From assembly GCA_000165425.1 (NCBI GenBank), contig CT868096.1:702601-766600 (forward strand): 64,000 nucleotides of DNA, given 5' to 3'. Below, piece by piece: positions 1 to 64,000 of the stretch. This stretch comes from Paramecium tetraurelia (taxonomy: Eukaryota). The first letter of the stretch is position 1. Every line of letters begins with the position of its first letter. A program made the position numbers and the translations under genes. Under the pieces are notes generated by a model, which did not search any database, had not been told where the DNA came from, and saw nothing but the letters and a program-made list of their open reading frames with translations.

Positions 1-504
1 GATTTGTTTGTAAAATACAAGGTGGATTTGTATTTGAGTGGTCATGTACATACCTATTAAAGAAACAAACCATATTATAAGAATAATATTGCAAAGTACA
101 AATAACAAGATAATATCATCTCGGAATACTAATATCCTGTATCGATAATTGAAGGAGTTGCAGGTACAGATTTTGGGAAATAAAATGAAACGTTTCCAGA
201 AGCAGCATTTATGGAGATTCAAAATCCAAATCATGGAATAGGAATAATTACAGTTAAAAACTCTACACATTTATATTATGAGCATATAACAGTTTCAGAT
301 AACAAAGTTATAGATGCTATATGGTTGGATCGTTCTATTGATACTACTAATACCTCAAATCATGATGGTTTTGAGATTGTTATGTGGGTAATCTTTTCTG
401 TTTTGCTGGTCCTTACTGGTGTTTCTATCTATTATAAGTCAAATTAAGGAAAGAAAAGTAAGAAGAAACTATTGGATGAGACAATAACTATGGTAGTCAG
501 TTGA
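1..504 (+). CDS. Purple acid phosphatase (metallophosphoesterase), 3' part, with C-terminal transmembrane anchor; 5' end outside window
   Basis: Frame 1 in ciliate code reads DLFVKYKVDLYLSGHVHTYQR (GHxH motif), then SIIEGVAG and GIGIITVKNSTHL. A hydrophobic helix IVMWVIFSVLLVLTGVSIYY follows; TGA at 502-504. Confidence 0.9.
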
Positions 505-515
505 ATTTTTATGTA

Positions 516-1888
516 ATGATTATTTTATTAAATATTCTTATATAATTCTAAGAAATTGAAGGAAGAATCTGCAATCCTTATGGTTTCCGATAGTCTTTGG
601 GACATTATTATTCAATTTTAAATTACTAATCAGACGTCCTTAGAATAACATTCAATTCCGAGGTAGGACATATTACTTAGAAAAATAGGGTCCTTGTAAA
701 TCTGCGTTCATTGTTCTTTTGGATAATTATACATTTTATGAATATGAAACCAATGTAATCTAAACAAATGGGATGTCATTTTGCAATACTTATCATTCCT
801 TCTCTCACACCTTCTAAATTGGGACCAAATATTTACAATAAAATAATCAAAGCAATTATTATGTCCAGGAAGGCAAATCTATATATGGTCCATTTATGAT
901 ATAGTAAGCAGGATTCTAGAATCCAAGTAGATTCATTGTGCTAGGTAACATGGATTCACAGTGGAAACTAAATAATTCTCAACATACATTTGAGTTCCTA
1001 GAAAATTCTGCTAAAATCTATGAATAGTTCGATGGAATTATTTATTTAGGAAGTATGGGTTTTAATTTAGAGGATGAGAATTGTTTGCAGGGTGATTATT
1101 TTCTAAAGAACATTTCGACATTTGCTTCTCATTACCCTTTTATGATTGCCCCAGGGAATTATGATGCAGGACAATCAAAAAAGTTTGTTTTTATAAAGTA
1201 ATAGTTTAAAATGCCTATTATTTCAGATTACAAACTTGATTTACTTGAATATTATAGTTTTGATGTTGGGTTTGCTCATTTCATTTAGTTCAATCCCTTC
1301 TAATAGATAGTTATGGATATTTAAGGATAGAAAATACTCGATCTACTTGATGAAGACTTAAGAAGAAATCAAAAGCCTTGGATTATAGTATTTACCCATT
1401 ATCCCTTGTAATGTTTTGGAATTTCTTAATGCCAGTTATTCACTAACAAATTATAAGAGTATATCAACATATTCAACAAGTATCAAGTGGATCTAGTATT
1501 GTCCTCATATGCCAATATTTATTAAAGATATATGCAAAGCAATCTCAACTCATTTATTCAAGTGATTGAAGGAATAAGTGGGAATGATATGAATTGGGAG
1601 AATGTCTACATGAATTCAGAGGAAATTGTATATTAATCTAAAGAGATAGGTTTTGGAGAATTGATAATTCATAATGAAACTCATCTCTTTTACTAGCACA
1701 AACTATCTAAGAATAATTAAAGCATTGATGAATTCTGGATTATTAAGTAGAATAGGGAAGAAATTTCACATTTTATCAGAATTACATTAATTTTAATTAT
1801 GATTACATTTATTTCGCAATTATTTGTAATATATAGATGTGTGAGAAGAGAAAAGTTATAAAGGTAATTTTAGATAGTAAGTGAATGA
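516..1888 (+). CDS. Purple acid phosphatase-like protein with degenerate metal ligands (probable pseudophosphatase), signal peptide and C-terminal TM
   Basis: ATG 516, one 26-nt intron (663-688), open to TGA 1886-1888. PAP motif order is kept but altered: VLGNMD, YLGSMGF, PGNYD, VFTHYP, VLSSYANIYQR. Confidence 0.85.
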
Positions 1889-1970
1889 GTAAATGATTAT
1901 TTATAAATGATATTTGATTTATAGTCTAACAGCTTAAAGGTTTTCATAATATGATATAAAATATGACAAA

Positions 1971-4000
1971 TCAAATTTCTCTTCCTTATTAAATAACTTC
2001 AATAAGTGTCAATAGATTATTCTTTTTAACAGCATTTCTACACATATTGGTGATGGCAATTTTAGCATTTCCAACTCTCAATTAACTGGCGTTGCTGATC
2101 ATGGCATTAACTTCTTTTAAGTTGTTCATTAAGATATCATTATTTTATTTCTTTTTATAGAGTTCACTCTAAATGGCTTTATTCTGAACCATCACATTAG
2201 CATACATTTTTTGCATAGTCCTAATATCGCCAATCATTCTAGAATCCTCAGCTTTAACAATATAAGATTTAACAAGATTCATGGCTTCAGCAACATCACC
2301 TGAAATTTATAATTTGGAAGATTTATGTTATTGGACAGCCTCAAGTACCTTTTTGAACTCTTGCATTTCAACAGGGAACTATCCGACTGTCATTAAATCT
2401 TGGATTTGGATGAAGTCACAAAGATCTTGAATGATGTCACCACAAGTGGCAATGGAATCACAACGGATAGTTACCTTTCCTTCCTTAGAATCAAACTATT
2501 ATATTGATAATCTAAATTTACGTGAATCTGTAATTTTTATTGATTAATAATATTAATAGTGTTGAATATGAACTCATTTGTAGATTCGAATTTTTTCTTG
2601 ACTTCCTCATTGATATTGAAACACTAGTCTATCCATTTAACATATCTGGGAACTCTTTCATTAATTTTGGCTTCAACAAATGATGATATCTTAAGATCTT
2701 ACTCAACATATTAGAAATTAGCAAACTTAGGAAAGGTGGGAGATGTTTCCAAAATCAAAAAGTAATTTCCATGAGGATTTGATGAAACAAACACTTTACA
2801 GTTTAAAATAACCTTCTAATTATCAACCAATTATTTCAGAGGTGCAAATAATTTATCTGAAGGTTGAGGATTATTAACTATGTATCCTTCCTTATAATAT
2901 GTGTCATGAAATATGATAGCCTAAGTGATATAATATCCAGGTTCTGATAGGATGAATACTAAATTTAAACATTAATTAGTGTAATTTTTCTAAAATCCAC
3001 ATCTTAGATCTAACCCAACAGGCATTTTATCTAATTACATTTATTACATCAATTCTTGTTTTTTTTAGGTTAACTCAGTGAGAATTCTACTTTAAGATAG
3101 ATTCAGATTGTCTGCATCCTTATCTACAACGGTGTATCCTCTGACATTGCCTTATTTGGATATTGCAATAATTTGATTAACTCCAACACCTCTTAGATCA
3201 GAATAAAGCATTCCACTCAATTATTCATCCAAATTTAACTTTTAAATCAATTAACCAGTCATCAAAGACCTTAATTCAATCTATCCATTTCTTCTCCCCA
3301 CAATGAAATGATTTTCATCATTGCAAATGAGTTTGAATATCTTTTCTTAATCTTCACTGTTGTGCCACAATTCCAATTATTATCGATGTAATTTAATAGA
3401 TCCATTTTCCATACCAGTCAGAAGATAAGTTTGATCGAAATAGATAATTCCAGCAAAAGAAACTGGTAAAGATTGAGTATTAAATTGGAATACTATGTCC
3501 ACTCCTCTTAAGAGTCTAACACAATTATCTGTTGTGCCAATAACAATATAATTCTCATTATCGAAACCGAAAACACATAATGCAGCAACCTCATCACTTG
3601 CCACATTCCAATAAATCTCCTCGCCCTATACATTGAATCCTTATAGACTGCAATTACCTCCCACGAATATTAACTCTTAAAGAGAATCGCCATTATAATA
3701 TTACCCAATTGCCAAGGTATTTATCCCATCTTGCACTTCAATAAAGCATTGATCAAAATTGTTCTCAACATCATGAACTGTCAACGTGTTCTCACTTGCC
3801 ATCACGAGACATTGGTTGATCACACCCAATGATTTGAATTCTCTTTTCACATTTAAGAAATTTGATGTATTATTCTGAAATAGTAAAATGCTTCCTATAG
3901 AAGTATATCCAATCAACGAAGTCGAGTCTCCAATTAGCTTACCTGATGTGGCCATTATGATATCATATTTAAGCGAAAAGTTGTAGGATTGGACAATCAT
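1971..4000 (-). CDS. BBS2: Bardet-Biedl syndrome 2 protein (BBSome subunit)
   Basis: IFVGGNCSLQGFNVQGEEIYWNVASDEV in the beta-propeller. C-terminal VTIRVDSIATCGDIIQDL and VKAEDSRMIGD..NASQLRVG are typical of BBS2. One ~26-nt intron near 2497-2522. Confidence 0.92.
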
Positions 4001-4185
4001 TACTCCTTTAGTAATTTATATTTATTGATATTTAATTATATACCCATACTAAACATTCCCTTTTTGTAGATCATATGATTATTATTTTCTATTATATTAC
4101 AAACGAAGAACTCCATCTCCTAATCCTAAGTTCAAACTCACATTTATACATTAATTATTTATACTCCTTGGATATATTAATATTA

Positions 4186-5842
4186 ATGGAAATCAGCAAT
4201 CGCCAAGACATCGAAAAATTGATAGCTTACAGCAAAAGTATTCAAGTTGGTCTCATCGAAGATGTATTTATCTGAGCTATCCCAGGATTTCAATGATCAA
4301 TACACTCCCCCTGAGAAACATGTCTATGAATCAGAAACACTTCCTGACATAAAATTAGAAGAATTCGAACCTAATCTAAATGAAGATGAAATGCTTAAAT
4401 TATTAAAACAGAATGTTCAATCTGCTAAAATGAAAGAAAGTGTGAGCAGTGAACATGATAGTCTCGACAGTTAAGATTCAATTGAAAGGAGATCCACTCC
4501 TCCAAAACGTAAATAATAATGAGTTGATCCTCAAATCCAAATCCAAATCCCTGTCTAGAAAAGCTAAACTACTGTAGACATGACAGAGTACAACAAAGTT
4601 CCTGAAGAAGTCTTGTAATTATTGGACGGAGCAAAAGAACGCAAATCAATGCTGGGTGCAGCCATTAAAAATACTAAAGGAACCAGCATGTTATTGCAAT
4701 CACAGGGAAAGCCTATTAAGATTTACTTTTTTAACACTCAATAACACATTCAACTCAATGTTACCAAAAGTACTACAGTCCTATAAGTTATTAGAATAAG
4801 CATAACTGAATATTATAAAAATAACAATTACGATTAGAGATTATTGAGATATCCTGATAATGTTGATGCTTACGAAATAAGATTTGTTGATGATGACTAT
4901 GAATTCAAAGCAGAAATGGCGTTTGGTGCTATTGATAAAAAAAAAGAAATCCTCTCAACTTAGACGAATGTTTTCTCTCTTATTGAAATAAGTAACTACA
5001 AATCACAAACTAATGATATGCAGATCTTAGAAAAAGTTAATCCAAATATGATCCTTGTTGATGTCTTGATTATTGACTAGAAACCTGAAAAGAATGTCAC
5101 TACAAAAATTTAATTAGATAAAAATTCTATTGTTCAAGATATATTCACTTAGATTAATAAAAAGAATAAATAAGTAAAATCTCATTAACTAACTAATAGA
5201 TCAATCAAATAGATTATATTATTCAATTAAATGATGATGACACTCTTTTAGATCTAGATTTAAGAATGCCAGTAGCTCAATTATAGAATAAAAAAGTTTA
5301 AATAAAATAAAAGACTTGGGCAGATTAGGCAGAACAATAATTCGTTAATAGTTAAAGAAGAGATACTATTACAGAACATGATGATTATGTTGATGCTCCC
5401 TTAAATCATATCCAAGCATTTAAATATGAAAAGTTTACAGTGGTTAAAATCAATGAAAGAGGAAAAAGATAGGATAGAATATTAGGAATTGACCAATTCA
5501 GAATTTATAATATGAACAAAAAGGAAAATTTAGGTATCTTCTCATCTAAGACTAATCTTAGGATTGTTTGAGAGGATTTTAAACAATAAAAACTCAGGTA
5601 CAAAGTTCCCATAGAGATTAATAGAAGATATTGTTGATATTCGGATTGCTCATTAATTTTTATACATTACTTTTAGATAAGAGAGTATTTTAATAATTTA
5701 TTTATTAGATGACTTCAAAGAATTGAAATTTGATACTTTAGATTCTAAAATTGCTTAAAAAATATACAAGAAGATTAATTTTATCCGAGACTTTTAGATA
5801 ACAACTTAAAAATATAGAGCTTCTATTTAAAAATTAGATTGA
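4186..5842 (+). CDS. SIN1: SIN1/Avo1/MAPKAP1-like TORC2 subunit (CRIM region plus C-terminal SIN1-type PH domain); contains an unresolved in-frame TGA at 4520-4522
   Basis: TTVLQVIRISITEY..AYEIRFVDDDYEFKAEMAFGAID (CRIM-like) and FKYEKFTVVKINERGKRQDRILGIDQFRIYN (SIN1 PH-like). Several 22-28 nt introns. Confidence 0.75.
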
Positions 5843-5888
5843 TATATAAAATATGATATATATTAATTTTATTTTTTCCTTGAAGACA

Positions 5889-8800
5889 TCACATCAATCC
5901 AAATCCTTCACAATTTTATAATGCTATTTGCAGTTTCATTATCATTTTATCAATTGAATCATACTATGGCAGTAATAATACATTAAAACAGGTATGAGCT
6001 GATGGCAATTATTCCGAATCTTAAGTAATATAAATCAACTTTACCTTCTCCATGTTTTTAAATTAAGAATTTTAATGATTTTAAACCACCTACAGGAATT
6101 CTATCAGAACCAGTGCAAAAAAACAAAAATCTTTTTTATTATTCTTCATTTAGTGTTCTTAAAAATGTCCAAAATTATCTAAGGTATAAACAATAAAGCT
6201 AACTTTATGTATTCAGAATTGTAATCGAACCCATCATACTCTGTTGAATCCTCTAATTCCTTAAGATTCAAGTTTTTTTATCCAACAATTAATTATTGTA
6301 ATTCGGAGCCTGAAAATAATTTAATTCCATTTCCCTCCACCACTCTCCAAAATCCTTATTTAAAAGAATTAAATGTTGTTTCAATTTACAGATTTAAATA
6401 ATAGTTAGTGCATAATCTTATATATTCATGCTTATTTTATTGTGTTACCATTATTTCAGTTCCATTAGGCTAAATATAAGTATAATAAATTATACAAGTA
6501 ATTCCACATTAATAATGTCATCCCGTATTGTTTCAGTAATAGTAAAATTCAAAGCAAATACATCCTCGATATTATCTTATTCATATTAAGCAAGAGCATT
6601 GAGTCCTTTATAAACTTCGAGATCTAATTCTTTTAAATCTTCAAGACAAGTGGGCTCATTCATCAATTTTTTAAAAATGACTTCTGGAAATTAGAGATCC
6701 AAACACACTAATTTATTTGATTTATACCTTAATTATATAATGCTAATCCTAGAATCATGCCAATCAACTCATATTTAAATGGCATTTCCATATTATTTTT
6801 ATTAAACCATAATATTGAGTTATTATTTTTGGGAACAAACATTCCAAAATTTATATCAAATAACTTTTATGTCAATAAAGAGAAGAATTCTCTTGCTAAC
6901 CCTCCTTAGTCGATACCTTGTTCTCCTTAAAATACAATTTAAAGTTAAGCCTTTAAGTTAATATCCTTTCTTGATAGGGATACTAAAGCACTAGTAACAA
7001 CATCATTACGATCAATCATCAATTATAAAAATGGTTAATAAAACATAAATGAATTTTGAAATTAGCTCTTTTAATTCATTTTAGAATCGATGGCTAGAAT
7101 TTCACTTTTGAATTCCAGAGGTATCACCCATGGATATTGACAAAAAGTAAAATAATATCTTTCTAAGTTTTATATACTATAACTATCGAATTAAATGTAT
7201 TCTAACTAATTACCATATTTTGGATACAATGTAGCAATTTCTGATATTTGAAATCTAGTTAGATTTAATAGTTTAAGAGTTTTATTAGAATTATAAAATA
7301 CCTATAAGAGTTCAAGCATTTGTTTAACAAATTGGATTTCTGTTTTTTTTAATAATGGTATATGTTTCTTTGATTGTTATTTTAAGTAATTTCCCATAAT
7401 TTCAATAATTGTTGAAGTATATCTGATGAAATATTCATCAGGCAATATTTTAAGATAATTTGATAAAAGATCCTTATCTTCTTTACTTAAAATTAGAAAC
7501 ACTTCTATAATTCTATTCCCTTCTTAATATAATAAATTATTGAAGCATTTAAAATGCATAATAATAATAATAGCTCTTACAAAATATATACTTTATTTGT
7601 AATTTGAAACCAAATTTTCCATCCATAGTTTAAGAGTTTTTGCATCTAATACATCATTCACCAATTAAATAGCTGATAAATTCAATTCAGGATTTGAATT
7701 TTTATAATTAATAACATCATAGCAATTATTAAAATTTAGAATAAAAGATGCTCCAAAACTATTTGGAAAAATGGACAACTCAGTTAAAGCAACAACTATA
7801 TTATCATTATCCTGTAATTATTGAATAGGTTTTAATTCATTAATCTAATTCCAACATACAGTTGTCCAATCTAAGTAATCCTACTTAAACTATTCAATTA
7901 AATAGTATTATAGAGTTTTCCTATCAAATTCAATTTAGGAAAATATCGGATTACTTTTGCAATAATTCCTATCACAAATAAATTTACCACATCCTTTTGA
8001 TGCTTTCTAGTAAATGTGTCTAAAATCCTCAGAACAAGAAATCTAAAATTTTCATGAATAATACTTTGATATCCAATTAATCATATTGCCATTTTCCATC
8101 TATTTAGATATCAATAATTATTAAATCTGCATTATAAGATCCAATAGTAAGATTTTCATTTAAAATTTCTCCATTGAAATGTCCCTAATGCTTCTCCAAC
8201 TATTTAATAGCATAATCAGCTTAAAAATGCTTATGTTTCCATAATCTAATCTATTCAACATTGACTTAAAATTCATTTTTAATTGCCAAGCACAATAGTT
8301 ATATCCATTATTTTATAATGCAATCTTAATCTACCTATAGAACTCCTCTTTGTGGGTTTAGTACATTAATATATACAGATTACTAATTTAATTATTAGTG
8401 TTACTCTTAATAAATTTACATTTAAAGAAGGAACACCTTGTTAATTGAAATATACATTTCTTGGTATAGTCATCCCAACACCATATTCAGTTCCCCAGAC
8501 ATCAATCATTAGTTTATTTACCTGAGATAATATTTATAATATCCTACCAAAATAAAATCTTCAGACTATAATTTTATAATTTATTAATTGAAGGAATTAT
8601 CTCTAGGGTATTTTAATAGAAAATTCTCTTTACTACACAAGTCGCAATTCAATGCTCCAGGCTAATTCATGAAATATCTTATACCTTCTCTCTCTTCTCG
8701 TTTGGCGCAATCCCTTATATATACTCAACGTAGTATTACCATTAGCGAAACCACTATTTGGAAACAACATATAATTGCTTACTACTATCCTTAATTGTTT

Positions 8801-8897
8801 TCAAACTCTAAGATGATATCAATATTACCTTACTTGTTTAATAATATAGAATTATTTCCTTTTAAAAAGGAGTTATCTCTTGCCTGATTTTATTCAT
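5889..8897 (-). CDS. HECT E3 ubiquitin ligase (UBE3A/E6AP-like) with N-terminal DUSP, UBL and AZUL-like domains
   Basis: HECT: FQGEQGIDQGGLAREFF, FCTGSDRIPVGGL, LPSAHTCFNVLLLP..CEGFGLM-stop. AZUL-like GCGKFICDRNYCKSNP. DUSP-like YVVSKQWFRQWQYYV..PGAL..EDFILV..YGVGMTIPR. I traced the frame continuously from the ATG into the HECT domain across short GT-AG introns. Confidence 0.88.
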
Positions 8898-8933
8898 TTT
8901 TGTATGTAGGTATTTTTATAATATGAATAATTA

Positions 8934-9906
8934 TCATTAAATTTTCTTTTTCTAAATCTCATCAAAACCATTAATCATATTATCTTAAAATTCATGCCTA
9001 AATGTTAATTCGCATGCCTTGAGAGGCTACCTTAAATTTTAATTAAAAATTTCAAGTAAATGTTAGGCCAATTCTTTTCTTAAGATTTTTTGCTATTCCC
9101 AAGTTTGATATTAGTTTTTAATTTTATTCAATTATTCAATGATTCTTTTGGCAATACCTATTGATTAATTTTGTTTTACTCTATAAATGAAATTTTATTT
9201 CCTATTCCTTCTCACTTTTCATCTATAACTCAAGTAAATCTAAATTAGAATTGAAAATTACCATAGTCTTGCTTTCTTTTTTCCAATGCCCCTTACAAAT
9301 CCTACACTGACTGTTTTAATTCTTAAATTTGGCTCTCTTAAACCTAAAATTTACTCCTCTATTATTCTATTATCTCTTATTAACTTTTCTTCAAATCCTA
9401 TTTTAGTAATATACATTTATACATGTAATTAATCTCTTTCTTCTTAAAGTTTTTCTATTTATTATTATTAATTCTGTAATTACTCCAAAAATTAGACATT
9501 TTCATTATTTATTTCTGATGTTTCCTTTTTTCTTTAAATAAGTTAATCAATTTAGTTTTGCAGGGATTTAATTTAATCTTTCTAATCGCTTTATAACTAT
9601 TAATCTTTTAAGAGATATTGGGATTATTTTTAAAGCAATTCTTCAGACTTTTACTCTTTTATATAAGTGTATTAATACAGTATAGTTAAAAGTCTTTGAA
9701 AAGTTACTGATAGTTAGCTTTTGTCTCATTTAATTCAGATTATAAAAAGGAAATTGTATTCATTAATTCCTAATTACATCAAAGATGATATGTTATATTA
9801 CCTAATCTTTTTAATTGGGTATTATGGAAGAACTGCTATTTTTACCATTAAAAATTGAGAAGTCCTGTGATTTTTCTATTATAAAAATGACATCTTTGGA
9901 ATCCAT
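8934..9906 (-). CDS. Hypothetical Q/E/K-rich coiled-coil protein
   Basis: ATG 9906, short GTA..TAG introns, coiled-coil-like composition, TGA 8934-8936; no family motif recognised. Confidence 0.6.
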
Positions 9907-10059
9907 TATTGATTATCAATTTTATTAAATATATATTCAATTGATTATTTTTAGAAAAGAAGTGGTCTCATATAATATAATTAAGTTAATTTGTGTATGT
10001 AAAATAATTACAAAATTGTATAAAAGAGCATTAACAAATATATGAATTATTCAGAGTCA

Positions 10060-10574
10060 TCAGTGAGATTTTCTGATTTTTTTTTAAATGCCAGGTTCGT
10101 TGATTCTTTATTTAAATTATCGTAGAAGTTCTTGTTCTTCTTCAGATAAAAAATTATCGTAGGAATAATCAAAATCATTATTTTAATCATTTGAATCATT
10201 CTGTTTCAACAAGTTTATCAGACTTTTGATTGACTCGATCGATTCATATTGAGACAATTAATGATCATAGAGTATTTTCAAATCTAATTTTGACAATGTG
10301 TGGTAAGCCTCATTTATTCGATGAAATTGATCTAATGCAAATGCTCGTTATTCTCTGTTTTTATCCTAAATTTAGTTAAATAGAATACAGGATGCCATCT
10401 CAAGGCCAATTTATGATATGCTTTCTTTATTTGCGGCTACTTTGCATCTCTCTTAACACCTAGGATATCATAGTGATTGCCAATCATTAATTTTTTTCTA
10501 ATTTTGCTTAAAGCTTCAAATTAATATTTATTATATAACAAAATTAACTTCTAGAATTTTCGAATTTATTTCAT
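10060..10574 (-). CDS. DnaJ (J-domain) protein
   Basis: [29 protein letters not shown][intron]DKN..FHRINEAYHTLS; the HPD motif is split by a 23-nt intron. Confidence 0.88.
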
Positions 10575-10698
10575 TAAAACATTATAGAAATTTTAAATCC
10601 AAAAAGAAACTCAAATAAACTTCTAAACACCATGAATTACAATTTGTTTCAATTTAGATAATATTAATTTGACAAATAAAACTAAATTAATAAACCCT

Positions 10699-12689
10699 TC
10701 ATTTCTGTATTTAATAATTCTAAACCAACTCATCCTAAGGTTCTGATTGTGACACATCTGTCTATTTTTTAGGGTGTATCTTTGAAACTATGTATTCAAT
10801 CAATAATGCCATAGTAACATTAAGAGTAAATAATACAACAACTATATAAAAACTAATAAAAAATATGTAAACTAAATCAGTATTAAATATTTTGGCATAA
10901 TTATAAGAAATTACATTCCAATTATTAATAATCAATAAAAACCAACATGTGCACATTCCAGATAAAAAATCGTTAAAGTTTGCTAATTCATAATGAACTT
11001 CATCCTCATCAGAATATAGGACTTTTCCTCCAAAAAGTAATTGTCCAAGGGCTGTATATAGCATAAATAGGATAAATAAAGTTCCAAACAATTACACTAT
11101 ATACTAAAAGATCGATGTTATTGAAATTATTAAATTGGTAAAACTATTACTCTTTAAAATCCATTTACATCCTCTCAATAATCTATAACATAATAAAATC
11201 AGTAACGCTCTGAATTAATTATATCCAAGTATGTTTAATATAATTAACAGAAGAATTGAAATTGAAAATAGAAATTCAACAATTAACGATTTCTTCTTCC
11301 AAATCCTACTTTTACCTACATAACATAATAGTAAGAGGCATTCCGCAAACATTATTGAATTGCAAACCAAAAGTATATATAATTTGACGTTAGTAATTTT
11401 GAAAAATATCACCACAAATGAAATTAAGGAAATGATTTCAATAAAAATTTCATAAAATTTATTATCTAAAATTTTGTATATCGATCTGGATATTACATTG
11501 TCATATTATGAAATGTCTGCTAATCTTGTGATATCAGACTCTGTTCTCTTTCGAAAAAATTTCTATGTTTAAAGACTAAATCTGTGATTGTACTTGGATA
11601 AAATTTACTTTGTTTCTTTTTGCATCAGATCTTTGTAAGATGAATAAAAGAAGGCCAACACTAAATTTATGATCAATGTAGTGTTTATGAATTAAAATAT
11701 GATAAAATATGCCACATTAGCCCTAGACTAACCATAATATGGTAAATAGATATCAGGCTAATTAACTGTTGTTTGAAGTACAAATAGAATAATTACAATG
11801 CATTTTTCTGGTTATGAAAAGGGAGGCTAATCTAATTAACATATACTGCTTTCAATTTGAGGGGTATTCTTATTCTTAAATATGGCTGATCCTAACCCAG
11901 TAAAAAATATTAGAGAAAATATCATCAAATAATAGATCTCTTTTCCTTTGTTAAGTATTTAACAATAATGAAATATCGTGGAACGTAATGTTTATCTATC
12001 TCTATAGTGATTATTAGATACTTTTAAAGTATTATAAATATTGATTTCATTAATAAACTGATATTGAAGGGAAAGTTATTTTCTAGTATCATTACTGTGA
12101 TGTCATTAAAAATGATCAACAACATAATCATGAATTAAACCATTGCGATTCTTTTGCGATGTCGTGACTAGATTATTGTGGCTTTGAACACCTAAATATA
12201 ATCTCTTACAATACTTTGCTCAAACAAAGATATAAAACGATCATTATTTCAATGCAATAATATAAGTTTACGGGAAGATAAAAATCTACTATTTTTGGAA
12301 TCCTTTATCCATTATATATGCTGCAGTATTCCTAAAATATCATAGCTTTTACTTAATAGTCAACAAAATTGCACCAAGTCGGACGCTAAAAGACTGTAAT
12401 TATTAAATATATGTAAAAAAAAACAGTTCTTATAATTTTGTGGTTTTTGTAATTTTTCATCAGCCTCACAGATTTAGAGTTTTGCATATACGAGGCCCTA
12501 TCTTATAATTTAGTATAAATGTACTTTCTATACGATTACTAAGCCGATTTAATGCATAGAACGAAGCAAAGTTATTTGAATCATTAGATTGATCAATATA
12601 ATGGAGATCCAGAACCTTACTTGTATTTAAATATGATTCTTTGATCTCATCGAGAGATTTAGCATAATCCTAAGACTTTAATGCATCAT
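10699..12689 (-). CDS. Two-pore channel (TPC family cation channel)
   Basis: Two pore modules: LFVLQTTVNQPDIYLPYY..YFIIF..INLVLAFFY and ANFNDFLSGMCTCWFLLIINNWNVI..FFISFYIVVVLFTLNV. Confidence 0.82.
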
Positions 12690-13291
12690 TATTTAAATTC
12701 ATATAAAATTAATAAGAATTAGTTAAAACCCATTCATAATATTAACATCAATAGGAAAATTTAGATTAGATAAATCATTTATAGAAAATAAATAAATAAT
12801 TAATCAATATAAATAATTTATATGTTAATTCATAATAAATGCAACTTAGCATATATTATGAAAATAAATGATCAATTATTTTAGGAACTTTGTTTGATGA
12901 TGTCAATTTTTACAAATTTTCACTCATCATCATTCTACCTATTCAATTGTAGTCATCTATAGTCCATATTAAGAGATATTTGCCAACTTAAACGGTTATT
13001 GAAAGTCAAAGAAGTATTATACATCATCAAATAACAGTAAAGAAATCATTCAATATTATGTCCATATTTATTATTTAATAAATTGGAAAGGCCTTTTTGA
13101 TTATAACTATGAAACAATTATATATAAATATTCTAATAAAATCTCTGAATATAATAAGATTCTTATTGCATATACTGTTTTTCATTTCCATAAACTTTAA
13201 GATGAAAGAGAATTAATTTGAGTGTTTATTACTAATAATTGTTCTTTATTATAATATTTTATATTAATTTTATTATTATTATTAAGTTTTA

Positions 13292-13500
13292 ATGAATATT
13301 CCAAGTGAATATAAATCAGTGACTGATTACGCTGTGATTTGTGGCAAACGATGTCAATTATTTGAAAGTTTGCTAAGAGGTAGAAGATTAAAGAATTTTG
13401 AAGATTGTTTATGTAATACCAATTATAATATTTAGATACTTGCGCAGAGCATGTAAAAGATAATATGGAAAAGTTATAGGCTGATAAATTTGATGAATGA
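13292..13500 (+). CDS. Small twin-CX3C protein (small Tim-like mitochondrial intermembrane-space chaperone candidate), about 61 aa
   Basis: MNIPSEYKSVTDYAVICGKRCQLFESLLRGRRLKNFEDCLYTCAEHVKDNMEKLQADKFDE after removing a 23-nt GTA..TAG intron; two CX3C motifs. Confidence 0.65.
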
Positions 13501-13528
13501 ATAATAAGATATATTATAATGATTGCAT

Positions 13529-14172
13529 TCATTTTTTTAAAAATTGCTTTAATTTTAAATCATCTTCATCTATTTCTTATTCATTGTTCTTTGTAATGGC
13601 ACTCTACAATTTGCTTGTTTATTTCTTTAACTTTTTTTCTTTCTTCTTTTACAATTATTCTTCCAATTGCCTTCTTATTTCTTCAATTGATTTTGGTTTT
13701 TCTTAAGCTTAAACTTAACTCTTAGTAGTTGATTCTTTAATTTATTGCAATTTTTCCTTAACATCAAGTGCAGTCACTTTATCAACTTTCATATTCATTC
13801 CAAGCAATCGATTATGCATTATAGAATTCAAATGATCTAACCATGATAAACTATCAGTAGCTAATTCATCGCACAATTCACAATAGAATCCACTTTGATC
13901 TTTCTTCAATCCCTCTTTGACTACATTTCTTTTTTTCCCAATTGATTCATCAATTCCCACAGAATCAGTACGAGCCTATAACGATTTTGTATATCTGGGA
14001 TTATTCTTATCGTATTCTTCATCTTCACGTTCTTACTAATTAATTATGTTAAACTTACTTTATCGAAGATTTTATGTTCAATGTCCCATTTCTATTTTCC
14101 ATATTCATCTACAGACTTTTTGACTACTTCTTCAACTCCTCTTCTATAAATTGGAATGTTTTGGTCAGCCAT
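13529..14172 (-). CDS. ZMAT2: Matrin-type zinc finger spliceosomal protein ZMAT2/Snu23
   Basis: KWD..LQAR..IDESIGK..SGFYCELCDELATDSLSWLDHLNSIMHNRLLGMNMKV. Confidence 0.85.
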
Positions 14173-15314
14173 TAAAAGTATAAAATATAAATTATAATCA
14201 TCATAATTTTAAAATAATGTCCCATAAAGTGCATTTTAATATTAATTATTCAAGACTCACTAATATCCCTTCTACATAGAATAGTAATTTTCTTTTTTGA
14301 GGCATTCAATTTGATTCAATAAAGCTTCTAATCTACATTTTCATTTATGCAGTCTATTATTATGATGAAGAACTAATGATAGATATTTTTAAAAAGTACC
14401 TCTGAAATTTAATATCTATTTTGTTTAAATTTTCAAATTAGACAAGGTTCTATTTAATTATTTAGTTGCATCTAATTCTATATTTTTCCATCTATATTAT
14501 TTCATAATAGAAATTACAAAATGAGTTTAATCTCTTATAAATTTTTGAGTTTCTTTAGACATTCAGATATATTTTATTTTCATTAAATTAATAATAAAAA
14601 TTGTATTGCAATTAAATTTACCGAAATTTCGAATAGCAATTGATTAAGCTTCAGAAATAAACCACAGTTGTCATAAACAATTAGAATTAATTATAAAAAA
14701 CACATAAAGGATGATAAAGACATTTGGATAAAATTAGGCACATGAAATGATTTTTTGGCAAAGATTCTATCTTGCAAAATTTTATATTTTGGCTTTGTAT
14801 AAGTTATCTTGATAAAACGAAAGCTTAAACTTTAAAAAGATTAACTATCATTAGGTAGCCTCAAAAATTGGCCAAAAAATATTTATATTTTTGAATGGCT
14901 TAAAACAAATATAATGTCTTTGTTTAAATAAATTCGGTGAAAATTAACTAAAGTTCCAACATGGAATCGATAAAATCTTTTGCACTAATTTAAATATACC
15001 AAATTAAGTGGCTTAACCAAATTATAGATATATGTAATAAAGAGATATTTCAATAATTGTCTATTTGAAGAATTAAATTATATATTGGAATCAGTAAAGA
15101 TATTTGAAGGCTATTAAATAAGGGTCTGATGATGTGAGTAGAATTATAATTTTTGGAGATAAAAATTATCAAATATTGACTTATTTTTATTAATGCATTT
15201 ATATATAATATTGAGTTCTTCATGAATTGGGAAATATTATTTTGGTATAATACTTTTACAATTATATTAAAATTAAATGATTATTATTAAATACCTTCAT
15301 AATATAATTTTAAA

Positions 15315-16191
15315 ATGTAAAAAGTTCATATTGCTGCCTTTACAGACGACAAAGTTTTTATTAATTTACTAGATGTATTATTGCATAATTTATCATATTA
15401 AGAAAGAAATTGAAAGACATGTAAAGGAGTATTTTGAAAAAGATCAACCTAATAATGAGAATAAAATTTTGACATCCAATAAGAAAAATAAAAAATAATA
15501 TCACTCTTTCTCTATCCTTCATAAAAATAATATTGTTGTGAAGGATCATAAAAAAATAATCCTTAAGACATTTAGCAACAACACGAAAATTTCTGATATC
15601 AATTACAACTAATTTAATGATATCCCACTATCAGAAAGGTTTAACAAAAGATGCAACATTGCTTAACGGAATTGTTATTTGGGACTTAAATCACAAACTT
15701 AACAAACTTAGAGATCAGAATTTAAATCAATAAATGAAGAAATAATATCATCTCGATTAAGTAAGACATAAAGAAACAATAGAATGGACTCTATATAAGA
15801 GCGTATTGAAATGTACTTATATTGTAATTTATAAAGTTGTAAAGAATACTTAGCTAAGGAATAATAGAGATTGAAGATGGTTGAAGAATAGATAGAAAAA
15901 AATCAATTTCTTCTTGAAGAACTGGCTTAAGAACTTGAGATTGTGAATAGCAACAAAGCAATTTTTAATTCCATAAAGAATTTAGATTAGCAAGTGTATA
16001 AAAATGAACTTAATTGTATTAACTACAAAAAAGTTACTTAAGAGCTCTATGAATTTATCCAATAAATTTAAAAAAAGTATTTTAAGAAATAACAGGAATT
16101 AATTTATCCATTTATTTAGAATTTTAAAAATGAATTAAATTTAATGCTTCTTGAATATGAGCCACAAATTCAACAAAATTAGGTACAATGA
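15315..16191 (+). CDS. Hypothetical coiled-coil protein
   Basis: ATG 15315, one ~28-nt intron, then a long TGA-free frame to TGA 16189-16191. Confidence 0.6.
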
Positions 16192-16409
16192 ATGTTAACT
16201 ATTTATGCTTGTAAATTTAAATAAAATAAATATTAACTTCTTAATGGTTCTGTTAAAGCATAGGAAAGATTAAGATAATCAATACTGAATTGAAGGATAT
16301 TCTTTCTATTTCTTCTGAAATATAAATATATATTATAAAAGATTGAACTAAAATAGTGTATTTCTTATAAACATTATAGTTATATTAATAAATTATTGTT
16401 AATGCAAAA

Positions 16410-17964
16410 TCAATATTAGATGATATATTCATTTAAGTCAATCAAACTACCTTGTTAAATAGACTTGTATAACCATTCTGCATGAATAATTTTTATATTA
16501 GGGTTTGAACTGAGTATTGTTAATGCAGTGGACTTTAACATGATCTTCATTACTATCATTATATCACAAAATTCTTTTGAAGTTATCTAGTTTAATTAAA
16601 TATTTATACCTTTCCACCAAAGTTTTAGATCAATTATTCTAATCCTTACTTCAGAGTTTGATTAATATTCTTTTATTAGGAAGTCTTTGGTTTTGAGAAA
16701 TAAACGTAAAAGTTATAAGGGAACAATATTTCTATTGTAATAATGTTATTAGTACTCTTTTACATATTGTAAGTCAAAAGATAATGAGTAAAAGATATCT
16801 CTTTTTTCTGATTCTGTTGCTATTTGATAATCCATTTTTAAGAAATAATTTTAGTCTACTTATTCAAGCAACAACAACAAAAAACCAAATCATAAACTAG
16901 TTTATCTTCATTGATAACAAGTATATCGCACTTGATTTTCATATCTTCATCTATAACTAACTGATACTAATCTCTTTATTATAATTTAAATTTACTTCAA
17001 ATTTATTTATTCAAATAAATTCAATATGTTATAATCACATGATTTATGTAAAACCAAGTTGAATTTTGAGTCAATTTATTATGTTTTTGATTTTTTATTT
17101 TTGGAACTCTTTTTGGATAACATTTGAGAATTCATTTTTTATGATACTTCTAATTATTCTGTTTCCAATTCTTCATGTATTAGTTCTTATTTATCTTTGT
17201 CATGTATATCTTTGGACGATTTTTTAAAATGAGAAATGGACACATAAGATTTATTGGTGTTTTTAGCTATTTGTTGTAATTGATCCTTGAATTAACTAAA
17301 AATGTGTCTAGTTTTAAATTCATTAGTTTCTTCTTCCTCTTCTTAGATTTATTGATTTGATTGTTTTCCTTTCTTTATATGAACTCTCTATATAAATACA
17401 TAAAATACATCTTTCTTAAGTAATTCTTGAATCTCTTGGGGGGTTAATTGAATTATAGGGAAATTTGAAGCATCGACTTCCCTCTTTTTGGTAAGGCATC
17501 TAAAATAACTTTAAGATTTACTCATTGACCCACATAGGATTGACTATCTTGATATTCCATTCCTTAGCTTTCTCCAATGTACTCAATAAACCATCTAAAT
17601 TTTCAATAGGATTTTACATTGCCAAATCAGATAGTGAGTATGTTTACTTAATTTTTTTACTATGGTGGCACCTAGAGCATAAAGAATCTCATCCTCACAA
17701 TCTGATTGATTTCGATCATTTTATTAGGGACCTGAATAAATTTCAACGTAAATTTTCTAAAGTTTATATTAGAAAAGGTACTTTTTTTGCTAGGCATTGT
17801 GAGATGTTGTTGATAATGCTGATTTGAATTTGATTATCCCTCAAAGTGATAGCACTATGTGAGATCTTCCTTCCAGATTAAACAGCTGATACAGATCTTC
17901 TGTAGGATTTTCTGTTCTATTATTCAGTATGCACAGATGATTGACGTTACTTTCCTTAATTCAT
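16410..17964 (-). CDS. Microcephalin (MCPH1)-like BRCT protein: N-terminal BRCT plus C-terminal BRCT repeat(s)
   Basis: IYVEIYSG..ILYALGATIVKKLSKHTHYLIW..GLLSTLEKAKEWNIKIVNPMWVNECLTKKREVDASNFP. C-terminus ends KIIHAEWLYKSIQQGSLIDLNEY (BRCT W-x3-S/C motif). Confidence 0.75.
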
Positions 17965-18007
17965 AACATTTTTGTTACCTTCATCTTTTTTGGAAAAATT
18001 CGATAGT

Positions 18008-20245
18008 TCAAAATTATTATTAATATATATTCACTTATTATTAAAATGGTTAACTGATTCCCAAGAACTCAGGTGTGAAACAACTATCTTGAAGAGAATG
18101 CATCTTTTATCCAAATTGAGGAATCCCAAATTCCTAATTACATGATAGTTATAATGAATATTAATTTGGTACTGTATTCAACTGATTGCTATTCAAAATT
18201 TACTCCTATTGTTATTAATCTTAAGTTTGAGGTCCTTTATCGTTTGAATCCTCATATTAAATTGACTCAGTTACTGAAGGCAATTTACAGATCTATCCCA
18301 TCTTATGCTAATTAATTTTATAAATAGATTTTTATTAAGTGCTTATCATATAATTTTCTAATATAAGATCCAGAAATAAATAAATTGATAATTCATAGAT
18401 CTCCTTAGTATATTGGTATGATTGTCTGATATTGCTGAGTTTGTTAAGATAACTAATTTGGTAAAACGATGGCACTCTGTTTGGCTGCAGGTTTAGGGGA
18501 GTCTAGATTCCCAATTGATTCCCTTTTTTATAAATGTGACAAATACCATAATGATTCCGTATTAGAGTATTTATTGACTGGGAATACTGATTCATTTATC
18601 TCTAATTTCTATTTAGGTGGAAATATGACATCAATTGTTAATTTAAAAGCATCATCTACACGTATTATATAAATGATTACCCAACATTCTTGGTAGTAAC
18701 ATTTTTAAAATTCCACTTGATTCCTCTATGCAAGGGTTTGTATTAATTTCTATCAACCATGTCTTAAAATCTTGATCTATAATGAAATCATATCCAAAAA
18801 TTTCCATACAGAATTTTCTTTAATGAAGATTCAACTTTCTTTTTACGGATTGCATTGACATCCATACTAGCTATTTCATCTTTGCTACATTATTTTATTA
18901 AAAATCAATATTAAATCCTTATTGATTCAGATAATTTTAAAAATCATCGAATGACAGTTGATTACCATCTTCAAACTCTCCATATTTGTCTGAGTACTTT
19001 TAAATGGCATTGTTTGTGAGATGAATAAATTAATTACTCACATCATCAGTTGTATAATTTTCACAAGATGTGCGTATGTAGCCTTCTTTAAAAAAATAAC
19101 AATGAAGATCCTGGGTAACTAATACCCAGACTCTTATGTCAAACTTCCTTTGATTGATGAGAAATGGTTATTCAATGTACTTCTAGATTACAAAGGAATT
19201 AGCTTTGATATTATTATTCTTTTTGTTATTCTTTACATCGTCATCTTCTATAGTTTGATGTCCTTCCTGATATTCACATATAAGTGATATGATAGTATCC
19301 AAATCATTAACAACATGAATTCCTTGTCCTCTATTTAAAAATGTGGGTTTCAATAACCATAAATATTGATTGCCATTCTAAGTCTTTGGTATTTTATTGG
19401 GTATTGGTTATATTTTCTTATCATTCATTGGTTAGACTGGAATCTGACTTATTATAGTAATTATACTTTTAATTTCTTCTTGTATTCTACCAATTTTTTG
19501 GCCATTTGATCAATTTTCTTGGGAGCATACTTGTCAAAGAACTTAACAAATTAAGTGAATTGCTGGTCAACAGAGTCATCTTTGAAATCTAAGACAAATG
19601 TTAATGGGACTGAATCATATACATTTAATTTGTTTTGCTAAGAAGTTCTTAATAATAAATTGATACTTCACAATATGAACAGAGATTTCTGAACAGATAT
19701 TATTTGTTGCTGAGTTCTGGATGATTTTCAAAATGATTAACCATTTATTTGTATTAATTATTCAAGATCAACCTATCATATTTGTAACCTCTATGCCATT
19801 ATTACCATCTAAAATTAACAAACATGGATGAGTTATCCTTAGTTTACTACCAATCACCTCTGGTATCCATAATTCTTTGTACTAATTCGTGATTGTTTCC
19901 CAATCCCAAATTGTATTTATATTCATTAGATTACTCAATTATTTTTATTGATTTCTCTTTCTGTCTGTGAGTATGCTGATCAGAACAGAACTTCATTTGT
20001 TTTGCAATCAAAATCATAGAAGACTGAACAGCTCCAGGGTTTCTGTAAACTCCTGCTTGAGATTGAACTTTATTGTTCAGGTACTTAAGAAACCTATCAG
20101 GAGATATCGGTTTCTCTTCTGGACTGTTTAATTGTCGATGCTTAGGCATACTGTAAGCCTGTACTTTATGGCCTTGCAATTTTGGGAGTCTAACTTCTTA
20201 ACGATAATTCATGTGAAATCCTGAACCGCTCACTGATAAAAACAT
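18008..20245 (-). CDS. Tubulin-tyrosine ligase-like (TTLL) enzyme
   Basis: WLLKPTFLNRGQGI, FVIQKYIEQPFLINQRKFDIRVWVL, FIHLTNNAIQK, EIFGYDFIID..WLIEINTNP. The 3' end is approximate. Confidence 0.9.
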
Positions 20246-20272
20246 TTAATTTTGTATATTTATATAGATTTC

Positions 20273-21936
20273 ATGTATCAACCCACAGACAGAGAGAAGA
20301 TTGAACTTTACATCTCAGCTCGTAAGCTTGCTAACATGGATGTCATATCAGAGAGTGATCCCAAGTGCAAGATCTTCGTAAGAGACTTTAATGGAGTCGA
20401 ACGATAAATTGGCTAAACCGAAGTCCTTAAAAACAACCTTAATCCTGATTGGAAAGTATTGAAATGCCATATTAGACAACCATTCAAATGGATTTCATCT
20501 TTGAGATTAAATAAGAACTAAGATTTGAGGTTTGGGACCATGATGATGGAACCATTGATAAAGATGATTTAATTGGTGTTGTCAATGTACCCTATTATCA
20601 TTTTATATAGACCACAGTTGGAGAGATTATGGGATCAAGGAATTAGGTTTATACAGGATAGTTGAAATTGAAGAACAAAGCGACTGGAACTCTTTTAATT
20701 AAGGGTGATAAATTGAAGGATGACAATAGATTCATTTTCTGGTAATGGGAGGGCAAGAAAATAAAGAATGTAGATGGCTGGTTTGGCAATTCAGATCCCT
20801 TTTTGAGATTTTATAAATAGTCTGGAAATGATTGGTTGTTTATTCACGAGACTGAATATTGCAAGAACAATGAAAATCCACATTGGAAACCATTTGAAAT
20901 ATCGATGAGTAAATTGAATGCTGGAAATACATTATAGTAAATAAAGGTGGAATGCTGGGATAATCAAACTAATGGAAAACATCAATATATTGGTGATTCC
21001 TTATTCACAATCCATCAAATTGAGAATGAACTAAAAAGAGAATTCATATCTCTCTCTAAAAAAGGCGTATTATATCAATAATTATTTGATAGAGTAATCA
21101 TGGCATCTTATAACTAAAATAATTTAACTTATTTACAAAGCCATCCTTCATTGATTATATCAAAGGAGGGGAGTAGATTAATTTGATGATTGCTGTAGAT
21201 TTCACTGGTTCTAATGGAGATCCCAAATTTCCAAACTCCCTACATTACAATAATCCAAATCAAATGAATCAATATTAATCTGCACTCTATCAAGTTTCAG
21301 AAATATTATTGAATTACGACTTCGATAAGAAAATACCCATGTATGGATTCGGTGGAGTACCCCATTTTCCTAATTATACAAAACATGAGGCAGATCATTG
21401 GTATTCAAATTGAGTCTATCCCTAGCTTTCCTTTGACTGGTAGTTTTTAATAACCAGAGGTATTTGGCCTGGAAGGAATTATGGCCTAATATAGTGGAGC
21501 ACTTCAAAATGTCACCTTATCAGGACCAACATATTTTGCACCAATCATTTAATATGCTTGTTAAACAGCATAACAAAATATAAGCTAAAATATTTATACA
21601 GTTCTAATGATACTGACAGATGGGGAGATTCATGACATGAATTAGACAACTCAATTGATAATTGGTGCTGCAAGAATCCCGCTTTCAATAATTATCATTG
21701 GAGTTGGAGATGAATAGTTTTAATAGATGAAAACTCTTGATGGAGATAGCGGTCCATTGAAAGGTTCATCCTCAAGAGACTTGGTATAATTTGTACCCTT
21801 TAGAGACTTTAAATAATAAGGAGAATTGGCAAGAGAAGTGCTAGCAGAACTCCCAAATTAATTAGTTACCTACAAACAGCTATTAGGATTGTAACCATTA
21901 AAAGTTCCAGATATTCATCTAAGTCAATTGGGATGA
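20273..21936 (+). CDS. Copine (C2-C2-vWA calcium-dependent membrane-binding protein)
   Basis: [92 protein letters not shown]. Confidence 0.95.
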
Positions 21937-22280
21937 AGATGATAAAACATAAAACAAATAGTATATTATAATAATAACTAAAGCTGAAATTTTTTCTCAT
22001 TTATCTTAAATTTTTAATTACAAGATGACTATTAATTTAAACCATTATTATATGTTTTTTGAAATAATCAAATATGGCGAAATAAGTTAATTATCTTATC
22101 AAATTAAGAGATAGAACAAACTCAATATATACCCTTAAATATTTATAAATAATAAAAAAACGAGAAAGAATTTATGTAGTACTCATAAATGAATTATGTG
22201 ACTCTTTAACTTTTACTTCTCCAAAGAATGTGATAGGTAATCAATAAAAGTCTTAAATAGATTTAAAACTAATCTAATTA

Positions 22281-23401
22281 TCATGTATTTGAATTCTATA
22301 AGAATGTTACAATGACAGTGATATAATCAAAACCTTCACTAATTCTTTTCCATTCATATTTTGATTCCTAAATCAATTTATGACAAACTTCTAATGGATC
22401 ATTATTCAGAAAATACTAATAGGTCATTTCTGCTATCTTGTTGAAACCTTAATACTTCATTATTATCTGAAAATTGACACAATCCATCTGAACTAATAAT
22501 TAAAAATCAAATCATCCCTCGTTATCTAATGCTAATTGATATCTCAAATAAATAATTAAATATCCCTGGAACATGAGAAAATCCAACCGACTCAGCTAAT
22601 TAATCTCCTATAATTCCGAATATTGCCAAACCTGGAAATTTGGCACCTTTAATATAACTCTAGATGGCCCTACAGATTAGCCATTCGATAATTTATAAGT
22701 ATTAACAGATCCCCCTTAATGTTCTATACTTTTCTTTTCCTCCAGTAGATGTAGTTTGTGATCGAAGGACAATTCTGTAGTAATTAATTTATCCTATTAT
22801 TTGGGACATAAAATTGTTCTTGGATCTCCCCCAAGCAGACTGAATGAATTATAATTCTAATTACAATTACAATCAAATTAGCAGTTGTACCAAACATAAG
22901 AGAAGCAAAATGAGAATGAGAAGTAACATTAGAATGAGCATTAGCAAATAGTTAGATAAAATCAAATTATTAAAGTCCTTTATTGCATGCTCTAATTTAC
23001 TATTAAATATTCTCTATACATTAAAAATAGTCTCTAACAAATGTAATTATCTAATCACAATCAGTAATATGGCCATCCATAATGGCAAAAACTCCTTGCT
23101 CATCATAAATTATCTCGGCAAGCTCTCTACTTTGATTGGTTTTTATCTCAAAATTCATCAAACCCAGCTTTAGACAAGGATCAACATTGCAGTTGAATTT
23201 CAAATTTCAATTTTTTGGAATTAATGATTCTCCTTGATTCTAATTGTAATGCTGATATAGTTTAAATGTTTTTAGTGAGATTTGTCTATCCATCAATTAG
23301 GGTAATTTGTATTTGTGATCAATGTTTATTTGCTCTTGAGTAGTCTGTCTTTGATTAATTAACGTAGATCTATTTGACTTATGAATATTAACTAATTTCA
23401 T
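22281..23401 (-). pseudogene. PP2C/PPM protein phosphatase pseudogene
   Basis: PP2C blocks (SKAGFD, KTNQ, FAIMDGH, GTTA, LSFDHK, GPSRV, FPGLA..IGD, LIISSDGL) fall in different frames without intron signals. In-frame TGA at 23207-23209; 1-nt deletion near 22655. Confidence 0.8.
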
Positions 23402-23410
23402 TATTAAAAT

Positions 23411-25353
<1,943 letters not shown>

Positions 25354-25417
25354 TTTGGAGTTTTATATAAAAATATACTAAATTTTTTGTTTAATTATCA
25401 AATAATCAATAATAAAA

Positions 25418-26016
25418 ATGTTTTATCAGGTTAAAGGATTAAAAACTAAGTTGTCCATTGAGCCAAACTATTTAGATCAATTAAAAGATTAAAAGTTCAT
25501 ATTAGAATAAATCGTATAGAAATTAGAAGGCAAGTACTTTGATGATGTTGGGTACATCATTTGTATTACTAAATGCATGAATTACAATTAACATATGGAT
25601 GAATAAATAGATGCATTAATTGAAGAGGATGGAACTGTTAGAGTAGTGGTACAATATTCATTTCATATCAGATTAAATTTGAAGCCATAGTATTCAAATT
25701 ATAGGAAAAGGAAATAGTGGACGTAGAAGTTTCGAAATGTGAAGCCCAGGCAGTCTTTGCCAAATTGGGACCAATCGATTTTATCATCCCAAGAGATAAA
25801 TTGCCTGCTAATTTCACCTATTCTAATGTAAATTTAATGTGAATTTAGGAATCATATAAAGAAGAAGATGAAGAAGTGATAAAATAAGGTACAAAATTAA
25901 GAGTCTAAGTTTAAAAGACAAATTATAAACAGGGAAAATTAAGAGCATTCGCTCATTTGACAGGTGACAATTTAGACAATATTTGCGGCATATTGAGTGA
26001 TGATCTGAAGTTATGA
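25418..26016 (+). CDS. RPB7: RNA polymerase II subunit RPB7-like
   Basis: KLEGKYFDDVGYIICI..DGTVRVVIKFEAIVFK..EIVDVEV..FAKLGPI..GTKLRV; two short introns. Confidence 0.75.
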
Positions 26017-26527
26017 TTTATAAATAATTAATGTAAGGCTTAATAATATTCTTAATGTGTTCTATTATATATTGATAATTGTTGAATACTAATATCATAT
26101 AAATAAATACTTCTAATATTTTGATTTATTTATTGTAATTTATATATGAATCAGAATATATATTATTAACTTTATTATGAGTTATTTATTGATCCAAATA
26201 AAGTAAGGTTAATAATTCACTTCTCAAAAAGAAAGAAAATCTCTAATTAAATATTGATGAGTTGAACTTATTTGTCTTCAATTGTGGTTATTTCTATTGT
26301 TTTTAATTAATTTATTCATGATATTTGATGAATGAATAAGTTTTCTATATTTCAAGTATTTATAGATGTTTAACAATTATTTCAAATTAATGACTGAGTT
26401 TAATCACCATCAATTTTCAATTTACTATTGTTTATAAATAAAGATTACTTTGATTGCACATTAATACTATATTGTTACGAAATATGAATTATAAAAAATC
26501 TATATAGGTTTATTTTAATTAATTTAT

Positions 26528-29500
26528 ATGGATAATAAGACATATTTTTTCTAAATAAAGGCCATTTTCTAGAAGAACTTGCTATGCTCTTTTAGAAACA
26601 AAGAATTTTTAGCAGAAACTCTAATTCCATTTTTTTGTGGATTGAGTTTAGCTGCTAAAGATATTGATGGAACTCAATTGATATCTTTTTTTTCTCCATT
26701 TTTTGTTGCTTTGGCCATATTTTCAAATCCAAGATCACTATTGATACATCTATGTGAAGAGAAGGAGCTAAAGTTTAAGGAAACTCAAAAAGTAATAAAC
26801 TTCAATAATAGTAGATTATGGGTTTGAAGCAAAACTCGTATTTGATAGGATGGATGCTGTACGCTTACTTTAAAACTTTTATGGTATGATAGACATTCAT
26901 ATATATTAGTCTTTTGCAATATTTATTCTTACTTGGACCTTGTTTGGATATATCATAAATGAGAGACATGATCGAAACATATTTGGATTTGATAATGACA
27001 CAGCATGGTATATCATAATTGGACTTTACTTCATGTATTCAACAGCTTTGATACATCATTCAATGTTTTTAACAACATTCTTTTCGTAATCAAAGACTGC
27101 AAATGAGATTACAACATTTTTATTAGTTGTATCATTAATCTTACCATTTTTTGGATTTGTTGATAAATTTTAAAGGTATTCAATCTCATGTATAATCTAT
27201 TAGTACCTTCTTTTTTGTTTTGATTTCCCTATTTCCATAAACATGCATTGCACTTACATATATATCAACTCAATATGGAGTGTTTCGATATTTGAATAAC
27301 CAACTTGAGATATATTTCTCTTATGGAACGATGGCAATATAATTAGGAGTATTGTCAGCTGTATATTTGTTGCTGTATTTTTATTTCGATGCCATAATCC
27401 CTAATGAATATGGTATTGCCAAACACCCATTGTTCTTTCTAAATTTTACCAAAGGTAAAAAAGAGAAACGAAAAGTTGATTTAGAGAATCCTTTGATATA
27501 ATAGGAATAAGAGAATGTAGCTTCTTAGACATATAATGATGATGGCTCAAGTGCCTTTTATCATGAGCCAAGAAATTACTTAAATGTTAAACCCTCAGTT
27601 AAGATAAGATCGATAGTGAAGAAGTTTGGGAACTTTACGGCTGTAGATTAAGTGAGTTTGAATTTGTATTAGAAAGAAATCTTATGCTTATTGGGACATA
27701 ATGGTGCTGGAAAAACAACAACAATTAATGTACTAACAGGATTACTTAGTTTAACAGCAGGGAAGGTTTACGTTTTTGATGAGGAATTGGAGAGCAATTT
27801 GGAAGAGATTAGAGAGAGGATTGGAATATGTAATCAAAGGGATGTTTTATATGATGAATTGACAGTCAAAGAGTAATTATAGTTCATGGGAAGAGTGAAA
27901 GGACTAGAAGGCAATGACTTAGAGTAAGAGATATAACAAATACTGTCTACCACATTATTGACTAATGAATAGGAGAAAATAACAAAGACTTTGAGTGGAG
28001 GAAATAAAAGAAAGTTGTCTTTGGCATAAGCAATCATAGGAGGATCAAATGTATTATTTTTAGATGAACCAACATCTGGAATGGATGCTTAGACAAGAAG
28101 AGGAATTTGGGAAATATTGGAGAAAGTCAAGGCTGAGAACAGAACTCTTGTACTTACAACTCATCATTTAGATGAAGCTGAAGAGTTGGCTGATAGAATT
28201 GCTATTATGGCTGCTGGCAAATTACTAGCTTGTGGCAGAAGTGAATACATAAAACAGAATTTTGGAGAAGGATATTCCATTTCAATCACTATACTCGATA
28301 AGTCAATTAATAAAGAAGAAGTTATTAAATTTACTTAAGAAAATTTAGTATAAGCAGTTTTGGATCCTCAATCATCATAACTTTCAATTCTATTTAAAAT
28401 TAAATTTAATTAGAAAAAATACTTACTTAATTATTTCTAGGCATTGGAGAAGGAATTTCAAAATAAGTTATCAGTTAATTTCAGGATTAATTCCCTTGAA
28501 GATGCTTTTATCAATATTGGAATGGATGAAGAGAAGTTCCTAGAGAGAGCCAAAAGGATGGTTGAAGGGAGAACCAGTGTCAATGAGGATAGAGATAGTG
28601 TGATTGGAACTGACCAGTTTGCTGAACTTAAGTCCAAAGTTCCAGTTCCAGATTGTTTGAATAGAGGTACTTAATTATTTGTAAAGTAGCACCTATTTAT
28701 TCTTTTAAAGAGTAAACATTGGCCATTTATCTTAGAAAATATTACACAACCATTAGAACCTTCAGCAATTATTTAGCTATCATCATTCCCTTAGCATTGA
28801 TTATTACTGGAATTGTCGTCATTGGAGAAATGGATCTAGGAGAAGAGAATAAAGACACTAAAGTCTTCAGAATGATCTTCTTCTCAATCTTTGCTATTAT
28901 TGCACTTTGTTTTAATTCATCTCTATTTATTATGCAGCCTGTTTTAGAAAGAGAAACCAACCTTAAATATGCTTTGGTAGCTATGGGTTGTAGACCAGTG
29001 CCTTATTGGTTTGGAACTTTTCTATTTGATTTCACTATTTATTTTGGAATGATGACGATTATCATTTTGATTTCACTCTCTTATGAATTCCTAAGTGAAA
29101 AAGTAGGTAAAATGATTTTTATATTCTTCTCATTTGGAGTATCCTTCATTATGTTTTCTTTCCTTATTGGGACACTGCTCTATGAAAAAGCATCAAAAGC
29201 AATGAAAACATTCCCATTTTTAAATTACTTTATTTTCTTTGCTCTTCCCTTGAATGTTTGGCTTATTGTAGCCTTGATTTTTATGAATGGAAATGATTCT
29301 CAGGAATTATCAAGTGGATAATCTATTGTTATTAAGCTTGTAGATTTGCTGTGTGCTCTCATCAGCCCATTTTACGCATTTTTCTAGGCCATTACCAAGT
29401 CTAATGACATTGAAGGAGGAGATATACCTTACATCTCAAATGTATTTTGGCCTTATTGTTTAATCATGATCTTTTAAAGCTTTGCATTCTTTTATTTGAA

Positions 29501-30627
29501 TATGCATATTGAATAAATGAAATACTTCAAAGGGATCTCCTCTAATAATCAAAGATGTAATAATTATATTCCTGCTCCAATCAAGGATCCAGAAGTACTC
29601 AATGAAATCCAACAAATTTCTAATGGAACCAAGAATACTCCCATTAAAGTCCTGCGCTTACAAAAGTCATACAACCCCTCAAATTTCTTGGCAGTTAAAG
29701 ATATAACATTTGGAGTAGGACAGAATGAAATTTTAGGTTTACTAGGTCCAAATGGTGCAGGCAAGTCTACTACTTTTAACATTTTAACTTCATTAATTAC
29801 TAAATCATCTGGAAATGTTAAAATTAAGGACGTTGAAATAGATAGAACTAAATCGGATGTATTTAGAGACACTGGTATCTGTCCTTAATTTGATTGTATT
29901 TGGGAAAACCTTACTCCAAGGGAACATCTCTATCTATTTGGAAGAATGAAAGGTTTAAATGGAAATGATCTTCATTAAAGTGTAGCCTACTTCTTAAGTA
30001 CCATGTAATTAGAAGAATATATTTATCGAAAATCTGGATTACTTTCAGGAGGAAATAAGAGGAAGCTCTGTGTCAGTAATGCACTTATTGGAGGACCAAG
30101 CATTTAATTCTTCGATGAACCAAGCACAGGAGTTGACCCAATTGCAAGAAGGTTTTTGTGGAAAACACTCAGACAAGGAGTCAAGTTAAGGTAAAGTTCA
30201 GTGGTTTTGACAACTCATACTATGGATGAAGCTGAAAGTCTTTGTGATAGAATAGCTATTATGATTAATGGTGAAATATTTTGTTTAGGCAATCCAAAAG
30301 AACTCAGAGATAGATATGGAGAAGGATATAACATTTCGATTAGAAATCCTACTAGCAGAGAATAGATCTTTAAGATCATCTAGGAATAATATTCAGAAGC
30401 CAAGGAGAGTTAGTAGACTCACGAGGAATATTAATCGATACATGTATATTTTAATTATTATCAATTAGATACCTACTCATTAATTTTAATTCTTCAATAT
30501 GTTTCAATTGTTAACAGAATTAGAGCAAAAAAATTGCATCAAAGATTTTACGATAAATTAGTCAACTTTGGAATCTGTATTTTTATAGTTTTCTTAACTC
30601 TAATAGTAACAATAATAAGTTTCATGA
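26528..30627 (+). CDS. ABCA-family full transporter (compact)
   Basis: NBD1 [48 protein letters not shown]2 [32 protein letters not shown] motifs EEKE..MGL and LERE..MGC. Confidence 0.95.
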
Positions 30628-30910
30628 TTATTAGTATATCCCATATTATAAATTTATAGTATATTGTAATTAATAAATCAATGTATTTTATAATTATCAA
30701 TGATGAGCATAAGAGTAGTGAAACTACATCAAAAATGAGTACATTCATCTAGGCTATCTGATTATATTTTTATGTTACAAATAAATAAATATTATTATAC
30801 TGCTTCTATTGGAAGAGCTTAATTTAGTGTTTGGATTATTTATTCAACTAAAATATGATGTAATACAAATGATATGTTTCGTATTAATTAATTTTTTATT
30901 TATAAAAAGT

Positions 30911-33015
30911 ATGAATTAAGAAGAAAAGCAAAATGAAAATAAAGAACCGGAAGTTAAGGATAACGTAGAAGAGTTTTGCATGAAGGCTTTATCTGCAGGT
31001 TAGAAATTATATAAATGCGTTAGAGGAATAGAAAAAGATTATGTTATAAATTAGTGAAGAAGAATCATTCAATCTAAAAAATATATAATAAAGAGAAGAT
31101 GATGCTGTTTTTATTGAAGACGAACCAGATAAGGCTTTGGCCAAGCTTTTGACAATTAATTAGTAAAATTTTTAGGAAAGGTATTATGAATAATTCTTCA
31201 ATTATGTTTATAGATAAGCCTATGCTAGACATTTGAGTGAATTGATAATATTGGTAGGGGATGACGCATAATAACAATTGACTTAGATTATAAATTAATT
31301 AATTAGTGACAGTGACGAAATAAAGAAAATCCTGATCCATCAACTAAATTTATTAATAGATCATTTAGATGTATCTATAATTAAACAACATTTATTACCA
31401 GCATCTATGTAATTAATAAAATATCATAATTTTGACATCTAATCTGATGTTCAAAAATAAATATCTAGAATAGCATAGAAACTAACCAACGAAGAAATAA
31501 ATGAGTTGATATTAAATGACTTAATTCTTATGGCACATGATGAATCGAATGAAGAGAATAAGATGGTGGCTCTTCAATTTTTTGGTTCTTATGCTCATAT
31601 TGCCAATTAATAATTCTTAGAATCATTCATTTCTATTGAATTTATCAATGCAGGTGAGGATATCAGTGTCAGAGTCAGAAAGGAATCTCTTTAACAATTA
31701 CCACATATTGCAAAGTCAGTAAGACCTGAATTTTTCGTGACCAAATTGCTTCCCTATTATCTTTAGTACATCTAAAATTAAATTATCTTAATAGAAAATC
31801 TGAAGATAAATCATCTTGGCATATTCGTAAAGCATGTGTAGAGATTATTGTGAAATTAGCTTAGGTAGCTCCAAAATAAGTTCGATAGAATGAATTATCT
31901 AATAAAATGGTTGACTTCTTAAAGTAATATTTTGATATTTAAATAGGGATTCAAATAAATGGGTTAAAGCATCTGCATTCTCTCTTCTTGGATTATTCAT
32001 TCACACATTACAAGATTGTAATTAAAAAAATGAATAGTTATTAAATGAATATTGTCGATCAATAAATAAAGATGTTTGTGAATATTTCTCATCTGATTAA
32101 GAAATCTATGATGCATGTGCAGCAACCTTCCATTATGTTGTTGAAATATATGGATAAGAAAAGTGGCCAAATCTATTAAAATTGTTATAAAATCTAGTAA
32201 AAAACAAAGGAGTTAGAAAAATGTTGGCAGAAAATCTCTATGTCATTGCTAAATCATGTGGTCCAAGATATGCTGAAAAAGATTTAGTCATCATTTTAGA
32301 TTCGTTTTTGAAGGATTTAAATGATGAAGTGAAATATGCAGCAGCACAACATTTATGGGAATTTATTAAGATTTTTGATGAAGAAAAAAGAGATAATTTA
32401 CTAGATGTTGTATTAATCATATAAGTAATTATAAATCCCTAATCCATTATAGAGAGATCAAAAGAAATGGAGAATTCGTCATCTTATTGCTAAGTAAATT
32501 AAGCATTTGGTTCCTTTGTACAGTGTAGATAACATATTCCAAATCATAGTACCAATTACATTGAAATTATGTAATGACATTGTTGCAGTTGTAAGAAAAT
32601 AAGCAGCCAAAGAAATGCATTCTATTTTGCAATCTTTGAATACAGAAGATGAAACCAGTCAAATTTATTATTAATGTTTAATTGAGAATATTAAAGCATA
32701 TGGAATCAGTCATCGTTTTAATCAGAGATAAGCGTATACAAATCATTATTTATTATTAGATTTGCTTATATGTGTTCAAAGTTGATTACACTTAAAGAAT
32801 TTGAATCTACTTTCTTGGAATAATTTCTATCTCTCAGTCTTGATCCAGTTAAAAATGTGAGAATCACAGTAGCTCTTATTGTTTAAAAACGATTTAAATA
32901 AGGTATAAAAGGATATATTATTGTAGGGCATCTCAAAGATAATCAGAAAATATTGTAAATGATTGAAAACCTGAAAAGCCATAAAGATAGAGAAGTGCTA
33001 AAAATTTTGGACTGA
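30911..33015 (+). CDS. HEAT-repeat protein phosphatase 4 regulatory subunit 1 / PP2A-A-like
   Basis: SWHIRKACVE, DSNKWVKASAF..LGLFI, EKWPNL..VRKMLAENLYVIAK..AEKDL..FLKD, KWRIRHLIAKQ, DPVKNVRI. Confidence 0.82.
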
Positions 33016-34234
33016 GTTAATTTACATTTAAATTATAGATTATTAAATATTCAAATTAATTAAGATGTAAATGTAATTTATAATTATGTTTATTAAAAAA
33101 TGCATGTACATTATTATTACTACCTAAAAATATTGGATAAATAATAATTTTGTGAATGATAGAACAAAAATAAGTTAGTGTTTAATATAATTAAACTATA
33201 TATATTGGGGGAACCTTGTTTTCTAAAATATATATAAGTATTTAATTAATTACATTTTCAAACAATTTTGCATACAACAACTAAGTGGAATTTATCAATT
33301 TTGGTGGACTTGAGAGAATATTTTATGAGTCGTGAATAAGGAAAATCAAAATATTAATATTTCCTTCAGTCTTTTTAATATAAATATAATTAGATTCTTA
33401 TTCCAATAAAAATTCTTAAATTTCAAATATAGACTCAAAATTAATCAATAAAAATTAACAAATTTAATTAGAACTTACTTTGAAATAAAAGTTCCCTCTC
33501 GCGAGATTATATTCAAAAATTAAAATTAAAAGATAAAATGTAATCTTTATACACAATTATAAACAAAAAGGCTGGGTTACGTAAGTAACAATTAGCAATT
33601 ACGATCAATAAACAATAATAAATAATCCAAAATTGTTTATTGTGTTTTCCTCATTATCAAAGGTTATTTCCAATAATCTGCTATATATTGAAATCGTTAT
33701 ATTGTATTTAGCTAAAATAGAAAATTTAATAATAAACTTGATAGAATCGCTTAAATTTATTAAAGAACTTTGTTGAATATTTAGATTGTATAGAGGGTTT
33801 GATAAATTGTCAATCTCACATTACTTATTAGTAGTAACTAACTTGTGTTATTTGTCTAAGAATGTAGATAAGCAACATCAAAAATCAGATTATGATTTTC
33901 TGATTAAAAGCTATTATAATAGCTGAGGCTAATGGATTAAATTCGGAGAAATATCAATTAAGAAGATATTTTTAGTTCCCAGAATTAGACTAGTAAGTTA
34001 TATATAAGGAAATGATATGATATTCTTTACTAATGTATTTTATCTTCTCTTTAATAATTGGACTTACTATCTATAAATTATATTATTAGAACTAAAGGTT
34101 TTATTCATCTGAGTTTAGTCAGATAAGTGAAATACTTTTAAAATATAATTATGACTTTAATATTTTTGTTTCTTAGACAAATGTTCGATATATATAATAT
34201 ATTTTAATAAATTATTTTTTAAATCTTGATAGCG

Positions 34235-37200
34235 ATGAACAAGATAAAGGAATTTTGTAGTGGGTACATTAAAACTATATTATTTGCAATTGAGTATAAA
34301 CATCGTTTTTAAGTATAATAATCATTATAACAAAGTTTCCTCAAGAGCTATTTATCATCCCTCATTTTCTGCATCATGTCCAATTATTAAGTTTATTTTT
34401 GGAAAGATCTTCAGATTAAGCATTTGATTATGTGGTTGTTTTGGCACATTTCTCTTTATTTGAACCAATGCTGACAGATGATTTAAGCAAACTTTTTTTA
34501 TTTCTAATTTTTGCCTTTTAAATAATTTTACTATTTTATCTACTAATTGCTACATTTGAAACTCAAAGAGTATCCTTAAACTTTAAATTAAGATTAATTT
34601 TAGAGAAAAAAATAGAATCTGTAAGTTCTGTTTTGCACTGGTACTTTACTTTTTATAACATCTTTACAATTCCAATAATTGTAATTAGTGTTAAGTTTAT
34701 GCTAACTAATTATTATATTTTTGCATACTTCAATGCAATATTACAATATTTTTAAGGAATAATCTTAATATATCTATTAAGGAATCATAGATTTGCTGAA
34801 AATAACTCTTTTAAAAGAAAATTTGCATATGTTCAATTTTTCAATTATACCATTGCTTATTTATTAATTTTTTTTAGATTCTATGAAGAAATTGTATTTG
34901 TTAAGTATGCTTTAGGATTTTCATATGCAATTTTGCAAATAGTTGATCAATTTTATAGTTGCCCTTACAGAGATCCGTTTCGAGAGCCATCCTTAAAAGT
35001 AGCTATGGTACTTTTAAGTAGTATATTCATATGCTTATTTTTTTCATTGAAGACTATAGTAGATGGGTAATTATTTTGGATTCTGTTTGTGGCTGCATTG
35101 ATGAGTGGTGTATCAGCTTCAATAAGTTCACTTTTCCACGAATTTGCTATGACAAACTACAATTCTCGTTTCAATTTATAAGAGAAATATATAATTATTG
35201 GTGTAGATTAATTTTATAGTCACTTTACTTATTTCTAAACAAGTGAATACAACAAATTGACTTACTTTTAATAATTGATTAAGCATAATGAGAATTGCAT
35301 GAGACCTAAGTGTCCTTCTTAAAAATCAAAATTATCAAAAGTTAATTTTAATGATAATATATAATTACAAAAATTAACAATTGATGTGGTGAGTTGCATT
35401 TTTAAGACTTGTCATAGTCGAACTGTTATTAAAAATGGAGAAATTCATAAACCTAAATTCGAATAGTTACAATTATAATATATCAGTTTTTTATCCTCAA
35501 TAGCATAAAGACCATTAATTGGCTATGTTGAATTACGGAAATATTAGCAAGACTAAAATAACGATAATTCCTTATATTTTCGAGAACTGACTTCTAAAAT
35601 TTCTGCAGAATTAGAATTTGCCATTTTGTATCTTTAGGAAAGGATGATCTTGTAGTAATTTAGAAAGGAAAAATATATGGCAAAAGAAGAAAAATTAACG
35701 ATTGCTTAACTTTGGAGGAGTATGAATTGTTATTAAGAAATAACTCCTCATATAATTGATGTCATTGATAAGAAACAAAGGTTTTGGGATAATCTATTAG
35801 AAGGCTATGATGATTTAGAACCATTTCACAACGAATAACTCTAACTCTGCAAATCTATAGATTAACTATATAAAAAAATTAAAAGTAAAAGTTTTGGTAT
35901 CTCTATTTAGCCTCAATCATAATTCCAGAGGTATTTTTTGACAGATCAAAGGATATAAGTTTATAAACAGTTCTTAAAACATTGGATCCGGAAGATAGGA
36001 ATATAAATATACTAAATTTGAAAATATATTCTATTTTATATGCAGTTATTTTGAATGATTTTGACAGAGTAACTTATCAATTTATGATAGGCATTTTAAG
36101 CAGAAAAATAAATTGAGGATCTTATAAAGGAAGATAGATAGAAATCGATTGAAATAATTGATGACTGTGCATTATTGAAAGATGATGCTGCTATTATCTT
36201 AGTAAGTCTAGTAAGAAAGAAGGGTCATATAGTGAATAAAAATTTGTTAACTTTGGCGAATTTCTTTGAGTTTTAGAATGTTCAAGACATAGCAGGGGTA
36301 AGAAAAATATTAAACATTTTTAGCAAACTTTAATCTCATCTTTCCTGCCTCCTGATCTAAGAATTTTGCACGATGCCTAGCTAAATGAATTTATTTCAAA
36401 AGGATTTACAAAGTATTCAGTTTAAAGCATTCACTCTTATTATTTATAAAAGTAGGGTTATCTTAGAGAATGCTATATCAAATTAGGAAATTTATTTTAA
36501 GATTCTTCAGATTTCATTTTGACAGGTTCAATTCTTAGATTGTAAACCTCTTATGATGTAATTATGTTCGATGGTTATGGGAAAATTATTGGCACTAGTT
36601 AAGAATTCTTTGATAAAAGGATCCTGCCCAATAATCCAAGTATGACTATGGAAAGATTTGTGGAATAAGGCAATATAATTATGCTGATGCCATTCATTTT
36701 AATCAATTTAAAGAAACTAGCGAATGAGACATAGACAGATTTTGTAGATTACAGTTATTTCCCAGAATAATTATTGGATATTTGTTTATAGTTTGGATTA
36801 TTATTTGATAATAAGCAAAAGTATGACCAAAGATTGTCATCCTATAATTTAACCACAATTAAATCCTAATAAGCATCACATATGACGGCAATATCTTCTA
36901 GGAGTTACGGTAATTCAGAAGAATAGGTTAAAATTAAAGGTTAAAACATCCCTATGTTGCAAGTTGAAAGAATGAATTTGATCCTAGATTTTTTATTGAA
37001 ATATCACAATGAGCAATCTATCCAATGTGATATTCTTAAAATTAAGTATAGCATAGAATTTTAAGTCATGGAAACAAAAAAAAATAAATATCCTTATTTT
37101 ATATTAAAATTGGAACCCTTAAATGAATTTGAAAGATCCGATTCGTGTTCCATAATACCTTATAAAAAATCAATCCGAAGAACACTAATTGCTCTAAAAT

Positions 37201-39623
37201 ATGGGGAATCGCAAACTGGAGTGGAATCAACGAACACTAAAAACTTCACAATTAGAAATTTTTAGTAAAATTAAGATTAATTAAATGAAACAGCTGATAT
37301 CAAAGGCCCTTCAGATCAACATCTTTTAGAATAGATTATGCAAATCAGCAACATATCTATTTCTAAGCCTTAAAAGCAACAAGATGATTTAAAAGTAGTC
37401 TTTGAAAACCCTTAGATTTCAAGAAATGAAGATGAAGACTTCCAATAATTAGACTAAGATGTTGAAGAAAGTAAAATAGATGTTTAAAAACCAGAATAGG
37501 AATTGTTTGAAGATCCCAAATATGATTCTGATTTAATAGAAAAAAAATCAGATAGTTCAAAAGGTTAGAAAACAAAAAAAAAAAGTGATATTTTGGAAAT
37601 TTTAAGAAAGAATATAAATAATTAAGAAGTTTAAGAACATGAACATTAATAGTCCTCAAAACCTAGTTCAACAAAGACCTCCTCATCAAAATCACCCTAT
37701 TTATTAATTAGAACTCTCTATCAAATTGGAGAGATTGATTCTTAGATTTGGGTTATAATTATGCTAAATATTTTTATTTGTTTAATTGCTTTGATTTTGG
37801 TTTTCATTAAGATATTCATTGTTTAAAGTAATTATATATTTTATTTTTAAGATTAATTTGGAATTCTTTAAGCTAATTTAAATTATGTTCAATATCCTGA
37901 GAAAATCAATAATTACTTTCTAAAATCATTAATGTTCTCATCTAACATTCTCCAATAAAAATTAGAATTAGTAACTTATAGTTAATTTGTTAATGATGCC
38001 CTTAAAAATGAATTTAGCAATTTGGCATTGAAGATTGAATATGAGTTAAAAAGTATTTATGAGGATATCATAACTTTTGAAAATTAAGTAGTTTCTATTA
38101 ATGATGATCTAAAAGTCATCAATAATTTAAAATAGTTCGAAATTACATTTGATTTAACAATACTGTTAGAATAAATTTCGTCAAATTCTATCAACTTGAA
38201 TTTATTAATTCAAAATGAAAAGGAATTAGAAGAAAATTTCTTGTCACTAAATTTATTTTTTAAATTAAATATGGTTTAAGTGATTACAGTAAGCAAAAGT
38301 TATATCAATTATCTTAATGACAATTTAATTTTTTATGAGTAATAAATTGTTAATATTCTCATTTATGTTATTGTTGCAGAACTTAGTATCATAACTGTTT
38401 TCATGTTCTTTATCATTAAGGTTTTATAAGATGTAAACTAATTAATTAGAAAAATCTTAATCCTAATTACAAAACTAAGTGAGGATGATGTAAATCAAAT
38501 TAACAGGATTTATTAGGAAATAAAAACTATACTTAAAGATCCAAAATAGGTCTAATGGAAATAAACAAATTTTGTTAAATGCATATTTGAAACCAATTTT
38601 GTAAAAGCTAAATAAGATTTAAACTATCTTTAATCCTCTAATGGATCCGAAGCTGCCAAAAACAATAAGTAGAAATTCAAAAAGAGATATCAAAACAGTT
38701 CATTAACCTCGAGAGTATATAATCTAAGATTACCTTAAATTTGGAATTATGCATTCATATTTTTATCTTGGTTATTTTTAGCTGGTTATCTGCTAGGTGC
38801 ATTAGGATTATCCCTTTCAATGGTCCATTAGATTAAACCTGCAATTACCTTAAACTTATAATTAATAGAATTTAAATTAAAATTCGATTCTCTAATAGTT
38901 TATGGGGAAATTTTGAAAACAGACTATCTGGTGAATTTGAAAATAAGTCAATTGTTTGAATTATCTTAGATTAATTTCAATTAGGATGGGGTTAAAGCTG
39001 AATTCTTTTCCTTGTAAGAAGGTTTTTAAGATTAATTATCTGTTATTTATGATCAGTTATAATCAAGTACATCCCTTTTAGACGAATAAAAAAATACTTT
39101 ATTAGTTCCATTTCGAAATTCACTTTGTGAAAGTGATCCTACTCTTGTGCCAGCTTGTACAAATCCGTTAGAAACCAATTCTTCAGATAATAGTTTAGAT
39201 TACCTTTCTGGAGGAATAGTTAACATGGTACATGAATTTTCAAAAACTTTGAAAACTTTCTGGCAATTAAATGATTATGCTATTACTGATGAAAATTAAT
39301 TAGAAAAGTTTCTATCTGGATAAGTACATACTACTGAATTTGTTCATCATTTTCTATTTTAAGGAAAGATTATGGAATAAATTGCAAATACTATGTTAAA
39401 TTTAAATAAAAGTACTTTAGACTCTGTTATCTTAAAATTTCAAATTTATATGTATATTTTGGGATTGACATTAATTATCGTTTATACTTTATGCTTTTAT
39501 AAGTGGATTTTAAAATTAGATAATGAGATGTATTTAACTAAATTAGCATTAACTTTAATTCCTGCAGATTTCTTGAATGAACAAAAGACAATGAGTGATT
39601 TAAAAAATATTTAAAATGAATGA
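34235..39623 (+). CDS. Large polytopic membrane protein with helical repeat region and PAS-like segment (TmcB/TmcC-like ciliate-expanded family)
   Basis: About 5.4 kb near-continuous frame. N-terminal multi-TM block, HNENCMRPKCP motif, PAS-like LIFLPPDLRILHDAQLNEFISKG, C-terminal TM helices ending LALTLIP; TGA 39621-39623. Confidence 0.7.
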
Positions 39624-39707
39624 TGATGATCAATATCTATATTCCACAATACAAAAAAAATGGTTCTTAAGTTTTTTTTAATAATTTATATAAATTTAAT
39701 TTTAGAA

Positions 39708-40990
39708 ATGGCATTCAAAATAGTTTTCAATAGAAAAATTCATAAGTTGCCTCTCCATGTCACTACAGTTTAGGCTATAAGATCTTCAATCGAAAAACTG
39801 TACCCTCAAATAAATTAGAACTATCACATAGTCTTTTTCTATGATTAAGAACCTCTTGAAGTAAGAATTTAAATTAAGTTAAAAGATTGTTCATGAAGAT
39901 GCATTAATAATACTTTTAAAAATTTTACAATCATCCTCCTATAAGTTGTTTGTATTTGAAAATAATATTGGATAATTAACGGAAGAAGGTACTTTTTTCA
40001 TTTAAATAATTAGATCTCAAATTTATGGAGTAGTCTAGCATATACAGTGCAAGCACAATTTAAATAGATTAAAATATAAAATAATAATAAGCCAGGCTTG
40101 GCAATTAATAATTCCAGTAATATATTGGATATTTGCCTAGTCAACATACACATAATGAAATTGACTAGTAATCTTTACAATTATAGATCCCTTAAATAAA
40201 GCAATAACAATTATAATAACAATAACAATAATAATAATAATAATAGTAATAATAATAGCTATAATAATAGTAATAATAATAATAGTAATAACAATAACAA
40301 TAGCAATATTAATAATTTTAAGGTCTATAATAGTAAGTTTAACAACCTTAAAATAATTATCTGTTATAAGGTTATTATCCATCCTAAAAATAACCGAGTT
40401 AATTTTAAGTTCCTTTGGGCCAATAATTTTAATATCCACAAATGGAATAAGAAGTACAACAAGAAGTTTACTAAGTCGAAGTTATTTAAAACTCATAAGT
40501 TTAAAGTTATCCTGATAAAGAATTTATCTGGAAATTAGTTTTAAAAAATTCAGGTTAAAAAACTTGGCCTTAGACTATGAAAATACGATGTATCGATAAT
40601 CCTTTCAAAACTTAATAATTACTCTTGCCTGAAGCTATTCCAGGATAGGTTGTTGATGTCTCAATTTAATTAAAGGCTCCTTAAAAAATAGATTCACTTT
40701 TTGTAAATTGGGGTATTTATTACCTAGAAAATACTTTGGAATTTGCAATCAAATAAACTATTTGTCTTTTCTTAGAAGTAATAAAAGAATGTATTAATAA
40801 TATATTATAATTAGAGCCCGAATTAAGATTCCACGGCACTTAGATTTTGGTTAAGGCTGAATAAGTAAAGTCAATAATGACAGATTAGAGCATAAACTAC
40901 ATTTGTAAATTTATAGAGAAACACAGAATACTTTAATATAGAGTAGAGGATATTATCAATAAGATCTATGATGAATAATCTTAATAATGA
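39708..40990 (+). CDS. NBR1-like protein: PB1-like N-terminus, polyQ region, FW/Ig-like (NBR1) domain, short helical C-terminus
   Basis: MAFKIVFNRKIHKLP (PB1-like basic strand); YPDKEFIWKLVLKNSGQKTWP..PGQVVDVSIQLKAP..NW (FW domain pattern); three short introns. Confidence 0.72.
40202..40306 (+). repeat. (TAA/TAG/CAA)n trinucleotide repeat encoding a polyglutamine tract
   Basis: 35 in-frame codons, 33 Gln, of which 26 are TAA/TAG. Confidence 0.85.
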
Positions 40991-40999
40991 TATTTTTTA

Positions 41000-42693
41000 A
41001 TGAATTATAAATTAACAGAGCCTCTTTAAGGTCAAGATCAACAACCTGATATAGTTGGTGAATTCATAACTCCAAAAGGCAAAAGAAGAGTTTTGCATGG
41101 ATTTTCTAATTAAATAATTGTTGCTAACAAGAACAAATTCATTTCTTTATCATTTGAAACCAAATTTTAGTTATTAAGAGAATCATGCGAGGAGAAGTTT
41201 AAAGTCGGAAAACCACTAGGATTATTGATTGAAAGGGAAAATGTCGAGCATAAGATAAAATTATTTTCAGATGATACTTAACTTCTAAAAAGATGGAGAG
41301 ATTATTTAGCAAGACATATAAATTAAAGAGCATTTCATGAAAGTTTTAAGGCTCATCGAAAGATTGGGAAGGGTAATTTTGCCTCAGTGTATTTGGCTGA
41401 TCGTTTGGAGGATGAAAGAAGTTTTGCAATTAAAGCATTTTCAAAAGAAGTAGCCTATGGTTAGGATAAAGGAAAAGTAAATATGAATTAAAATAATTTA
41501 GATGTCTATTTTGAATGAAATATAAGTCATGAGAAAATTTGATAGTCATGCCTTAATAAAACTACATGAAGTTTATGAAACTGAAAATTCTTTATACATG
41601 GTACTTGATTTACTGGAAGGAGGATCTTTGTATGATAAGGTAAAGAATAGGCCATAGTTTAATTCATTCGAAATTGAATTGCTTATGTTTACGTTATTAG
41701 AAGGATTATAACACATGCATTCAAAACATATAATGCATAGAGATTTAAAACCAGAGAATATTTTGTTTAGAAAACCAAAGTAATCACTAACCTTTATGAT
41801 TTATTAGCAATATATAGTCTGTTTGTATTGCCGATTTTGGGTTGGCTTAAAATGCAAATGAATTTCCATATTTGTTTAATAGATGCGGAACACCAGGATT
41901 TGTAGCTCCAGAAGTTGTGAATTGTAAGGATGGAGGAAGATATGATCCAATATGTGATGTTTATAGTTTAGGCTTAATTTTCTACATACTGTAACTATTT
42001 CTGTTATATTATAAGGTTAACTGGCAAACCTGCATTTCCTGGAAAAAGCTATAATGATGTATTGGCAAAAAACAGAAAATGCGAAATATTATTCGATGGG
42101 GCCTTATTTGAGAATGTTCCATAACAAGCATATGATTTATTAAGAAAGATGTTAGAAAAAGAGCCAAATAAAAGAATAACTGCTTAGTAGGCTCTTGGGC
42201 ATTCCTACTTTGGTCGAAGGTTGAAATAGGTAGATGATAATGAAGAGACGACATTAAAAGTATAAGAGGAGCATTTAAAATTTGATAAATAGAGATTAAC
42301 ATAGTTAAGCAATTCACCACTTAATTCTCCTTTGATAGCTGCTTCATCTAGATTAAGGAAGGATTATTCAAATGATAGTTTATATTAAAACAGTCCTTTA
42401 TTAAATGGACACACCGATTAGATAGGTAATATGATTTAATATTTTAAGATTCTCCTTTAAATAATGGATTTAATAGCCCATCTGCTTAGGGTAGATAATT
42501 GAATAGGGCTGATTAATAATAATAATAAAAGCCATCTAGATTTAGAGATTTCGATGGAAACAATACTAATGGCCAAGGAAGTAATACAAATTCTAATTCC
42601 AAACCTTTTAGTCTAAATTAAAATCCTTTACATAAATACGCAATAAGAAATGAAATGGTCAGGTAGTAAAATAACTAAGAATAGAAGCATTGA
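41000..42693 (+). CDS. Ser/Thr protein kinase (CAMK-like) with N-terminal PH-like region
   Basis: IGKGNFASVYLA, AIKAFSK, MHRDLKPENILF, IADFGLA, RCGTPGFVAPE, DVYSLG. Confidence 0.93.
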
Positions 42694-42798
42694 AAAAAAG
42701 AGATTTGAAAATATTTTTTATCATTCTAAAATATCATATTATATTTACATAATATTGAGATTCTTAAATTAATTATTTATTGTTATAAGATCATTTGA

Positions 42799-43269
42799 AT
42801 GCAGAGTAATAAAAAAATAGAATAGAATTTTAATGAACTGTTGTTCCTTCCACATATTAATAGCAAATCTATTGCGATTAATGAATCAATGAGAAGATAA
42901 TTGAGTTTATAATGCAAAGATAACTTTTTGTAATTTCTTGTTGTCTAGAAGGCAGGAAAGGTAAAAATGGTTTGAAATAGGCCTGGTGACGTAGTATTTC
43001 TAGAAAAGTTGAAATAATAATATCGATCCGAATTCAAGACTAAGCCTTTACAGATACCAAAATCACATATTCCATATTTAAAAGTAAAAGAAGAAAACGA
43101 TAAATAACTGAAAAAATAAGCATACCTGGTCTTAAGTGGTCGCAAAGTGAGATAGCAAACACCCTTGGATGAATTTATTAAAAAAAGACATGAAAAGAGT
43201 TTAAATTAGACTGCTTCTCTAGCTGATGGATTGCATGCAAAATCTAAACTTGATATATTTAACATATGA
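42799..43269 (+). CDS. Hypothetical protein
   Basis: ATG 42799 and a coding-like frame to TGA 43267-43269; needs two short introns near 42930-42980 to bypass a TGA. Confidence 0.45.
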
Positions 43270-44243
43270 AATTTTAAATAAAATGACTTGCAGTATTGAT
43301 ATAAATTAGTTTATTGTTCTTATATCTATTTCCAAGAAGTAATAGGAAACATCATAAGGAACTAAATGATTAATCAAAGGAACATGCTGCTTCAAAATTT
43401 CAAGCAGTATTTAAGTTTATAAATGCTAACATTTGATTAGGACACTCGTGTAAGATATATGCTCAAACTTTAAAGTATTTGAAGCTCTTTTTATAATTAA
43501 AACAGAATAAATATATGAAAATCTTAACGGATGATTCAATCAAAGAAAAGGTTAGCTACTTTTAAGACATGAATCCCAAAAATAATCTCAATTTAAATAC
43601 AATTTCAGAAAATATTCAATGTGATTGGATCTTTTATGATAATTTAAAAGTCAAGATAAAAGTACATATAAAACTATCAAATTAGTGATGATAAAGGAAG
43701 ATAAAGAGTATGAAGAATAAAGGAGAATAAATAGCATAGGAACTTATTCTTGTTAAAAAACAGATAAAAATTAAACATCAAAATTATTTCTAATTATTTA
43801 CAATAATTTTTTTAGATATAAAAATTTCTTAAACTATGCTTCAAATGTGAGAAAAAATAAATCTTAAAGATGTTGTAGATTAATAGCTATAATTTAAGAT
43901 AGTTCCAGAAAAAATAACTGTTTTTGAAATGAATCATAATAAATCATATTGTCAATTCAGAGATATTTAGTTAGCAATAATGCTAAAATTTAGAATCAAA
44001 AAGGACAATTTCAACTTAGATATGTGAAGAGTTTTAAAATAATGATTAATCTAATATGGATATGCTTAAAAGAACATAAAATTGGAGTGAAAAAAAAAGT
44101 ATAAATAAATAATTTGCCTTTCTTTTGATATAATAATCTGATCTTTATTGATGAATCTAGATTTTAGATTATATATCAATTTTCTTTTACTTTGTATAAT
44201 ACTTGTTTTAATTAAATTTCATTTATTCATTATTATAAATTAA

Positions 44244-44888
44244 ATGTTAAACTTTAAGAATATTTACAAATTATTTATTTAAGCAAAACCCACACCAAAC
44301 CCAAATTTTTTGAAATTCATTCCAGGTGGAAAGTAAGTTATGCTCAATGGAACCTATGATTTTACAAGACCAAGGGAAGCAAAATGTTCACCTTTAGCAT
44401 AAAAATTATTTCTGATTGATGGAGTTACTAGAGTTTTTTATGGAAAGGATTACATTTCTATTGCAAAAAAGGAAGAAAGTAGATGGGAAGAGATAAAACC
44501 CTAAATTTTTGAACACATAATGGAACATTATTAATTAGATTCAGATGGATAAGAGAAAAAATTGATTATTGATGGTTATTAAGAAAATCAAGATACTTAA
44601 ATAAATGAAGATGATTCAGAAGTACTCTAAATATTAAAATAGGTTGTTTAACTAATTAAAGAAATAATTGATACTCGTATTAGACCTACTGTGTAAGAGG
44701 ATGGAGGAGATATTGTCTTTCGAGATTTCGATGAGAAGAGTGGAATTGTTCAATTGTACATGAAAGGTTCTTGTGCAGGTTGTCCTTCATCATCTGTGAC
44801 TTTGAAAAATGGAATCGAAAGAATGTTGTGTCATTATGTTGCTGAAGTCAAAGAAGTGGTTGCAGAAGATTATAATGGTTCTGATTGA
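44244..44888 (+). CDS. NFU1: NFU1 iron-sulfur cluster carrier, mitochondrial
   Basis: FIQAKPTPNPNFLKF, SPLAQKLF..GVTRVFYGKDYISI, IRPTVQEDGGDI..MKGSCAGCPSSSVTLKNGIERML. Confidence 0.95.
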
Positions 44889-44916
44889 GTAATAAGATGC
44901 TTTTAGTTTAAATCAA

Positions 44917-47383
44917 TCAATCATCATCTGATTTGTATTCTTCTTCTTCCTCATTCATTTCATCAATTTGATCATCATTAATTTAATTGCTATACAAGTT
45001 TTTCAAATCTAAGGCATCATCCTTTTCATCAAACAATAATTAAAATCTATTATTTTCCAACAGATTATCATAAAATAATAGATGTTTTTTATTTGGAGGC
45101 CATGCTGATGATTCAGGTGGTGGTACCAAAGTATCAATAGATAATCTCATTATAATTTGATATAAAGTTACCTAAAGGCATTTTCAACCATGGCTGGTAT
45201 TATTCTACCTAATAATGGTGAACTTAATTCTAAACAAGGATTTGTATTTATTTCAATTAGATAAGGTTTAAATTTTTCATCAATCATAAAATCTAATCCA
45301 AAAATTTCAAAGTTATAATTCTTTTTGAATGGTTCAATCTTATGATATACTGATTTAATAGCATTTAATGTTATGACTTTTAATTAAGGGTACAAATCTT
45401 TATAAAAGTCGAAATGATCATTATTATGCCATTTATCTAGATACCTTTAAAATTCAGCAAAGGATAGTTTATTTCCATTTTCATATTTTCCATATGCTTC
45501 ACTATATTTCTAAATGGCATCATTAGTTAAATGAACATACTAATTACTTACATCTTTTATGTCAAACTCTTCACTCGAAGTTCTTAAATATCCTTCTTCA
45601 TACCAATAGGCTCTGATTACATTATTTAGTTAGGTTATCAGAAAATAGCATCGAATATCAAATTTTCTTTTATTGTATAGAAAAGGTTTCTCAATATACT
45701 TTTGAATCAAATAAGTAAAAGGTTTCCCATTAGGGTGGTTTTATCTTTTACTGACAATTCTATGTATTTCATTTAAATTTTGGCAGACTATAATTCCATT
45801 TCCTCTATTTGTGAATTCTCCAGGCTTTACTATCCATATACCGTTTCCCTTCCTTATAAATAATTAAATATACTTTTCTTTATAATATTCCAAAAATTAC
45901 AAGTATGACTTATCCTTAACTCCTGAGACATGGAATGTAACGGGTAGATGTTAAAATAGATCTTATTTTGTTAACTCATAAAACTTTTTCATGTTGTGGA
46001 ACATTGCTTTTTTATTTCCTAAGTGATAATTCCTTTCAATATGATTGTGAATCTAAGCTTATATTAAAGAGATACTTTATGAAAATTGTCAATGATTTTA
46101 AATTCCTTTTTTTCTGCATATTTTTAAAAGTCTTAAATCGACTTATCAATGTTCTTAAGTTCACAGATATCTTAATCATTCATCAGTTTTTGTAAAGGAT
46201 CATCGAATTTACCGAATCTTGTAGATTTTTTTAATGATTTGGGAGATTAAGGTTTTTTCATTCTTTTTAATTCTGTTGATGTAGTAGATAATGATTTTTA
46301 ACGAGTTAAGACTGATTCCTTACTCCATTCTTATAGATTCATAAATTAAGGTACCTTGATTTAAGTCCAAATAAAATTTAATTCCTTATTATCGGCTTCT
46401 TAATTTAATGTCCACCACCATCTTTATTTAAAAGTTTCTTTAATGAGTAAACTGTTGTTTCCTTTGCCAACTTTAAATTTTAATTCGATTAAATTGTTTG
46501 ATGGAACCACATAAAAATTACTCTATGCAGAAACCATAAATAAGAAGTGATGGTAGCTGAACAATTTTGTTTAAAATAGTTGATCTCTACTCAAATTTGA
46601 ATATTCATTTAATGAAAATCGAAAATTTTGATTTATTTTCATGTTTGATTATGAAACATTTTTTATCTTGCTTTATGGAGATTCCCTTCTTTTTTGTACT
46701 GAACGAGTTGTGGTTTCCCTTTTTTCTATTGAAGTTTTTATGGATTCTCTTTCCTTTTCTAAAGAATATGCTTTAGTCCTAAAAGCCTATTGTTCTTATT
46801 ATTTCGATGCTTTGATTTGCAGTCCCATAATTTAAATGAGATTATCATTATCAAAATCATTTTATTTACATTAGAACCCTCTTAAAATAGTGCTTAAAAG
46901 AGTTTTAGTTTTCGAGGTCTCCTTGAACCTTGTATAAGATTTTTTAAGGTCGATTATGTTTGTTTTCTTTTCTTCAACAAGATCCATATGTACTCCTTAT
47001 AAGTTATTTTATAAATTTGAAAGTTTGTCTATTTTTGAGACAATTGAATCTTCATTCTTTGAATCTGGATATACTATACTTATTGTTGCTTCCTTGTAAT
47101 GTGATCCCCTTCTCTACTCTTAGATATAGCATTTAATATTACATTCATTTTATTGTTTTTTAACTGCTTATAATGCTCTTGGCAAAGAGATGTGTCTTTA
47201 ATCGTGTTATCTTTTAGAATAGTATTGTTCAACATTAAACCTATTTAATTTGTTTCGTTATAATTAATTATTTTTGTAAGAAGATCTCGAAACAAATGCG
47301 CTCATAGGATGTACAAGAGTTGGATTGTAAATAGTCTAGAATTACGGAGTGTGTGGAAAAATGGCTAAATCCTCCCTATTCAT
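44917..47383 (-). CDS. Tubulin-tyrosine ligase-like (TTLL) enzyme
   Basis: IWIVKPGEFTNRGNGI, LIQKYIEKPFLYNKRKFDIR, EGYLRTSS, VHLTNDAIQK, FEIFGLDFMID..LIEINTNPCL. Confidence 0.9.
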
Positions 47384-47709
47384 TTATTATTTAGAATATT
47401 TATATATATATATAATTACAACAATTTTCCTTTATATTCGTTATAACTTTATTTATGAGTTAAGTGCTCGAAAAGGATAAATAACCATTTTGAGATTAGG
47501 ATACCAATATGATAAAAGGTCTACTGCAATTTTCGGAAGAATTAGATTTTAATATAGTTGCTCAAAGCTAGTGAATAGGTATAAGGATTACTAATTATCT
47601 ATTAAAATAAATCTTAAAAATCTTACTAATAATTTTTACATCTTTAAGCAGAAATAGCTAATATTATTTCTAAAACATTAAATATTTTGTAGTATATCAT
47701 ATAATTCTT

Positions 47710-50700
47710 ATGAGTGAAATTAATCCACAAAAAAAACAACACGAAACAGAATTGGCTTTACAAAATAAAGATAGCGATAGAAATAATTAAATAAATACTG
47801 TTTTCAATGATCAACAGGATGAGCAAGTGCAAGAAGAATAACCATTAAATCAATAGGAATAATAAGAAGAACCTTCAATGGCTTCAATTCCTGAAGAAGA
47901 AGAAGAAATGTTTTATCCTTACTATCATGGTTAGAATAGTTGGTTAATTTCTAAGTTGGCTTTCTTTCATCTCACATCGTACTAATTATTTTTGAAGAAA
48001 CATGTATTGGATAAAGGACATAAAATTGCAGAAAAGCATTTACCAAAATTATCTCCTTGGGAGGACCTGTAAGAAACAGTAAAATAATGTTAAACTGCAG
48101 TAAAATAACAAAAGGTGGTTACTTGTGGGAGCTTGGTAAAAATAATATTTTTTGGTTAATTAAAGTGGGTATGTATTGGATGCTTTATTGGATATGTTAT
48201 AGAAGCTATAGGAAGGAATGTATTATCAATAATAATGAGCAAAGTGATTACGAGTGCTGCTCAAAATGAAAGGGATAGCGCGTATAATTATGCAATCTTA
48301 TTGGTATTTCTAAATTTAATCTGTGTTTTTTCAAGGCATCATGGTTACAATCTATCTATGGTTTTTTCATCAAAAGCAAGAATGGCTCTAATCAATTTAG
48401 TTTACATTAAACTAACTGAATTGAGTGCCTATTCCATAAAAGAGGCAAACATAGGCAAAATTTTAAATTTGGTTTCTGGCGATATCAATTATCTTGAGTT
48501 TGTTTTTATTATGATATTCCAAACCAGTGTATGCTTTATTTCAATGATTTTTGGATCCTACATCCTTTGGGATAGATTTAATGGCCCAATTGGAATGATA
48601 GCTCTTGCCATCATTTTCGTTGCGTATCCTATTTAAATAATTCTACAATCTTTTAATTCGGAAACTTTGAAGACTTCTAAACAATATTAGGATCAAAGAT
48701 TGAAACTGACTAATGAACTTATTGAAGGTATACGACTTATTAAAATGTATGCCTGGGAACAAGCATTCAATAAGATGATATCTATTATGAGAAAGGAGGA
48801 ATACTATTGTTTATTGAAAATCAATTTTAGAACAGTCACAGATAGATTATTTAGTTTAATTTCTTAAGTTTGGTCTAGTTTTGTGTTTTTTATTATCTTA
48901 TATTATGGAGGCTATAGAAAGACTATGAGTGTAGCAGAAATGATTTCAACCATTCAATTGCTTACATTTTTTAAAATCAGTTGTGTCTTTATGGTTTCCT
49001 ATGGAATTTAATCAATCATCCACATAAAGGTGTCATTTACAAGAATAGCTACTGTTTTAAATATTTTAAATTCAGAAATGACTAATTTGGATCAAATTCA
49101 ATTGAAATCAGACAATAATAATAAGGAATAATCTTCAAATTATCATGGTCCAAGAATCCAACTTAAGAATTTTTCTTCATTTTGGACAGGCAAAGTTACA
49201 GAAACTACAAAGCCAGTTCTTAAGAATTTAACACTTGATATTTAAGCAGGAGAGGCATGGGCTTTTATTGGAAGAGTAGGTTCTGGAAAGTCTACTCTCC
49301 TTAGTGCTTTTTTGTATGAGATTCCTGCTTATAAAGGGTCATTCAAAATTGATGGTTAAGAAGCAAACAAAGGAGATTTAACTTTAGCGTATGTTGAATA
49401 AGAACCTTTTATCTTTCCTGACACAATAAGAAGAAATATCTTGTTTGGTAGACCATATGATAAGGTATTATATTAAAAAGTATTGCATGCTTCATAATTA
49501 GAAGCGGATTTAACTTAGATGAAATATTAGGATCATACAGAAATTGGAGAAAGAGGCACTACTCTCTCTGGAGGTTAAAAAGCTCGTTTGTCTTTGGCTA
49601 GAGCTCTATATCAATAAGCAGACTTATATTTGTTTGATGATCCGTTATCAGCTGTAGATGCCAGTGTTGCCAAAAATATATTTCATATGGCTATCAAAGA
49701 ATTCATATTTTAGTTTCAAGTATAGAGGAACCCATAAAAGAAAAAACCAATTGTTATTTTGGTTACACATTAAGTTTAGTATGCAGTTGAGTGCGATAAA
49801 ATTGCCATATTAAATGACGGAGAATTAATTGCTTAAGGTTGCTATGATGATATCAAATAAAGTCTTTATATGATAAATGATGAATTAGCTTAATAGTTAA
49901 GCAACACTAAGGAATTGAAAAAATAAGAGTTTTTACGACCATCGTTCTAAAAGAGAGTAAAAATTAGAAATTCTGTTGCTAATAATCTAATTGGTAAAGA
50001 GGCTGATTAATAATAATTGATCACAATCAAAACCTACATTAGATATTATAAATTTTGGAATATTATAGTCATTATAATTGTGTTATGTTTAGAAGTTGGT
50101 TCTGAAGTTTGCAATAACTTTTATTAAAGAATCATTTCACTTTTTGAACAATACTAATAAGAAAACGATATAGACACTGCCTATTATCAGTTAGGAATGC
50201 TAACCTTAGGACTAATTCTTATAAATCTAATAAAATACATATTGAATACATATTCAGTTTTATCTTCTACTTAGAAAATACATTAGCAAATGCTTAAATC
50301 CTTAACGTCAGCACCGATTTCATATTTTGATGTTAATCCATCTGGAAGAATAATCAACAGATTTTCAAATGATTTATCATTATGTGATAATCAAACCAAT
50401 ACTGTTAGTTTGGATGTCTTGGAAATTATGGGTAATTTTTTATTTGCACTTGTAACTTTGGCAATATTATAACCATACTTTTTGATTATGATCCTATTTA
50501 TTATCATTATTGATTATTATTAGTTTAGCTATTCCAAGAAGATTATCAGTTAACTTAAAGAGGTTGAATTAATGTAAAGAAGCCCCTTATTTGATTTTCT
50601 AAAGAAAACCTTAGGAGGAGTAATATAAGTTAGAGTGTATGAACAATAGGAATGGTTTAGAAAATAGTTCTTAGATATTTCTAATAAATGCAATCTTAAT

Positions 50701-51813
50701 TCACTTACTTATTACTACTCTTCAAGAGCTTTTGGCTTTAATTTGGATCTTGTAGGATTTATAGCTTAGACAGTTGGAATATTTATTTTTTTAAAACTAG
50801 ATTTGAACGACGTTGCAGTATTGTCTTAAGGATTGCTTCTTTTGATTACCTATAATGACGGTTTACAATGGGGGTTAAGGCAATTAATTACCTTTGAAAC
50901 TTAAATGAACTCATATAATAGAATGTTTTAGATTATTGATATAGTACCAGAGGCTCCTCATTATACAAAAGAAGATGAAAAATATCCTGATTTTCCAAAA
51001 GATGGTAGAGTTAAATTTGACAATGTGTTTATGAGATACAGATAGAATTGTGATTTAGTTTTGAAAGGATTGTCATTTGAAATTTAATCTGGTGAAAAGA
51101 TTGGCTGTGTTGGAAGAACAGGAGCAGGAAAATCCTCTATTTTGTAAGTTATTTTCAGAATGTCTGAAATTGAAAGTGATAAAGAATCTACATTATAAAT
51201 TTCAGACATAGATATTAGAAAATTAGGATTGCATAAATTAAGAAGCAACATTGGAATCATTCCCTAATCACCATTCTTATTTACAGGAACTATTAGGAGA
51301 AACCTAGATCCTTTTGAAAATTTCACTGACGAATAATTATGGAAGGCACTAGAACAAACAGATCTTATAAATCATGTTAAGGCGTTTTAAAGTGGTCTAT
51401 AAACAGATATGAGTGATGTTAATTCGGTTTTTTCTGTTGGCTAAAAACAATTAATTTGTTTAGCTAGAATAATATTACAGTAGAAAAAAATTATTGTTTT
51501 GGATGAGGCAACAGCCAATGTTGATATGAAGACGGATGATTTCATATAAGACACACTAAAGAAGAAGTTTTCAGATTGTACATTAATCACTATTGCTCAT
51601 AGATTAAACACAATTGCTGATTACGACAAAGTTATGGTTGTAAGTGAAGGGTAAGTAATTGAATTTGATACTCCATTTAATTTATTAGCCAATTCAATTA
51701 AGTCCACAACTGTAGATAAATCAACAGAGTTTTCCAGATTGGTTAAAAACACTGGTGATTAAAATTCTTAAGCCATTTTTGATATTGCTAAATAAAAGCA
51801 AATCAGAATGTGA
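47710..51813 (+). CDS. ABCC (MRP/ABCC4-like) full transporter, apparently intronless
   Basis: [96 protein letters not shown]. Confidence 0.95.
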
Positions 51814-51835
51814 TTTTATTTATTTGATTTTACAG

Positions 51836-52976
51836 TCATTCAATTCTTGTAATATTTTTATCTCCATTTGCTTAATCTAAATATATCTAGAAGTAAATCT
51901 TTAAAATTCATTTATATTATTATGTTGATCTTAAAAAATGAAAAGAAAAGGTATTATAACAATGTTATATCTATCATATTTATAATTTCATCAGAGTTCA
52001 AAGACTAGATCTTCGTGATCTTAAACCTTTCCAATTTATTGAAATTAAATCTATCTTAGTTGTTGATACATACATAATTTGAAGATGTTTACAGTTCATC
52101 CTTAACTTATTCCAAAAATTCATTATGATGAAAATATTAATTATTCATTTTTTTATTTAATTCTTCCTTTAAGAATGGGTAAGCTGGTTAAAATTAATCT
52201 TATTTCATTAGAGTATTTAATTATCTAGATAAAACTAAAAATTAATTCTGCTATTACTAATTATATTTAATAAACTCAACAAGAGAAGTTATTTGATTGC
52301 GTGTAGTAATATAATTATCATGCATTTTTTTTCTTATTGCTTCCAACTCTTAATTTCTTCTTTTAATTTCCTCCTTTTATTTCTATTCTTGATACTCCAA
52401 TTAATTTTAGTCAATTTAATCTTATACTTTGCTCGGACTTATTTTTATATCATCAATTGGATTCAATGATGAAATTGGACGAGGTTGAATGTGAGAATGT
52501 TCAGTATTGAAAACAAAAGACTTTGACAAAGTATTCGGTACAATTAACACTTAAGTATTCATATTTTTATTAGTTTAAGGTTCTTAAGAGTAGGCTTAGA
52601 TTTTTGGTAATTTTAATGGAACAATTAAACTATCATTTTGCTAGGATTTACTTAATTCTTTAATTCGCTTTTTGTCTTCAGCTATCATCTTATTATAATT
52701 ATAAATATCCTATTCCAACTTTTATTGTTGTAGCTTTTGTCTTTTTTCTAAATCTTAATTGTCCAATATTGAATGAATTTAGAATCTTGATCTTGGTTAT
52801 CTTAAATAATCAAAGCAAATTTACTAGAACAGGAATTGATCCTTGACATTATCTAAAATTCTATCTTCTTTATTTCTTTCCTCCTTTTGTTTTATTTGGT
52901 TTTCTAAATACAAAGCATATTCCCTTTTATCTATTTGATTTCTTGGATTATAAGCACTTTCAAACCTCCTTCTCAT
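51836..52976 (-). CDS. Hypothetical Q/E/K-rich coiled-coil protein
   Basis: ATG 52976 (MRRRFESAYNPRNQ..), long Gln-rich frame; 3' end approximate. Confidence 0.55.
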
Positions 52977-53397
52977 TATAAATTAATAAATTACAATAAA
53001 ATTAATTACTTTAGTAGATGTAGAAGGAAAATAACATTTCAATATAAATATGATTAATCACTAACTAGAATATATTCTCAGAATAAAAACTGACGAAATG
53101 ATTTGCCATTTAAATTTTAAAGAATTTATAATAACATATATGTTTTTATAATTGGGTGATATATTCTCTAAATGATTAAATTATTATTTATTTACTTTTT
53201 CAAAATATTCTAGACATATATCAATTAATTATATCTAACTATTTCTATAGGTCTTTATTTAATCTTGAATCACTAAATTCACTTTCTCAAAATTTAGGTA
53301 TTTATAATAAATGAATTGTTTACCAAATAATTAAAGAAAAAATATTAATGAAAGGTAAATAATTAAAAATTAAAATATGTATTTAATATATATTAAT

Positions 53398-56300
53398 TCA
53401 CCAAAAGATGCAGAAAAAAGCCATGATCGCTCTTAATCTATTTCCAAAATCAAATTGATTATCTCCCATATTATTCAACAAATTTTAGTTTAGCCCTACT
53501 ATTTGCTATGAAGCAAAGAAGGCAAAGATTTAATCTAAGCTTGGTTAGTAAATTGAAAAATCTGTAATCAGTAATTATTTTTATTTAAGTTCTACTTATA
53601 AGTACTAGAAGAGATTGGATAACTTGAAATAGCCTGCTGGAATTTAATAGGATAAATAACTAAAAAATATTGAATAATATAATACTTTTCTCTGTATTCA
53701 AAAACAGGTTGTAACTGGAATTGCTGTGACAATTATAGCCATATGGTTTGATGCACTTGTTCTTTTCTACCGATATTACATTTCACACTAAATCTAGCTT
53801 GCTCTCCTAACTAGGCTCTTAATTCATTTATAGTTCCTTAAGTAATTAAGAATCCATTGACCATAATACCAATCCTATTACAAATACTTTGAGCCTCTTA
53901 TAATGAATGAGTAGTCAATAGAACTGAAGCATCATTGTTGATGGTAGATTACAATAGTATCTATTGTATAATCCTTCTAGATTTCGGATCCAACCCAGTA
54001 GTAGGTTCATCCATAAACAGCCTATTTGAGCCTCCAATCAATGCTATTCCTATTTGCACCTTTCTTCTTTCCCCTCCACTCAAGTACTCTACTTTTCTGT
54101 CTTTTATGTCATACATGTCAAGAGCCTTCAAATAAACTTCAATAGCATTTTGCAAGTTCTCTTAACCTTTCAAAGCTCCATAAATGCTGAGATGTTAATA
54201 TACAGTAAGAGTAGGATAGAATGGGCAAAATTATGGTACTAACCCAAGATTGGACTCAGCATCTCTAACTCTTACTTAACCTGTTGTAGGCTGATCAAAC
54301 TTACTGATCATATTAAAGGTAGTTGATTTTCCAGCACCATTTGGTCCAAGTAATCCATAGATTTCTTTTTATTTAACTTGGAATGATAGTTTGTGAACTG
54401 TCTCAACTACTCCAACTTTCTTTGTTAATTCTTACACATCAATGACAGCATCAGTATCACTCATGTCTGGTTGAATTTACTTAAATTACCCTTTGTCAAG
54501 TTATTATAGGATTAAATAGTAGACAATTCCTCCTAGAATTAGATATAAAATGCAAGAGAAATAACTAAAAATAGCTCCATTCAATAAAATGGGGCTCATT
54601 GCAAAACCCATATAACAAGCTGAATATGGTGATAATACCATCAACAACATTGAAAACATATTTAAACCCAAAGAACATGAAGGTTGAGCAGTGTATAGCA
54701 TGAATATGAAAAACAACAGGAAAAATACAAAAAATTATAGTAATGGAGCACCTACATACACTCGTTGTGAATTTCCTTAGAAAACAGCTATGCAATTAGC
54801 AAAACAGCTCAATGAGACTCCGAAAACTGTTATTAAGAGGAAGACTCCAAAAATATGCTATCCAAAATGTCCAACATCATAGATATACAATAGAACTGCT
54901 GTGAAAAGACCTTCAATAATTGATGGCACTATATCAGTGAGGACATTACTCAACCAATAGGTGTGTATTTGGACTCCACTTGCATACATATACTATTTAA
55001 TCTTGGTATCTTTATCATCTAATTGAATCATTACATATAAAGTAGAGGTGAGAGCCTTAATTGTCAAATACAAGAAGACAAATAAAAAGGATGATTACAA
55101 ACCAAATATGACGGCTATATAGATAAATGGTAATGGGAATAAATATTTCCACTATTTGTCTGTGGAACTAAGCAAAAGCAATAGTTTTCTCTAGGCTAAG
55201 CTAAACAATTAAGCTTTGAAATCTATCTTTGGTTTCTATTAAAACACTCTCTAAGCATTCAAATCAATATTCTAGGTTCCATATTAATAATCAATTGCAA
55301 GATATGAATCTTCAAGAGAATTTAATTAAAGCGAGAATTTACTTTGTGAGTTCTCTTCTAGATAATTTAAAAGCTCATGAAATAAATGGATTTTATTGAC
55401 TGGTAATACACTCTTTAAGGAATTTGGAGCAGATTAAATTACTGGAGTGTAACTGTCAATTTTTTAGAGTTAAGCTTAAATTCTTGGTTTCTCTAATAAT
55501 AATTAATTCTAATCCTAAAAGTCCATTTGTAAATGATAACCTACTCCAAAGTTAAGTTTTATAAAATCAGGAGTTCCTTAGGTTACAATTTATCCGTTCA
55601 TCAGAATTCCAACTCTAGAGGCTAATTCATCAGCTTCTTCCATATGATGAGTAGTCATTATGATTACTCGATGTAATCTCATTTATTTAATGACATCCCA
55701 AATTTATTATCTTGTCAATGCATCCATTCCTGATGATGGTTCATCCAAGAACACTATTTTAGAATTCCCAATTAGAGATATTGCCAAACTTAATTTTCTC
55801 TTATTTCCACCACTCAAATGATCTGCCTTGGTGTTGGCTTCATTTAGTAATTGACAGACTTATAAGATATAATTTATTTATTGTTGTAATTCTTAATCTA
55901 AAATGCCCCTCAATTATCCGTAGAATTTCAAATGCTCATAAACATTTAGTTCTGAATAAAGGACATCTTTTTATAAACATATTCCAATTTGATTCTTGAA
56001 TTGCTTATTATCTATACTCTATCCTAAGATGTTGATTTTCCCTTTAGTTTTTTCTTATAATCCAGATAATATACTAATTAAAGTAGATTTGCCAGCTCCA
56101 TTTGGTCCCAATAGACAATAAATTTCATTTTAATATATCTCCATATTGAGTGACTTGAGAATATATTGATTTTCAATCTTCTTCCACATATTTTCTACTT
56201 AGATATATGGTTATCCTTGATTTTCGACAAGTTAATCTTAAATATTCAGCATAGGTTTGTAAAGTTAATATGGCTCTGCATCTTAATTATTAACATTTGG

Positions 56301-57119
56301 AGTTGATTCATCGTCAAAATCTGCATAGGTTTTATTGTTCTTTTTGCAATAATTGCATAAGAAAAAATACCTTTTAGACCCACTCAACACTTAATCGAAA
56401 TACATAAAACCTAGTGAATAAGCCACTATCTAAACAATTAAACAAGTGATGTATATTCCAGGATTTAAGAAGTATTCTTACTCTTTATAGAGCCAATTTG
56501 AACTTAATAATAGCATTTAGAATGCTGTTTACGGTACAAATAATGTTGGTAATTGGCCAAGGAATGTTAATTTTGGCTCTGGTGCAAAATTTGAAATCAC
56601 AACAAATGTCAATACTACATTCAATAGTCCGATGAGTTCACTTGCTTTATTTTAGTTTTTGGAAAATGAACTTAAAAATAACACAAAAGATGCTAAGGCA
56701 CAAGAATATAAAATGAATCCTAAAAATAACATATCAATTCTTAAATGTCCATCGCCTGCTTCATTGAGTCTGAATATAATAAACGGTATTATATAGAGTA
56801 GTGAAACACCGATAGTCAAAACAAAAAATGTTATAATCCAGGATGCATAATAGGCATTTGAACTTAATCCCATTTATTATTACAACTTCTTAAAGTTTGA
56901 GCTTTTTTCTCTAATAATCAATATTAATGAGTGTCGTAATGCACCATTATTATTTAAGCAAACAAAGATTAACAAAATGTAATAGGTCTCATTATTTTTG
57001 TACGTAAAGATTATTGATAAAATTGCACTTAATATCGGAACGTATAAGTTTACCCAGAATTGTTTTGATCTGAAGTGTAAGGTGAAATTCTTCTCTAATA
57101 AAGTTTTTAGTTAATTCAT
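53398..57119 (-). CDS. ABCA-family full transporter (compact)
   Basis: NBD1 [46 protein letters not shown]2 [40 protein letters not shown]. Confidence 0.93.
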
Positions 57120-57800
57120 ATATACAATTATTTAATGATTAAAATATTAATATTTTTATATTATTACTTATAACACCATATAGAAACAAATTACATATGG
57201 ATGTAATTTAATAATCTCAATAATTATTAAACTTATTTTCTCATACAAATTTTGATAAAACAATCAGAATTGAATTTGTGCATTAATTGTAAATTGCATC
57301 AATAAATCTATTTACATTTCTACCTCATTGAATGTTATAATTTGCTCAGATCAGTCTATAATTATTTTGGATATGATAAACAAGAGGAACTATGATTATC
57401 TAAACTAAATTTTAAATTAAAAATTAAATTTTATACCATTATAAATAATAAGTGGAAGCTAGATTTCTAATTGTTATTAAAATGAAGCTTAATTAATCAT
57501 TTTATATAAAATACTGTCTCTAATACATATAATGTAATAGAGCCTCTAGATAGCAATCCAAATAAATGAATATTTTTTTAAAAATAAGTCTATTAAATTT
57601 GCACATACATTTTCTTAATAGGAATAACATATAAATCTAGGATCCTCTTTCTTTAAATACTATTCCACAGTGGTAGTTTATAAACGATTATCTATAATTA
57701 ATAGAATATAATTCTTATATATAGAGAATTTTAAAGGATTTTTACAATAAATATAAATATCTTGATGAAACATACTAATACCACTTCTTTTGGGAGAACA

Positions 57801-60580
57801 ATGGAATTTATTAGGAAGATATCTGATTATCGGTCAAGATATCAGCCGTTAGAGTTGTAACTACAAAAGAACGGAGGTCTATAAAAGCAAATATTTTATG
57901 AAGAAAATGGAATTACTAAAGTACATTCTACAAACATCAGCATTAAAGGAATAGGTTCACTAAGGAAAGCAGCTGATTAGACGGTAAAAAATGAATCAAT
58001 GATGAAATAATCATAAGTAATGAAGATTGATCATGAGGGATTAATTAGTGAGATCATATTTTTATAGAATAAGGATAGAAGAAAAACAGAAATTGAGTAA
58101 TTTGATGGGAACTAACAAAAGGAAATAGAAGAATTTTGTAGAGAAAATCCAATAAAGGTAATGATTTGCATAACAATGTATTCTGAACCTTTATCAGAAC
58201 TGTAAAAATCTTTATAGGGAATACAAGAAAGTCTTTAAGAGTTTTATGAAAATGATATATTGCCACAGTAAATTGTAGTAGTCGTGATTTACGATGGGAT
58301 TGAAAATATAAGAAATTAAGCAGATGAAAATAATAATAACCAAGAAGGTGACATTATACGTAAATATCGTATTTAATTTAGCCTACTTTTGTTAATATTT
58401 GGACAAATAAAACAATATAGAAGTGAATTAAACATTGGAATATTAATATTTGAGATACAAGTTCAAAAAAGAACTAATTTAAAAATACTCTTTGGAGTAA
58501 AGAAAATTATTTTAAGAGAAACCAGATTAATTAAAATCTATATATCAAGATAAATATTTAAGAAATGAAATCAAACAATAATAATAAAATGAAAATGATC
58601 TTTAAGCTATAATAAAAATTATGGAGGAGCAGCATAGGAAGGCGGTGGAATATGTTAAATTAAGATAAGATAATGCTTTGGTTTATCAAAATGTTTAAAA
58701 AATAAAGCTTCCAAATAAAGATGAAGAATAAATGCCCATCTTTCATGTTTTTAAATTTGCTAATGGAACTAAATTGTCTTCACATTTATGGTTTTTTAAA
58801 GGGTTTTGTCATGAATTTAAGCCAGAATATTGTGTTTTGATGGACTGTGGAGCCAGACCATAGAAAGGGTCCGTATACAATTTGGTAAAGGAACTAATCG
58901 ATAATGATCAAGTAGGAGGTGCATGTGGAAAAATGACGATTGAGTTATCTAAAACAGGCAATTAAAAGGATGAATATATGGACATTCTAACTGAACTGTT
59001 AAGTGTGAACATTTTCAATATCGAAAGATGTTAAAAATGTGAGTATGATATTGGCAATTTATTGGATAAGTAATTTGAGTCAGCATTGAACTTTATTTAA
59101 GTTCTACCTGGAGCATATTCAGCCTATAGATACAAAGCTTTTTCGACTAAATATAAAAAGAATACTGAACCTGAAATTAACAATTCCTAATAAGTACAAG
59201 CGAATAATGAATAGGAGGTTAGTTAAAATGAAAACATTCTCGACTATTATCTAAAATCTAAATTAGATCATAATTATGAACATGCCACCTTAGAAGAAGC
59301 AAACATGTTTTTAGCAGAGGATCGAGTCTTGTGTTTATACTTATTTTGTAATGGTTACTACTTAAGATATGTCAGGGATGCTTTGGTTGAGGTTGACCCT
59401 CCCTAAACCATGATTTAACTGTTATTGCAAAGAAGAAGATGGATAAATGGATCATTTTTTGCTTTGAATTATGTAATAAAGAAGTTCGGAGAGTTATTGC
59501 CTAATAGTGGTCATTCTAGAACCGATCAATATCTATTCATAATTTGTTTGGTATTTGCCAGAATTTCATAAGGTAAAATTACTAATAAATTTAGCTATGC
59601 AATATTCCATAATCTCGCTATAGATGGTTTGGTTATACATGATTCTAAATACTTTAACAGAAACTTTAGAGAAAGTCGTTGCTGCAGCAATTAAATAGGC
59701 AGTAATGGGAAGTTACGGCTTCTTAATTTTCTGTTTGATTTACCTTTCATTAAATTACAATCCAAGTAGTGTTAACATGATTAGCAAGAAGGATGAAAAA
59801 GAGGAAGAAAGACATAAAATCAATTCATACTTCTTCTCAAAATTTTATGGGATATCTACATTATTAGGGCTATTCAGCATTTTCAACGCTGGAATAACAA
59901 TTTATTTGTTCATAGAAGAATTGATAATCAACCTATCGCCATTCAACTTTTTTCAATATCCTTAGGATCTGCCTTCTTATGTTTATTTTATCGTTTTACT
60001 CTCAATAATTTTAACAATTTTACCCTTTTTATTACAAATTTGTATTGATCGGAAATTGGTAATCTAAATAGCAATAAATTCAATCCATTATGTCTACTAT
60101 ATGCCAACTTATACTCATTTATTTATCACTTACTCTTTTTGCAGAATAGACGATTTGACTTGGGGAACCAAAGGTTTAACATAGGAATTAGAGAACAAAG
60201 ATTAAAATAATAGAGAATCAAATAAAAAGTATCAAAAGGCTAAATTTTTGGTAAAATGGATTTTTTGGAATGTTGCCTTAGTATTAACTTTTTATTTGCT
60301 ATTTTCTTTCAAAATTCAAAATATCATAATTATAATAGTATTAGCATTGGGAGTGACTTTTAGTATATTGTAATTAGCAAAGTTTTTTGGGTACTTTAAA
60401 TTTTGGATTAAATTGATAATATCAAAAAAGGAATCCAATAATTAAGTGCATAATTTCAATGAATAATAATAAATTGTAAGGCGCAAAACTAAGAAAGAAA
60501 GAAGCATAAAGCAAAAGGAATATACAAAAGCATTGTATTAACCTTTTCCTTAAGATGAAGGATAATCTTAGACTCAATGA
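57801..60580 (+). CDS. Chitin synthase (GT2)
   Basis: VMICITMYSE, VVIYDG, NGTKLSSHLWFF, VLMDCG, VLPGAYSAYRY, ANMFLAEDRVLC, LLLQRRRWINGS, SFCRIDDLTWGTKG, multiple TM helices. Confidence 0.93.
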
Positions 60581-60610
60581 TATATTTTAATAATAATTAT
60601 AGATTGATAT

Positions 60611-62160
60611 CATTCATCTCCTTTCATTTTTGAAGCAGCTGAAATTTCTGTATTTCACATGGGAAATAGAACTTTGACATGATATCTCTGATAGTCAATA
60701 GGTTGTATTCTGGTACCACACCTTATCTAAATTTATATAAGGTACTCTTGTAGCATCTAGATTTTTGATTTTCTAAGATTAATGAGATATATACTCTGAC
60801 AGCCGGTTCAATGTCTTGTGTTGAGTATTTTTAATTTTTGAGATCAGACATAAATGGAACATTTTTGCATCTGATTCCTTCATTAACAATGGCAACTCTG
60901 TTCTATTTAGATAGTGTAAAGTTGTATTTTCTATAAGTTCATGAAATCTAACATAACTACCAGATGCAAAGATTCTCTTAATATCAGTTCTCTAGAAGTA
61001 ATCCACTTTAACTCTCCCTGCATTATCGAATTCGAATTAATGATCACTAACTTCTGCTAATTCAGTTTTTGGTAATAAGATCACTGCATCAGATTTAAGT
61101 TTCTGCTTTCCCTTGAAGACAATGAAATCGTTTTCGAACTTCTTAATCTTGATGTTGTCATATATATTGATTCCTTTTTCAACATGCAGATCCAAACAAG
61201 ATTTGTGAATTCAGGACCATACTGGACTTGGAATTGACTTTCGTCTTTGGGATCAATGATGTTGATTTTGATGTTTGGATATCCTTATCAAATTGTTTAA
61301 GCCTCTAATAATGACATTGCTGTTGCTATCAATATTGTGTCATAAGCAATCTTGTTGCTGTCATCCAACTCCACATATGTATTACGATATTTATTATTTA
61401 CATAAGAGATTTTTCTGCCTAATTAGCATCAATAGCAATAGCTTAGTACCATCTATCCTTTCTAAAAAAGAATTCTTCAGGTTTTGTTGGCTTGATTCTT
61501 TTGCTCATCTTGGTCTTGTTATATGGCATATAATTGTCATTCGAAATGTAGGATAACTCTCCTATATATCTAAATTCTCTCAAAGTAGTCAAACAAGAAA
61601 TGCAGCTGCTCCTCCTCAATATATAATGACTTTTCTTTGATTGTTGTAATCTCTAAAATGATGTTAAGGAATAATCTTTTTAGACACTATTAGAGGAGCA
61701 TAAACCTCAATTGAGTCTTCATTCTCCTTTACTCCAAACTTAGGCAAATTATCAATAGATGGAGGTCCTTCAACCATGACATTTGTAATATTGAATTAGC
61801 ATCCATGTTTTGGACAATCTAACTTATCCCCAAAACAAATTCCTACGGATAAATCTGTTTCCAGATCGTATGGACATAGACTTCCAAAAGCATATATCTT
61901 GCCTTTATATCTCATTATAATTATTTAATAATCTTCATCTCCATTCTATATCATAAATGGCACTCTGCAACATGCAGGTACTCCTAATTCTTTTACAAGC
62001 GAAGAAAAATATGGGAATTAATTTCAATGTTCACCTCCTCATATAAAATTTAATAAAATTGTTTTCGATATTGTATGTATATTTAACTCCAAAGCATCTC
62101 AGCATAATTAAGTATGGTAATTAAATTTCAACACTTTCAACCAGATTTACTCTAAAATTA
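60611..62160 (-). pseudogene. AIFM3-like Rieske/pyridine nucleotide-disulfide oxidoreductase pseudogene
   Basis: Rieske-like CPYD..CPKHGCQF..GPP and Rossmann VII..GGAAA, with in-frame TGA at 61616-61618. 1-nt frameshifts near 61600, 61420 and 61195, plus apparent internal deletions. Ends approximate. Confidence 0.8.
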
Positions 62161-63076
62161 AATTAATAGACAAATCTTATTCTATTATGAACTTTATAAA
62201 TTCTTTCTTAGTATTAAGTGTGATTAATTAAATTCATTTTAGGCAGTAGAATAAAGTAAATAAATTAAAATTATGTATGAGGGTAATTAAAGCATCAACT
62301 TTTTAGATTAAGAATATTCAAAACAAATCTTTAATTAAGAGTAGAGGCTCTCTTTAGTTAGACATTACATTGAATATTATGAAAACGTTAATATTATTTT
62401 AATCATTGTCATTACATTATTAATTTCTGAATAATAATTTGAATTTTTTCAAATTTATGATTCGTTGCACTAGTATATTGGGATTGAATTCTGATTAAAA
62501 AAATCATATTCTTTCATTTCAAGGAGAATTCTTAACCATACTAGTATTTATCTTAATATATTAAAACTAATTTGGTCACCATGATTTATGAGGCCGAAGG
62601 GTTTTTATTTTGCTTCATATATATGTTAATTAATAAATAATATAATAAAATCAATGATGTAAGATTCATTATTTGCTGAATCCTTTTGGAATCCTATTTC
62701 GCTCACTTCATTTTCACATGACGACGATTATAATGTAAATTTTTAGATCTCATTTAATTTAGGTCTTTTAACTACACTCTGAAAACACCCCAGTAGTAAT
62801 AAGAGTCATTGATGGGTAATTAATATCTAGTAGTTAATAATTGGATTTATTTCAAACATACATAACTTTAGATGAGAAGGGAGTAACACTCCAAAATCAA
62901 TTTGGATAAATTACATACTCAGGGCCATAATTATAGTAGTTTTATGAACTCATTAATAAACTCTGTATGCATCTAGATATTCACAATCATTACTAAATTG
63001 AGAAACAGACTCATTAGTTAGATAATTTTGAAGTATTATTATATTATTCAATTAGATTTTTCAATCTAGAGATAAA

Positions 63077-64000
63077 ATGACTGGTATTTTAAAATCGATA
63101 AAAAAATACTCAAAAAACCTAGGAAAACAGTATTTGAAGGACATTCTCAGCTACTCAAATTATGAGATTTTATATGAAGATGACCAATATTTATATTTGG
63201 TCATTTAGTATTTAAATGAATAAAATATTCAAAACTTGGCTTTCGAACAGTCCTTCTTTGGATTACTTAAACTTCTATACAATTATCACAAGAAAGGATT
63301 AGCGTTGAATCATTTTTCTGTAAAACTATAAGATTTATGTTAGGAATCAAATACCATTTTGTTGGATGAAAATTATAATATGGAAATACTGGATAATTCT
63401 TAACTTAAAAGAATTACTTAAGATTATCAAAACGATGTCTTGAAAGATGTGTAAATTATCAAAAGTTATTTAATTTAATAGTAAGTTAACTTATATATTT
63501 CAGATTTCCCCACAAATAAGATACCCTCTTAGATGTTGTTGATACTACTTTTAACTCCGTACAAGAACTATTATTTCATTAATGTTTTATTAATTACTTT
63601 GGAGAGAGAAACTTTTTTGTGTTCCTCAATGCATAACCATATTAACAGTTAGGCTATCTCTCTTCTAATCCGTAATTAAATTTGCTTGAAACCTTCAACA
63701 CTATTAGATCAAGCATCATGGATTCATCTGATGAATCAGAAGACGTCTAATTAATTAATCAGTTTAATTTTTGCTAATCCCAGTTCGAAGACTCTCCAAT
63801 GCTCTCTCCTTAGTTGAAACCAAAACACCAATCAAGATTATCAAGTAGATAAGTTGTGCTAGAAACCCTATTAAATGAACATATAATTACACCTGAATAA
63901 TTCTAATAGTTTTATAAAGAAGAAGATTTTCAGAACGAACAAGAAATCAATGAATTCAGCGAGATGCTCTCTAAGGAAATTGAAAATTCTTAACTAACAA
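63077..64000 (+). CDS. Hypothetical protein with degenerate kinase-like N-terminus; runs off the window
   Basis: YEILYEDDQYLYLVIQYL..LLKLLYNYHKKGL..ILLDENY resembles kinase subdomains IV-VII, but without HRD or DFG. Confidence 0.45.

Follow-up and report, generated by a model that had tools for sequence, protein, structure and literature searches.

The DUSP-UBL pair is a module of two domains that is found, as a rule, in deubiquitinating enzymes. On the minus strand of the window (the whole stretch of 64,000 nucleotides that was analysed), a reading made from the sequence alone had placed such a pair in one spliced frame with an AZUL-HECT ligase of the UBE3A type. The questions raised by this locus are whether a single gene really encodes this combination, how widely the combination is distributed, and what a deubiquitinase-type head would do on a ubiquitin ligase. 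The explanation reached here, to which a probability of roughly 80% is given, is that the protein is a UBE3A-family ligase carrying an added DUSP-UBL as a putative docking head.

Gene structure and expression

With TAA and TAG read as glutamine (ciliate code), the gene runs from an ATG at 8897 to the stop codon TGA at 5891-5889, and its nine exons and eight introns (23, 26, 22, 22, 20, 26, 25 and 25 nt in length, 8/8 bounded by GT..AG) give a protein of 939 aa (Table 1). The spliced translation is identical, letter for letter, to the public Paramecium tetraurelia protein P0001 (939 aa). The start and end chosen in the sequence-only reading were thus correct, and all the peptide strings that it cited were found in P0001.

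Table 1 Features of the gene encoding P0001, in window positions
Feature	Position	Strand	Remark
Whole gene	5889..8897	-	spliced translation = P0001
Exon 1	8897-8685	-
Exon 2	8661-8548	-
Exon 3	8521-8405	-
Exon 4	8382-8065	-
Exon 5	8042-6728	-
Exon 6	6707-6496	-
Exon 7	6469-6204	-
Exon 8	6178-6045	-
Exon 9	6019-5889	-	stop TGA included
Candidate unannotated intron	8808..8828	-	21 nt, in frame, GTA...TAG; would be ninth intron
N-terminal helix + DUSP	8438..8873 (residues about 9-137)	-	exons 1-3; Pfam match 40-133 = 8780-8450
UBL (beta-grasp, profile and predicted fold)	8083..8419 (residues about 144-248)	-	nearly coextensive with exon 4 (8382-8065)
AZUL-like Cys4 motif (putative)	7845..8033 (residues about 258-320)	-	profile matches and Cys pattern
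Cys codons of AZUL-like motif	C272 7991-7989; C277 7976-7974; C282 7961-7959; C317 7856-7854	-
Helical middle region	6879..7844 (residues about 321-642)	-	E6AP N-terminal-domain type
HECT	5892..6878 (residues 643-938)	-	Pfam match 6878-5895
Catalytic Cys907	5990-5988	-	in SAHTCFN

Expression was seen in 79 poly-A RNA reads from three runs, all in a single orientation and scattered over 5800-8902, which reached the DUSP-coding and the HECT-coding ends alike; none of the poly-A reads of these runs fell in 8903-9000. No splice joint attained the reporting threshold among these 79 short reads, the exon 4-5 junction (8064-8043) included. The locus is taken to be one expressed P. tetraurelia gene, presumably with a single transcript.

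A gene prediction that merged a DUSP-UBL gene with an adjoining AZUL-HECT gene would produce the same annotation. That no joint over 8064-8043 attained the threshold would fit such an artefact, as would the fact that the full-length evidence consists of predicted proteins throughout. Against it, the 22-nt GTA..TAG intron between exons 4 and 5 is a typical one that preserves the reading frame, and neither a stop nor a new start separates the two exons. Both halves are covered by reads of the same orientation at similarly low depth. The fused order is moreover predicted across Paramecium proteins including those of P. bursaria (16 of 17 with DUSP, the 17th being an annotation truncated at its N-terminus), and in the fragment P0017 one unbroken reading frame takes in the last part of the UBL together with the AZUL motif. 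A merged prediction is thus considered very improbable.

One correction to the annotated protein is suggested. As annotated, 8828-8808 encodes a seven-residue insert, VILISSQ (residues 24-30), which is missing in all ten aligned relatives and whose boundaries match those of the GTA..TAG candidate intron exactly. At residues 30-32 the pLDDT of the predicted model falls below 50. The 79 short reads gave no joint at threshold for this 21-nt candidate. Residues 24-30 are probably an unannotated intron.

Domain composition of P0001

The DUSP domain proposed in the sequence-only reading was recovered by Pfam (PF06337) with 50.2 bits against a curated cut-off of 29.3 (E 3.7e-13), the match at residues 40-133 covering profile positions 2-76 of 77, and the DUSP fold is present with its conserved Trp and PG(P)I motif. 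It is followed directly by a beta-grasp UBL, and the pair superposes as a tandem on those of the USP4/USP11/USP15 type. With E-values up to 1 allowed, Pfam Ubiquitin_3 (PF14836) matched none of the five scanned Paramecium proteins, P0001 included, and PF00240 had no match in the scan of P0001; the UBL is assigned from profile comparison and predicted fold. When the head was aligned by hhalign with six USP-type sequences, two of which have a UCH domain and one of which (P0043) has a Pfam Ubiquitin_3 domain, a probability of 99.2% and an E-value of 9.9e-20 were obtained over 233 columns (P0001 residues 13-249). The predicted model of the N-terminus has a pLDDT of 79.5 overall and of 85-95 in DUSP and UBL, and the listed Foldseek matches with E <1e-5 (13 rows, ranks 1-15) were all DUSP-UBL structures of USP11, USP4 or USP15. 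The USP-type UBL that had been proposed to follow the DUSP is thus upheld by hhalign and Foldseek.

Profiles were needed for this comparison because residues 1-254, searched as a single sequence among solved structures, gave a chance match alone (E 1.2). A language-model search with residues 1-260 returned no usable match. The deeper profile A4 matched the DUSP-UBL of USP4, USP15 and USP11 at E 5e-22 to 1e-14, and these values are not independent support because non-Paramecium DUSP fragments dominate A4. Identity between Paramecium paralogs is 22-74% in the DUSP and 30-80% in the UBL, much as in the AZUL and middle region. Judged by profile and predicted structure, the tandem is a homologue of the module found at the N-terminus of deubiquitinases of the USP4/USP11/USP15 type. 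A UCH domain was found by Pfam neither in P0001 nor in the relatives scanned, and P0001 is to be classed with the ligases and not with the USPs.

For the AZUL that had been read downstream of the UBL, the Cys4 spacing stands, while the profile support is marginal and Pfam AZUL gave no match in P0001. C272, C277, C282 and C317 are unchanged in all 11 Paramecium relatives, and the CCCC pattern was found in 15/15 Paramecium rows and 13/16 Pfam-certified AZUL rows; in the whole AZUL alignment, the four columns hold Cys in 44, 40, 46 and 46 of 52 rows. The N-terminal profile matched solved structures of the UBE3A AZUL with E-values of 0.0011-0.0015 (the cryo-EM chains of E6AP begin C-terminal to AZUL), and hhalign against AZUL-HECT proteins brought all four Cys into register, with 78% and E 1.8e-5. 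In three paralogs Pfam AZUL scored below its cut-off of 23.8 bits, at 12.5, 13.0 and 19.4 bits. The identity of this putative zinc motif as an AZUL is accordingly graded as marginal. A MYND finger inherited from a USP donor was also considered for the Cys-rich stretch and was rejected, because the stretch matches AZUL profiles and the E6AP helical domain comes next.

An E6AP-type helical domain lies between the AZUL-like motif and the HECT domain, which was matched by Pfam with 310 bits (E 2.9e-92) over profile positions 2-305 of 306. Its Cys907, in SAHTCFN, is aligned with the HTCFN of E6AP, and Phe936 lies four residues from the C-terminus. The best-scoring solved HECT was human UBE3A with 285.7 bits, followed by pub2/Rsp5 with 195.8. 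An intact HECT had thus been recognised rightly, and its attribution to a UBE3A-type ligase agrees with the HECT score, the E6AP-specific helical domain and the tree described below. The four-segment architecture and the assignment to the UBE3A/E6AP family are regarded as highly probable.

Distribution and origin of the fusion

Relatives of the AZUL-HECT part were collected among proteins of 516-1644 aa, with candidates taken from a word index and domains from precomputed Pfam. Both DUSP and HECT (PF06337 + PF00632) were present in 16 of the relatives listed (120 of 229), and 16/16 were from Paramecium. DUSP and UBL occur together in 16/17 Paramecium rows, with only the truncated annotation falling outside. 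When the N-terminal profile was searched against 1.84 billion representatives, 38 matches were obtained, and the full-length DUSP-HECT proteins among them were two, both from Paramecium. At least five paralogs are present in P. tetraurelia according to protein databases.

The HECT tree, a quick LG+G4 search with long-branch warnings, unites the 17 Paramecium rows in a single clade (SH-aLRT 100). This clade is nested in a starred clade (SH-aLRT 95) that contains all 17 AZUL-HECT rows and is separate from a large RCC1-HECT clade holding 46 of the 50 RCC1-HECT rows. The nearest relatives of the Paramecium clade are about 700-740 aa long and lack a DUSP, which was found in 0/17 proteins scanned from the nearest tree clades; precomputed Pfam likewise places DUSP-UBL in none of the 17 AZUL-HECT proteins among the relatives listed. 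The Paramecium-only DUSP-HECT clade and its DUSP-less neighbours argue that the fusion, among the relatives listed, is restricted to the genus and arose by N-terminal addition to a UBE3A-family ligase. In one reading, which agrees with the tree and with the module having been retained wholesale, DUSP-UBL would have been gained once, ahead of the split between Paramecium bursaria and the aurelia species, and passed on through later gene duplications. Among proteins that are not ligases, the module is closest to USP-type proteins with the order DUSP-UBL-(MYND finger)-UCH, and since one of them comes from the ciliate Nyctotherus, we infer that a ciliate USP was the likely donor.

AZUL-HECT relatives with Pfam annotation were also found in Amoebozoa and a haptophyte. 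An opisthokont range is given for the UBE3A-type AZUL-HECT arrangement in the available part of a 2013 HECT survey (PMC3673628), and the text of the survey makes no mention of DUSP or Paramecium. Public protein databases already list the pair of DUSP and HECT as an automatic annotation (precomputed Pfam); among the titles and abstract openings surveyed, no fused DUSP-HECT protein was found described, in agreement with the sequence-only reading, which knew of none.

Proposed function of the DUSP-UBL head

The HECT domain would be charged at Cys907 with ubiquitin from an E2 and would then hand it to substrates, and the DUSP-UBL head would dock substrates or adaptor proteins for the ligase. Docking is proposed because N-terminal domains of HECT ligases generally, and the DUSP-UBL of USP4/USP11/USP15, do so. 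In the sections available to us, SART3, BRAP and short peptide motifs are given as DUSP-UBL partners (PMC7935551, PMC5372499, bioRxiv 10.1101/2025.09.22.676098), and substrate choice of HECT ligases is held to follow the shuffling of N-terminal domains (PMC3673628). By analogy with these systems, the docking role is given an even chance. That the ligase might target deubiquitinase clients, as suggested in the sequence-only reading, is plausible.

Two other roles were weighed. The head may instead act in cis, docking on its own HECT or helical domain for autoinhibition or faster ubiquitin hand-over, with no client recruited. The main role reported for the DUSP-UBL of USP4, in the text available, is to speed its own catalytic domain rather than to bind substrates (PMC7935551), and this activation works via ubiquitin exchange (PMC7935551, bioRxiv 10.1101/2025.09.22.676098), which counts against docking and favours cis control. 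The USP4 effect, as far as these partial sources go, depends on a USP-specific insert and on linker contacts, and both are absent from P0001. The UBL of P0001 also superposes on ubiquitin and on HECT-binding ubiquitin variants (8j0a, 5hpl_C, 6ml1_C), a likeness that proves a ubiquitin-like shape only. Control in cis is considered possible and clearly less probable than docking.

UBL domains of other ubiquitin-system enzymes park them on the proteasome, and the UBL of P0001, with or without the AZUL, might serve in the same way as a proteasome or shuttle-factor address. According to the parts of the sources at hand, human E6AP is held on the proteasome by AZUL-Rpn10 binding (PMC7064531), and a table of USP4 UBL1 partners includes the proteasome subunit S9 (PMC7935551). 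Plant UPL5-like UBL-HECT ligases were the nearest clusters in a language-model search (score 0.94, a lead only). The UBL of P0001, however, is of the DUSP-linked type and has been kept with its DUSP in nearly every Paramecium row, and a DUSP would be superfluous for a bare proteasome tag. A proteasome address is therefore thought unlikely, more so than cis control, and docking of substrates or adaptors is kept as the preferred role.

That DUSP and UBL occur together on a ubiquitin ligase, an enzyme of the opposite activity, implies that the module can operate without a deubiquitinase core. It is doubtful, though conceivable, that in Paramecium DUSP-UBL serves as a transferable docking unit both for enzymes that attach ubiquitin and for those that remove it. 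If so, deubiquitinases and ligases would dock the same adaptors or clients, one address code would serve for both writing and erasing, and the role of DUSP-UBL would be independent of deubiquitinase chemistry. The locus offers a natural test of this: partners shared by the Paramecium head and the DUSP-UBL deubiquitinases of the cell would mark the module as an address for clients or adaptors, and if the head tunes the HECT instead, the ubiquitin-exchange role of the USP4 type is more general. The UBE3A family is extended to ciliates, and the relatives in Amoebozoa and a haptophyte give the AZUL, helical-domain and HECT arrangement a range wider than the opisthokonts named in the available part of the 2013 survey (PMC3673628). 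The practical weight is modest, as one genus is concerned and the case is a further one of N-terminal domain shuffling in HECT ligases, which is already known.

Comparison with known systems

Plant UPL5, likewise a HECT ligase, resembles P0001 in having a ubiquitin-like domain at its N-terminus, and its relatives provided the language-model lead mentioned above. Unlike P0001, it has neither a DUSP nor an AZUL, and it is assigned, in the portion of the survey available, to a HECT class other than that of E6AP (PMC3673628).

The head of P0001 shares 15-21% sequence identity with the DUSP-UBL of USP4, USP11 and USP15 (PDB 3jyu, 5ctr, 4a3p, 3t9l, 4mem, 5ok6). In those enzymes the head leads to a UCH domain, whereas in P0001 it leads to a ligase, and its UBL differs from theirs in having no Pfam Ubiquitin_3 match. 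The best non-ligase matches of the Paramecium N-terminal profile were DUSP-UBL-zf-MYND-UCH proteins, namely P0015 (E 1.6e-12 over DUSP and UBL) and P0022 of Nyctotherus ovalis (E 7e-8), both of which have a Cys-rich finger behind the UBL, in the position of the Cys4 motif of P0001. P0022 is unlike P0001 in being a deubiquitinase and in having a finger of the MYND type instead of an AZUL. P0015 is a fragment resembling P0022, and its finger was read from the sequence without a Pfam match.

Human UBE3A/E6AP and its AZUL-HECT relatives have, like P0001, a complete HECT whose catalytic Cys stands in HTCFN; in UBE3A/E6AP the same type of helical domain precedes it. The GCGxxxCxxxxC...C motif of P0001 stands where the AZUL does in these proteins, and its putative AZUL is too divergent for the Pfam cut-off. 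AZUL-HECT proteins of animals, Amoebozoa and a haptophyte fall in the same tree clade as P0001, which differs from them by about 250 additional N-terminal residues, the DUSP-UBL head.

Gene model and expression

The AT-rich window (27% G+C) reads as ciliate nuclear DNA, in which TAA and TAG encode glutamine and introns are 20-26 nt long. When the longest exon of the ligase gene was used as query in a public protein search, P0001, a P. tetraurelia protein of 939 aa, was recovered at 100% identity. The sequence-only reading had proposed a single spliced frame from 8897 to 5889, and removal of the eight introns listed in the table indeed yielded P0001 exactly; all peptide strings quoted in that reading were found within it. 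The four neighbouring genes are unrelated to the ligase.

Features of the ligase locus and its neighbours (window positions)
Feature	Position	Strand	Basis or remark
Purple-acid-phosphatase-like metallophosphatase	560-1885	+	Pfam domain in open frame
BBS2, BBSome subunit	2393-4192	-	Pfam domain in open frame
Sin1 (CRIM domain)	4523-5512	+	Pfam domain in open frame
Ligase gene	ATG 8897 to TGA 5891-5889	-	spliced translation is P0001
Eight introns, all GT..AG	8684-8662, 8547-8522, 8404-8383, 8064-8043, 6727-6708, 6495-6470, 6203-6179, 6044-6020	-	P0001 reproduced on removal
Exon 4	8065-8382	-	residues 149-254
In-frame GTA...TAG stretch, 21 nt	8828-8808	-	encodes VILISSQ
Upstream open frame	8934-9218	-	TGA at 8936-8934
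Ion-transport protein	10702-12102	-	Pfam domain in open frame

Three oligo-dT runs of 58-nt reads placed 36, 31 and 12 reads on the gene, all with mate 1 mapping to the plus strand, scattered over 5800-8902 and with none in 8903-9000. These reads fit a low-abundance minus-strand transcript spanning both gene ends. In orientation and extent they would agree with the presumed single transcript; no splice joint in the gene reached the reporting threshold in these runs. The seven-residue insert VILISSQ was unique to P0001 among 11 aligned relatives, and its coding stretch is probably an intron overlooked in annotation, being divisible by three in length and free of stop codons. The stop codon of the upstream open frame lies in the same frame as the ligase ATG, 36 nt before it, leaving a very short spacer.

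The N-terminal DUSP-UBL tandem

A DUSP domain was assigned by Pfam to residues 40-133 of P0001 (50.2 bits against a cut-off of 29.3), and no USP-type UBL was matched by Pfam. A2, a profile built from four Paramecium N-termini, recovered solved DUSP-UBL chains of USP4 (E 0.0045-0.007) and gave 38 matches among 1.84 billion representatives. Pfam found DUSP in 32 of the 37 matches scanned, Ubiquitin_3 in one, and also the USP catalytic domain in four, for which the alignment extends through the UBL region. When A2 was compared, profile to profile, with six USP-type sequences, of which two have a UCH domain and one has Pfam Ubiquitin_3, the alignment gave 99.2% and E 9.9e-20 over 233 columns, corresponding to residues 13-249 of P0001; since these six were chosen as A2 matches, the independent part of this result is their own domain content. 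The AlphaFold2 model of residues 1-358 had a mean pLDDT of 79.5, with 85-95 in the DUSP and UBL. Among the Foldseek matches listed, 13 rows (ranks 1-15) fell below E 1e-5, all of them DUSP-UBL structures of USP11, USP4 or USP15 (E 2.8e-9 to 4e-6 over 224-262 columns). The DUSP-UBL tandem claimed for this N-terminus is thus shown as far as homology and a predicted fold can show it.

Exon 4 covers the UBL domain almost exactly (fold at residues 144-248). The junction between the head, i.e. this tandem, and the AZUL-HECT body coincides with intron 8064-8043, which may mark the fusion point or be a coincidence.

The ligase body

The HECT domain of P0001 (residues 643-938, 310 bits in Pfam) proved intact and of E6AP/UBE3A type, as had been read from the DNA. 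Among all solved chains, human UBE3A scored 285.7 bits over residues 552-939, against at most 195.8 for the next HECT ligases, and for HECT ligases other than UBE3A the alignment was confined to the N-lobe part of the predicted model. The catalytic HTCFN aligns with that of human UBE3A. The domains that make up a functional HECT ligase are present; the catalytic Cys is in place, a Phe stands four residues from the C-terminus, and the profile is covered in full.

The evidence for the AZUL assignment is weaker. Pfam gave no AZUL match in P0001 and sub-threshold matches in three paralogs only, and the N-terminal profile matched solved AZUL structures at E 0.0011-0.0015. In an hhalign comparison with twelve Pfam-certified AZUL-HECT proteins, which gave 78% and E 1.8e-5, the four Cys were all aligned. 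C272, C277, C282 and C317 were kept in 11/11 Paramecium sequences, and Cys occupied their columns in 44, 40, 46 and 46 rows of a 52-row alignment, respectively. We describe the motif as AZUL-like.

Distribution and origin of the fusion

Relatives were searched with residues 255-939. Among the best 120 of 229 relatives, 17 belong to P. bursaria and several aurelia species, and the precomputed Pfam column gave DUSP plus HECT in 16 of these Paramecium proteins and DUSP in none of the relatives from outside the genus. P0008, the remaining Paramecium protein, is truncated at its N-terminus. Ranking next were AZUL-HECT proteins from Physarum, dictyostelids, Chrysochromulina and animals, together with diatom RCC1-HECT proteins. 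At least five paralogs are present in P. tetraurelia (P0001, P0003, P0008, P0050 and P0055). The module has been kept: across paralogs, identity in the DUSP (22-74%) and UBL (30-80%) is similar to that in the AZUL and middle region.

The public N-termini of P0008 and P0050, encoded outside the window, look mis-annotated: the former begins inside the DUSP domain, and the latter has a stretch after the DUSP start without counterpart in relatives, suggestive of an overlooked intron or frame. In P0017, a 79-aa fragment, the UBL end (..NGDWQF..) runs into an AZUL-like CxxxxCxxxxC in one open frame, so the fused order exists in its organism too.

A quick maximum-likelihood tree built from 121 HECT domains united all 17 Paramecium sequences in one clade (SH-aLRT 100), nested in a clade (support 95) containing all 17 AZUL-HECT sequences. 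Their nearest neighbours (support 94) were mostly proteins of 700-740 aa; among 17 scanned proteins from the nearest clades, DUSP was found in none and a weak AZUL signal at the very N-terminus in three. A single Paramecium clade within AZUL-HECT, with no DUSP in the scanned proteins of the nearest clades, is consistent with a single acquisition of some 250 residues at the N-terminus within the Paramecium lineage. Outside the ligases, the head was matched best by USP-type proteins with the domain order DUSP-UBL-MYND-UCH, including one from the ciliate Nyctotherus, which suggests a ciliate USP as donor.

Of the nearest relatives of the Paramecium clade (P0072, P0093, P0117, P0120, P0128, P0141, P0142, P0157 and others), most carry the Cys4 motif at the very N-terminus. 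Most of their genes looked up stood alone on contigs of about 2.3-2.5 kb, with two on 4.9 and 9.2 kb; such short single-gene contigs have the appearance expected of gene-sized chromosomes in other ciliates.

Possible role and comparison with known HECT ligases

It has been reported as a general rule that the N-terminal domains of HECT ligases set their targets (PMC3673628), and reported DUSP-UBL partners include SART3, BRAP and short peptide motifs (PMC7935551, PMC5372499, bioRxiv 10.1101/2025.09.22.676098). From these two points we infer that the head would recruit substrates or adaptors to the HECT ligase. Alternatively, the head might control catalysis in cis in a USP4-like manner, or the UBL might target the ligase to the proteasome.

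The sequence-only reading knew of no described protein of this architecture, and at the level of titles and listings, including HECT, DUSP and Paramecium combined, no description of a DUSP-HECT protein was found in the literature. The 2013 HECT survey, supplements aside, mentions neither DUSP nor Paramecium (PMC3673628), and the DUSP and HECT pair has already been assigned automatically to Paramecium proteins in public databases. P0001 is in other respects an ordinary member of the UBE3A family of ligases, and its unusual head is restricted to the genus. The same survey confined the E6AP family to opisthokonts (PMC3673628), whereas Pfam AZUL plus HECT was found in P0058, P0099, P0109, P0134 and P0156 from Physarum, dictyostelids and the haptophyte Chrysochromulina, a range exceeding that of the survey.
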